A stretch of DNA of 64,000 nt from Oopsacas minuta (GCA_024704765.1 JAKMXF010000323.1:62001-126000); one strand, 5' to 3'; positions 1-64,000 are shown, numbered from the stretch's first letter. Notes: generated from the sequence alone by a model not told the origin. Program-made: numbers and translations.

Positions 1-1077
1 TTAAATCAAAAGTTTGATAGCAAAGTATTTTCCTATCCTTAAATCCATAGCATTTCCATTGATCGAATTGTTTTGCCGTTGAGTTATGCCATGTTTCCTT
101 TCGTAATATCCGTATCCTGTATGATTCTGAGCGAGAGAGTTCAGAAAAGTTGACCCCACGTTTGACGTTGAAATCATTTACCCTCCCAGCCTTGAGCGTC
201 AGAATGTTAAGTAAGTATTGAAAATAGTTCATGAATCCACCATTGCTAATTTGACAATCAGAATGATCTACGTTCTACAGCTTTAAAGCTGACACATGTT
301 TTTTGTTGGAATTCACCTCTCTGTGTGCAAAATCTTTAATGTCAAACGGCCGAACAAATATGTTCTTTTGGATGATCCGTTTTCCAAACTTTTGACAAAA
401 AATGACGAGCGCTTTACTTTTCTAACTCTACTAATTTATTGGTTAGATGCTTGGCAATCCCTTCCTTAGAAAGGCGCAAGCTAATCAAGCAGGCATTCAC
501 AAACTTCAGGCATGTATGTGCACAGTTGCCTCAAATTACCAAATATCTAACAGAGAACTGCGGCTATTATTAGCTATTAACATCATTCTTGCAAACAAAC
601 CTATTGGAGCACCATTTTGGTCTCCATTCTATCACGTCGGGTGCTAATTATCAAATCTCATATCTTCAAAACTTAGATTCAGAACGCCGCCTCAAAGTTT
701 CCAACATTTAGAAATTTATTCAACTAGACATTTTCTAGCAGTTCTTCTTTCCAGGATTCATTGAATCTTTCTCATTTGTGAGTTATGCGGAGTCAAATAT
801 TGAAGTCGATCCTGATCCATTGATTAGAATATCAGATTTATCTGTCGTTGACTGTAGTAGGAAGATGTTACAATCATTAGTGTTTATGGCTGGGTATTCA
901 ACAGGAATCCAATTCAGTACATGTTTTTACAACTCTCCATTTGCGGTGGTTGAAATACCCTTTCAAGTTAGTCCTCGAGTCAATCCTTAAGGTTTGGAAA
1001 TTATTCTTTATCATAGTGAATAACAACGACCTAAAGTCCATTTTAGTAGAAGGACCATCCAGAAAAAAAATCTAGAC

Positions 1078-2120
1078 CATAGCCTACTAAACATAAGGCC
1101 TAACAGTTACTCGATTTGTGGCACAGGGGTGCGGTGTTAGCTGAAAGCATTTATAGACATAGTTTCTTTAGTACAGAAAAATGCATTTTTGGCTGAATAA
1201 GTGTTTTGCAGATTTGTAGGACATCAAATTACACAAATAAATGGGAATAACTTTTAGGAATGTGCAAAAATATGTGCCTAGTAAGCATTCATTTTGTAAA
1301 ATATATCATTCTTTGATACCTTGTAGAACGTTTAATATTGCATTTACCAACTCAAAGTGAATAAATGAAATGATCTATAGATCCTTTTATACAAAATGTC
1401 AAAAATTTGTCATTCAAAAGTTGGCTTGTTGTTGAGTTAAGGTAGAGGCCATGGATGGCAATTTTTTATGAATATTCAATTATAACTAGAGAATCATTAA
1501 AATTATCGTAAAATCAGCGAAGGCAATTTATACTATTTACTCGACTTCTCACACTCTTGCAATACATTTTGATATGATATCTCTCACCAATGTGACGATG
1601 TCCATATATGGTCATTTTCAATATTCTGCAATACTCTTCAATTATTTCATTTCTAAATGTATCACAAGGGTATGGGAAGTCGAAAAAATAGTATAAATAG
1701 GCTATCCTGATTTACGATAACTGTAATGATTCTCGTGTTATAGTTGAATATTCATAAAAACTTGCCATCCATGGTCTCTACGTTAACCCAATAACGAGCC
1801 AACTTTTGAATGACAAATTTTTGACATTTTGTATAAAAGGATCTATAAATCATTTCATTTATTCACTTTGAGTTGATAAATGCAATATTCAACATTCTAC
1901 AAGGCATCAAAGAATGACATATTTTGCTAAATAAATGCTTGCTAGACAGATATTTTTATACATTTCTAAAGGTTTTTACCATTTATTTGTGTAAAATTTG
2001 ATGTCCTACAAATCTGCAAAACATTTACTCAGGCAAAAATGCACCTTTTCTACAATAAAGAAACCATGTATATAAATGCCTGCTACTTTTACTGTTAGGC
2101 CTTATATTTAGTAGGCTATG
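1078..2120. mobile_element. Non-autonomous foldback element with P-superfamily-like termini
   Basis: Near-palindrome with arms of about 480 bp. Both ends read CATAGCCTACTAAA(C/T)ATAAGGCCTAACAG, flanked by the direct repeat TCTAGAC (1071-1077, 2121-2127). No ORF. The same terminus bounds the P-like remnant at 30636-32684. Confidence 0.8.
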
Positions 2121-2849
2121 TCTAGACCTATGAGGTACACTAATCTGAATCAGACCTAATGAGATGCCCAGTGGCTTAAATCTGTTTGAAAGCTTAGCTT
2201 GAACCGGTTGAAATGAAATGAATTTGAAATATTGACATTTATATTTTAGGAATTCATGAAGTATTCGAATTAGCTCCGAAAAATCTCTTTAGGGTCTACT
2301 CTGATTCCATTTGGGAGATGATAACTTTCAACATCCCCTAGGGACTTACGCTTATGCTCAGTACAATGAGTATGATTCTTAATGAGAATACACCTATAAA
2401 CCAGTTACCTGTGAAATGATTTGTCGATCAGATTATGAAAATTATGTAATATTTTGTTTCTATTCGAAAGGAATTTATAACTTTACTATTTTAACATTGT
2501 AAAATTGGAAATTCCTTTCGCACGACTAAATTTAAATAGGTTTCTGGTAAACAATAGTTAGTATATGGAGAACATTAATACAGTTGGGCAATGAGTAAAT
2601 TTGGAACAGCAATCACTTCCAATTTACCACCAATTTCTTCGAAACGCTTGAAGGTTGTAAATACAGGCTTTAATGTAATTAAGAATGAAATTCTATATAG
2701 ATGGTATTGACACATGAAAATAGATCTCACCAAGAATAGCCCAAATAATTCAGCAAAATTTGTAGATATGATCACCAATAAATAATTTCGGTATATAATA
2801 CAATTCTAAATAGATAGTATTCATTCTCGCCAAAGATGTCTGCACGATT

Positions 2850-3060
2850 CTAGCATATTTTGATTAACGAATAAGTACAAACTACTGTCAGCACAGGCCA
2901 ATAGATACTCAAGGGACCATGGTAATCAGTGTTGCAGCAATCTGGGAATTTCATGACAGGAACGGGATATGATGGTCTTTTCTGGACGATCGGACTGGTC
3001 CAAACTGATGGATCGTTACAGACTACTAACATAAACCTGGTCAATTCGTGTTCATCGACC
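2850..3060 (-). pseudogene. Possible LTR-retrotransposon integrase remnant
   Basis: PVPVMKFPDCCNTDYHGPLSIYWPVLTVVCTYS loosely resembles the integrase core start (D-x-x-GP...LxvvDxyS). Very degenerate. Confidence 0.25.
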
Positions 3061-5199
3061 CTAAGGTTTTTTTCTCATGATCCGATATGACGGATCATCA
3101 GAAAGCTGCGAGCAAGATCCATGCCCTGCACGATAATGCGAAGCTTACACTCCAATAGAAGTGGTCACAGCGAAGGAGAAGGCGACAGAACAGGTGCAGA
3201 CAAAGCTAGAGGAGCACAAGGCGAATGTGTTGCTCTCTTCAACCTCTCTACGATCCTGAGATTAGAGCAAGTCTCCACGCGTAAGTCGGAAGCCATCCTT
3301 GCATGGGGAGAGCGGAACGGTCTGGACGGTACGAGCAGTTGGCGTTCGAATAACTACAACTGGCCCATCGCCACCGCAAACGTGCGTGCAGAGGCAGATG
3401 CTGAAGGCGCGTGTGTGGGGTTTGGAGTACAACGGAATTATGTTCGGGGCCACCTACTGAGGTAACACAAAGGAGTAAGTCCTCGAGGTGAAGGTCAAGG
3501 GTACTGTGGAGTTTGCCAGAATGCTGGATATGGCCGCTGATAGTTCAGGTGAGACCATCATAAACGTTCGAATTCAGCTGGTCACCGATCTCGATATGGA
3601 GGGCAAGAACCTTACCAAGTTAGCAAATGACGGTGCAGATGCGAAGACCCAAGGGCGCTGCCAAACTCCTATCTGACTTGGCCGAGGATCAGTCTTTACG
3701 AGCTACATTGTTCTGCACAGTATCAATCTCTCAGCTGTTGACGTGTTTGACGAAAGGTCCAACTGCCCACGTGGAAATTCCAATAAATAGTCACCTTTCT
3801 CTTAACATAATAGAGAATGGTTATTATTTAATGGAAGAAAAGAAATACAATATTTGAAAATACGGAGTCAAGATATTGTATTTGAATATATATAAGAAAA
3901 TAAATATATAAACATATTTGGCCCTGATACTTGACATTGTTCAGTCGAAATAATGAAAATTTCCCCATCAAATTAAAGCTGTTTCAGGAAGGAATCTACG
4001 AACTAAAATTTCAATGTTTCTACTTTGGGTAGAATTTCCACGGATATTTAACATCGTATTAAGTTAAAGTTAGTGTTGGAAGAAAAACTAAAAACTATTG
4101 TGTACTACCTGCAAGATATACTATGATCGCTAATTAAGGACAATGTATGATTTCAGAGAGGAACTTATATTTTGGGATTCAACGTTCATATTTTTGTTCA
4201 TCAAAATATTTGTGACAGGAAAGTTTCGGATATTTTACACTTTTTCTAGTATCATAGAAATAATTAAATAATGACACGATTTGGCTTGAAACGTATGAAA
4301 TGAAATATTTGCGAATGGCAAGTAAAAATCTTGACTCAGTAGATAACATTGATTTACCAAAAATATTTTGGGATGTAACATTTGCGTTTATCACCCCTTT
4401 CGATAGATGGTAATATTCTTAATATATCGACATCAGTAACCTTTAGACAGGTTAAGTAACAATTTCACTTCAGGTAGAATAAACATCCTACAAAATCACA
4501 CACTACGGCAATATCCGGGAATAGGCACAACTCCAAAATGTATTTGAATGCATTTTCCGAGACTCCATAACGGACAGAGTTGATATGAAAGGATCTTTTC
4601 GTTCAAAGGAGCTTTTCATTGTCCTGCGCTCAAAGGTTAGTCCGCTTGGTATTCTAGAGCATTTAACTGAGGATAGAGTCTTAGCAAAAGGGGGCACCGA
4701 ATGTACATTCTTTACTTAGGATACAAGATGCACCCAAGAATGGTGAGAGTCCATTAATTGAGGAATTGAATTTATCGATCGAACTACAACATGTAATTTA
4801 CTACAAGCTGATAGTATGTTAACTAATGGTTCAAAATCGTTCAAACAACATTTTAGAACCACAGAAATTTGGTATTAAGACGCTAGTCAGGAAAGAATCG
4901 CACATAACAAGTCTCTTGATACTCATAATGAGATCATCTTACATTTATGGAAAGCTATATACAATATATTTTAGAAATACTTGTGTTGTAGATGTAATAA
5001 CTTACATTTGTAAAGCACAACGTGGCATATCTAAGTCACTGAAAGGGGCTATATTATGTAAAAAGCAGGTGACACAACAATCAAGGAGAGACTTAGGGGA
5101 GTGGCTAATAAGTTCATAACAGCAATGAAGTTTCAGCTCAGGAGGCTACCCATCATCTTCTAAGTCTCTGCTCTGTCTGAATGCAGCTGGGCTAATGTT

Positions 5200-8130
5200 T
5201 ATTTAACACTAATCTGTTTGAAAAATGCGAAAGAAATTTAAAGTGAATGGCAGTTTTACAAAGTATGGCTCAAGACATTATAGTGACATTCTTTAGTCAG
5301 GTCTAATAGAACACGTCATGCATCAACATGATAAATTAAGGGACATTTGTTTAGCAAAATTAGCTTCAATGTGTGATTTCCAACCTACTCAGAGAATTAC
5401 TAAGATCAATCCTGAATTCCACCAGGATAAGTATGAAGATGAGACTAATCCTCTTCCACTAGGGCGTTCAATAAGTCTTGCGAGTGATATCATAGGACAT
5501 GATACAAACACTAGAAACTAATTCACTATATTATTTATTCAAAGTAATCCCCTCCTGCAGATACACAAAGTTTTAATCTTTCTACCCATTTGTAAACACA
5601 TTTCTGTACTCTTCTTCGGGGATGGATTTGAATTACTGGTACAGGTCCGTTCCGATTGCTTGTAATGTGTTGAATCTTTGTCTTGAAGGTAGATTTTAAG
5701 CTTGGGGAACAGCCAAAAATAACACGGAGCTAGGTCTGGTGAGTATGGTGGATGGGGAAGTAATTCTAACCCTTCTACATCCAAGAAATCTTTGGTAAGC
5801 TTAGCTGTATGGGAACTGCCGTTATCAATTAAAATCTTCATTCCTCGAGTTCCTGTTTTCGGGCGGTACTTTCTATATTTTTTATCAAATTTGGAAGCAC
5901 TTGCTCTGTAAAGAAAATAGCAGTAACAGCCTTGCCGCTCTCACAAGGTAATTGCAAGACAATTCCATGACTACTGAAGAAGATGCTATACATAATCTTA
6001 GGTTTTCTGAAGTCGGGCCTAGGAATTTTGGCCGGTTATTCATCGCCCCTCACCATGATCGCTTCTAATAATTTCTATATGGTGTTGAATAGTACACCCA
6101 CGTCTGGTCACCAGTAAAAATCTCTGTTAGGCATCTAGAATTGCAGTTCTCATAAGTTTCCAAGAGTTTCTGGGCAATATTCAGTCGTTCCAACCTTGGA
6201 TTCTCACTGAGCTTATGTGGGACGCATTTCCCACAAATCGATCGGTAGCCAAGCTCAGTCGTCAGAATTCTGTAAATAGCTTCCCGATGAAATCTCCATT
6301 CTTTGTCCTAGCTGAATATCAGTAATGCACTTGTCTTCCATGACCGTACATTCAATGAATGCGATATTCTCTGAATTAGTGGCGGATACCGGTCTCCCAG
6401 TTCGAGGCAAATCTGTGGCATCAGAATCACCAGATCTAAACTGGGCAGCCCATCGCTATACAGTAGATTTGGAAGGGCAATCCATGCACAATTTCTTCTG
6501 TAACTCGCTGAAGATCTGTACTGGCTGGATCTTGAGTATTGTGCGAAACTCTATGTAAGCTCGCCATTTGAGGTTGAAATTATCATCCTTTGAAGCCATA
6601 CATTCAAGAGTGGGTTTAAATTGACTGCACGTAATTATCTCAAAAATTCATAAATTGCATTGAATAAGTTTGAAACTTTCAGTATACGGAGTTTAACTAT
6701 ATGGGCTTATAATATATGAAAGTTAAATCTATTACTTGATTATTCCTAAGATATATCATGACCCGCAAGACTTAATGAACGCCCTGAGAGGCTACGCCAA
6801 TTTGTTTCTATACAAAGATTCTGGGAAAATCTCCGCTGTATAGTTAAAATGATTGGATTCGTAGTTATAACATAATGCAGAAGGAGAACAGTTAATGTTT
6901 TATTATACTTGGAGGTTGCTTACGTTTGCTCTGATAGCTTTGACTATAAATCTACCTATGAGAGTAATATTGATGTTATTAGACAAAATAGATCTTGTTT
7001 TGAGAGCAAAGAGCAGACTAATAAATTAGGCTATAGTATGTCTTCGAAGACGTAGATTCTGATCAGCTAAACCTTGAAGGAATTGCTGTAGAGGAGATAG
7101 TGCACAATGAAGTTGTAGCTGTAGTTGAGGTTACTGACTATCTGGTCGACAATCCAGGCGATCAAACTTGGAATGTGGACCCTATTTCGGATATTCTTAC
7201 AAGGGATTCTTCAACGTCCTAATAGGATGGGTGATGATGGGTTTGGTGGAATGCGTCGCAAGTTGAACTCGATTCAGTATATAATATTCATGCATATATT
7301 AAACTCCTTCAAAAACAACAAACAACTTCCGATGTAGCAGTATATTGAGGGAAGTTCTGGAGTCGGTAAGAGTACTGTAATTAGAGCTTTGTTTAAAGGT
7401 TTAACAATGTAATTAACTTATTACCTAGTATTAATCCAGATGCTATTAAAATGTCAAATAGGCCCAACAAACAGAGCAGCTCATTATATCCGTGGTATGA
7501 CATTACATTCTTCCTTTGCTTTACCTGAATTTAATGGTGCAATGCATAATCTTTCTTCCGATATTTCGAGTTCTTCACGTAGTAAACTGTTGGGATTAGA
7601 GATAATCATAATTGATGAGATATCCATGGTTAGTAATATAGTATTATCTCAAAAGATTGTCGATTGAAAACAATATTTGACACCTTTCTTGATTTTTTGG
7701 AGGTATTTCTACTATATGTGTTGCTGATTTCCAGCAGTTAAGACCAATGAATGATAGATATGTCTTCCAAGTACCAAATTCACGTGAAAATTATGATTTA
7801 TTGGTTGGTCCATACCTTTGCACGAAGTTCTCATTTGTGGAAATAACTGAAAGAATTAGACAAAGATGATAAAGAGTTGCAATGGTTGAAATATCTCTGC
7901 TAACTGAACTATGACTAAGGATATTATCAATCACATAAATGGTAGACAAATCAGAAAAGACTCACAGACAAACTTCCTTCTAAGGCTATTCACCTCTTCA
8001 GTACCAATGCTAGTGTTGATACTCATAACGAGCCTGTTCTTAGTGTATTAGATGCGGAAGGGTGTAAATTTACAGCTATTGAATCTATAGCATGTGACGC
8101 TAGTGGAGAGTTAACGAAGAAATGATGGTG
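5200..8130 (+). mobile_element. Decayed Helitron (PIF1-type helicase region), interrupted by a mariner; boundaries approximate
   Basis: Frame-broken PIF1 helicase motifs in order: LNSIQ...GSSGVGKSTVI (Walker A, ~7350), PTNRAAHYIRGMTLHSSFALP, IIIIDEISMV (Walker B, ~7610), ADFQQLRP, LFSTNASVDTHNE. Confidence 0.75.
5539..6600 (-). pseudogene. Mariner (DD34D) transposase pseudogene
   Basis: DNGSSHTA...HPPYSPDLAPCYFWLFPKLK in ORF 5539-5841; upstream HTH-region remnants and the GDQTW motif in broken frames. Confidence 0.85.
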
Positions 8131-8631
8131 GTAATAAAACAGCTGAATGTCTCCGACAACCAGTGAGATTCTTAAGCGCAAGAGTTCGTGGATGGTCAGC
8201 CAAGCTATTGGTATGGACCAAGTTTAGCTAGTAGGTACTGAAGCATCTCATAATTGAATCATGTACGATTTAGAATTACATCATCTTCTACAACATCGTA
8301 AAATCGATAGCCCTACATTTGAATGGAGTAGATGGAGATATGATAGGATTCGAAAGAATTGTGAAGATTTATTTGAATTGCAAGTTTCGACTTGAGTATG
8401 AATATGACAATACATATAAGATTTGATTGAATTTGATCTGAATAAATATAATACAAATTCAGAGCTCAGAATATCGTAGAGGAATGAAGGAAGAAGATTT
8501 ATTTACTACTAGCTCGTAGTTTTAACAAAGTTCACGTCCCTAAGGGAATATACACCCCTGGAACCAAAACTGGAGTAGTGAAATCGATCGTATTAAATCC
8601 AGAAAATTAACAATTTTAATAGCTAACTTAC

Positions 8632-9098
8632 TTTAGATCTAAGGCTCTTAGCAAATTCAGCAGCTCTCAAAAGGAGAGATGCATTACTAAGTCTAGTTCC
8701 ATCAACAGAATTTTTTGGAAGTTTGGCTTCTAATTGTTCAAGCATAGACTTAATTCCAAATCTTCGTTTGTGATCAGAAGAATACCTAAGTGAAATTGGA
8801 GGAGACTGAATGGGTAGTGGTAAAGAAATAGGAATTAGCGTATTCGAGTTAGATAAACCACAAGGAAGTGGGCCTTCAGTAATCCTGGGATTATTTGAGT
8901 TTGAATGGTTGCAAAATCGTTTTGAGGAAGGTACAGGTGATACAGAATCTGCAGTAGTATTTGATTTAGGGCTAGAAGAGAGGGGATTCCGAAAGTGCTC
9001 AAAAAAAGGGTGTAGTATTCGTTGTTGCGCAGTAACCTGCTCTTCTAACTGCATTAATCTTATTTGGAGACATTCAACAATCTTTCTCAAGTCTTCTT
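8632..9098 (-). CDS. Putative internal exon of a bHLH(-Zip) transcription factor, Mondo/MLX-like basic-helix region
   Basis: Open frame flanked by an acceptor (tttgtatttag|, exon starts 9098) and a donor (|GTAAGT at 8631). Encodes a coiled-coil-like start, an S/P-rich linker, then SDHKRRFGIKSMLEQLEAKLP...RLSNASLLLRAAEFAKSL, resembling the bHLH pattern AEQKRRFNIK...KxSKAxxLxxAxEYI. Confidence 0.5.
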
Positions 9099-10965
9099 CT
9101 AAATACAAACAATAATAATAAAATTGTTAGAGAAAGTATTAAAGATGAACTGATAACAAAAAGAATTATTATTACCTGTATTACGAGAAATAAAATATAT
9201 CAAAAAGGGTCAAAGAATACAATATTGTGAAACACAAGGAGCCTGAAACAAATGAAATACCAATATTTTGACAAACTCAATTAATTTTCGATTTATACCC
9301 TCGTCGCAAATTGATTTTAAAGCGAGGAAACAAGGATGTGTAGTTGCCTCAGTAAATATTCCTACAATAGCGATATGAGAAGAGTGAAACGCGAGGAGGC
9401 TCCTCTGCCCCTCAATTATCTACATCTGCTATATTTTGACTACAACAATTTATCTTGTTAGAGTAAAAAAAAGAAGAATGGGAGTGATAAATATTGGGAA
9501 ATCCACTTCCCTCAGGAATTGACAACATTATAGGAATTTATACCAATATGACTCATCGCAGAATCAACACTACCATTGATGGAATCCAGAACTAATCCGA
9601 TTGGAGTGGCAAATACAATGATGTGGGATCCTAAGTGAATTACTACTATATACGAATTCTTAGAATTCAATAATTCATTTTATGAATTTTCTACTCAATG
9701 TTACTTATTCATAATTCAAAATCTTGATTTAGTCGCCAAATGTGCCGGTTTGGGAGAGAGATCGGGCCACTTGGGATGTTATTATCCAAATTTCACCTCA
9801 AAAATTTAAATAGCCACAAGTTTATATAAATTTAATTTAATATTTCCCATATATGATATTCTAAGAAAAAGTGGCCGTAACAGCATATATAATATAGTTT
9901 GAGGTTGAATACCATATAATATTTCTACGATATATAGCTTTATTTGTGCGATTTGACGATATGTATTATACAATTTTATCATAAATCTATTTGTACACTA
10001 CAACCAACTATCTAACAACTAAGATATGCTATAATTCAAAGTTATGCGTAGATTAAATTGTGCGAGATGCGAAAACCGCACATTCACAAGATTAAATATA
10101 TGCCACTAGTAAAGCTGTATAGGTAGTTGAGAATTGTTTTGATGTTAATTATTTACAACGAGTACCACAGTGAGCTATTATGCGAATAACTAGTATTAGG
10201 GTTTACGCGTTCAATTTTGTATATTGGCTTATACAATGCATTATTACTGTATTGTAAGTCGACTACAAAGGTTAGTTTGTTGATTTGATTTTGTTGTATC
10301 ACATCAGGTTTTCAATGTAAGACGTAATATTAATTACCATATACAGTAATACAGAAATCCAGCTATTCACTTAACTTAGTTGTTATTCGAAGAAAATTGA
10401 ATATAAGAATATACTATGCTAACTGAAGAATAGCTAACATGCGAGTATCATATTGATGAATTAATATTAAATACAAGGGGAATTCATCTAAGGACTTTGA
10501 GAATATTATTCGTCACGTTTTCTGCTTTCCTGTGGTTTAGATTATTCGTTTGATGGTCTACTTGACAACAAGTGGAACAAATGATGATCTTTCTGAATTT
10601 TTCATCCAGGATTGTACAACCATAGATGTAGAGCTTCATTGCAACATCTTTAACCTACTTAGAAAATATGATTTGTTACCAGTGCTTGTATTCGCACTTC
10701 CTCCTGGTTGGTGGAATAATACGTTCGTAAACCCATGGATACGCCTGCATAATATACTTCGATAATCTCACACCATTTGATGCTCAGTCTCCTTGAACAT
10801 CCCTGCTGCAACTTGGTAGATAAGGTTCAAGAGCCAATCTAAATCTTTAGATAAGAATGTAAGGTGCTACAGGAAATACATCAATGGCACTTGCAGGTTC
10901 GTGTGTAATCCCTCACCGTAGGTTTGTATTGTTGCTCATCAGCTCTTTTTCATCAGAGGTTAGGC

Positions 10966-11292
10966 CATGTAATATAAACTACTTGTTTCTCATCCATTTT
11001 TTCTGCGAAATAGGGGCTGGGGGCGGCATTTTATATTTATTTTTTGCTTAGCGTAATTTCACTAATTTATTTAAACTATCTCGTTGATACGAATTTCTGA
11101 TAAGACGAACAATTTTCATACATAATCAGGTCCCTACAACCGTACTTGAATGGATATTACTCCGGTTTATGAACTCCGGAAAGGCGAATAAATTCTACTT
11201 GTACGCTCAGTTGGTGTTCGTATTATGCTTACACTGTATATGGGAAAACTAACATTCACTTCCTCTCTATAATCTGGATTATCGTACAATTA
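10966..11292 (-). repeat. Dispersed repeat copy 1 (leader of an unidentified decayed minus-strand ORF)
   Basis: About 330 bp closely matching 51628-51960 in the opposite orientation (e.g. catccattttttctgcgaaatagggg, caggtccctacaaccgtactt). Confidence 0.85.
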
Positions 11293-11399
11293 TATGAGAG
11301 AGTTATAATTTGCAGTTTACATAAACGACTCAAACTATCTTTCTATGCTTTAAATGTAAATGAAATTATGGTAAACGTTCCTATGACTACTTGAACATG

Positions 11400-14300
11400 C
11401 TAGATGTGCGTTCTTGCCCTTACAAGATAAACAGATAAGATACTTTAGCCCTGTTTGAAGTTCGTTATCATCTCCATAACAGTAACATATCGATCCATAC
11501 CCAGCAGTAAAGTATGGAATTTCAATGAGTGTATTACAAGTTAAATTTGCTTTTACGAATACTGATCTCTGTATTAAGTCCTCTTCACCTTCTAAGTCAG
11601 CTAATGTACTTCCACAACTAAATTGAATGTTCTCAACTAGAACATCAGCTGTTCCCTTTGTTTCTTCTTAAGAGAGTGCTTGGAGTACAAGACTCTCCAC
11701 TTTAAACATTCTCCACATTTTAATAAAACTTTGACATTCTTTGCGTATTGTGGAGAAGGGAGAAATGGCATACCTACTGTTTCGGTCGATGACATAAAAG
11801 AAATGGACGATGTTCTTCGCTGGTTTGACTGCCATAAACATCTTCAAAATCTTTGTACTTAGCATAATGAGGAATTAAGTCAGGTAGATGGTGGATGTTG
11901 CAGAATATATCCTTAGAGAGACAAGGAACTTTGCAAATACCACAGTCAAGCTCACCATATTTCTTGACACTAAACATATAATGGCGTATTTTGCAGTGAC
12001 TGACTAGAAAGTCTAAAAGTTGCTTCTTTCCCTGAATTCTGAACTTTGTTGTGTCATTTCTTTCAAGTGAGCTATTGATTAGTTTAATATTTTCCCATAA
12101 AGACGTTATTTCCTCATTAGTTGCTGGATTAAATAAGGAAAAGGTTCTTCTTTAAATTTCAACCGAGTGAACAAGTTTGACAAGACTGTTATAGGAGATT
12201 CTAGTGAATAATTGATACGTTGTTCCAGGCCATGCATGCACTTTGCTAGTTCTCTTATTTGCTTCATATTACTGCATTTCTGGAGTTGATCTTCATAGCT
12301 TGTCCTGGCTCTAACAATTCATACACCTTGTAGTGCTAGGTTCAAAATAGACATAATCTTCTCAGGCGGATTCTTCCAACTGTTATGGGAAGGAGTACGT
12401 ACATCACACAGAGAGTCAAGATAAAATTAATGAATAAGGCAAACAGTGAAATTTATAGTGATACAAAGGTTAAACGGTGGTCCGGAACTCAATCTGTATA
12501 CAACAATGGATGGGTGGCATTAAACCCTCTTGACTATAAAATATCTGATTCAACTCTGCTGCATGTCTAATGGGGCTTGAATGTTCAAATATATTATCTT
12601 TGAGCCCGACATAAACTTTCCCACGATAAAAAGAACCCTCAATTGCTTCTGCTATTATAAAATGAAATTAACACTAGAGGTGAGTGTAAACTTCGTAAAG
12701 TCATGGTCTCCAACAACAATTTTCATTTAGGCTAACCAGAACTGCTCTACCACGTTCCACTGCTGCAACTGGGTAATCTGGTTCACCAACCTTTACATTG
12801 TATTTATCGTCTTGACTGACGAAGGTGGTATATTTCTAAACTTAACACAAAATTCGCGCTCCTACCGATATAGTGCAGAGGGGTAATGGCAATCAACATG
12901 TCTTTCCGAAACTGCCTTGCTTGAACCATGAACCAGATCTTGAGATTTCTAGTATACTACTGGGCAGTAGCCGTGTGCTGGTTTCTCGACCAGAACTGGT
13001 ACCTGTATTAAAAGTACTCTAGTGCATAATTTTTCAAAAATATACAAGTTGAATTTTTGAGCGAAGTTAACGAAAGATTATTCAATTAATTTAATGACTA
13101 CGAATTTGAATGTAGGTATGGAAACACATATAAAGCCATACATGTACATGTACTATATAGTTGGGAATTTAGATATAATATATGTCTCGAACCAACCTGG
13201 AACTTATAACTTAATCAATGTATGTATACAGACCTGAACCATTGGATGGATGGGAGTGGAGTTCCCTCTGGACATCTCTTACAAACCTGATCAAACATAT
13301 CTCTCATACTGAAAGCATGAGCTAAATGAGTCACCACTTCTCCATTATCAACCGCATCGTGGCGATGTTCATCTACTGCAATTTCAATAGAAGTTTCAAG
13401 GTAACGCTTGCATTCTTCTAAAAATACAGTGTATGATTCTGGGCGGCCAGTGTTTTGTATTCTAAAGTCCCAAATTAAATCTGGATCTTCTGTCTCAAGA
13501 AGGGTGAAAACTCTACTATTAACTTCTTCTTCCTCCACTGGGGGAGTAGCGGATACATCACCAATCAGTCTTCGATATGCTTCACTGAGAAATACAGATT
13601 TTGAAATGGTGTAACGACCAAAAGAGTGAATAAATTCCCGTCGCATAGCGCGGGTGTTATATGTAGGTATTGTTCTTCGAAGTTCTTGTGCAATATTCAT
13701 CTTTTTCTTCAACAATTCACCTTCCGTATTGCTTCCCTGGATTTCCAGACGAAATGCAAGTGATTTATACTACCAGTATATGAATACGTGATACATTTTA
13801 CAGGTACAATTATATCATAGTTGTAATCATACCTTCGTTGGGGGCATGGAAGCGAATGATCCTCAATTAAAATCGTTCGAACACTTCAGCATGCAAGATA
13901 GCAACATGAAAGGTTTTATATCAATCAGCTAAGTTGGGCTTGAAATTTAAACTGCGTGGTAATACATCAAAATTATCACCTCATTTGTGCTACTCTATTT
14001 GCTTGGTATTTTTGAACTTTTTGGTTCTGCTTTCCCAAACAAGAAGCATATTTCGTCAAATTATCAGCCAGTTAAAGAATAGTTTCACGTACAGCCAACC
14101 ACTGCTGCCCCTTCATATAGCTGTTGTCAGCTAGATCAAACAATCATACAGATTGTACTTCAACTTCACTTACATTCAACTCTGAGTGATCAATCTTCCT
14201 TGTTTTACTCAGCTCTGGATGTTATACCCCTAGAAGGGTACAAAAAGTGCGTGTATACAACAGCCTCGGCCAGCCAAGGCTTGATGATTGCCACCAATAA

Positions 14301-14500
14301 TCCAAAGCATGATTGCTAATGTATTAATGAAAGGTACTCCTAGTAGCTTAACATATGAAGCTGTCAATCCTAATTTATTCATTTGAAGTCAGTTAATCAT
14401 TGTGTTCTTGAGATCCAACTTTTTGTTAGGTACTATAATCTTGAATTCTTCAGGAACAGTAAACATCTCTCGCGGCCCCTTTATCAACTAAGTGAACCCG
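11400..14500 (-). mobile_element. Decayed Zator-like DDE transposase; boundaries approximate
   Basis: Broken frames give DDKYNVKVGEPDYPVAAVERG, VGDHDFTK, YTD*xPDHR (degenerate DGGPDH), RTPSHNSWKNPPEKIMS and a C-terminal CGECLKWR...FSCGS Cys cluster, plus ORF 13215-13715. The DGGPD...NPxE layout recalls Zator/TP36 enzymes; superfamily assignment is tentative and TIRs were not found. Confidence 0.55.
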
Positions 14501-15062
14501 TCTGTTCTGCTTCTAACTGTTTCTGTATTATCATAAACGTGCTGTGATAGTATGAACTCAACATATCGACCTAGGACACTCACTACTTCGGATATAGTAC
14601 ACTGGGAGTTCACACGGGTAAGTTCGGTTTAGTCTTACCCACAAATGATACAACTGAACCGCTTAGATATACGTCAGAGATTGGTGCACCACCATCAATA
14701 TTTCATCTACTCACTCATTGTAAATATCAGATAGCGTACAGGAATCGTTTACCACACAACCATACCACTGTTTCACAACTTTCGCACCACTACAAATCTG
14801 AACAATAATAAAAACCATCCAGGAATTGTACTAATATGTAGCTATGAAATTTAGAAGAGTAAAATTGAAAAAACTGGAACTCAAGTATGGTAGGTGAGAT
14901 AGCTTGTAATTATACGCAGAAAAGACAATCAGTAAAATAGGCAGTGCTTAAGCAAATTGATTAAGAAGTACTAACGTTTTGTTATGTTATGCTTATTGTG
15001 ACTATACTACAACAATCAATATTATTCAAAGGCGATTAATATATAATTCTATATAATAATAA

Positions 15063-16785
15063 CACTGTCCAACAAATTTTTAGCATTTTTTGCTTCTGGA
15101 ATACACTGTAGTGTTTCTCTTGTATTCAAGCACCCTGATTCCAAATATCCAATCAGTTTTTCTCTATCAGGTAACGATTTTGAATAATTCAATATTTTGG
15201 TTTTATCATTGTCCCAGTGTATTCCTATAAATATATCTCTTTAGCTTGGCTAATCAAATGCATACTTATGATTTAATTTCAATGAAAATTGTCAATTGGT
15301 TTAGCATTTATTATACTAATTTAGAAATGCTTGGAATATGATTTTCTTTTGTATGTGGCATCAGGAATATCTCTTTTTAGTGACCAACAATAATCAACCA
15401 TCATGTTTGGAGAGAATTTTCCATTGTAACGACTTTCCATTGTGCTTATATCTTGATGAAATCTTTCACCATGTTCATCACTCACAGCACCTAGATTTTC
15501 CGGAAAGAATTGCAAATGTGAGTGAAGAAAGTGTATTTTTAGAGACATATTACATCCCATTGTTCTGAATGCATCAAGCAGTGTCACAACAATTTCTTCA
15601 TAAATTGGTGATTTCTTAGTTCCTAAAAAGTTCTCATTTAAAGATTTGAATGAATTCCATGCTGCTTTCTCGACAGAATTTTTGACATGCTTCGAAGTTT
15701 AGATCCTTGAATAGTTCTCTAATTTGGGGACCCATAAATATCCCTTCCTTGATTTTAGTATTGCTGACCTTTGGAAATTTGTCCTTGAGGTATTTGTAAC
15801 TTTCTCCTTCTTCATTGTATTTTACTATCGCCTCTACAAAGTTTTCATCAAACCCAGTTTTATGTGTAGAGGTGGTAATAGAATTTTCTCAGGATTTACT
15901 AAGAACTGACAACTTACACTCTTTGTACCAGCAGTTAATTGATGTCGTAGTGGCCACTCCTTAACTATACAGTGGGATTGCCTTGCTCTACCATCCCACT
16001 CACAGAGGAAGCAACAATATTTCGTGTATCCAGGTTGCATACTCAACAAAAGTCCAATTACCTTCAGATCACCACAGATGTGCCAATTGTAAGAGTCATA
16101 TCTGATCAGTTTCAATAAGATATCCATATTCTCATGAGACTCCTTCATGATAACATATATTCTTTTTGGTCTTAGAAGTGATTCCCTTTATATCAGTCAA
16201 ACAGAAATAACAATCAGTATAATGATCTCTTGGTTCCCTCCATATCATGGGAATAGCAAATTAGATTGAAGTACGTGAGCCATTTACTAAGTCCTATTGC
16301 ACATTTTTGAGCAACAAAAATGAGGTGCCCAAGGCTTATCTTGATTACCAATCTTGCAACCGAAATATTGCTCATATCCTTTGTGTACAAGGGGAGACAT
16401 GTCTCTCCGCTGAAATTTTGTAGTAAATTCTCCACAAATATAACAGAAAGAATCGGTTGGGTTTGAACATCGACGAGACATTATTGAAAAGAAATAAATA
16501 CAAAATACAATCACATAATCTCCTCTTGAAAGAGCAAGTAATATTCTATATATTTTAAGAAAATTTGAATTGTTAGACAATATATGCGGAAGGTATTAAT
16601 ACATATACAATTATACATTCTATAGAGATCTATGGAAAAATGATTTTGAAAATTTCTGAATTTTACAAAATCTCTGCCTGATAGAGAAAAACTGATTGGA
16701 TATTTGGAATCAGGGTACTTGAATACATAAGAAACATTACCGTGTATTCCAGAAGCAAAAAATGATGAAAATTTGTTGGACAGTA
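15063..16785 (-). mobile_element. Chapaev3-like DNA transposon, internally deleted
   Basis: About 130-bp TIRs starting (C/T)ACTGTCCAACAAATTT with a 3-bp TAA TSD (15060-62, 16786-88). Broken CDS 16481->15321: FCYICGEF, GNQDKPWAPH, ICGDLKVI, LPPLHIKLGLMK, MSLKIHFLHSH, AVSDEHGERFHQDI. Confidence 0.85.
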
Positions 16786-16809
16786 TAATCATAAAAAATA
16801 ATAATAACA

Positions 16810-17572
16810 AAAATTTAGTACAGACCCCTATAGGATTGGAAACATTAGATACCAGTTAAATGTTGGAACAATTGACTTTCGAATTTCACGCACGTTTTCC
16901 CAAGTTGCAAACGAGGCCTTATCATTGGAGATAATATTTAAGATCTATCCATTTCCTTTCCCCAGCTTAAGTTGATATGCTAAAAATGTTGATTTTTCTG
17001 GTGAAACTATGTTACTGAGGGTTGGCATCGATTCTTCGTTATAGATTTTCCAAGCGATATTTGCGATGCCTTTAAAACCAATTAGTTCTACAGCTACAAT
17101 ATTCAAGTGGATAACACCGTAGCGAATAACAGAAATATTCTCAAGTTGTGCTAACTGACGGATGGCAGTAAGTATCCCAGTCTGATCGAACCTGATCTTT
17201 TTAGAATGAACTTGAATGTCATCAATCGATTTATTCCTCTCCACATTTGGAACCAATATATCACCGGTTTCTACATCACAGTATAAAACAGCAAGAAATG
17301 ATTGGGTGCTCTTAGGTTTAACAAAGGATCCATGGAATACTCGCACTCCACCACTCACCATCTAAGCTCTCAATAGATTTCTTACTCTTTCTGACATTAG
17401 ATGATACTTTAGACATTAGAGAATATACAGAATGTCTCTTTCCTTCTTCGAGATTTAGTAAACGCACCACTTGATCTGCTGCTTGATTGACATCATAGTC
17501 ATGAGCCTTCAATATGATAGCCAAGTAAAGACGTGTTTTCTGGCTTTCAGATAATATTTTGGCTTCAGCCAT
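16810..17572 (-). pseudogene. RAG1-like transposase N-terminal fragment (frameshifted)
   Basis: KSIDDIQVHSKKIRF aligns to KSLADLTTKGLRNRL; EKSTFLAYQLKLGKG aligns to DKSAFLFDSLEIGKT and AKSTFLLGQLEIGK; NVSNPIGV aligns to NVSDAPMGV. No catalytic core present. Confidence 0.65.
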
Positions 17573-17773
17573 CTATAAATTGATAAGCAGAGAGTTAATG
17601 AACTTGTATTCTCCCTGCGTAATATACAGTATATATAAGTAATTATCACGTTATATTAGTGTAAAATGACTCTGTAATTTTAATACATTGTACTATAGCA
17701 GCGTAGATGTGAGAATGGATATTGACAAAATTGATTAGATTGCGGAATGAAACACACTTGTACTTTTAATATA

Positions 17774-19102
17774 CATTATGTCCGATAATTATTTAAAATA
17801 GCCAATAATTTATACTCCTAGTCATTTCTGCAATATTTATTCAAGAGATAGAGGTAGAATTATTACTATCTATTAGTAGGGGGGTTTACTTCAACAATTT
17901 AACATTGGGTGTGTACAAAATTAATCTTTGGGAGAAAATAGTATCGCAAGACGTTAAGATGATGGAGCATTTTTAAAAATTTTTATTTCATTGACATTAT
18001 TCATACATTAAATAGCTATTTATCTTCCCAATATGTCAAGAATCAAATAGGAAACTAAGTCAAATACTCTTAGTAAGAAACAAACACTCTCCGAAGGAAA
18101 TCAGCTCTATCGTAGGTGTGTTGTTGCAACCGTTTGCAACTTTATTTCTCGTCTAAAGACTGAAGCATCTCTTCTTCACAAGAGCGGAGCAGGTAGACCT
18201 GGGACACTTGTCGTCAAATAATGAAATATGTTGCTAAGACCATTAACATAAATCCTGCGATTTCAATTCACAATTTAACAGCTAAGTGTCCAGTTCAAGG
18301 AGGAAGAGATACCATGAGTCGTTGCTTGAAAAAACTTGATTATCCCAAGCCTTATCCGACGCCTGCTCCCCTGTTATCAGAAAAGAATCGGCTCTATAGA
18401 ATTTAATGGGCAAGGAATAACATTGATAACCAATGGCAGCATGTATTTTCGCTGATGAGGTCTCAATTTGGTTGTGTCGAGGGCGAAACCGGATGTGAAC
18501 CAAAAGAGCATGGTGAGGACTCAACCCATAGTCAAACATACTCATAAAATTCATATATGGGCAGCTTTCCCCTCTATGGGGACGTTCCCATTGTGTATCT
18601 TCACACATATGCTGAATGCAGAATTGTTTGTAAAGATATTGGAAGTTCATTTGCTTGCCCAAGCTGATGTATTCCACAAAGATGATTGGTTCTTAGTTCG
18701 TGACAATGATCCCAAGCATACAACAAAATTGACCGAAGTTTGGATGGAGAAAAATATGCCCAATAAGAAGATGAATTGGCCTAGACAAAGTCTAGACATT
18801 AACCCCATAGAAACTTGTTTGCTTGGGTCAAACAAATGCTGTTAAAAAAGGGTCCTAAGAATATTACACAGCTGAAGAAGGAGTTGACCGACTTGTGGGA
18901 AAATATCAATGGAGATTTTCTAGAAAATTAATCGAGATCAATGCCAAAGAGGTGTGTTTTAGTAATAGATAATGACGGACGCAAAATAAATGTTAATTTC
19001 CGAATATTCTACATTATTTACCTACCAAGATTAGTTCTATCGCTGTCTTATTTCGCCAGGAACTATAATTTTAAAAATTGGAAATAACTATCGGGCAGAC
19101 TG
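17774..19102 (+). mobile_element. Tc1 (DD34E) element, decayed
   Basis: TA-flanked TIRs (cattatgtccgataattattt vs cagtctgcccgatagttattt, 1329 bp overall). Motifs FADE, IHIWAAF, DNDPKH, WPRQSLDINPIE. Confidence 0.85.
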
Positions 19103-19965
19103 TAATGTGCATATTACTTGACAAGAATATATACAAAGTTCAGAGTGGAAACTAGGGAAAACAAATTTTGCTGCCCAACAGGATGTCTTATGGCCGAGAG
19201 AAATTTCTACGAACTTTTCGCAGTATTGCATCCGTGATATTTGATTAACCTTTTCGTTCCTGAAGAAAATGAACGGCATATTCAATTTTAGCGCACTCAC
19301 TTTGCTTGGAAAGCATGTAAATGAACAATAATATGCATCACAAATTCAACAGATTACTGAAGCAGCTTCTGTCATTTATATAATGGATGCATAAACACAG
19401 AATACAGCAATGAAGTTCTACATTTGGTTGACCACAAAATAGAAACACTTAAATCCTTCATTTGATACTTTACATATTGCTCATTGAATTTATCTAGGAT
19501 CTAATTCATAATTCAAAATGGTATAAATTGAAGATAGGAATTTGGGCTAAATGCACCCTAGCAGCCCCACTGTGCGAGTATAACATTTATTTATGTTCAT
19601 CCCCGCATATTAATTTTATAGGGATAATAATATGTCAAATGATTAGTGCAGTCGGTGAGAATTAGGGTAGGTTGTTGGCCATCACTTTCAAACTTCTTCT
19701 GTCCTACCTCCAGAGCCTCAACGAGAACTTCAACCAATTCGTCCTACTAAAAATCATGGTATCATTGTGGAATTGATCTCATATGCAATTTGTCTAGTAC
19801 AGTACTTGGATTTGAACACATTATATAATCGTTGGCTACTTGAGTAAATTTGTAATAGCGAGAACATACTACAATATGACCGGAGAACAGAATTCTCAAG
19901 CAAGGGAACTATGATTTTTCTAAATAAAGATTTTGGCAATAATACTCAAAATTAGAAATTGCAAA

Positions 19966-21172
19966 TAGAGCTGTACCGATTAGAGATTTTCTACTCCATC
20001 CGGATATCCTGCTAGAATTGCACTAGAGAATATTTAAGATGAAGGTGTAAAATTAGATTATTTATGAGCGATTGGGCATCATCACTGCTATGCTTCTGAA
20101 AGAGTAGATAATTAAGTACACTACACATTGATATGTATGCACTTGTGAATATTTAAGTGACATCATATTTCGGAAATCACATGTGTTATAATATATTTCT
20201 TCATCTTGCAAAAAGAGGAGCAATTGATATTGCAATCCTTATTAAAATATATTATAATAATTTTGTATTTTTTACAGTAGATTTGAAACGTTTTATAGGT
20301 AGGCATTGATTCGTTTCAACAATACTGGGATTATAGTAGAGCGACCAAATTATTTAGCAAAACATGTTTGAAACATTCTCCTTGGAAAATTTGTCCGACC
20401 TCACAACCTAAAGCAGATATTGATAACGCTCAAAGTGATTATGTTGCTACCTAAGTGAAAAATACATGGATATGTAACTTTCTGGTATAAAAAGAATGTG
20501 AAATCCTTTCATTATCCAATTGAGCAAACTTGGTAATCTGAGTAGAATCGAGAATAAAAATCGCTAAAAGAATTACCAAAACTCTATATGAAAAGCGTCA
20601 CCATCTGAAAAACTATGAAATTCGCAATCTAGGTGTATTATTATTGTTGAAATTATCGAAAATATATTTGAATCCTTTATGAAACAAAACAAGAAGATTT
20701 GATAATATACAACAGTTTTATTCGTTTTCCTAATAGAGGACATCAATTTCTTAACACCCTGTATTTCCATATTCCATATGAGCGAAATTTGGTCGTTCTT
20801 TCAATCTCTAAACAAGACACTTCGAGAACACTGTGCAGTAAGTGTGATGTCAATATTTCAAGTGGGAAGAATAATAAAACATATAGTACATCCCCATTGT
20901 GGAATCATTTGAAAAGTTCACATCCAGAATTAGTTAAACGCCCTACAAATCAAATGCCTTCCCACATGTCGATTTCATTCAAAAGAACCCTCATTTTTTA
21001 ATTACAAATATTAGTTGTGTGCTCTAGTGCTCTTATTACTCATATTCCGTTATCGTAAATTACTTATAAATATCCGCCGGAAATTCGTTCATATCCGATC
21101 CGATCCGGATATACGGAAATGGCCGGATATTGCCGAATACCTGATCAGAACCGGACTTCAAGTACAGCTCTA
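19966..21172 (+). mobile_element. Non-autonomous hAT element retaining a BED zinc-finger fragment
   Basis: TIRs TAGAGCTGTAC...GTACAGCTCTA; perfect 8-bp TSD ATTGCAAA (19958-65, 21173-80); CSKCDVNIS...TSPLWNHLKSSH at about 20830-20930. Confidence 0.9.
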
Positions 21173-21949
21173 ATTGCAAATACATAGGGTAATTAAAACT
21201 GATGCACAATGCAACGTAATTGCATATACGTAACATGTTGCATTGTCAATTCTCAACGTATTGCTCTAATATATAAGCTAGAAGGTAAAATATGCGTTTT
21301 GATGGCGATGTTAAATAATTTAAGAAACTGTAGGGAAAATTAGAGTATACGTAATTTACATTTTCTACAAGTACATAAGGATTTACAATTGATGGTGTTG
21401 TTTTCGGATGGAGAATATAATTCGTTGATCTATTGTTGTTACAAGACTAAATAGAATGCCTGCACAGATCACTATTGTTCTAACATAATTTCAAATAGGA
21501 ATTTCAGAAATTTCACCAAGAAGATAAAGTTCTGTACCAGTAGAATCCACAGTATATCACCCAGTAAGTGTGCAATAATATCGCATACGTTTAATAATCC
21601 TCGTTATACTTAGATAGCTCGAATCAATTTAGCATGAAGTACCAAAGGAAAAATTAACAAGATGCAATCTGACGGCACAAGGAATGGAAAGACAAATTAC
21701 AAACAGCAGTACTAGCAGCAAAGACCCAAAAAATAGATATCTCCATAAGCTACACACACTTTTATCTGATGTTTGAGAGATACTTTGAGTCAACTAAACT
21801 TCTCAATCTTATCACTTCTCCAACTAGCCCGGATAAAAGACAAAACATATCTCAGAGGTAGAATTAAAGATGAAATGATTCAGATGAATGCAAATGAATC
21901 ACGTCCATATGGCTTTCGTTTAATTTGTAACGAATAGATCGAAAATATT

Positions 21950-24700
21950 TGTTCAATATGTAAAGCTGATTATTGAAAACATCAAGGATGGTCAGAGGTT
22001 CTAAAGAAAACATATGACAACAAAGTTTAACTCAACAGGGAAACAATCCAGCAAATTCTTGTTGTGATGCAACATGGGGAATCCACACGTATTGTTTATA
22101 AAAAATTGATTTTTATGTAGAGTTATGATGATGTTTTCGATCCACTTGTTTAACTTGATATAGCCCGTAACAGTTTCTGTATTAATGACATCAATTAAGA
22201 ATGCTCGCATCGTCCAGCGAGAAGCATTTTACAGAACTTCTTTAGGATCTAGAAAATGCAATAATATTATAGAACCATTCACTTATTAAGTCGGTGCGGA
22301 GGCAAGCTAGTTGGTGTGATGGAATTGTGCAATAAAGTTGGATATATAGCAGCTGAGTCTGCTTTACTGAGTCCGCACTTAGCAATGCGTGTGAATTTTC
22401 GTTAGTTCATAAGATAATTGCTGATGTAATAAGTTGCTTCGTTTTAGATGACATCATAATAAATAAAGTACGTAATCACAATCATTAGATTTTTCCTCCA
22501 TAAAAATTAGCAAAATCATCAATAGTTTCACTGCGTACTACACATTCAGCATCTAGGTGAATCATGATGGATTCATTCTCAGGTTCAGAGTATTCTACTA
22601 CTCGGAGTATGAAGCTTGAAAATTGTTACTTCGAGTGAGTCCTCCTGGTCTAAAAGTCTGTAGCTGAATGTTTATAGTCAACACCGTGATGGTGATCTAT
22701 TGATACAAACAGTTAGCAGAGATACCAGATGTGCTCTGGTACTATAACGAATTACAACGAGAATCTGCCACAACTTTCCCTGCTATCAAGCTGGTATTCA
22801 ATATCTAACAACACACTGTTCAAGATATGGCTATCAATTTCAGTGGTAAGAGAAATATGTCTAGCTCCTAAATGAAATTCGTCAACCAAAGACGCCCAAT
22901 GTTTATCTCAAAAACCAATGGGTCAGCTGGCTCGTTAAACAGAAGTGCTGTGCTAAAGAGTTGACGTAATTCTAATGCCATTGAACATAAAGCAGCTTCT
23001 GTCAAACAATCGTCACACTCTTGGTCCTCTTCTAAATCAGTGGTTCTCAACCTGGGGTCCGCGGCCCTCAAAATGTTTCGTTAAGTTTATTGCAGGGATC
23101 CGCGGCCCCCATAAAATGGACTAAAGAGGTCCGTGGGAGAAAAAAGATTGAGAACAAATATTATAATGCACCTCGTGTGTCTGCTGCTTCTTCATAGGTA
23201 ATGCAAATAGTACCATCAGGGAGTGTTTATATATCCTTATAACTGCGATATCCAGTTACATGGTGTAGGAGTATTCTCAGGTAGAAAAATTCCCCTTAAC
23301 AAGGAGGCGCTAATTATACTCGACCAATTATGGCACCATGTAACTTGGGTCTTTTCTTTCCACTCATATGCGGACGCCTCCCACACAAACACATCAAGAA
23401 ATTGTGTGTAAGTAATATTTCTGGCACTAGGGATCTTGTAATTGGCTTTGAACCAGCCTATAAGTGTAAAGTGTTTCTGTTCGTCAAGGACAGTTTCCAG
23501 GTTAGAACTTTCCCTAAACACCACGGATTGAATTCCTTGCAAATGGAGTGCCAATCTCCTTACGTGTGAATGGAGTTCATAGCCAAATAGACACTAGCAA
23601 GCATCGGTAGCATAAACAATCTAGCTTCTAGGTAATCGGAAATCTCATTCCACTTCCTTCTTACTACTTGAGGTACTTGTTCTGATGAAATTTACAATGG
23701 AACTATCGTGACCTTGATATGAGTGTTTGTGAAGATAGTTTACTGGATTAACTGTAAGACAGAATTAAACATTATTATAAGTACTGTACTTTGGAAGAAA
23801 GGTTGGATTGTATGGAACAACACATCGTTTGTCTAGTTCAAACCGTCATACATTAACTCCACGATTGTTAATTCTACATTTGTAAACTGGTTAGCTATAA
23901 TTACCTGTAGTAGTAATTCAGCAAATGCCATAGGAAACTGTTTACTATATTTTGCATCTTGTATGCCTCTCTAGTAAGTACTTACACTCATATCATCAAT
24001 AAATTCACGAATTTTATTACGAAATGTGTGACTATCAAATCGGGACGACTGACGGTTTAATATTTATCATAAGGGCACATGTCATCTCTTCGCAATCTGG
24101 ATTACACGTAAATGTAATGAAATAATATGGCTTACAATATTGACTGAGATGGATATGCAGTCTTGATCAAATTCAAACATCTGTTCAGGACTACCTTCTG
24201 GAGAAGGAAGGCAATATCAATTTTCTACCAAATTCTCTAGGATAAATTGCCCCAGCAGAGATTGCATCGCTAAGTCCGCTTTATAGGTCTACTTTGAGCT
24301 TATTTTGATTAACTTTCGAAAAATTGAGGCTCACATGCTGTACTTTTGCAAACATAAAAACCAAGTATTTATAGTAGAGCTTACCACAGAGGTGTAGATA
24401 GAACACTTCACCTCTAACCATAATACAATATGAGTAGAACTCCTTGAGAGCTACATATCTTTCTCTTCGGCCTTGAGGGATTTTCAAGTGCCCCCCATTA
24501 TCTCATGGAGGGAACAAAAGAACACAATGTAAAGAATCATAAGAACAGATACACTCTGTGATATGTTGCAAAATCCTGCACGTGCAAGTAGCACTAAGTC
24601 TCTTGAACATCTTCTTCTGTATTCCTGTCTCCAGGCATTATCACAGCAATCACAAGAAAAGTAGGGGCATTGTATCATCTGGGATCTGGACCACCGTAAG
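21950..24700 (-). mobile_element. Decayed Helitron (Rep and helicase remnants); boundaries approximate
   Basis: EFYSYCIMVRG...CGKLYYKYLVFMFAK...NQNKLKVDL (Helitron N-terminal Rep region), EYFYLRILLLH, DDCLTEAA...ELRQLF...EPADP, TSLPPHRL. Confidence 0.8.
23038..23160. mobile_element. Small hAT-type MITE inserted in the Helitron
   Basis: Left TIR CAGTGGTTCTCAACC; right end degenerate (gattgagaacaaata). Removal rejoins the Helitron RGxLEEDQE frame. TSD degenerate. Confidence 0.6.
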
Positions 24701-24722
24701 CTCTAATAACAATCCACAAATA

Positions 24723-26056
24723 CAACGGGGCATTCAAATGTTCTCGACCTTGGTCGCAGTATTTTAAGATATAAGATATTATATTACGTATCTGTATTCA
24801 TAACGAAACTTATTCTATTATTTATTCAGGACTACTTTAACTTTCACCATATCGTCAATAGTATCCTAGCAACGATAATTTCAAATTTCACAGTTTTTGA
24901 CTATCTTTGGATTATTCAGTATTTATGGCTTCAAATTTGAAATTTGAGCAAAGATCCTATATCAAAATTCGCACGCTTTCTTGGTATTGGTCCGAAGGAT
25001 AGTCTCATTGACTTGGAAGTTGTTTATGGAGATGCTAGTCTTTCAAATACTACTGTGAAGGAGTGGGCCAAGCGGTTTTGTGAAGGACCAGAATTACTGG
25101 AGGATGAGGAACGAATCGAGCGTCCAGATCCGCCATCACTAGCAGTAACACCTCTGCAATTCGCTGGAGAGTGGAAGAAGATCCTCATATCACTGTTGAG
25201 AAGTTAGCTATGAGTATAGGGATCTCAATGGGAGCTTTTTACTCCATATTCATCGATGAGCTGAAAGTTAGCAAAATTTGTTCAAGGTCGATCCCGCATT
25301 CCGTTATAAAGGACCATAAGGACAGTTGGGTAACATGTGCAAGAAAATGCTCTCCAGTATAAAGACTCGGATCCAAGAAGGCTGGCAGAAATCATTACCG
25401 GTGACGAGACTTGAATAAGATACGATGAGCCACTATCCAAAGAAAGGACTAAGGTATGGGTCGGTAAAGGTGAGGCGCCTACCTCTTCATCCCAGGCCGG
25501 ACTTCAGACATCAGAAGGTTCTGTACTCAATTTTCTTTGATACACATGGTCCAGTTTGCCAGATAACAATACCAAAAGGGAAGCCAATATCCGGGGACTT
25601 TTATGCCATCAGTTGCCCCTTAGAAGTAGAAAAACATTAATGGAAGACGAGGCCAAAGTCTGGATCGGGGCATGCGATTATTGCACAATAATGCACGGCC
25701 ACATAAAACTAAGCTCGTAAAGTCAGAGTTGGATAGAATGAGAGTGGTTGAGCTAGATCACCTATTCCACTTACCTGACCTTACTCCTTGAGATCTCTGG
25801 CTCTTGCAAAGTTGAAAAAGGACCTTGCAAGCAGGCATTTTGAGACCAGAATCAACCTAGGGAACGCAATTTGGAGATCCCTAAAAGACACCCCACCCGG
25901 AGACTATAAAAATGTATCCTTCAAGTGGCTAGATCATCTACAACGAGTCATATAAGTTTATGGTGATTATTTCGAGAAAATATAAGAATGTACATGTATA
26001 TTCTGTATAGTTACAAAATTATGTAGTAGTGTCGGGAACTTTTTGAACGCCCGTTG
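24723..26056 (+). mobile_element. Full-length decayed mariner element
   Basis: TA-flanked TIRs caacggggcattcaaa / caacgggcgttcaaaa; 1334 bp; TGDET, HNNARPH and HLPDLTP motifs in broken frames. Confidence 0.9.
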
Positions 26057-28240
26057 TAAATGGCTCCATTTTCTTTCATCATATCCATACCAAATATGGG
26101 ATAAGGGAACTAAGAGCGAATCTCATGGTGCAAATCTAGCAGTTTCCCATTCCTGGAAGATATACCTATGCCATAGCTTGCTGACGGTTCTCAAGTTCTC
26201 CATCAGCTGTTCGGTCAAGAACATAGATTTGGGCAGAGGATGGCACTTCGACCTCTCTCGGAATGAGTCGATCGATGTTATGGTGGAGAAGTCCTTGAAT
26301 TAAGAAAGCGTAAACTCTACCCATATCGTTAGATAAATTTAGTCAAGGTTCACAACCATTGGCGCAATACAAGAGCCAAGTTTTAAGCTCTTATATGTAG
26401 TCCGTACTCTTTTCCTTGACTGTCATCAACAGTCAGTAGATGTTCAGGCATCTCAGGTAGTTGAGCTAAAGAGAAAGAATAAAATTTCCCTGTTAATTAC
26501 AGAGGGAATTAAAAGCACTATTTAGTGCTAATGTAGTTTCTCGTTCTAGCTAAATTTGGCCACACAGTGCGAACAGGAATAACATAAGATGTGAAGAATG
26601 AGCAGAACTAAGACATAAATTTTAGTTGTACCTTTTGATTCTGCTTGATAGCTCAAACGGCAATGTGTTTCTCAATCCTTTCTTTTGTTCTGAGCTACTT
26701 TGTAATCTAATTGGCGTTCACAGAACGCCCTCTGGATCTGAAATACTGTGTTTTGACATCCCGGTTGTGGATTGATACCTACGATGCGGTTGATTGCGCT
26801 CTCTTTATCTAAACAGGCCAGGTATTTGTGAAGCTGTATTCAAACTTTATTCTCTAACTTCATAGGATTTATTGAGCCGGTAACTCCATGGTTTTGACGT
26901 ACAATATTCAGACCAGTGTTAATTATTTGGCATTGTGTTATTCAAGGATGTAAATTTAACCAAATGAGTTTGTGAAATTAAGATATTCAGTTATAATTAT
27001 TTTTAAAACTAGGTTTTCAATAGATATAACTCCAAAGTGTATGAAAGGTATTAACGAATAAACGTGAAAATTATATGAGCCACTTCATAAACTCAAATGT
27101 ACAGAGTTAAAAATTTTACCCAATGCCAAATATATAATACAAGCAAGCTTCGCTTTCTTGCGCTGCGGGCCTGGTGAATACTTGGTGTCCTCAGGTGGCA
27201 CCCTTCGGGTGCATTTCCATTCTTATTGATTTATGAGCGCGTTTAAAGCGTTACGTAACCCAACTCCATAAATATTGACACCTCCTCGATGTGTCACGCT
27301 TTCACCGATTTATTATTCTAGAAGAATGGGGCTGTCACAATTTACATACTACCCCATAGCGTTACGGCACATTTAAACAAGCCCTATTATACATATTATA
27401 AATATGGAATATATCAAGTACATGTATAAAACATTAAAACAACACTAAGTAGAAATTCTATTGGCCAAATCAATCAATCATCAATTTTATTTTATAAATT
27501 TATATTTGATGAAAGCGGAAAATATTTATCTGTATTCTACGTTTTCATTTGGCAATTTCGCTATTTTCCCGAATTACTCGTTAAAATCTATTTAGAATGC
27601 TTATATGTTTATTCCAGTAACATTCCATTTAATGTCCGTGAAATAATTCAGAAAAAGATTTAATTTTCTATGTATTTATGCATCATGAAAATAATAGTAG
27701 ATAAATTAAATTTGGTAATTAATACGGAAAATAATCATAGTTACATATTTATACCATTGGCATTATAATTAAATTATTATAAAATATATCTATTGAATAT
27801 GTATATATCGTCCACAATATATTATGGATACAAAGGCTAGTTAATTGGAATTTGAAAAAAATTGTGTAATTGGAACTATTGAGTAATTTCTTGCATCCCA
27901 AATAACTAGCTAAGAGCCTAACATATGATAGAGTAATATAAGCACAATTGGTAAAATCCTCGAATCTGACAGGTCCATACATTTTGATACTTATATCAGA
28001 GAGTCTTTGACATATAGTTTAGATCTTAGAACTCCTTCATAGATTTGCCAGATTCCACACACAAGCCAAATTTCAAGCTTGTAGCAGATCAAATTGAGAG
28101 AAACTGATCACATTTTCATAATCAGGATAGTCGATACACCAAAGCGGAATATACATTGTTCTGGTAACTAATTAGTCACATATATTTGTATTAATGTATA
28201 CCTATTTAATCCATCTCATCCAGAATTACTATTCCATATA

Positions 28241-29544
28241 CAGGGTGGCTTTTAAGTTCTGTCCCATGATTTATAAGAACCATTTTCATGCTGGTCTTTG
28301 CTATTTATATACCTTATTAGTTTACCTTATTATACTGTATTTAACATAAATATACAGTTTCAGAGTACAATTGTGGAGAATTTTCAATTTTATTAGTGAT
28401 GGAACGTGAGAGGTCGGCAATTGTAGAACTATTTACAAAAGGACATCCTTCAAGGGAAATTTTGAAGATCCTGAAACTCCCTCTAAACAGAAGGAAAATT
28501 GTATACCGCACTATCAGGCGATACAAGGATACTGGAAAAGTTGAAGATAGGGCGAGATCAGGCCGTCCGTGCTCAGTAACCACCCCCAGCTTAGGGAAAG
28601 TCATCGCCCAGCGAATTTGCCGAAATCCTAGACGTTCCATAAGGAAAATGGCTCTAGATCTGAAAGTATCAAGATGAGCAATGACTAAAATTGTGAAAAG
28701 GGATTTAGGGATGAGTTCATTCAAGCGTAAGAAGGTACACTTCCTTTCTCAATCGGTAAAGGAAAAAGGGTTGCAAGATGCAAAGGTGCGTTGGTCCGGT
28801 ACGCTGTTGAAAATCTAGAAAAAATATTATTTTCAGATGAGAAAATATTCACTATCCAGGAGGTAACCAATGTACAAAATGATCGTATAAATGCATCATC
28901 TCCTTCCAAAGTCGACGAGAAGTTCAGATATGTTAGCCGAATACAGAACCTTAAGTCAGTGATGGTTTGGGCAGGGGTGTCAAAAATGGGCCGGACACCC
29001 TTGGTCTTTCTCCATAAGGGGCAAATATCAATTCAATTAATTATCGAGAAATGGTTTTGGAGCTAGTATTGAAGAATATAGGCCGAGACATGTTCGGAGG
29101 TACTTCATTTGTTTTCCAGCAAGACGGGGCGCCAGCACACACTTCTAATGTTACCCAGTCATGGTTACATGACAATTTTCCTGGTTTTATAACCAAGGAA
29201 GAATGGCCTCCTTACAGTCCTGACCTGAATCCCATGGATTATTCTGTGTGGTCAATTCTCGAGACGAAAGCTTGTGTTAACTCTCACACAAGCATCAAGT
29301 CACTGAAGAGGAAACTTTGCCAAGAGTGGACTAAAATTCCCCAAAAAACCCTCCGTGCTGCTATTGAGGCCTTGCCAGATCGAATTACACGTGTAACACA
29401 AATGAGGGAGGCTATATTGAATAAAATTCGCGAAATATGTTTTGTCTCTGAATCATAAATTAGAGCAATAAATATCATTACCAAGCTATATATAAATTGA
29501 TAAATAATAGTTTTTGCATGGGACGGAACTTAAAAGCCACCCTG
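28241..29544 (+). mobile_element. maT/DD37D Tc1-mariner element
   Basis: Near-perfect TIRs CAGGGTGGCTTTTAAGTTC(T/C)GTCCCATG flanked by TA. LFSDEK, QQDGAPAH and SPDLNPMDY with 37 residues counted between the second and third D. CDS 28396-29458 has stops and frameshifts. Confidence 0.92.
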
Positions 29545-30635
29545 TAAGATCTGGAGTATTTCTACAGAAGGTCATTAAAAATAATTTTGATGCACCATAG
29601 ATACTAAAAAATTTAAATTTTCGCCAGTCGCACAAAGACCTAGAAAGCGACAAGTTATACATCCATTATTTATCGATTGTGTATTTGTTCCGAATTGATT
29701 GACGAAAAGGTGACACTTGTATTTCAGATAATATCATTTCAATTCTAACAGAAAATGAGACTATGGCTTCAGAAATTATAAATTTATACTGTATAACTCA
29801 TTTGACAAGTGAATATAGTTTGCTTCATTCTTACCTTTTGTCTAAGTTAGTTGACCAAGGGTAATCAACAAATTGAAATTTCACAGATGTTAGACAGGTG
29901 GGCTCACTATCGGGCAACGTCAGACTAAAATGTTTTATTCTTCACTAGGCTTTGTCATTTGAATAGTTCTGATAGTGGATATAGTATATACAATGAAGAA
30001 AATTTACTTTTGATAAATCATCGTCATATTTTCTGCTATATAGCGGAAGAGTTGTTACTCCATGAAAATATGACGTCAAAAAACACAATATTCGTTTTGT
30101 GTATGGCACTATGTGGATAGGTACATCGTGAAGTTCCAAATTTCATTGAATGCGATTATCCATATACCTTTGACAAAAAAAAGTCTCAAATTTGGATATC
30201 ATCAGGATATATACATGATATCAATCAATCAATGAAAATATATGATATCGATAGAAATGTGGGTCTGATAAACATTATGAGTAGTTAAGTCTGGGTGAGT
30301 GATATATCAAAGTTTAGGGTACTAAGTAGATGTAGGGAGAGTCAATATCCCTTAAGTTTAAATCTCAGATCACTTAGATGGCTCTGGGTGTCATAAAATC
30401 TACAATCGGTTTGATGGAATACCGAAGTTCAACACCAAAAATGATATTCTTTTTGGATTCAAGGTTACTTCACTAATTGGCTCATCTGGCACTACTGTTT
30501 GGCTAAATGATATCCCAAATTCACAATTTTGTGTACGACCTAAAAGAGTTTAGAGTTATTATTGTTAAGAATAAGAATATTAATCTAAATCGAGTACATT
30601 TCTGCGCGATAATACTCAATAATTACATGATTGGT

Positions 30636-32684
30636 CATAGCATACTAAACATAAGGCCATTTCACTTAGCTAAATCGGCTTGGACTAGGGTAAGATGAAA
30701 GGCGTGTTCTTATATGCCTATGATATAAGTACATATATTTTTGATTAAAACTGATATCGTTGTCAGGATTATCAATAATGTCCTTAAGAATTCTATTGTG
30801 AATGTATGCTATTCGAATTCCCATTTCTAAAATTTTAACATACTTTGCCTATACAATATTAGCTCCTAATTGAATTCTAACATATTATATAAATGTTTGC
30901 GTGTCAATTTTTTGACACGTAAACTTTTATGCTATGGTCACCAGCTTGTATATGCGATGGCCAGTGTTGTGCGTTTGTTCCCACTAGCCCATCCTAAAGC
31001 AACAAATTTACTTCCAATTAGTCGGGTATAAGATTTGTAATATTGAAAAGTGCGGATAAATTATAGATGCGATCGTCTCAGATAACTTTCCTTTGAACGT
31101 AAATCTTTTCAAATAGTTGGGAATAATACAGATCTTTTACCCTGTATCTCTCATCTCAATCGTAGTGGAAGCTCTTTATCTAGATATATACATCATCAAG
31201 CCTATTAGGAATATTTGGGTCGTACATTCTTTTATCCAAACTTTGAAGGTCTTTCCCATTCTACCCACCCAAGAGTACTATATCAAAAGCATCTTTTCAG
31301 GTATTTGCAATTATAATAATAATTCATTTATACTATTTATTCCAATCCTTGTAATTTCGGAATGGACGTTACTATTCAAATTAGATCAATTTTCTGTTAC
31401 AAAACTAGCACCAAAGAAAAGTTACAAATCATACTGACCTTGGTACTCGATATACAGAACGTTAAGCATACACTCCGGAAATTTTATTAGACACATGTAT
31501 CTTCCCTAACTAGACAACAATCGAAAGTTAATATTCAAAGCAATCATACTGGTCACTTTTAACTCTGATTTCTCAAGTCTAGAAGCTTTTCTATGTCAAT
31601 ACTCCTTAGAAGTTCGTTCGTCTCTTTGGAGATTCTCAACCACTAGTGTATGATTATCTCAGGTTAAATTTACATCTCCATTAGTTCTTTAACTAGAGTA
31701 CGGGAGAAACTTACCATTTACACGAGGAATGCTAACTGCTCAGAACTTTTCTAGTTTTATTCATCCAAGCATTGCTCTACTGAAACTTATAGAATATTTG
31801 ACCAGAGAATGTGGATTCATTTATGTATTATCATCTCATATACAAAATGATCCAATTGAACACCATTTTGATAATATAGACAGATGTCGGGATTAAGCTA
31901 CAATGTTTCGGTATGTCAAATAACAGAAAGTGTAAGGATCAAAAACTGTCCAATATTCTCATGTTATATTATAGGAAAGATAATGACCTTAGAGATAAAG
32001 GTTTCTTTATGGAATCTATCAGTACATTTCAATACCACATAACGATAATGATCATGGTCGTACACCTAATTGTGGTGTCAAGATGGATGTTAATCACTTT
32101 AACATGTATTCTCCCTCTTTGAAGATTTTTACCAGATTGTGATACAAAAAAAGCTCTAGCTATTATCTGAGGATATGCAGCTCTTTCTTTGACAAGGAAA
32201 TACAATAAAACCTCATAATTGTGTCCAGAATGTTACTCTATACAATTTTTCGCTGATTCATCTCCTAGATCATGGCGGACATGAATGGCCATCTAATCAA
32301 GTTCATAATTCATTCTTACGATCTGGTAGGTGTTTACAAATTGAGCGTTCGCCAGTTCTCAAATACTTTCTCGATCTGATCCAAAAACAAGATTTGAGTG
32401 CAACTAACTCTTCGTAAGGTTGATCGTGAGGAGTTTGAAGGATTATGAGTGTTTCGATTGTTACACTGAAGGAAAGCCATATTCCAGGCTCTTGATAACA
32501 GTAGCCAATTGTTTACCTAACAATAAGGCCAAGAATCTAAATATTCCCGCAACCTGATCCAAGGAAATATCTCAAAGTATCTTCTAAATAATTTAATTGT
32601 ATTCATAAAGGTATAAAATTATGTGTCATATAGCATACTTGTGTTTGTACTGGGAAACAATGGCCCTGAGTTTAGTAGGCTATG
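30636..32684 (+). mobile_element. Internally deleted P-superfamily (THAP9-like) transposon
   Basis: TIRs CATAGC(A/C)TACTAAAC....GGCCATT; degenerate 7-bp TSD (gattggt / gatctgt). Coding remnants IVSDN (~31075) and YVLSSHIQNDPIEHHF..YRQMSG (~31820-31890) match the P-transposase QDxxExxFxxxR motif. Confidence 0.72.
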
Positions 32685-32989
32685 GATCTGTGGTTGTCAT
32701 GGAGGTTAGACTCAGCCATTTTCAACTGTTACCTACTGTTATCGTGCATTTTCACCGAAAACGGGAATAGCTTGGAGTTGCTCCAAAAACTGGTAGAACG
32801 CAAACTGCGACAATAACTTACCATATCCAGATGTACGGTGCAGTGCAAGATACTACATGAAATCTTGGTCCACACAAGCTGAGCAGTCGGCGATCCCACA
32901 TCTCTTGACGCTTCCCAAAAGACAAGCTAGGGTTGTTGATTGCGTAAATATATGCTAGTGAATTCGATATGGGGGTCTAGTATAGTTTT

Positions 32990-33590
32990 TAGATAGTTAC
33001 ATGCGATGAGGCTTGGATATATTCTTATGCGTCTGAGAAAGACACAATCTCAGGTTTGGGTGTTTCCAGAAGAGGATACTCCAACAAAGATGGTGAGTGC
33101 ATATACAACTGGGATACAAATAGTTGCCACTTTAGTTTGTAAAAGAGGTCATATAGCAACTGTACTATTGACAGAATAAAGAACAATAACTGCTAAATGC
33201 TATTGTGCAGTTTTTCTTTCAGGAGTCTGTAAAACCTCTGTGAATAGCGTTCTAAGTCAGGACTTAAAGGGTTACAATTGCATCACCAAAATGCAAGCTA
33301 TCACAACGACGGTATCACCCAAGACATCCTTGCCTAGAAACCCATTCAAATGCTTGGCCATCCGCCATATCCTCCTGACCTTGCACCCTGTGACTTCTTT
33401 GTATTCGCAAATGTTAAAGATCTTATGTTTGGTCTCGCTTTTCATCCCCCAGTAAAGTTGTCGACATCTATAAAGAACACCTTGATATCTAAAGCAAATC
33501 ACAGTGGTGCAATATGATTGTAAATTGGTTTGAAAAGATGAAAATATGATACAAGCTAGAGGTGAATACTTTGAGAATATATAAGAATTT
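32990..33590 (+). pseudogene. Mariner transposase 3' fragment; boundaries approximate
   Basis: VWVFPEEDTPTK and HPPYPPDLAPCDFFVF motifs. Confidence 0.75.
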
Positions 33591-34034
33591 TAGTTCAATA
33601 CCTTGTAGACCAGCGGTCGGCAACCTCTGGCCCGCGAAGCGAATTCATCCGGCCCGCGGCGCTTTCCTTAGCATCCATATTGTGAACTCCAATTTGTTCA
33701 TCAATAGGAAGCAAAAAATTTAGAATATTATTTTTCTAAGATAATCCTTGATGGTGAATGCATGGTTCAATACATCGTTCAATGAATAGTGGTGATTATG
33801 CATGCGCAATGTATTTCTTTAGCACCTTACAAGTTACAACCTGTCAATAATATAATTGAATAAATATAATCATTACGTCTTTTCAAGGCTGCTCTTTGTT
33901 CACTTATCATTGTTAGTAAATAGTCCTTGATTTCAAAAGCATTTTAGAAGGTATTTTTTCAATTTTTCACTAACTTCACTTATCTTTAAGTTTAGCATTT
34001 TTCGAGTGATTTTGTTGTTCAGATTTATTTACGT

Positions 34035-34416
34035 ATGGCATCAAATAAGAGAAGAAAAGTAGATCGGGAAAATCGAACATTCAGGGAAAGTTAGACTGAA
34101 CAATACATTTTTATTATGTTTGGAGATAAGCCTTTATGTTTACTGTGTAATGTAACTGTGGCTGTTGTAAAAGAGTGTAATCTAAAGCGACATTACACAA
34201 CAAAGCACTCGGAGAAATTTGATTCAATTATTGGAAAAGAGCGAAAAGTAAAGATTAATTCTCTACGAGGATCCTGTGTAAACAACAAGATATTTTCACA
34301 AAGCAGGATACCGAATCCGCAAACAGTACTTGTGCAAGTTTCGCTATCAGTGAAATCATTGGCAGAAAAATGAAACCGTTTACTGAAGGAGAATTTGTGA
34401 AGAATGTCTTCTAACT
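34035..34416 (+). pseudogene. hAT transposase 5' part (BED-type zinc finger)
   Basis: MASNKRRKVDRENRTF..., CLLC...RHYTTKH, KPFTEGEFVK. The frame resumes after the insertion as ECLL/TAVDFVCPEKK. Confidence 0.85.
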
Positions 34417-34442
34417 CACAGTGGCACACCCCCTGGAAATTG
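34417..34442 (+). repeat. RSS-like 5' end of element A: heptamer + 10-bp spacer + TGGAAATTG
   Basis: CACAGTG (34417-23), GCACACCCCC (34424-33), TGGAAATTG (34434-42). Confidence 0.85.
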
Positions 34443-35295
34443 GTCAAAATTTCAATCCGATATTTAGTAACCATTTAAAGTTCATTGGAAAGAGAAATAT
34501 CCAATTACTTGAAATGTCTAAAATTGTTATGATCCATCATTTAGTTTAGGAACAACTGGAATGTATATAAGCATTACAATTTCTTGCTCAGAAATTATTC
34601 TTGAAAACCACAGATATTCATTTATATCAATGAACTTAAATTCCAGTATCTAAGCAACTAATACATTCCAAAGACTTCATTCCATTGCATTTTCGACTAC
34701 TCTCTTATTATAGTGATTATATAAGCGGAGTTCAAATAATAAATCCTTAAAATAGCTCAAATATTTTGATAAATTTTTCTGTTGGATTTCTGTCGTCACT
34801 CAACTTCGAAGTCTCATAACTTCATCTGTCGCGTTCTGTCAAGTTGTCTCATGAGTTTTATAAGACAGCATTTTTAATTCTCTATAAAATACAACAATTT
34901 CCAGGTTCCCGAAAATTCGCGCAAATATAGTTTCAATCACATGAACTTTTGAATTTATCTAATATTTTTAAAAATTCTCTTTTCAAAATTTATATAAATA
35001 TTATGGTTGCTTAGCGATATAATCAAAACGTGAAGTTATTTACATTTTTATGCTTGTGTTTACAAAATTCAGCCTGTAATTAATATAAATAAATGTTCTC
35101 ATCACGTATTTCTACAAAGATTCCATTAAAAAATCAACACTCTACTGTAAGAAAACGTTTCGTCAAAAGTTCCTTAATTCTTAGATTTCAGAATGTATTT
35201 TATAAGCTTATAAAACAAACATGCATATATATATAATCTTCCTTTTGCCCTGTATTTACAATTTGTTAATAAATAATATATTAATTATCTAGAAA

Positions 35296-36549
35296 ATGAA
35301 CAACCTTCAAGCTTTTCAGTTTTATTGTGAGCATAAATTACTTAGCACCCGTTCAATCGCAGACCAATTTATTTCAACTCATGGTTTTGATCGAGATCAG
35401 CAAAATTTCTTTCGTCTGAAGTTCAATGATATTCAAAAAGAGAGAGCCTCTTTTCATAAATATTCGGACCTTGATACTTGGAATTCCATGTGCTTCTGTC
35501 CTCTGCCAAAGAAGCCAGGTTAAGTGCCTCTTCTTCATTAACCATTAACTTTGAAGAAGACTTTAATCTTTCAAAAAAGAAATCGCTCGCTGACTTAACG
35601 ACCAAAGGTTTGAGAAATCGGCTCTCTTCTCTTAAGTCTCACCTCGAATCAGTCGCTGAAAACGAGCATGTAACTCCAAAGACTCTTGCAACTTATCTCT
35701 TACTACTTTGTTGCAATGAGGAGCAGGACATGAATAGTGCCAATGTTTGTAAAGAGATACTCGAGAAGGGAAACTCATCTCCTATCTACCCACAATTACC
35801 ACTTGATAAATCTGCCTTTCTTTTCGATTCGCTTGAGATCGGTAAAACAAAGTATTTAGAACTTCGGCGTACGTTACTATCTGAAGATCTCAAGTTACCA
35901 GGCTACAATAGTGTAGCTAAACATCGGGCTCAAATTAATTTGCAGGATAAGGTGCGTATAATTCATAGAGAATTTCCATGTGGAGTAGGTATTTCTTACA
36001 CCAGACTACTCACCCATACAGTTGAACGAATTGTATCTAACTTAAGTCCTGATAACCTTGTCTATCCGCTGAAAGTTCGAGTATCCGATGGCTTAGATGG
36101 ATCTGGGTGTCATCGAGTTTACCAGCAAGCTATATCTAACCCTGACCTCTCGACTAAAACCTTCATTCTATTTGGTTTCAAGGTTAACTCAATCATAAAT
36201 GCAAAAGATCATATCCTATGGAAACCTCATCATCCGAATTCGCCATTTTGCACTCGACCAGTTGCCCTCTTAGCCCTACCAGAAAATGAAGAGAGTGTCA
36301 AGTTTTTGATGGACTCATTAAGAAATAACGAAACTTCAACTATCGAAGAGAGTGGTTTGTGTTTACACAACGGAAATGCAGAGGTCAAGATCATTAGATC
36401 TCATTTCGATACAAAGATGGCAAAAATCTTAAGCGGTGCTGGTGGTGCTAATTGTCAAATGTGTACTGCAACGTTCCAACAGATACACGATATTAGCATA
36501 GTTCAAAATGGCTTTCCCATAAATAGGACTATCCGTGATGCACGTGATG
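35296..36549 (+). pseudogene. RAG1L: RAG1-like transposase A, 5' part (one frameshift near 35510)
   Basis: NBD-like KKSLADLTTKGLRNRLSSLKSHLESVAENE; SDGLDGSG (first catalytic D at 36096); PNSPFCTRPV; HFDTKM (second D at 36408); CQMC zinc ligands. Confidence 0.9.
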
Positions 36550-36575
36550 CACAGTGGGCTTTTTGCTGGAAATAG
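36550..36575 (+). repeat. RSS-like 5' end of element B: heptamer + 10-bp spacer + TGGAAATAG
   Basis: CACAGTG (36550-56), GGCTTTTTGC (36557-66), TGGAAATAG (36567-75). Confidence 0.9.
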
Positions 36576-37125
36576 CATGAAATTTTTACCCCCTCAGAAT
36601 TGTATTTCCTTATTATCATTGAATTCACAATCCTTTCAAACCTAGAAATTAGTAATTTCATTCTGATTCAACAAGTAAATTGGTTGTTATGGTGATGAAT
36701 ATTTGCGGCTTCTTGTAATTGGAATTTCTGTTGTGTGGTATATCAAAATCGATCAAGTTTCATAGTTATATCTTTAGCACTTGTAACTAAGAAGAAAGAA
36801 TTCCTTTACAATAATGAAACATTTATATTTCAATTATCTAATTTACATCTTGAAATGTCGTTTGGTTTCTAACTTTCTATTCTAAAACTAGATAAAACGC
36901 GATGACTATTTAGGACATTTTTTTTCGGCGTCCACAGGATATTTTATGCTGAAACTTGTTGTGGCGTTTCGTTGCGTGAACTCTCACTGGTCTTAAAATG
37001 TAGGTTGTAATAATAAATTCAAAAAATATAATAGTTTAGACCCGCCGGAGGGCGCCCAAAGTATCAAGCATTCATTTGAATGGGTGTAACTTTAATGTAA
37101 AATTTCCCTATGAAATATTAGCATT

Positions 37126-39219
37126 ATGAATAACAAGGAAGCTTTTGACTTTCTATCCTCACGTAAATCTGTCAGAGATGCAACAATCGTATTTATGGAT
37201 AGTCAGCAACTTGATGATAAATATTATAGTTGTATCCGATACAAATTCGTTGAGTTGAAGGGTGATAGAGAGATATTTCGTAAAAGAAACGACCTAAATA
37301 CATGGGATGATATGATATTCTTTGACAATTCAACATTGGCAGAGAAGAGGCGGTTATTGTCTGAAGGTGATATTTGTACTCCTAATCAAGTTCATGCAAA
37401 GGCTATCAGGAAACCATTCCTAGAATTAACAATTAAAGGACAAAGGGTACATCTGGGACCTCTTGAAGCCCTGATTAAAAGCTTAGCAGCTAATGAGAAC
37501 GTGGATAGCAAAACGATGGCAGCCATGGCTCTGCAATTTGTCTCATCTTCTTCAGGAGATTACTCCACCAGTTCCTTCTGTCTGGAAATAGTCAGCAAAG
37601 GCACATTTCAAGGCAATATAAAGACACACATCTCAATTGCTAAGTCTACGTTCCTCCTAGGGCAACTGGAAATAGGTAAGTGAAAGTACATTGAATTGAG
37701 GAGACTTTGTAAGTCAGACAATGTACTATTCCCTAAGTATGAGCTAATTTCCCAGTATCGAGCAGATATTACTCTGGAGAAGGAATTCATTTTTATCCGC
37801 AATGTGTCTGATGCGCCTATGGGAGTAGGGACATCTTATATCTCTATCATCAAACAGACAATTTCCCGCCTACTCGAATCACTTCCCACAGATTCTGAAT
37901 TTGAATTCCCGTTGACATTTTCTGCAACAGATGGCTTGGATGGATCTGGATCCCATCAAGTTTATAATCAGATTCAAGAGTCACCAGATATTGGTTCCAA
38001 AAATTTCATTCTCTTTGCTTTCAAACCTCTCGCTATCCACGACAGCGCAAACAAACTTATTTGGGAAAACGAAAGGCCCAACTCACAATTTCAGATTCGC
38101 CCAGTCACTTTACTAGCTGCCAAAGAAAATAGCGAAAATGTACGTCATCTAATGGATACTTATATTAATCCTTAAGTAGCAGACATGGAAGAAAATGGGA
38201 TACTACTCTCGCAAGGACTTGTGAGGATAAAATTGCTCAGGACCATGTTCGATGGAAAAATGGCAGGAATTCTATCTGGAGCCGGTGGTGCTCACTGCCA
38301 ACTCTGTATTCCAACTTTCAAACAACTGCATGATGTCGAACTTATACGAGATGGTTTTCCTATTAATCGTTCAATAACATCGGCTAAAGAACTGTTTCAA
38401 AGCGTGAATGAAGTAGAATTTCTATCTCTAAGTTCCAATGACCGTCTTGGATTGACTCACCAACCTATTTCCGACATCGATATAATTTGCTCTTCTCCAC
38501 TACATTCATATTTGTGCATCTTCAGATGGTTTATGACAGTCGTTTATCATCTGCAATCAGGTGCAAGGAAGTGGTCACCATCATCCTTAGGCATAAAAAA
38601 CTCAATGAAGTTTGTTTCAGGCTTATTGATGGAAAAGACTGGTATGAAGATTGATCAACCCAGCAGTGATGGTGGCACTACATCAACTGGCAATGTTGCT
38701 CGAAATTGTTTCTTGGACAAAAACCAATTTCTTTACTGGGTTTGTTCCTTGATACCAACAGAATACCATGAAAATATAAAGGTCATTCACACTAACCTTT
38801 CAGTATGTTTGCGTATTTACAACAGCGACCGAGAGATAAACACTGAAAGACTGGATATTCTTTGCAAGGACACATACGAATACATTGTAATCAGGTTCCC
38901 TTGGGCAAACATCAGTCCAACCTTGCATAAATTACTAGCCCATTCTTCAGAACTCATTAGAACTTGTAACAATAGCCATGGACTTAAAGTCTTCTCTGAA
39001 GAAGCAGTTGAAGTTTCAAACAAACTCGTCCGAAGGTATCGCGAACACCTTGCCAGAAAAATGTCGTTTTCTCTGAATACTCGAGATATCTTTATACGAC
39101 TGATGTGTAATAGTGATCCTGTCCTCAATATGTATAGAAAATTTACAAAAGCAAGCAAGAAAACCTACTCTTCTGAACCTCCAGACCAAGAAATTCTTTT
39201 CTCACAATTAACTTGCTAA
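37126..39219 (+). pseudogene. RAG1L: RAG1-like transposase B, 697 codons in a single frame with two premature stops
   Basis: ORFs 37126-37683, 37696-38175 and 38185-39219 share one frame, separated by TGA (37681) and TAA (38173). Motifs: TDGLDGSG (D 37939), MFDGKM (D 38251), CQLC, TGNVARNCF, TLHKLLAH, SEEAVEVSNKLVRRYR (E 39010), the last resembling RAG1 HKTLAH...SEGNESGNKLFRRFR. Confidence 0.93.
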
Positions 39220-39494
39220 TAAATAATGATTGAAATAGATGGAAGCACAAGATACAATTTAAATGTGGGTATATTAAATGTGTGTCTATGATCCAAAATA
39301 AGCTTTCTATCGCCTCTAGCAACTGAATTTTAAGCTCAAAAACTATAATTTATGATAATATGAAAGGTGTCAATGACGTCATAACTTTTAATGAGATGAC
39401 CTAGATTTTTTTTTTTTATGCAGAAATCGTTTTCTCAGGGGTAATTTCCTATTGGCTAATAATGCATCATATATCTCTATCTTGCATGGTTTTC

Positions 39495-39530
39495 CTATTT
39501 CCATTTCACCCCCCAAAAATGCCCACTGTG
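39495..39530 (-). repeat. RSS-like 3' end of element B: heptamer + 20-bp spacer + TGGAAATAG
   Basis: On minus: CACAGTG (39530-24), 20-bp spacer (39523-04), TGGAAATAG (39503-39495). Confidence 0.9.
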
Positions 39531-39535
39531 TGATG

Positions 39536-40389
39536 TATTTGATGAGGTTGATGAGGAAGTATTTTTGTCTTTGCCAACAAATCAAAGATTCAATTTAACA
39601 CACAAACCGATCTCAGAAAAAGACATCATATCAGCTTCTCCTCTACATGCATATTTGAGAACATTTAGTTGGTTCCTAATATTGATTTGCCATTTACAGT
39701 GTGGTGCTATTCAAAAATGGTCACCAACTTCGCCAATAATTCTTGGGGCCAAGAAATTTATTACTAGCCTTATTGAAGAAAAACTTAGTATATCCATTGA
39801 CACACCATCAGTCCAAGGAGGAACCACCACAACCGGAAATGTTGTTCGGAGATGCTTCACACGTAGCGATGATACTGTGCAAGATTTTCTCTATTGGGTA
39901 TTGACGGTTGTTCCTCAAGAGATACATCAGGTTGTCACTACAATCTTTAATAATTTGAGTGCTATCCTGAGATTGTATAATAGCAACAGGAAAGTGGATA
40001 CTGAAGGCCTTGATAATGTATGCCGAGAGACTTACGAATCCATTTTAACCAATTTTTCATGGGCACAAGTAACCCCAACTTTACATAAACTTCTAGCCCA
40101 TGCACCACAAATAATTGCAGATCATAACGATGGGTTTGGCTTAGAAGATTTGTCTGAAGAAGGCCTTGAATCTTGCAATAAATTGGTCAGGCGATACCAT
40201 GAGAGACTCTCAAGAAAATTTAGCTTTGAAGACAACGTTAAAGATGTGTTCGTCAGGCTTATCTCTCAAAGTGATCCAATATTAGCATCATTTCGTAATA
40301 TTACCAAAAACGATTCGGAGCCAGATCTATCTGAGTTAAAGAGCTGTCAAGATATTTTGGTGAAGTCTCTAATTATAAATACGTTATAG
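39536..40389 (+). pseudogene. RAG1L: RAG1-like transposase A, 3' part
   Basis: SPLHAYLR, GGTTTTGNVVRRCF, TPTLHKLLAH, SEEGLESCNKLVRRYHERLSRK (catalytic E at 40168), SQSDP. In frame with the 5' part after excision of B. Confidence 0.92.
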
Positions 40390-40691
40390 TTTGCAGTTCA
40401 ATGAACGGTAGGTCATTTCAACAAGAAATGTGGTCTCATAAGTTTATAAAAATGTACATTAAATAGTGTTAATAATATCAAAACATAAAACATTCAATTT
40501 CTGAACCTATAACTCACAAATTGGTTTAATTAAAATCGATAAAAAAATCAAAATATTTTTGAATGTGACAATGACATCATTACTTTCACACCCAAAGACT
40601 TAGAAAAATCTAGTTACGTCAATCGATTCCTTGGATACGATTCCCCATATGTCAATAATATAGTTTCATACGTTATCTAGTACCCTAATAC

Positions 40692-40726
40692 CTACTTCCA
40701 GGTTTTAGCCACTTCGTGCCACTGTG
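40692..40726 (-). repeat. RSS-like 3' end of element A: heptamer + 19-bp spacer + TGGAAGTAG
   Basis: On minus: CACAGTG (40726-20), 19-bp spacer (40719-01), TGGAAGTAG (40700-40692). Confidence 0.85.
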
Positions 40727-40731
40727 TAACT

Positions 40732-42143
40732 GCGGTTGACTTTGTTTGCCCTGAGAAAAAAAGCCTGTTCGCTAACATCAGTCTTTCTGCACGAACTGTC
40801 ACACGTAGAATTGAAGATTTATCTGCTGACATCAAACTATCATTAAAAGAACTTACGCGCCTATTTGAATTTTTCGCCATTGTTTGGATGAGAGTACTGA
40901 TCTCAAGGATACTGCTCAAGTTGCTGTTTTTATAAGAGGGATTAATGCCCACTTTGATATCACTGAAGAATTTGCAAGCTTGGTTCCACTTAGGGATACT
41001 ACAACTGATATAAATATTTTTAATGCTGTTAAAAGGGTTATAGATGACTTTGGTCTAAAATTAGATGATCTTTGTGGAGTGATAACAGATGGTGCCCCAG
41101 CAATGACCGGTACCGTGAACGGAGCTGTTTCATTAATTGAAAAAGAGATGAGAAATGTTGGAACCGAGCGAAATTTAGTACGGACACACTACATAATTCA
41201 TCTTCAAGCCCTATGTGCAAAATCTTTGAGGATGCAAGAAGTCATGCGAGTGGTTGTTAAGACTGTGAACTTTGTACGCTCAAGGGGGTTGAATCATCGT
41301 CAATTTCAACAACTGATGGAAGAGATAGATTCTCAATACGGTGATTTATTATATTATTGCGAAGTTCGCTGGTTAAGCAGAGGTGCCATGCTAGAGAGAG
41401 TGTATCAGCTGAGAAATGAATTGACGACATTCGTTAGAGAAAAGGGTTTGGAAGTTCCTGAATTTAGTGATTCAAAATGGTTGTCAGATTTTGCTTTTCT
41501 TGTGGATATTACCAATCACTTGAACAGTTTAAATTTGAAACTACAGGGAAAGAACCAGTTAGTTAACGTCCTTTATGAACATGTATGTGCATTTCAAGTT
41601 AAGTTGCGATTGTGGGAGTTTCAATTGGATAAGCAGAATTGTGCACATTTTCCTAGTCTTAATGCAAATCAGCCAATTGATGTAACTTACTATTCTACTT
41701 TTATATCTGATCTAAGCGCACAATTTGATATCCGGTTTGCTGACGTAGAGAAGTATCAAAGGGAGTTCAGTTATTTCGCTAGTCCATTTGGTGTCAATTA
41801 TATTGAGGCCCCAGAAGAGATGCAATTGGAACTAATCGAGCTTCAAAATTCTGTTGAGCTTAAGTCAAGGTACCGGGATCTTTCTCTTGTGGAATTCTAT
41901 CAGAAGTACTTGACAAATGACAAATTTCCAGTAATGAGGAAGCATGCCAAGACAATTGCAGTACTTTTTAGTAGTACTTATGTTTGCGAGCAACTTTTCT
42001 CAAGAATGAAATATGCAAAAAACAAGCTAAGAACGGGATTAAAGGACGACCATTTGGAAAATGTAATGCGATTATCAACTTCTACAATATCACCTGATGT
42101 AATAAGACTGTCAAAGGACGGACAACATCAAAAATTGCATTAA
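40732..42143 (+). pseudogene. hAT transposase main body (GTF2IRD2/SPIN-like)
   Basis: LDESTDLKDTAQVAVFIRG, TDGAPAM, HxIIHLQALCAK, CEVRWLSRG, LQG, STYVCEQLFS: standard hAT DDE and dimerization motifs; 419-aa open stretch. Confidence 0.95.
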
Positions 42144-42520
42144 TAAGTCACTTATTCTAGTTTTCTTCAATTATTAAAGACAATTCTAACATATTTATTT
42201 ATAATTACCAATTCGACAATTGATAAATTTCGAATAAGATCAGAGAATGGTGATCGCTTGGCCCCGCGCAATGCACTGAAAGACTCAATCTGACCCGCAG
42301 GCTCAAAAGGTTGCCGACCCCTGTTGTAGACATTTTGTGTGGCTAAAATCTATTCTGTGTTAAAACCATGCTATCAGCAATTTAATACTTGAGAGTTGTT
42401 AATGACAGGCTACAAGTAAATTTGAAACAATGGCTATGAATGAATGAGAACACATTCCTGTGTGGCTAAGGAAATGTGTTTCGATTTGTTGAGGCCATAA
42501 CTTAAAATTTCTCATTTATA

Positions 42521-43434
42521 CACTAAGTGGACAAAAGTATTTCAACACACAAATATATTGTCATAAATTTTAGACTCTTCCCGCTCCTATATATTGTGTA
42601 GTCTAGATTCGTAGCTGCTATCTAGTAATTTGTATAGAATACATATTTTTTTCAAGAATTTCAAAAAAATATTTTCGATTTACACTTTTGAAGGTGTTAA
42701 TTGTTAATAACTATCAGATAATTATTGATAATCAAAATATGTGGTAATTCAAAGCCTATTAAGAATCTATAATTTCTGACTTGATATTTGAATTCTACGT
42801 AGGCGAGTAATCCCACATTGAAATTTCCAATCGGATTGAACAATTTTTAACAGAGTTATAGATGAATTTCTATTTGTACCATTTAAGCCACCTTTTGCCC
42901 AAGGTGGCACAAGTGGCCGCTACCAAGAGGTTATTCTGGAATTCAAGGGTTAGCATAGTCATATCATTCGAAAATATTACTTCAACTTATTCCACCTAGC
43001 CCTAGTTGATTTCCTTGTAGTGGCGCTTTTTCCTGCCACCTGTGCGACTTTTTGAAAAAAGTGGCACAAGTGGGACAAATTGAAATTCATCTATAACTCT
43101 GGTAAAAATTGTTTAATCCGATTGGAAATTTCAATCTGAGATAACTCGCCTACGTAAAATTCTAATATCAAGTCAGAAATTATAGATTCTTAATAGGCTT
43201 TGAATTACCACATATTTTGATTATCAATAATTATCTAATAGTTATTAATAATTAACACCTTCAAAAAGTGTAAATCGAAAATAATTTTTTGAAATTCTTG
43301 AAAAACATATGTTATTCTGTACAAATTACTAGATAGCAGCTACGAATATAGACTACACAATATATAGGAGCGGGAAAGAGTCTACAATTTATGACAATAT
43401 ATTTGTGTGTTGAAATACTTTTGTCCACTTAGTG
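42521..43434. mobile_element. Tc1-type foldback MITE with about 390-bp TIRs
   Basis: TA-flanked CACTAAGTGGACAAAAGTATTTCAACACAC at both ends; long near-perfect inverted arms; no ORF. Confidence 0.85.
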
Positions 43435-43689
43435 TATAAGCTATTATCAAAAAGAAAATGAACTACTGTATTAGTGTATATGAAGTTGATTATGGCCGAA
43501 CTACTGCGGTTAAGTAAAGAATCATAGGACTCATTGTTTTTAGTTAGAGTCTCAACAAACTGAAACATATTTCCTTAGCAACACAGAAATGTGTTACAAT
43601 TTCATTGCTACCAAACATTTATGCCCGGTATGGACGATATGAGCAATTTAGTTGTTCTATAATATTACCTCATTTAATGAATAAGCCTT

Positions 43690-44150
43690 AGACTCAAATC
43701 TGAGATGTTGCAGACCATCATGCTTAGAATAAGATTCTATCATGAAGACCAAATGTCAGTGAGTGTAAACCTGACACATAGAATTAACACTGGTACAGTG
43801 CAAGTTCAGGGAGGAGACAGGACAATTCATGAGCGTGTTAATACACCTAACACAAATATCGCCTCTTCCTCGATCAAGGTTGAAATTAACGTCACGCAAA
43901 ATATTGCATTTCAAGGGCTACAGCTGTCCATGACATTCTTCATAGAATAGTTAACTGCCCCACTAACAGTCAGGAAGTACAATTGTTCGACCCCAGTGGT
44001 CTTGTTGAAAGGCAGTATTCTTGATGGAGCTGCAGAAACCTTTGCTATACTTAGCAGAAGATTTCCCACAGCCATGAATTCCGAGAATAAGATGGAAATA
44101 TCCAAGCAAAATAACAGAATCTATAAAGGAGCCTAGTTTCAGTGACAAAA
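43690..44150 (-). pseudogene. Possible LINE apurinic endonuclease remnant
   Basis: ILRDVNFNL and LQHL fragments loosely resemble the GDFN and IDH motifs of APE domains; heavily decayed. Confidence 0.25.
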
Positions 44151-44415
44151 GCAACAAAATATCAGTAACATGTTTGTTATATGTGCATTTCCATAGTTTT
44201 CGAATTATTTAAGGGAATACATAATATACTAATTAAATTATTCTCTTCTACATAATATCCATTATAAGAAAGAATGAAAAATTGAATTTTAATAATCTTG
44301 TAGGATAATAAAAGTGTAAATTCGAATTCTACGTCCTTTTAACGCAATTGAATATGTGGAAGCAAATCTCTAGGGTAATTTTGAAATGTTCACCAAAAGG
44401 TGTAAAAATATGATA

Positions 44416-44811
44416 CAGTAGAGTTCGTATATTAGTAATTGCCTTATTAGCAAGATTCGCAAATTACCAATATTTTTCAATGCACGAAGCAATGGTATAG
44501 GGATTTAAGTATAAACAAGTTCACTTATGGCCAAGATTCGCTTATTAGCAAGAACTTGCTATAATGAGATTATTCTGTAGGATAGTAGTAAACCTAAGTT
44601 ACATTCTTCAATTTGGAGGAAATTGTGGTTGCTTTTGAATTAAGCAGAATGCTTTCTCGCAAGTGTACTACAATAACATTATACATATTATATCATCACA
44701 TACACGTATATACGTGTACATACAATAACAGTATTTATCGAATTGATTGAGTTGCCCTATTGGTTAGTTTTCTCGTGCAAACCCCGACTTGCTAATAAGC
44801 GAACTGCACTG
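44416..44811. mobile_element. Tigger/pogo-type MITE
   Basis: TA-flanked TIRs CAGTAGAGTTCGTATATTAG / CAGTGCAGTTCGCTTATTAG; internal ttattagcaag repeats. Confidence 0.75.
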
Positions 44812-44839
44812 TATCTCATTTGATAAATAAGTGTATCTA

Positions 44840-46143
44840 GATGAAGAGCATTCGAAGTTTTGCAGTTTGATATGAAAACATTAATCTGTCGGATGTTTTC
44901 TGCATCCATCTTTACAGACATATTTTATTAGTCTACTTTGAAACTTTCATTCATTTATCTATTCTACTTTCATAAATTAGATAATTTTAGTATGCATGGC
45001 TTCTATAACATCTCAATCTAAATCTGATCCCACAAAACGTAATTTTCGAGCAATGATTTTTATCTTATTCAAACTACAGAAGACAAAAGTAGAAATCTAT
45101 GAATTATTACAGGAACATTTCACGAATCTATCTCCTTCTCTAAGCACAGTTGAACGATGGTACAGGGAATTTATTTACGGAAACTTTGTTCTTGAAGATG
45201 CTCCTCATACAGGAAGACAGAATATTTCACATAGTGAAGAAAATGCCAACGAAATGCTAGATCTAATTACTAAAGATCCTCATATTACGTACGCTCAGTT
45301 AGAGTATGAAACCGAGATATCATCGGGGACAATTAATATCATTTTGCACAATTAACTTTGTGTGAGGAAGTTGTGTGGCCAATGGATCCCCATTCTTTGA
45401 ACTCACAGAAAAAATACCCCGCATAGACTTTTGCAAAATTATGCTCAAAAGGTTTTCTAATGGAAGTTCAAGAGCTGTTTCTGAGATCCTTACAGGTGAT
45501 GAGACATGGATATACCATTATGATCCAGAAATAAAGCTAATGTCAAAGGAGTGAGTTGAAGAAGATGCCCCACCTCCAGCCAAATTGTGGAGGGCTAGAT
45601 CTATTTGGAAACAAATGTGGGCGATTTTTTTCAGATCTAGTGGGTTTTTGGAAGCTATCGCTGTCGAGGATAGAGAGACTGTTACTGCCGACTGGTACAC
45701 TACAGTGTGCCTACCCAAAGTCATCACAGCAATTGAGTCACAGTGGGAGAAGACAGGCATTAGAGGAATTCTTCTTCATCATGATAATCAATCATTGCAT
45801 ACGGCAAGAGGAACTCGTGAGTTTTGGAAAATTCTGGACTCAAAACATTACCTCACCCGCCCTACTGTCCTGATTTAGCCCGTTGTGACTTCTGGCTGAT
45901 CCCTAGACTCAAAGATCAATTACGTGGGAGGAGATTTTCGACTAATGAGGAGTTGAGAGCGGCACTTTTCCAAATGATCGGAGACATACCGAAAGAAGAG
46001 TGGAAAAAATGTTTTGATGATTGATTAGGAGAATGAAAGAATGTATACATTGTCAGGGAGAGTATTTTGAAAAATGAAATAGTCAAATTTATGATTACTA
46101 TCTGATATGTCGATCAACGTCAAAACTTTTTGAGTGCCCCTCG
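44840..46143 (+). mobile_element. Mariner element, decayed
   Basis: TGDETWIY, HHDNQSLH, HPPYCPDLARCDFWL. Right TIR ends ...gagtgcccctcg|TA; left TIR degenerate. Confidence 0.88.
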
Positions 46144-46479
46144 TATTTAATCGAATGTCTAGCCAATTTGAATTGCAGTCTACATCCAAACAAAAACATT
46201 ACAGTGCTAGTTATAATACAAATACTCCACCAGAAAGTAACATACATTTATGACTAAGTGATGTATATTATTTGTTCTGAGAAATTTTCATAAGCCTAGA
46301 GATACAATCACCCAAATTTATGCGCCTGTAGGCGCGCCGCATACGCCAGGTTAAAACCATTAACATATATACTAACTATTATACTTAGAGGATTATAAGT
46401 TCCTATCTTTGATGAATATCCTGACACTACAACATCTTTTTAATCAAACTTCGGATATAATGTTCGAAAAAGTCCCACT

Positions 46480-47460
46480 CTACATCTATGCATAGTTGTA
46501 GCCTTTCTACCCACCTCGAAATGTGTTTGCATACTCGTCTCTGTCCATTGAAATGAGGTAGTGGTAAATCCCGTTTCCTAACTCTTGTCGAGTATGAAAT
46601 AGCCGTCCTCAGAGATGTGTATTCAGCTCAGGAAATAGCCAGAAATTACAAGGTAATGGATCTGAGGAATACGGAGGATGTTCCATCACTTCAAACCCGA
46701 TATCCTAAATAACTTTCCTAACGCGTTTCGAAAGATGAAGTCTGGGATTATCATGGAGAAGTTTGATTCCTTGAGTTCCTGTACGCGACGTCGTGTTTTA
46801 GAGACTTTCAAGACTTCTCTTAGGCATTTATCTGCGTAAAATTCTACTTTGAGTCGGTCTCCTTTAGGCACAGGTATGTGAGTCACTGGCCCATACGCAT
46901 AAAAAATATGCTGTAGAGAACATCATCGTTTCGGAAGTCCGGACGTGCCTTTTCGAGGGATAAGAACCTTTTGGAAGCCCTATTTGCTTTGTTCATTACG
47001 CAGAGGTTCGGAAAACATAATCCAAGTTTCGTCACCAGTAACGATTTCAAATAACTTCCGAGAATCCCAATCTCTATATACTTGACACCTATTTTTCGAA
47101 GCCCTCTACTCCTTTTGACCCATTGTGAGGATTTTTATATCCATCGCGCTGAAATTTTGGGATATTCGAGATAAACGTGTAGTTTTATATGAACACTCCC
47201 GGTGAGTTATCCAGGAGTAGGGCAATCTTTCAACGCTCAAAGGGGGTCAATATCCAATAGTTCCAGAATTTGAGAGGCAATTTCAGGGGTGGTAGTGGAA
47301 ATTGCTCTTCCGGTCCGAGGGTCATCTCCAATACTGCCTCTACTAGCCTTTAATTACCTGCCTATCCCTTCATAGTGAGATACGCTAGAGTTTCCCCATG
47401 ATTAATGATGACGAGATCCTCATGTATTTGGAATGGTTTGTCGCAGAGTACGGTGCGAAT
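46480..47460 (-). pseudogene. Mariner transposase pseudogene; boundaries approximate
   Basis: TGDETW and HPPYSSDxxPCNFWLFP motifs and an HTH region in broken frames. Confidence 0.8.
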
Positions 47461-48049
47461 CTTTATGTAAGCTCATTGTTCGGTTTTGCTTGATATATAT
47501 CTTGAAGCCATGAAAAATTGACTCTCGAAAATAGGTAAAATTGAGAGTAGGATAGGTCAAGAAATAAAATAGCTAGAGGAAATTGACTAACAGCATTTAA
47601 TAGGTAATCGATAGGACTATTAGGAAATATTATGCATCTCATGTAATCAAGTAGGGTTTGGCTGCTATGTATTAAGGATGGGAACTTTTCGAATGCCCCA
47701 AGTACTAAGTCAGCCATTTTAGGACTGAGCCACTATATTTTGAAATAGTGGGAGTCGGCCTAGTAAAAAGGAAACAAAATATTTTGTATCATTGTGTAAT
47801 GTATTAGGTTATACACCACTACCATAGGGGATTGGACAAATATCCCTTTGATAGCCACAGTGGCTTATTTAAGCAACCCAGGTAGGTGACTCAATGTTCG
47901 TACTTAAGTTCGAACTTAAGCACGGACTAAATTCTCAATGACTACCAATCTTAGTAAATATCACATAATTTCAAAAACTTCCTAGTGATCACGACGTTAA
48001 TCCCCATACTAATCATGTTTTCGCTGATTTAACAAAATAAACTATTAGA

Positions 48050-48950
48050 ATCGCTCTATAATTTCTCATAAACAATAAAATCAGAAGAAGATAATGCCTA
48101 CACAACAGGGAGCTATCGTCTCCTGACTGGAATCCATGTGCAAGTATTCCTTGGACAGGAACTATGAAACTGATACTGAAGACTTAGATCTTTTAGTTAC
48201 ATCCTTAACAATTGTAGACGTTATTAATGATGGACTCTTAGATATAGCTTACTTAGTAATTACTGGTAAACTCACATGATATTCTTGGGCTGAGCAATTA
48301 GGACTTATTGGACATTATAGGGGAGGATTTGTACCCTAGGAATCTCAAACAAGAGATTGTATATTACAGGAGTTGTTTTGAACGTAAAATACATTTCGTG
48401 CCTTAGATAAAGTTTATTGCAAAAGACTGAATTGGTGTAATTGATCCCCAAATAGATAGAGATAGTCTAGGACTTACAGAGGTATTAGGGATCGTTGAAA
48501 CCATGAAGTTTACCCAACTTCATATCCCTTGGTAGTTCCTAAAGATATGCAATGTTTTACAAAATACAAATATGAAGAACTTAAGCTAGATGAATGAATA
48601 TAATATTATTACTTGTTTCCCCCAGAACGCTTGATTGCTTAATTTGAGGTGATAGGCCACGGATATGTCTCAATACAGCAAAGGATGAGAAGCATGTCAT
48701 AAACACAGGGAGGAGACGAGAGGATAGAAGAAGTCCAAATATATTGATTGACGAAGGATATGCTGGTAGAGGTTTGAAAAAAGATCAAGAATATCAGAAA
48801 GAGCAACAAAATCAGTCTACAGTGGAACCTACATAAACTGGCACTCGTTGGGACATGAACATGTTTCTCTTTAGGAAATTTGTTGGCTTATGCAGGTTAG
48901 TTTGGATTGTCGCAAGATATATTAGAACAAAATCGTTGGAGTATAGAGGG
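48050..48950 (+). pseudogene. Possible highly decayed LTR-retrotransposon pol remnant
   Basis: Only weak RT/RNaseH-like fragments (e.g. FVGLCR resembling FLGLxGY). Confidence 0.2.
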
Positions 48951-49347
48951 CTTCCGGGTTATACAGGTGTACGTATATTCAGATTACACTGTAATTTTCA
49001 AATAATGAAGATCAAAATTGAATTTTGATAGAGTAAAGAGAGCAATTAAACAAAAGAGCAAAAAGCAAAAAATAGAATAAACAAGAATAAAAAATAGTGA
49101 CATGAATAGATTTGTAAAGTTATTAAGGCCAATAAGTATATTTTCTGCAGGAAAAGAATGATATGGTATTTTCCTATTCCCCAAGTTTGGCGCAAACGTT
49201 ACTAGTGGTATATGATGCACATACTTGTGTGCACAACAATGAAGTTGAAATACTAACTAAAATTATTATGATCTCTCAAATGAATTAGCATCAAATGTAA
49301 TAAAAGATATCAGATAGCCGCTGTAGTTTAAGGAAATTTAATTGATA

Positions 49348-50676
49348 CAGTCTGACACGAAATTATTTACAATTATCAACTAACTATAATCCAATTTAGA
49401 TTGATTACTAAAGAAATTGACAATACATTTCTTGTGTAGAAGTCATAGATGTTACCTAAAACAATAATGTTACTAATAGTTAATCTTTTTCCCAGCAGAG
49501 GTAATTATCAGATCACACCCTTTTTTCATAGAACTTGTGAAGCTAGAAAGAAAATCAGGTTCATACGTTTCCCACTGTGAATATATCATCCCCCTTCTTC
49601 CTCAATTGTTTTGGAGCGTTGAACATTATTCTGTGCTTCAGCACACCCCATAAATTCTGAATAAGGTTGAGATCCGGGCTATTGGGAGGCCAGTCTATGC
49701 GTCTAACATGGTGTATCTCTTTGAAGCACATGAAAACTTTTGATGTATGGATACTCGAAACATCTTCTTGCAATTTCCAGCCATTAGGGTTAATGTTTCT
49801 GCAGTCTGAAACAGAACTTCATTTAAAACATTACAATAATGTTCTGAATTTAAGCTATGCATGAACACCTTCACTGGGGTGGCACCTCGAGCAGAAATTC
49901 CTCCACAAATGTGTACTTTGGGAGTATGATGTGGAATGTTGAGGATTGGTCGTTCACCTCTTGTCCACATTCGAATTCTACCCAGATTTAGCCAGATAGA
50001 ACATTCATTCGTGAATATTATCTGTGCCAGTGAATATTCCAGTGTTTCTTGGCCCTATCGATACGTATTTTCTCATTCTGGAGAATGATTCCCGACCCAC
50101 TGATCGGAACTTTCTTAGAAAGTCCAATACTCTTTATTGTCCTCCGTACCGACTCTCTAGATTTATCTAAATCCTAAGTGACCTTAAATTCACCTACTAT
50201 CCTTCTTAGAGGTACTCGTCGATTTTTCGGAGCTTGGATGGAAGAGATAACTTGCTATTTTGGAAACTTTCATTGGTCTACCAGCTCCTTTTCGATGATT
50301 CAAAATTTTGGAATCTGACACTGTAGCTTTGACATTATACAAGCTATTCAAAGAAACCCAACATCGCTTTGCAATTGACTTTATAGTAAATGTTATCAAT
50401 TTTAAAAACTCCGAAACCTCTTGACATTTGGCTTGTTGCATAAATTTCGAAGAATTATGTTTTACCGCAGAATAGGGATAAAATGCTCAGTAATCACCAA
50501 GGATGACGCGACAAAATCAAAGAAATGATGTAAAAATCAAAAAAATTTGAAATAACAAAAATATGGATTATATTGTTCATGTAAGGTGATCAAGATATAT
50601 CAATTTCGTGGGTTTTGTAATATTATGGGTTCCTAAGAAACAATCTGAAAATTGTAAGTATTTTCGTGTCAGATTG
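49348..50676 (-). mobile_element. Tc1 (DD34E) element, decayed
   Basis: TIRs ca(g/a)tctgacacgaaa; 1329 bp; GAGRP, KVHICGGIS, WPPNSPDLNLIQNLW. Confidence 0.85.
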
Positions 50677-51627
50677 AAATTACGAAATAAGAAATCGATA
50701 TATTTTTAGCGGGTTCTAAAGGTAAATAGATTCAAGGATTCATCTCAAAGTTATGATTCATAATAAATACATAAACAATCTTTTGATTCATACAAATATA
50801 GTTATATTCTGAAGTGATATAAATGTGACTCAAATTAGCGATCGAAGTGTCCCTAGATGAAAACAAACTTCACATTCGTATACTAATATGAATTTTATGA
50901 AAATAAATACTATGAACGTAAAAATTCGAATATCAATACACGATTACACATGCCTAACATTGGAGCAAAATTGTGAAAATATGAAAAATTCATTAGAATC
51001 TACATGAAGATCTGAAAATGTCAAAATTGGACCGTCATACTTGATTAATATCTAGCATCTTCTTGAAATAATTCCGAAATGCTGTGATTATATGATATAT
51101 TAATTACATATATGATCTTGGAATATGTGACGTTCAGACTCTAAGAGCATCAAATTTAACTCATTTTAGCCATTTGCCCATAATCACATGTTGGTCTCAA
51201 CTCTGGGAACCTCTTGAATATACATAGTAATGTTAATACATTACCATATAAAGTCATAAAAGTGCATAGTAAGGCCATATAAAATAATATACTTGTTTAT
51301 CATCCCCGTCCGCCGCATGTAATTTCACTCCCCGGCAAATTTTTTAATTTTAAAACATATCTTTCTATAATAATTATATTCGCGGATGAGCATCTTCGAA
51401 ATAAGCTAACTATCCAACACATACGCCCTTCGCTTGCTAGGTCGCTGAGCAGTGTGGCTAATTATGTGATTATTCGAAAATCCAAAAAGTTGGCAATAGT
51501 ACCATAATTTCGTCTGGTGTGAATTTCGTCCAAAACTCAAAACTGTCCGAGTCAGGGCCAAATATCCCACCCTATATGACAAAAATCAGCCCTGGGGTGT
51601 TCACTAAATTTTTATCATTCATATTTA

Positions 51628-51960
51628 AATTGTAGAATAATTCGATTATAGAGAGGAAGTGAATATTAGGTTTCCCATACGTATGCAGTGAAAGCTTAAT
51701 ACGAACACCAATGTACTGTACGGTTAAAATTTATTCGCTTTTCCGAAGTTCATAAACCGGAGTAATATCCATTGAAGTACGGTTGTAGGGACCTGATTAT
51801 ATACGAATATTGTTCATCTTATCAAAAATTCGTATTAACGAGATAGTTTAAATAAATTAGCAAAAATTACGCTAAGCAAAAAATAAAATATAATGCCGTC
51901 CCCCGCCCCTATTTCGCAGAAAAAATGGATGAGAAACAAGTAATTTATTTACATCGCCTA
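51628..51960 (+). repeat. Dispersed repeat copy 2 (inverted relative to 10966-11292)
   Basis: Direct sequence match; similarity stops shortly after the ATGGATGAGAAACAAG start. Confidence 0.85.
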
Positions 51961-54049
51961 ATGTAAAAAAGATTAATACATACATAATTAACTCTTTATG
52001 AGCCAGTTTGTGCACCTCACATATGGAAAATGTAAGGTACACATAAATAGCTCACAAAGAGTATATACGCGAAATTTGATGTCTGTTTTACTTAAGACAT
52101 GAATTCTATGAATCAAATAACTATTGAAGAAGTTTTCAACGAGATAAGATTGATAGATTTGAAAATGATTATCGAATGTCACTAAGAACTATTGAAATTG
52201 TCACTATTTTTAAGATGGCACAGACAAGTGGCATAATTGATAATTATCAACATAAGAATGCTATCAGATACCAAAGAATCGACAATGAACATTTCTTAAT
52301 GCAGAATAGGAATCTAAAATCAAAAATGCAATATCTCAAAAGAAATGGATATTCATTGTTTCTGAATGAAAATGTGTAATGAAAACTAGCATAAATGTTC
52401 TAAACAAGATATACCTATTTCGCCCAATAGAAAGGTAGTAATGTGAAGTATGTCATTTCCGAGACAAAATATAGCAAATTATCGAAAAGATGTCACAAAA
52501 AGTTCTGAAAATTACTAATTTGATTTCTATATGATGGGACCTTGCCCATGACTTCCAAGGTTTTGTCAGAAAACGTCTAAAGTCCAGAAACAGGTGTATG
52601 CAGTTGGAAATTTAGTCTAGAAACATAATAGTAAAATAAAATTGATGCTCAAACTAAATAGAAAAACTTGGACAAGTTAACAAATCAACCATGGGAAGGC
52701 TTGAAACTAGAATTACAGGTTTGCCAATTCGAATGCTCCCCGAACTGTGAAAAGAGCTTATAAAGGTTTCTATAGTATTGTACTTGAAGACAGCGGTTCC
52801 CGTTGAATATGCAATGCATGAACACTACATAGGGATTTTGCAGTTACTAGCTACAATAGTGCTATAGTGTAAAATGCTCCCCAAGTATTGCACGAGCTCC
52901 AAGTAGAGTATAATCATCTAATGTATTGGAGTAGAGATACACGGAATGGATCGGCAACGATATTTCTTTCTAACACTAATCATAAATCGTACACATGATT
53001 AAATTTCAGTTGATTCTTCCCTGTGAATTCCAAATCCAAGATGTATCCTTGAAATCACTATTATGTGCGGTAACATCCTCACAAATTTCACAAAACTGCG
53101 GTGTTGTGGAGAGAGGGATAATCCCGAGCTCACTAGCAATTTCTAATCTGATGAATGATAGGTTCGTACATTCGACTAATAACATTTACCCATATATACT
53201 GCAGTGAATTTCTGGGAGGTTCGAATAAGGAGCCATCTCTAGCTGAGAATGATCAAAGTTGAGATAACAGATACAAGTGTTGTTATAACATATACTGTTT
53301 GATGGATTGATAAGTACAACATATACTCTCGACATTACGATAAGTTCGGAGCTCAAGGAATTCATTATTAGTATGATAGGGTACATTGAAATAATCAAGC
53401 CCCCAATTCTGTTAAAATAATGGAATAATTATTGAACACGGTAAAATGTTATAAGAAATAATTCAATATAGAAGTCTTAGTTAAAGTAAAGTTCAAAATA
53501 ATGAAAATTCTTCGATATTGATGATTTTCTTGATAAATCATGATTAAAATCAACCCTGCTTTAAAAAAGTCTACATTTCTAATATTATCTTAAAGAGCCC
53601 TTGTTATCCGAATTCTTACCTTGATATGATATCATAAAATCGCTCAATGCGCATAGGTACAGTTGTTACCCCAGGGCACTGATCAGAATGAACACCTTAG
53701 AAATGCAGTATATGGATGCGTTGTATGTTGTAAAATACGCAAGGGAAAATACACTGCAGGCCATGACTCGTGTAAGTATGTAGGTTCGCGCTCGCCCTGC
53801 CCATTAAACTAGTTTGATCCGCCCAGCCATATAAATTCGGCTGGAGTGGGCAGGTTAATCCAGCATTTGCTTTGGGGAAGTTATTATTATGGGGAGGCTT
53901 TATATGCCAAAATATTTTCTAGTTTAATTTCTGTATTCAACAATACACAAGATTTAAGCAGGAACCTTACAGTACTATCCTACGGTTCTTTTGTCCTTGA
54001 TAATGATCAACAATTTCCTCCCGCAAAGAGCGATTCTTGAATTGTACCA

Positions 54050-54480
54050 GAATTATCCCCGAAACAATTTCCAATCTGTTTCAGTTTCCTCTCCATCAAT
54101 GTATCTTGTGATATACCATTATCACCACAAAAGTTGACATTTTGTACAACTCTATGGTAACTTCATCATTGCCATACCATAAGAGTTAGGGAGATGGAGA
54201 GGGTCCAAAACGAAAATAAAAGAGAATAGATCAGTGACTCCATCATATTTCTAACAAGCACAAACTCCGAACTATTACTGAGATGCTACATCGGTGGATT
54301 CATCTGCCATCAAAGGATAATAAGGACTAGCTTTGAGACTAGAAAGTATTGTTCCTCTAGAGTATTGATAACACAGGTCAACAAGGTTTTCATCCAGATC
54401 AGATATGATGTTTCTAACTTGATTTTGTGTCCTGATTTCAAATCTTCTCACCGCTTTTATCTACCACATAGAGCCCTTTC
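54050..54480 (-). pseudogene. hAT (ZMYM/ZNF862-like) transposase fragment
   Basis: TILSSLKASPYYPLMADESTDVASQ motif containing the first catalytic D. Confidence 0.6.
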
Positions 54481-54884
54481 ATAAATCCAACTATATTATT
54501 CTATTATTTTCAATAACATAATTCCAAATATTTTAAAATTTCACAATAGCAAAGTAACACAATTTGTATTTTAATGCAATATTTCCCATTTTACTAGCTC
54601 TATTTTTCTCTTTTTTGATTCAATCAATCTGGTGTCTCCTATTGCATCGTAGATGTATCACTACGCCAGACAGTTTTCGCTATGTTTGTGGATCCTTTGT
54701 TTAAAATCACAACAACGTGCCATAACAAATGACCTCCAGAGAATAGATAGCCAGCATTTTGATTGTCCTTTAGGTGATATCGATTCATCGAAACGTAGCA
54801 TGAAAGACGATTTATTGCATAACGGAATTAAAAATCCTGCAATTCTAATTGCTCACTCTGTACATGTTGAAGAGTCCTAGATAA

Positions 54885-56960
54885 ACCTGGAAGAGGTTTG
54901 TTGCGATCAAATATAGGACACATAGGTGGAATATGTGTTGGGATCTTAAGGTCATCAGTCTGTTAATGGGATTGTAACAAGGATTTATCAAATATTGTTG
55001 ATTTCTTTGTTTATGGAACAGTCGTGCAACAATAGATCATTACAAAAAACGTGATTGGCCAAAGAGAACAGATTTTTAAGTAGGAACATCCAATATTGAA
55101 TATACACCATTAGTAGATCCAAATAATATCTTTTTTTGCACTACTTCATATAAAACTCGGATTGATGAAAACTTTCGTCAAAACAATGGTTAAACAAATC
55201 CTACGGGTTTCGCTATATTGTTGAGAAATTTCCTAAACTAAGTGTTGCTAAGCTTAAAGAGGGTGTATCTATCGGACCACAAATTAGGGAAGTTCTGAAG
55301 GATGAAGAGTTTGACAATATACTTTCCGATAAGTAATTCCCTGCTTGGAAATCTTTCAAAGGGATTTGTGAAAACTGTTTAGATAATGCAACGGTTGTTC
55401 AATAAATAATGAGACTTTTCATAATTGATATAGTAAACCTATACATATCATAATTGATTATCAAATGTTTCAATAAATTCTCCCTTTAACTTTATATATC
55501 GTTTCCATCGTTCTGGTATCTTTTCAAGCCCAGTGGTGTAGAATTCTTTAGGAGTCCCTTTTCCCATTGTTTTCTTTCATACTCCAGCCGTTTGAAATCC
55601 TCAAATCTCTTCCATCGAAGAGGTGTCTTCATTTCTCCAAACAGCCAATAGTCGCTGGGAGCTAGGTCTGGACTATACGGGGGATGAAGAAGGCATTCGA
55701 ATCCTAAGTCGTTTATTGCAGCCATTGCCTTGGAGCTTACATGGCGGCCTTGCGTTGTCATGTTGCAGCAATAGGCCATATGTCAACTTGCCTCGCCTCT
55801 CACATTTATCCACTTGACGCAATTCTTTCAATTCGTCAACGTAATAATCACTGTTTATGGATGTCTTCTCAGGCAATCAGTCAAGGTGCATAATTCCTTC
55901 CCTATCCCAAATTCTGTTGCCATTCTCTTCCCTGCTGATTTTGCGCCTATACTTTGATGGCTACAGGTTCATCACGTCTCTTCCACTGCTTCGATTGAGT
56001 TTTGCTCTTTGGTTCATAATAATGAAACCAAGTTTCATCCCCCGTTACTATACGATCCAAAAAGTCTTCCTCTGCCTTGTATCTTGAAAGTAATTCTTTG
56101 CTTACTCTGACCTTTTCGTATTTTTGTTCTTTTGAAAGAAGTTTTGGGCCCAACGCGGAGTTACCTTTGACATTTCCAGATCTTCAGTGATAATCGAGTG
56201 TAGTGTGGCTTTTGATATACCTACCCTCTCTTCTAACTCTCGCAAGAGTATTCGCCTGTCCTTGCCAAAATTGTTTGGACCCTCTCGATATTATTGCGGA
56301 TTTTTGAGGAAGTTGGACGACCTGGACGAGGGTCATCGTGGAATTCCTCATCGACATTATCAAAATGATCGATCCATCTATATATGGTGGCTTTCGAAGG
56401 ACATTCATCACCGAAAATATCCTGAATTTCACGAAGAATGCATGAGCCAGTCTTCCCCGTTTCCACAGGCACTAAATTATTTGTCATTTTCCTTCTTTGT
56501 TATAATCTAACAGTTGAAAAAACTAGCCTTACAAATGAAAATTCATAGTGAAGAATATGCTAGTACGTAGAGTAAAGAGTATATTGCATCGAAGTTAAAC
56601 TATCAGGTTAGGCTTGTAATTTGATATTAGGCTTAGAGTTGTATTAACTAGAATATGAATGTGATACATTAGTCTCAATACTTATTAAACAACCCTTGTA
56701 TGAAGTCAACAGAGCATATAGAGGGAGTAAAAAACTTAATTCAATCATATGAAAACATGAGATACCGTATGTTATTGAAATTACACTTGTTGCACACCCG
56801 TCTTGATCTTTTTCAGAAAACCTTGATGCTGTAAGCGATGAACAGGGCGAACGGTTTCACCAAGACATTCTCAGAATGAAAATAGATATCAAGGTTTCTG
56901 GAATGACAGTATGATGGCGGACTATTGTTGGGTGTTATACAGAGATAAACCCAATAGAGT
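54885..56960 (+). pseudogene. Chapaev3-like transposase remnant interrupted by a mariner
   Basis: VCWDLKVI, LHIKLGLMKTFVK, EGVSIGPQI before 55389; LKLHLLH, AVSDEQGERFHQDI, MADYCW after 56700. Confidence 0.8.
55389..56698 (-). mobile_element. Full-length decayed mariner element
   Basis: TIRs caa(c/g)ggttgtt(c/t)aataa; 1310 bp; VTGDETW, QHDNARP, HPPYSPDLAPSDYWLF. Confidence 0.9.
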
Positions 56961-57245
56961 TACAAAAGACATTTTTACTCTCAATGTTTTTGACGTATTA
57001 AATATTTTTCTGTTTGTTTATTCAATTTATATATCCCACAAATGTGAAAGTTATTAAATTTCCTATTGCAAGATAGTTAGATCCTAATATGATATTGAAT
57101 GAATTATTGAATTATTCGCATTGAGACTTTAATAACAAGTAACATTAGTTAGCTAGACAACTTTTAGCATTAATTAAGTATAATTATATATGTGATATTT
57201 CGAATTGAATTCGAAAATTTCAAGCTAGAATATAAAACATGTATA

Positions 57246-58551
57246 TAGGGTGTCTAATATGTTCTGTTATATATAAATTCCCCAATAATTTCAAATTTAT
57301 CCATTGCAAAGCCATGAAAACTCCTATTTTCTTAGGACTTATGTTCTTAATAAACATTACAAATATCATCCAATATAGCCTCCCTTTTTATGAATTACGG
57401 AAGTTAGTCTACCCCGAAACTGATGGACACTTTTGGCAGCTCCTCCGGTGGGATTTCTGCTATTCACTCGACAAATTAACTTTGAGGGACTCCAAACTCT
57501 TGTGAGATTTCGCACAGGCACTGCTCTCCAAGTTTGCACAAACAGAATAGTTGAGTAGGTTTAAATCTGGGCTTGATGGTGGCAATTCATCCTTATTTAT
57601 GAAATCGATATTTTGCTCTCGGAAGCAAGCGTGGGATACTTTCGAAGCATGTGCAGGCGCAGAGTCTTGTTGGTAACTCCAAGGATGGTTTTGAAAGAGC
57701 TTCACACCAACAGACACAATTTCAGGCTCCAAGACCAGCTCTCTGTACGTCTGGGAGTTTATTTTCACTCCTCGGAGGACAAAAATCAGGTTTGTTCGTG
57801 AGTCTGCTGACACTCCCGCTCATACCATGAGAGAAAGAAACTTCTGGACTCTATCAATGTTCTTGATGCTATCTGGGATATCCTGATTTCGAGAAGCAAG
57901 AATACGGTCGTTTTGACGATTGCTTGCCTCCTCAACGGTGAACAGCTTCTCATCTGAGAAGAGAATCTGATCTTCAGTCCCAGGAGCGAATCGGGCTTTT
58001 AGTTGTATGCATCTTTCGAGTCGCTTACGGCGTATGGAGTCGTTAAGATGGTGTACGTTTTTCCTCTTATAGGACTTCATTTCTAGGTCCCCTACAACCA
58101 ATTTCCGCATCGTTTCCTGATTGACACAGAATTCACGAAGCATTTTTCGCATTGAACGCCCGGGATTGGTCAGGATTCGACATCTAACACTATTCTTCAG
58201 GGCTGGTATGCGAGCGGATCTTGGGCGACCAACTCGTTTCCTATCAGACACGCTCCCAATCTCTATAATCGTTTTATTGTGCGATAGATCAACATGGGAT
58301 TGACTTTATCATTTTCTAGCCTTTTGAGAATTTCACTGTTGCTAAACCCAGATTCGTGAAAAATGACAATTTTTGAACGAATTTCTTCTAACATGATTTG
58401 CTGGGAAATCATCAACATGAATGATATATACTTGGTATAATTCGAAAGAGCGCCAAAATGCAACCGGGAAATCTAGAAGATTACTTCATAAGTATATTAA
58501 TAGCTACTGTCTAAGGCGCAAAAAGTACAACAGAACTTATTAGACAACCTG
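57246..58551 (-). mobile_element. maT/DD37D element (third D mutated to N)
   Basis: TA-flanked TIRs (t/c)agg(g/t)tgtctaata; LFSDEK, QQDSAPAH followed after 37 residues by SPDLNLLNY. Confidence 0.9.
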
Positions 58552-58619
58552 TACGTGTTAGAGAGGAATGAATTGCAGATTTGAAATCAGCTCATAAAAT
58601 TAGTCTAGAAAAATACACA

Positions 58620-59060
58620 TTTTTGCATGATGAGAATAATAAGTGAAAATTTATTGACCTGTGTAATACTTGAAAGTTCTACAATTGTGACATACGGAGC
58701 ATTGGTTTCATTGACTGAATATGTTGCTCCGAGTGCTTCTAACTTAATATCTCCATTTCAATCTGCAACATAAAATAGCTTAAAATGTAGTAGTATGGGA
58801 TGTGATTCTTAACAAAGAAATTCATCAAGTTAATAATACCATAACCCGTAGTTCTCTTGATTGCGCAGGTGCATGTCCATATGTTATGCAAACTTTACAT
58901 ACAATACCATTGATAACTGAATCATAGCCCATCCAATTATAACTTTTCTTCAATGCAGGATTACCTGTTAGATTGTCTTTGTATGATGGGATATTTTAAC
59001 AATCTTCTTTGGTGGCTGTAATTCCGAGTCAGAATCATTAGGGCTAGAAGAATCATCAAT
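58620..59060 (-). pseudogene. Possible hAT N-terminal (TTF-type zinc finger) fragment
   Basis: YNWMGYDSVINGIVCKVC resembles the W..Yd....g..CxxC pattern of ZNF862/ZMYM-type hAT proteins. Confidence 0.4.
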
Positions 59061-61428
59061 AGTATTTATAGTTTCCCCAGAAGAAATTGTAAAGAGAACA
59101 AGAAAGATTGTCAAAGGAATTAATGAAATAATAGTCTGAAAATACTTTGATTCTTTATTCATGTGCTAATTATATATAAGAACGTGGATAACCAATATAA
59201 AGTATCATTTGAAAATGAAATTTTAGATGGGTCCCTTTCTAATAATATGAAAGGAGAGTGTCGCTATTTGAATAATGATATTACAGATATAATAGTGATT
59301 TCGTCTCATTCAATGAATCAGCATACAGTGTATAGCATTAGTTGAGAAAACGAAGGTTGCACAATATTTTGGGAAACTGAAAGGTTAGGGGGAGAAGCTT
59401 CCCTCCATCCCCCTATTAGATTGAACCCTGGGTGTAATGGCCAAGTGCGGGTCAGTGGTGATTATCCAAAATCCGAGACGGAAAAACATGATAGAAGCAT
59501 ACCCAAGGAGCAGGAAAATTGTTTCGAAAGCAAATAACCCGACCATTGTTAACCGGACTACAAGGATCAATGTCTAGAGTTTTTGAAAATTATACAACTT
59601 ACAAATACTCTATCGTTAAAACGATGATCCATACTGCAGGTTAATGTAAGAGCCGAACTAAGTGAGAGGATAGAAGACATTAGGCAGACATTAGTTTTAG
59701 GTGGTCGGAAAATTACACGGATATACTGTAGGTGTATATAACACAGGTCAACAAAAAAATATTTCTATTTCTTGGCTCAGATTGTTGGAGTGTTTTAGGG
59801 AATATCGGGGTTGCTGAATCCGAAAAATACCATTAGTTTTGCTGAAATGGCTCTAGTTTTCTAGATATTAACCAAACGCAAATTTTAAGGTAATACTACA
59901 AATATTCTCGGTTTGTTATATCAACATTTACAACTATTCGTTCACAACATAGAACCTTTTATGAATTCAAAACGCATTAGATGTAGTTGCTTCAATGATC
60001 CTGATGTCTTTTCCTATATTTGTGGTGAATATATGGGAAAGGAACATCGTTTTAATATAAGAGATGTAACCAAAATAGCAAGTGTTATCTTAGCAGCCGA
60101 TTCAAATCCCCACTAAATTACCTTTTTCTCAAAAAGTATGGCTTCTATTTTGAAAAGAACCATGCCAGTGTCAAGAGGAAAGTTAGTACATTTCATATCA
60201 TCACTCATAATCACCAAATTTTGTATGGTGAGTAAGCAATTTTGCAGTACATTTTGGTCGAGGTTTTTTATTAATATCTCCTGAAATAATTGTGATAATA
60301 ACTTCTCATTTTAATCATATTTACATCTCACTTGGTACATTGTGTATATCCAATTTGAAATTAAATTAATTATTTTTGAAAAAGTTATGAATGCCCGAAC
60401 TTTACATAGGAATTACATAGATGACCAGTTTGTACTATCAATAATGAAGTATGTATGACATTACAGTGTACGTAAATTTTGATAAGGATTTAGTATCATT
60501 TTCAATTCTATAGTTCCAATTCTATTGTGGTTTCTAGATAATAATCCAAAGATATTTGAAATATAATAAATAAACAACACCATTGTAATGACAGTTATCA
60601 TACATTATACAAAACATTACTTTTTGAATAGAAAAGAGTAAGCAAATCGAAAAGTATTACAAGATACTAATTAACCAGATATTATAGTTTGTCTGTCTAT
60701 CTTTCTGCATTGAACTGATTGATGAACTAATGAGAAATACTGATCGAATTTCCCTTGTGTATTAGGACAGACTAAACCTGAAACAGGTGGTACTATTTAT
60801 GCAAAATCTTTATAGCTATATAAGGAAGAGTAACAAATATCTTGACCAGATAAGATTTGAAGAGACGATCAACACTTCGATTTGTAATTATTAATGCCAG
60901 AATGGTAAGAGAATCGAGAGTTAACTCCAGGACATGGGTCTCCAAATGAATGCACCAAAAATAGATAGTAACTTCTTTCTGATTCAAATTTGTACAAATT
61001 GTAAAATTAATGTTTGTAAGAGAGATTTGTAGATATAATTCCTAGATTGATTAAGATAATTGTAAGGATAAGATTATAGATATCATGTTCATTGTTTACT
61101 TTACTCTGAATATATCTTCCAGAACTTTGCATATTGGTGTTGTGTTAGTTTCAAATCCTGCATAATATAATCCAGCCTTTAAACGTATCTTGGTTAGAGA
61201 AAAGGTCATATAATAGTTCCATATAATCTAACTGTCGATACATATACGTATATACTTACATTTGTGATTTTTGTCACAATCAATTTACATATTTAGATGA
61301 GATCTCACAAAATATTCAAAATTCATCTATACAAAATATTTATTGTTTCACTAATAATCTTGTTGGTAAATATATAATTTTCGCTGCCATAAATTGAAAC
61401 CAATGATTAGGTTGCTTTTAATAATAAA

Positions 61429-62268
61429 TTAGAGATAGTATGGGCTGGTAATGATTACCTCATTCAGAATATCACCATCATCTAGGGTTGGGACAAGTGA
61501 CACACGATTAACGTTATATTTATCGATGACAACACTAGTTTCTGAGTGACCAATATCAAGTGCAAGTTTAGATAACATGTTTGGATGTGAATCAACTAAC
61601 AACGGAATTTTTGAAGAGTTAACCGTGCCCAGTTTTTCAGATAGAGTTGAATGAAATGAAAATATTAGATCCTTATTTGCTCGAATGGCTAAAGCAAGGT
61701 TAAGAAATTCCTCGAGTGTGCAACTGTGAAAATGAGATAAGCATTTCCTAACAAATCCAAAATACGACAGTTGGTGTTGCCAACAAATATCCATACTTCA
61801 AATTAGCAACTATCTCTCTTAACAAGCCTGAAGTTTCTTAGTGCTCATATAGAAACTTATTAAATTTTTTGCACTCCTCATAGATTATCCAATTAATGAG
61901 CATGAATTCGCCACTAATGCGTGGACATTCTGACCCTAAAAATTTCAGTGCGTCTAACCATAGAAGATTATCACAATCAATGTACGTCCAAAAGAGGGCA
62001 TCGGTGACCTCAGTCTGAGGAGGGGAAGAAGACAGGGTGCTCTTCAAACTATATAGTTCAGGTCGTTCGCAACCAGATGCCAATAACCTAAGAATTTGCT
62101 ATTTGACACTTCCCGCTCCAAGCTATCTACACTAAAATCTGTATCTAATTGACTACTACTAATATTACTAGGATCTAAAGTATTAACATAAATACTATCT
62201 GAATCTAACCTGGTGCTAACGTGTTCCACAGCCAACTGGAATATATCAGTACTGGAATCGCTATTCAA
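61429..62268 (-). pseudogene. Unidentified broken ORF inside the long-TIR element
   Basis: Three consecutive minus-strand ORFs (74, 81, 121 aa) with protein-like composition; no family recognised. Confidence 0.3.
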
Positions 62269-62578
62269 CTACGCTGTTACCTTCCATACTTTGTTTATAT
62301 AATCCTGAAAATGATTGCGATTTAATTTCCATTTAAGCAGAGAGGAGCACGAGTGTTTGGTTTATTCTTATTGAATATGAGAATGGATAACTTTCCCCAT
62401 ACTGACTTCGCCCTTCGCCTGTCTCCGTTATCCAAAGCTACCTTAAGTTTATCAAATCATTGTAGCACAGTTGGGTAATTGCAGTAACAAATTGTTCCAG
62501 AGACGTCATGGTTGGAAGTAAGAACACAATCTATGCCAAAAAGAACGACTAATTTTCTGACACATTTGCATATAACTA

Positions 62579-62761
62579 CAGTCAACTCCCCTTATATCGG
62601 AAACAAGGAACAGCAACAATCACTTCTATATATGCAGATTTAAATATAACCGATGACATTTATGTTTCTTTAACGATTTGTGACTATATTTGTATAATCT
62701 CAGACTTCGATATAGCGAAGATTTCTAATTATCCATGTTCGATATACCAGGGAGTTGACTG
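62579..62761. mobile_element. Small Tigger/pogo-type MITE
   Basis: TA|CAGTCAACTCCC ... GGGAGTTGACTG; 183 bp. Confidence 0.75.
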
Positions 62762-64000
62762 TGTAACATTACAAAATTAATTAAGAAAGATACTCACATG
62801 ATTGAATTGAAATGAAATTTAGTAGGACTGTTTGTAAGAAGAAAATTTGTGGAAGAAATGAAGTTGAAATAAAATGAAGTTGAAGAATATCAAAAGTATT
62901 AAGGTTGTGAGAAACGAAATAAATCAATTACAGTGCTACAAATGCTGGTTGATTGATATTACATTCTTAATTTAATACTAAGTTCAAAAATCTAAACTGA
63001 GATAACTGGTCCTAATAATTGAGAAGGAATACATTTGACCTCAAGAATTTAGTCATAACAAGTAAATTTACACTAAGAATATTCAAGCAATCAATACATA
63101 GCTACAAAGCATACAAATCATCAAGCAAAAACTGGTCGTCTATGTAATTCCTATGTAAAGTTCGGGCGTTCATAACTTTATCAAAAATAATTAATTTAAT
63201 TTCAAATTGGATATACACAATGTACCAAGTGAGATGTAAATATGATTAAAATGAGAAGTTATTATCACAATTATTTCAGGAGATATTAATAAAAAACCTC
63301 GACCATAATGTACTGCAAAACTGCTTACTCACCATACAAAATTTGGTGATTATGAGTGATGATATGAAATGTACTAACTTTCCTCTTGACACTGGCATGG
63401 TTCTTTTCAAAATAGAAGCCATACTTTTTGAGAAAAAGGTAATTTAGTGGGGATTTGAATCGGCTGCTGAATCGGCTGCTAAGATAACACTCGTACCAAA
63501 ATGGCTTATCAGGCTTACTTTGGTATGAAATTAGGCGATCAGGATAAGTCATAGAGCCCTTGCAAAGTGTGCAAATATTGCACAGAAACCCTCCGCCTAT
63601 GGACCCAAGGAAAAGCCAAATCCATGAAGTTTGGGGTACCAATGGTTGGGCGAGGGCCCAAGAACCATCACTATGACTGCTACTTCTCATGGTTAAAATG
63701 TCTGGATGGAACCGACAGGAAAAGAATTCGTAGCAATACCCTGACATACATTCTGCAAGACGCCCAATTCCACACTGCAGCGAAATTCAGGTGCCTGTTT
63801 TTAAGTCTTACCTGATACTGCGTTTACTGAGGCAATTGATGAATCGTCGGAAAGCACTTACTGTAGCAATAGCTGTAATGAGTTATTACAGATAAGTAAA
63901 GCGAGTCTTTCACACAGGGGCAGCTCAAATACTTAGTGAGAGACTTAGGTTTGTCAAAAGATGATTCAGAGATCCTGGATTCCCGTCTCAGTGAACATCA

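Follow-up and report, generated by a model that had tools for sequence, protein, structure and literature searches.

Two nested transposons in the hexactinellid sponge Oopsacas minuta have bipartite ends in which the heptamer CACAGTG is followed inward by a spacer and a conserved 9-mer, and the spacer is short (10 bp) at one end of each element and long (19 or 20 bp) at the other. This layout is real and strongly conserved, and it represents a further example of the asymmetry already described for Transib and RAG-like elements. The two transposons, termed A and B, belong to two families of RAG1-related, RAG2-less cut-and-paste Transibs. Their ends were first pointed out in a reading made without database searches (the sequence-only reading) of a window of 64,000 nucleotides, which is the whole stretch of DNA analysed here and to which all coordinates refer.

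Nested Transib elements and their transposases

Elements A and B were delimited by a scan for the heptamer and an exact 5-bp TSD, and the transposase gene of A is interrupted by B, a Transib of a different family. The elements, their TSDs and the pieces of the transposase genes are as follows.

34417..40726, + strand: element A, a Transib transposon of 6310 bp when the nested element B is counted
34412..34416 (left) and 40727-40731 (right): TSD of A, TAACT, perfect over 5 bp
36550..39530, + strand: element B, 2981 bp, a Transib of another family inserted in the A transposase gene
36545..36549 (left) and 39531-39535 (right): TSD of B, TGATG, perfect over 5 bp
35296..36549, + strand: N-terminal part of the A transposase, in two frames (35296-35523 and 35478-36549; frameshift near 35500), interrupted at 36549 by the insertion of B
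39536..40389, + strand: C-terminal part of the A transposase, resuming in the same frame beyond B and the right-hand TGATG
37126..39219, + strand: B transposase in three pieces, 37126-37683, 37696-38175 and 38185-39219, with two in-frame stops between them

A and B are genuine mobile elements with exact boundaries. The insertion host of A is a hAT-like element, and in contigs from public runs the depth jumps at 34417 and 40726, with at least 15 contigs with unrelated flanks stopping at 40726, the right end of A. Both empty sites are represented in these contigs, namely the hAT host without A and with a single TAACT, and copies of A without B and with a single TGATG. Copies of B with other flanks are also seen in the public-run contigs, including in two other organisms.

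The N-terminal part of the A transposase is 93% identical to LOD99_12128 of Oopsacas minuta. The C-terminal part contains the catalytic-glutamate motif SEEGLESCNK and matches both Pfam RAG1 (E 1.9e-5, just below the curated cut-off) and HzTransib 6PQN (E 2e-24). The B transposase has the motifs DGLDGSG and FDGKM, which supply the first two catalytic aspartates, and is 68% identical to P0025, while the A and B transposases are only 41–49% identical to each other. Homologues of these proteins match PF26100 (RAG1_RNase_H), and a transposase model matches RAG1 (Foldseek E 1.6e-16; VIA Z 22). By their RAG1-like DDE core, 5-bp TSD, CAC heptamer and single transposase gene, A and B are members of the Transib superfamily. 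A RAG2-like gene inside the TIRs is the criterion for a RAGL transposon, and on reading the ORFs neither a second long ORF nor a RAG2-like gene was found within A, B or related elements, which places them outside that group. Unnested elements measure 2.9–4.0 kb, and copies of the P0253 family 4.9–5.0 kb, with one transposase frame that is broken in most copies; every copy recovered from sponge assemblies has a stop or a frameshift, and intact ORFs of 733 and 817 aa are present in the metagenomic element L046 and in the P0253 family, respectively.

The four ends of elements A and B

The components of the four ends are listed below.

34417-34442, + strand: A-left (5') end, heptamer 34417-34423, 10-bp spacer 34424-34433, 9-mer TGGAAATTG at 34434-34442
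40692-40726, - strand: A-right (3') end, heptamer 40726-40720, 19-bp spacer, 9-mer TGGAAGTAG at 40700-40692
36550-36575, + strand: B-left (5') end, heptamer CACAGTG, 10-bp spacer, 9-mer TGGAAATAG at 36567-36575
39495-39530, - strand: B-right (3') end, heptamer 39530-39524, 20-bp spacer, 9-mer TGGAAATAG at 39503-39495

The pattern CACAGTG-N(8-25)-TGGAARTWG has 4 matches in the window, against 0.00 expected from 100 dinucleotide-preserving shuffles. All four spacer counts of the sequence-only reading (10, 19, 10 and 20) agree with ours to the base, and its observation that the spacer sequences differ between A and B while the motif and the lengths are kept is confirmed and holds across at least 8 families. 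In one contig from each of two other organisms the B-right spacer is 1 bp shorter, through a deletion at 39515. The 9-mer occurs once per end at a fixed position, and its interpretation as part of a subterminal repeat array was dropped because of this single copy.

Recurrence of the layout in related elements

The same layout was found in all related elements recovered, which represent 8 families, 6 of them from sponge or sponge-like assemblies, whose transposases share 22–50% identity (about 22% at the lowest). Short spacers in the 8 families are 9–10 bp long (9 once) and long spacers 18–20 bp, with a difference of 9–10 bp, and the spacer sequences are unrelated. An unbiased scan that used only CACNNTG and an exact 5-bp TSD as its criterion returned 6 further real elements, each with one short and one long end. 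Over 202 kb, the histogram of spacer lengths was 10 (nine times), 18 (once), 19 (seven times) and 20 (three times), with nothing at those lengths for a control offset. One extra match with a spacer of 20 was discounted as a chance match, with 2 mismatches, that falls at an end with a 10-bp spacer. The complete TSD-flanked elements (n=10; 9 with an exact TSD, 1 with a mismatch) are heterotypic in 10/10 cases, and no solo or homotypic end pairs occur in the 202 kb. Simple inheritance would by itself give every copy heterotypic ends.

The layout had been described in the sequence-only reading as a 10/20 rule with the short spacer upstream of the transposase gene. The short value of 10 stands and the asymmetry of about one helical turn (9–10 bp) is conserved across families, but the long spacer is usually 19, and is 20 in the B family only. 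Likewise, the short spacer lies upstream of the reading frames in both A and B but not universally. One related family has the reverse orientation, with the long end upstream of the gene and the 10/19 pair kept, so that spacer length and gene orientation are not strictly coupled.

Sponge families A, B and C share the geometry with a 1.66-kb non-autonomous element, the only element of that kind seen (n=1). The intact metagenomic element L046 has 10/19 spacers, TGGAAATAG at both ends and the TSD CTGGG, and L007 has 9/19 spacers and the box GAATAG. Weaker support comes from L008 (10/19, box CGGTAATAG) and two copies of the P0253 family (10/19, box TGGTAAAAC), which are without matching TSDs and derive from short, probably collapsed assemblies. 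The TSDs at related loci are CAAAG, AGACA, CAGAC, AAGTC, CTGAG, TGCAG and CTGGG, and the terminus is CACAGTG(G) at every end except for one degraded TACAGTG.

The information content of the spacers is 0.1–1 bit, compared with 2 bits for the heptamer and for the GG of the box. Spacer lengths are unchanged between family pairs in which the neighbouring subterminal DNA has 0.6–2.1 indel events per 29 bp, and the long spacer of B contains a compensated pair of indels that leaves its length at 20. Within a family, the two ends have the first 7–10 bases after the heptamer in common, and the long end resembles the short end plus 9–10 bp. In several families the two ends also differ beyond the box, with an A/T-rich tract at the 5' end and GCATTTT at the 3' end, so that end identity may not rest on spacer length alone. 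The box itself is identical in the sponge elements and L046 despite transposases that are 22% identical. Because it is fixed in position, present once per end and kept across at least 8 families despite the turnover of the spacers, comparison of the ends supports the view, put forward in the sequence-only reading, that the 9-mer behaves as a functional second box and nonamer equivalent.

The exact 5'-end pattern occurs at 52 loci in the metagenome contigs scanned; 51 of these have neither a transposase nor a partner end and match by chance, leaving L046 as the one real element. The distant marine metagenome contigs L009–L011 contain no recognisable left ends and speak neither for nor against 10/19; at its right end L009 has a different, A-rich box 19 bp in, and its copies are arranged tail-to-tail. 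The window also contains a third RAG1-like remnant with a coding fragment at 17330-17572 and one end at 19574, where the heptamer is present without a recognisable box; the other end of this remnant is missing.

A RAG1 NBD homologue in the transposases

Both transposases contain a region homologous to the RAG1 NBD, at these positions.

about 35565-35765, + strand: NBD-like region of A, within the N-terminal part of the transposase
about 37396-37596, + strand: NBD-like region of B

The best PDB match of a profile of the N-terminal region is the RAG1 NBD-DNA crystal structure 3GNA (E 2.7e-5). In the transposase model (mean pLDDT 89.5), residues 89–155 superimpose on RAG1 389–456 with 2.7 Å over 67/68 residues, and residues 91–566 align with RAG1 391–896 (Z 22). 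In place of the GRPR motif of RAG1, A has KKS and B just RKP. On the N-terminal side, the sponge and L046 transposases, whose elements share the same 9-mer, can still be aligned in the NBD region. The NBD homologue could be able to read the box, and given its presence and the conserved geometry, the 9-mer very probably serves as a site for the transposase and is constrained in its spacing.

A proposed paired-end model for the two spacers

We propose that the 9-mer is a box read by the NBD and that both spacers are selected for a paired-end complex of one short and one long end, and on the pattern of conservation across families we regard this as the probable explanation. The terminal block CACAGTGG, together with a few family-specific bases, would be the place of cleavage. 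The inner 9-mer (consensus TGGAAATAG), separated from the heptamer by 10 bp at one end and by 19–20 bp at the other, would be the transposase-binding box, most likely read by the N-terminal NBD homologue. The paired-end complex would form on a short end and a long end together, as the RAG1 NBD dimer does on a 12-RSS and a 23-RSS, and selection would hold both spacer lengths because the complex needs both kinds of end. Both the role of the NBD as reader and the need for one end of each type at synapsis, a need also suggested in the sequence-only reading, are inferred.

A possible but clearly less favoured explanation is that the asymmetry is functional without a pairing rule, with each end bound and cleaved independently and the spacing and outer sequences serving to mark 5' versus 3'. 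End identity could then be used for assembly in a set order, for a bending factor of the host acting at the long end or for a 5'-end promoter, and symmetric substrates would remain functional. The different sequences beyond the 9-mer in several families and the variation of the long spacer from 18 to 20 are in accord with such independence, as is the lack of a 12/23 preference of RAG1 in the absence of RAG2 (PMC8355894), which is also absent here. However, both spacer lengths are kept within ±1 among transposases that are only 22% identical, their difference stays at 9–10 bp, close to the one turn of the helix that a dimer reading both ends at once would require, and the 10/19 pair survives the flip in gene orientation.

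It is unlikely that the 9-mer is read by a host protein or by a part of the transposase other than the NBD homologue. The candidates within the transposase are an extra, well-folded N-terminal helical domain, which in the model comprises P0025 residues 1–62 and is joined by a disordered linker, and the zinc-knuckle-like C-terminal tail CX2CX4HX4H of the non-sponge relatives L046 and P0253. The poor conservation of the GRPR motif is compatible with such a reader, and in amphioxus RAGL the C-terminal tail rather than NBD* dominates TIR binding (PMC7204232, PMC10462144). That tail, however, binds the TR2 region adjoining the heptamer and not a distal box, and the Cys/His knuckle is absent from the C-terminus of A. 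Moreover, the first ~80 residues of the sponge and L046 transposases are not alignable although their 9-mers are identical, and it is the NBD region that forms the shared N-terminal segment.

It is highly improbable that the layout is a frozen accident, in which an ancestral 9–10-bp indel in one TIR was inherited, the box position and the asymmetry are irrelevant and the terminal ~10 bp suffice, a situation suggested for many RAGL-B elements: all families could share one ancestor with this layout, and the long spacer resembles the short one with a 9-bp insert, but the spacer sequences are wholly turned over between families, flanking non-coding DNA gains indels at the above rate even between closer families, compensated indels hold the B spacer at 20, and the identical box occurs in elements with such divergent transposases.

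Relationship to known transposon ends and recombination signals

RSS12/RSS23-like ends have been described for Transib5 of Drosophila and for Transib2_AG and TransibN1-N3_AG of Anopheles (Kapitonov & Jurka 2005, PMC1131882; also PMC8355894). Asymmetric bipartite TIRs are reported for all Subgroup I and some Subgroup II Transibs, together with an NBD equivalent in Transibs, by Tao et al. 2022 (PMC9435367). The novelty assigned to the layout in the sequence-only reading was overstated in view of these 2005 and 2022 reports, and since both TIR asymmetry and NBD equivalents are already published for Transibs, the picture is qualitatively unchanged. As described, these insect Transibs share with A and B the single gene, the 5-bp TSD, the CAC-heptamer terminus, the second conserved 9-mer and the arrangement of a short 5' and a long 3' spacer that differ by about one helical turn. 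By the same descriptions, they differ in having spacers of ~12/23 and an A-rich RSS-like nonamer, compared with 10/19–20 and TGGAAATAG here, and their hosts are insects rather than a glass sponge and marine eukaryotes.

AanRAGL is described with two conserved boxes at 4/13 bp (PMC9435367) and so resembles the present elements in concept, in its 9-bp asymmetry and in a second box that is not A-rich. Compared by description, both AanRAGL and the Subgroup I/II Transibs have other spacer values and another box sequence. The CTT1 zinc knuckle that marks Subgroup I is absent in the sponge proteins, and L046 and P0253 have the CX2CX4HX4H tail. Sponges are not mentioned in PMC9435367 or its available supplements, and no description of Transib elements in Porifera was found in the literature searched, which lends the present elements modest taxonomic interest.

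The ends share with V(D)J RSSs an identical heptamer (CACAGTG), the order heptamer-spacer-9-mer and two spacer classes about one turn apart, and the transposases share with RAG1 a homologous DDE core preceded on its N-terminal side by a homologous NBD. The box has its A run 21 and 30–31 bp into the end, within 1–3 bp of its location in the RSS (22 and 33). The box TGGAARTWG matches the RSS nonamer ACAAAAACC at 3/9 positions, all in the A run, and is G-rich on its 5' side where the RSS nonamer is A-rich. The sequence-only reading had called the two unrelated, which is roughly correct, except for the central A run and the similar distance from the heptamer. The spacers are 10 (once 9) and 18–20, compared with 12±1 and 23±1 in RSSs, and unlike the V(D)J system there is no RAG2 and the sequences are the ends of mobile elements with TSDs rather than signals at antigen-receptor loci.

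PflRAGL-A of Ptychodera flava (Martin et al. 2023, PMC10462144) likewise combines a heptamer, a family-specific stretch, an asymmetric spacer and a nonamer-like box with an NBD, and its spacers differ by 10 bp (PMC10462144). It differs from the RAG2-less sponge elements in its RAG2L, its GRPR NBD, its CCGHC tail and its AT-rich box. By sequence, the closest solved structure is that of HzTransib from Helicoverpa zea (PDB 6PQN and others; E 1e-13 to 2e-24), the sole Transib with solved structures, and the sponge core is nearer to HzTransib (E 2e-24) than to BbeRAG1L (2e-4) or RAG1. HzTransib agrees with the sponge elements in its DDE core and in its 5-bp TSD chemistry (PMC10462144), but its solved chain aligns only from sponge residue 164 and contains nothing equivalent to the N-terminal domain or the NBD.

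The origin of the 12/23 rule is debated, with the 'Transib seed' hypothesis (PMC8355894) set against an opposing view (PMC10462144), and the question is whether the rule was inherited from transposon ends or evolved with RAG2. To this debate the present elements add a RAG2-less Transib clade, extending from a glass sponge to marine eukaryotes, that keeps the RSS heptamer, an inner box, 10/19(20) spacing and an NBD. We suggest, tentatively and as a minority possibility, that a 12/23-type rule (~10 plus ~19, with an NBD dimer) is intrinsic to this large and ancient RAG2-less clade. If so, the spacing rule would predate both RAG2 and the sequence of the RSS nonamer, and the 12/23 rule of V(D)J recombination would be an inherited property of the transposase rather than a vertebrate or RAG2-dependent innovation. 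The natural substrates and the intact ORFs of L046 and the P0253 family make the question of this origin testable.

The P element of Drosophila has internal transposase-binding sites ~21 and 9 bp from its 5' and 3' terminal repeats, requires one end of each type, and has a THAP reader domain and an 8-bp TSD. It provides a precedent for spacing-based end asymmetry outside the RAG family, with an unrelated reader domain, and its similarity to the transposase core is only distant (Z 7–8).

Ends and identity of the nested elements

The Transib element A (34417-40726) contains a second one, B (36550-39530), within its transposase reading frame, which resumes past B and the second TGATG. The sequence-only reading had described four end structures, each a CACAGTG heptamer separated by a spacer from an inner TGGAARTWG-type box, and on recount the motifs and spacers of A and B were exact:

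34417-34442, +, A-left end, CACAGTG-10-TGGAAATTG
40692-40726, -, A-right end, CACAGTG-19-TGGAAGTAG
36550-36575, +, B-left end, CACAGTG-10-TGGAAATAG
39495-39530, -, B-right end, CACAGTG-20-TGGAAATAG

The heptamer-spacer-box pattern has 4 matches in the window versus 0.00 expected from shuffles, while CACAGTG by itself occurs 12 times versus 4.9 expected. Target-site duplications (TSDs) flank both elements (TAACT on either side of A, TGATG on either side of B).

Among solved proteins, the two transposases come closest to that of Helicoverpa Transib (6PQN, E 1e-13 and 2e-24), with amphioxus RAG1L (2e-4) and RAG1 (2e-3) far weaker matches. Pfam RAG1 matches the C-terminal pieces (E 1.9e-5 and 3.6e-4), and catalytic motifs were found in the RAG1-related reading frames. 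Unnested elements of the sponge families are ∼3 kb each with one gene, and none contains a RAG2-like partner gene. Because they combine a single RAG1-related gene lacking such a partner with a 5-bp TSD and a CAC terminus, A and B are Transib rather than RAG-like (RAGL) elements. Their proteins are 41–49% identical, and they are different families. Both copies are damaged, A by a frameshift near 35500 and the B insertion, and B by two in-frame stops; annotated proteins of Oopsacas minuta match them best, at up to 93–98% identity.

Boundaries and mobility

A is inserted in a hAT-like element (33611-42323) and interrupts its gene; two open reading frames of the host flank the insertion:

34116-34373, Spin-doc-type zinc-finger ORF, upstream of A
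40884-42143, DUF4371/hAT-dimerisation ORF, downstream of A

Contigs of public sequencing runs were aligned to the ends of A and B. Left of A, word depth is a few hundred; at exactly 34417 it climbs to thousands, and it drops after 40726; contigs with mutually unrelated flanks end at 40726 (15–16 per run) and at 34416/34417 (5–7). Empty sites were found for both elements. Host-hAT contigs run from ...GTCTTC-TAACT directly into GCGGTTG... in the window's source sample as well as in two other organisms, with A-free hAT contigs at high depth, and A contigs run from ...GCACG-TGATG directly into TATTTGA... where B is missing. These depth steps, unrelated flanks and empty sites independently confirm the boundaries and TSDs. 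In these two organisms (runs X5 and X6), B-family ends with other flanks are present at high depth and the A family is essentially absent; the two families therefore differ in host distribution.

Conservation of end asymmetry

Loci around homologous transposases were scanned for inverted CACNNTG pairs with an exact 5-bp TSD, ignoring the 9-mer. Besides A and B, this yielded three chance pairs and six real elements, every one of which has one short and one long end. Additional ends, at L001 (4441-10763), L003, L006 and L008, follow this layout too.

Ends at these loci (short/long spacer)
L001, 5236-8614, element, 10/19
L001, 4441-10763, outer element, 10/20, TSD with one mismatch
L002, 4990-11711, O. 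minuta element, 10/19
L003, right end only, 19
L004, 7423-10360, element, 10/20
L004, 13396-15053, non-autonomous element of 1.66 kb, 10/19
L005, 9384-12378, element, 10/19
L006, 10/18, no TSD
L007, 9314-12336, element in another assembly, 9/19, anchored on GAATAG
L008, TACAGTG-10-CGGTAATAG and CACAGTG-19-CGGTAATAG

With up to two mismatches allowed in the box, the 47 heptamers in 202 kb gave spacers of 10 (nine times), 18 (once), 19 (seven) and 20 (three); the rest comprised one more spacer-20 match, due to chance, and four scattered singles. In the same set, a control placed 300 bp inward had no box at spacers 10, 18, 19 or 20. There is exactly one box per end. At L001, from another sponge assembly, an A-like element lies inside a B-like one, the reverse of the nesting in the window.

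With one representative from each of six families, full conservation (2 bits) is seen at the heptamer, the G after it and the GG within the box, against 0.1–1 bit at spacer positions. Between closer family pairs, spacer lengths are unchanged despite 0.6–2.1 indel events per 29 bp of adjacent subterminal DNA, and in the long spacer of the B family a +1/−1 indel pair around a G run leaves the length at 20. The first 7–10 bases after the heptamer are common to both ends within a family, and the long end resembles the short end plus 9–10 bases. The comparisons point to an end layout very probably kept by constraint rather than inheritance. Beyond the box, the 5′ and 3′ ends of all sponge families differ (for example, 34443-34456 versus 40678-40691), with an A/T-rich, AAAATTT-like tract 2–3 bases past the 5′ box and, in several families, G(C/T)ATTTT after the 3′ box.

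Metagenomic relatives

Scanning metagenome contigs for the exact end pattern gave 52 loci, of which 51 were rejected as chance matches. The remaining locus, L046 (JGI contig Ga0099797_101824), is a complete element (926-4917, TSD CTGGG) with TGGAAATAG at both ends, spacers of 10 and 19, and an apparently intact 733-aa ORF (2220-4421) whose product shares only 22.5% identity with the B-like sponge protein. Its C terminus has a CX2CX4HX4H knuckle; a second TGGAAATTG lies at offset 31, 3 bp past the 3′ box, and GCAAAAAAG directly follows the 5′ box. Its relatives are mostly marine-metagenome proteins; one, at 45% identity, belongs to the krill Meganyctiphanes norvegica.

In another family, that of transposase P0253, six contigs of different sample origin share one identical 817-aa ORF (L064, 729-5765; L065, 95-5005; and L066-L069; from GCA_024449705.1, TARA and other metagenomes, and two SRA runs). 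The gene is preceded by CACAGTG-19-TGGTAAAAC and followed by CACAGTG-10-TGGTAAAAC, so the 10/19 pair is kept with its orientation to the gene reversed. The short spacer upstream of the gene accordingly describes A and B but not this family. Its copies had no matching TSDs, probably owing to repeats collapsed in assembly. Further in, a third motif, AAATGCTC, is common to both ends.

Candidate box-binding domain

When 22 sequences of the stretch preceding the transposase core were combined into a profile, the top PDB match was the RAG1 nonamer-binding domain (NBD; 3GNA, E 2.7e-5), and all next matches were RAG1 chains. In the AlphaFold model of the B-like transposase P0025 (mean pLDDT 89.5), residues 91-566 align with RAG1 391-896 (Z 22) and residues 89-155 fit the crystallised NBD (67 of 68 residues superposed at 2.7 Å, Z 7.0). 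Alignments with NBD-containing RAG1 chains are ∼70 columns longer than those with chains that lack it, and alignments with HzTransib chains start only at residue 164. Profile and model show an NBD homologue in the transposase; where RAG1 has GRPR, B has RKP and A has KKS. Residues 1-62 (37126-37311 in B) are predicted to form a confident helical domain (pLDDT about 94), followed by a disordered linker and then the NBD. This domain has no Pfam match, is conserved among the sponge families and is not alignable to the N terminus of L046; the NBD region is alignable between the sponge protein and L046, which share the same box.

In the reading with the most support, the transposase would cleave at the heptamer and grip the single inner box of each end with its NBD homologue, and the paired complex would take boxes at spacings of 10 and 19–20, about one helical turn apart, much as the RAG1 NBD dimer does on 12- and 23-RSSs (V(D)J recombination signal sequences). 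End anatomy, its conservation across families and the presence of an NBD homologue are established; the NBD is the probable binder of the box, and heterotypic pairing may be obligatory. The earlier interpretation is partly supported: the box behaves as a functional element and the asymmetry is conserved, and a pairing rule would be a further prediction. The A run of the box begins 21 (short end) and 30–31 (long end) bases in, versus 22 and 33 in RSSs.

Kapitonov and Jurka (PMC1131882) described Transib families with 5′ and 3′ ends like RSS12 and RSS23, from which they derived the 12/23 rule, and Yakovenko et al. (PMC8355894) build a hypothesis on such ends. Tao et al. (PMC9435367) report asymmetric TIRs in every Subgroup I Transib and in some of Subgroup II, an NBD equivalent in Transibs, and in AanRAGL a 4/13 spacer pair whose second box is not A-rich. 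PflRAGL-A has a heptamer-TR2-asymmetric spacer-nonamer design with 10-bp asymmetry (Martin et al., PMC10462144). Given these descriptions, the sponge elements are a further case of known asymmetric Transib/RAGL ends, with a box and spacer values particular to them and unusually clear cross-family conservation. No published Transib description for Porifera was found in the literature searched. The chief value of these elements is as natural material for testing whether a rule of the 12/23 type is older than RAG2.

Other Transib remnants

A third Transib lineage has left an N-terminal coding fragment in the window (17330-17572, −; ∼40% identical to the related transposases P0032 and P0039) and a CACAGTG end at 19574 (19568-19574, −) followed by GGGCTGCTAGGGTGCATTTAGCCC; no TGGAA-type box follows this end, and the other end was not found. 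A lone 60-codon catalytic-region fragment (30341-30541, +), with no transposon ends near it, is 50–57% identical to several sponge transposases. Just outside the hAT, a solitary CACAGTG (33500-33527, +) is followed by 12 bp and TGTAAATTG, with two mismatches to the box; it could represent a solo end that has degraded, or a chance match. At L009 (3437-4130), two copies of a distant Transib lie tail to tail and so form a 305-nt inverted repeat, and their right end reads CACAGTG-19-GCAAAAAAAAAG, with an A-rich RSS-like box in place of TGGAAATAG.
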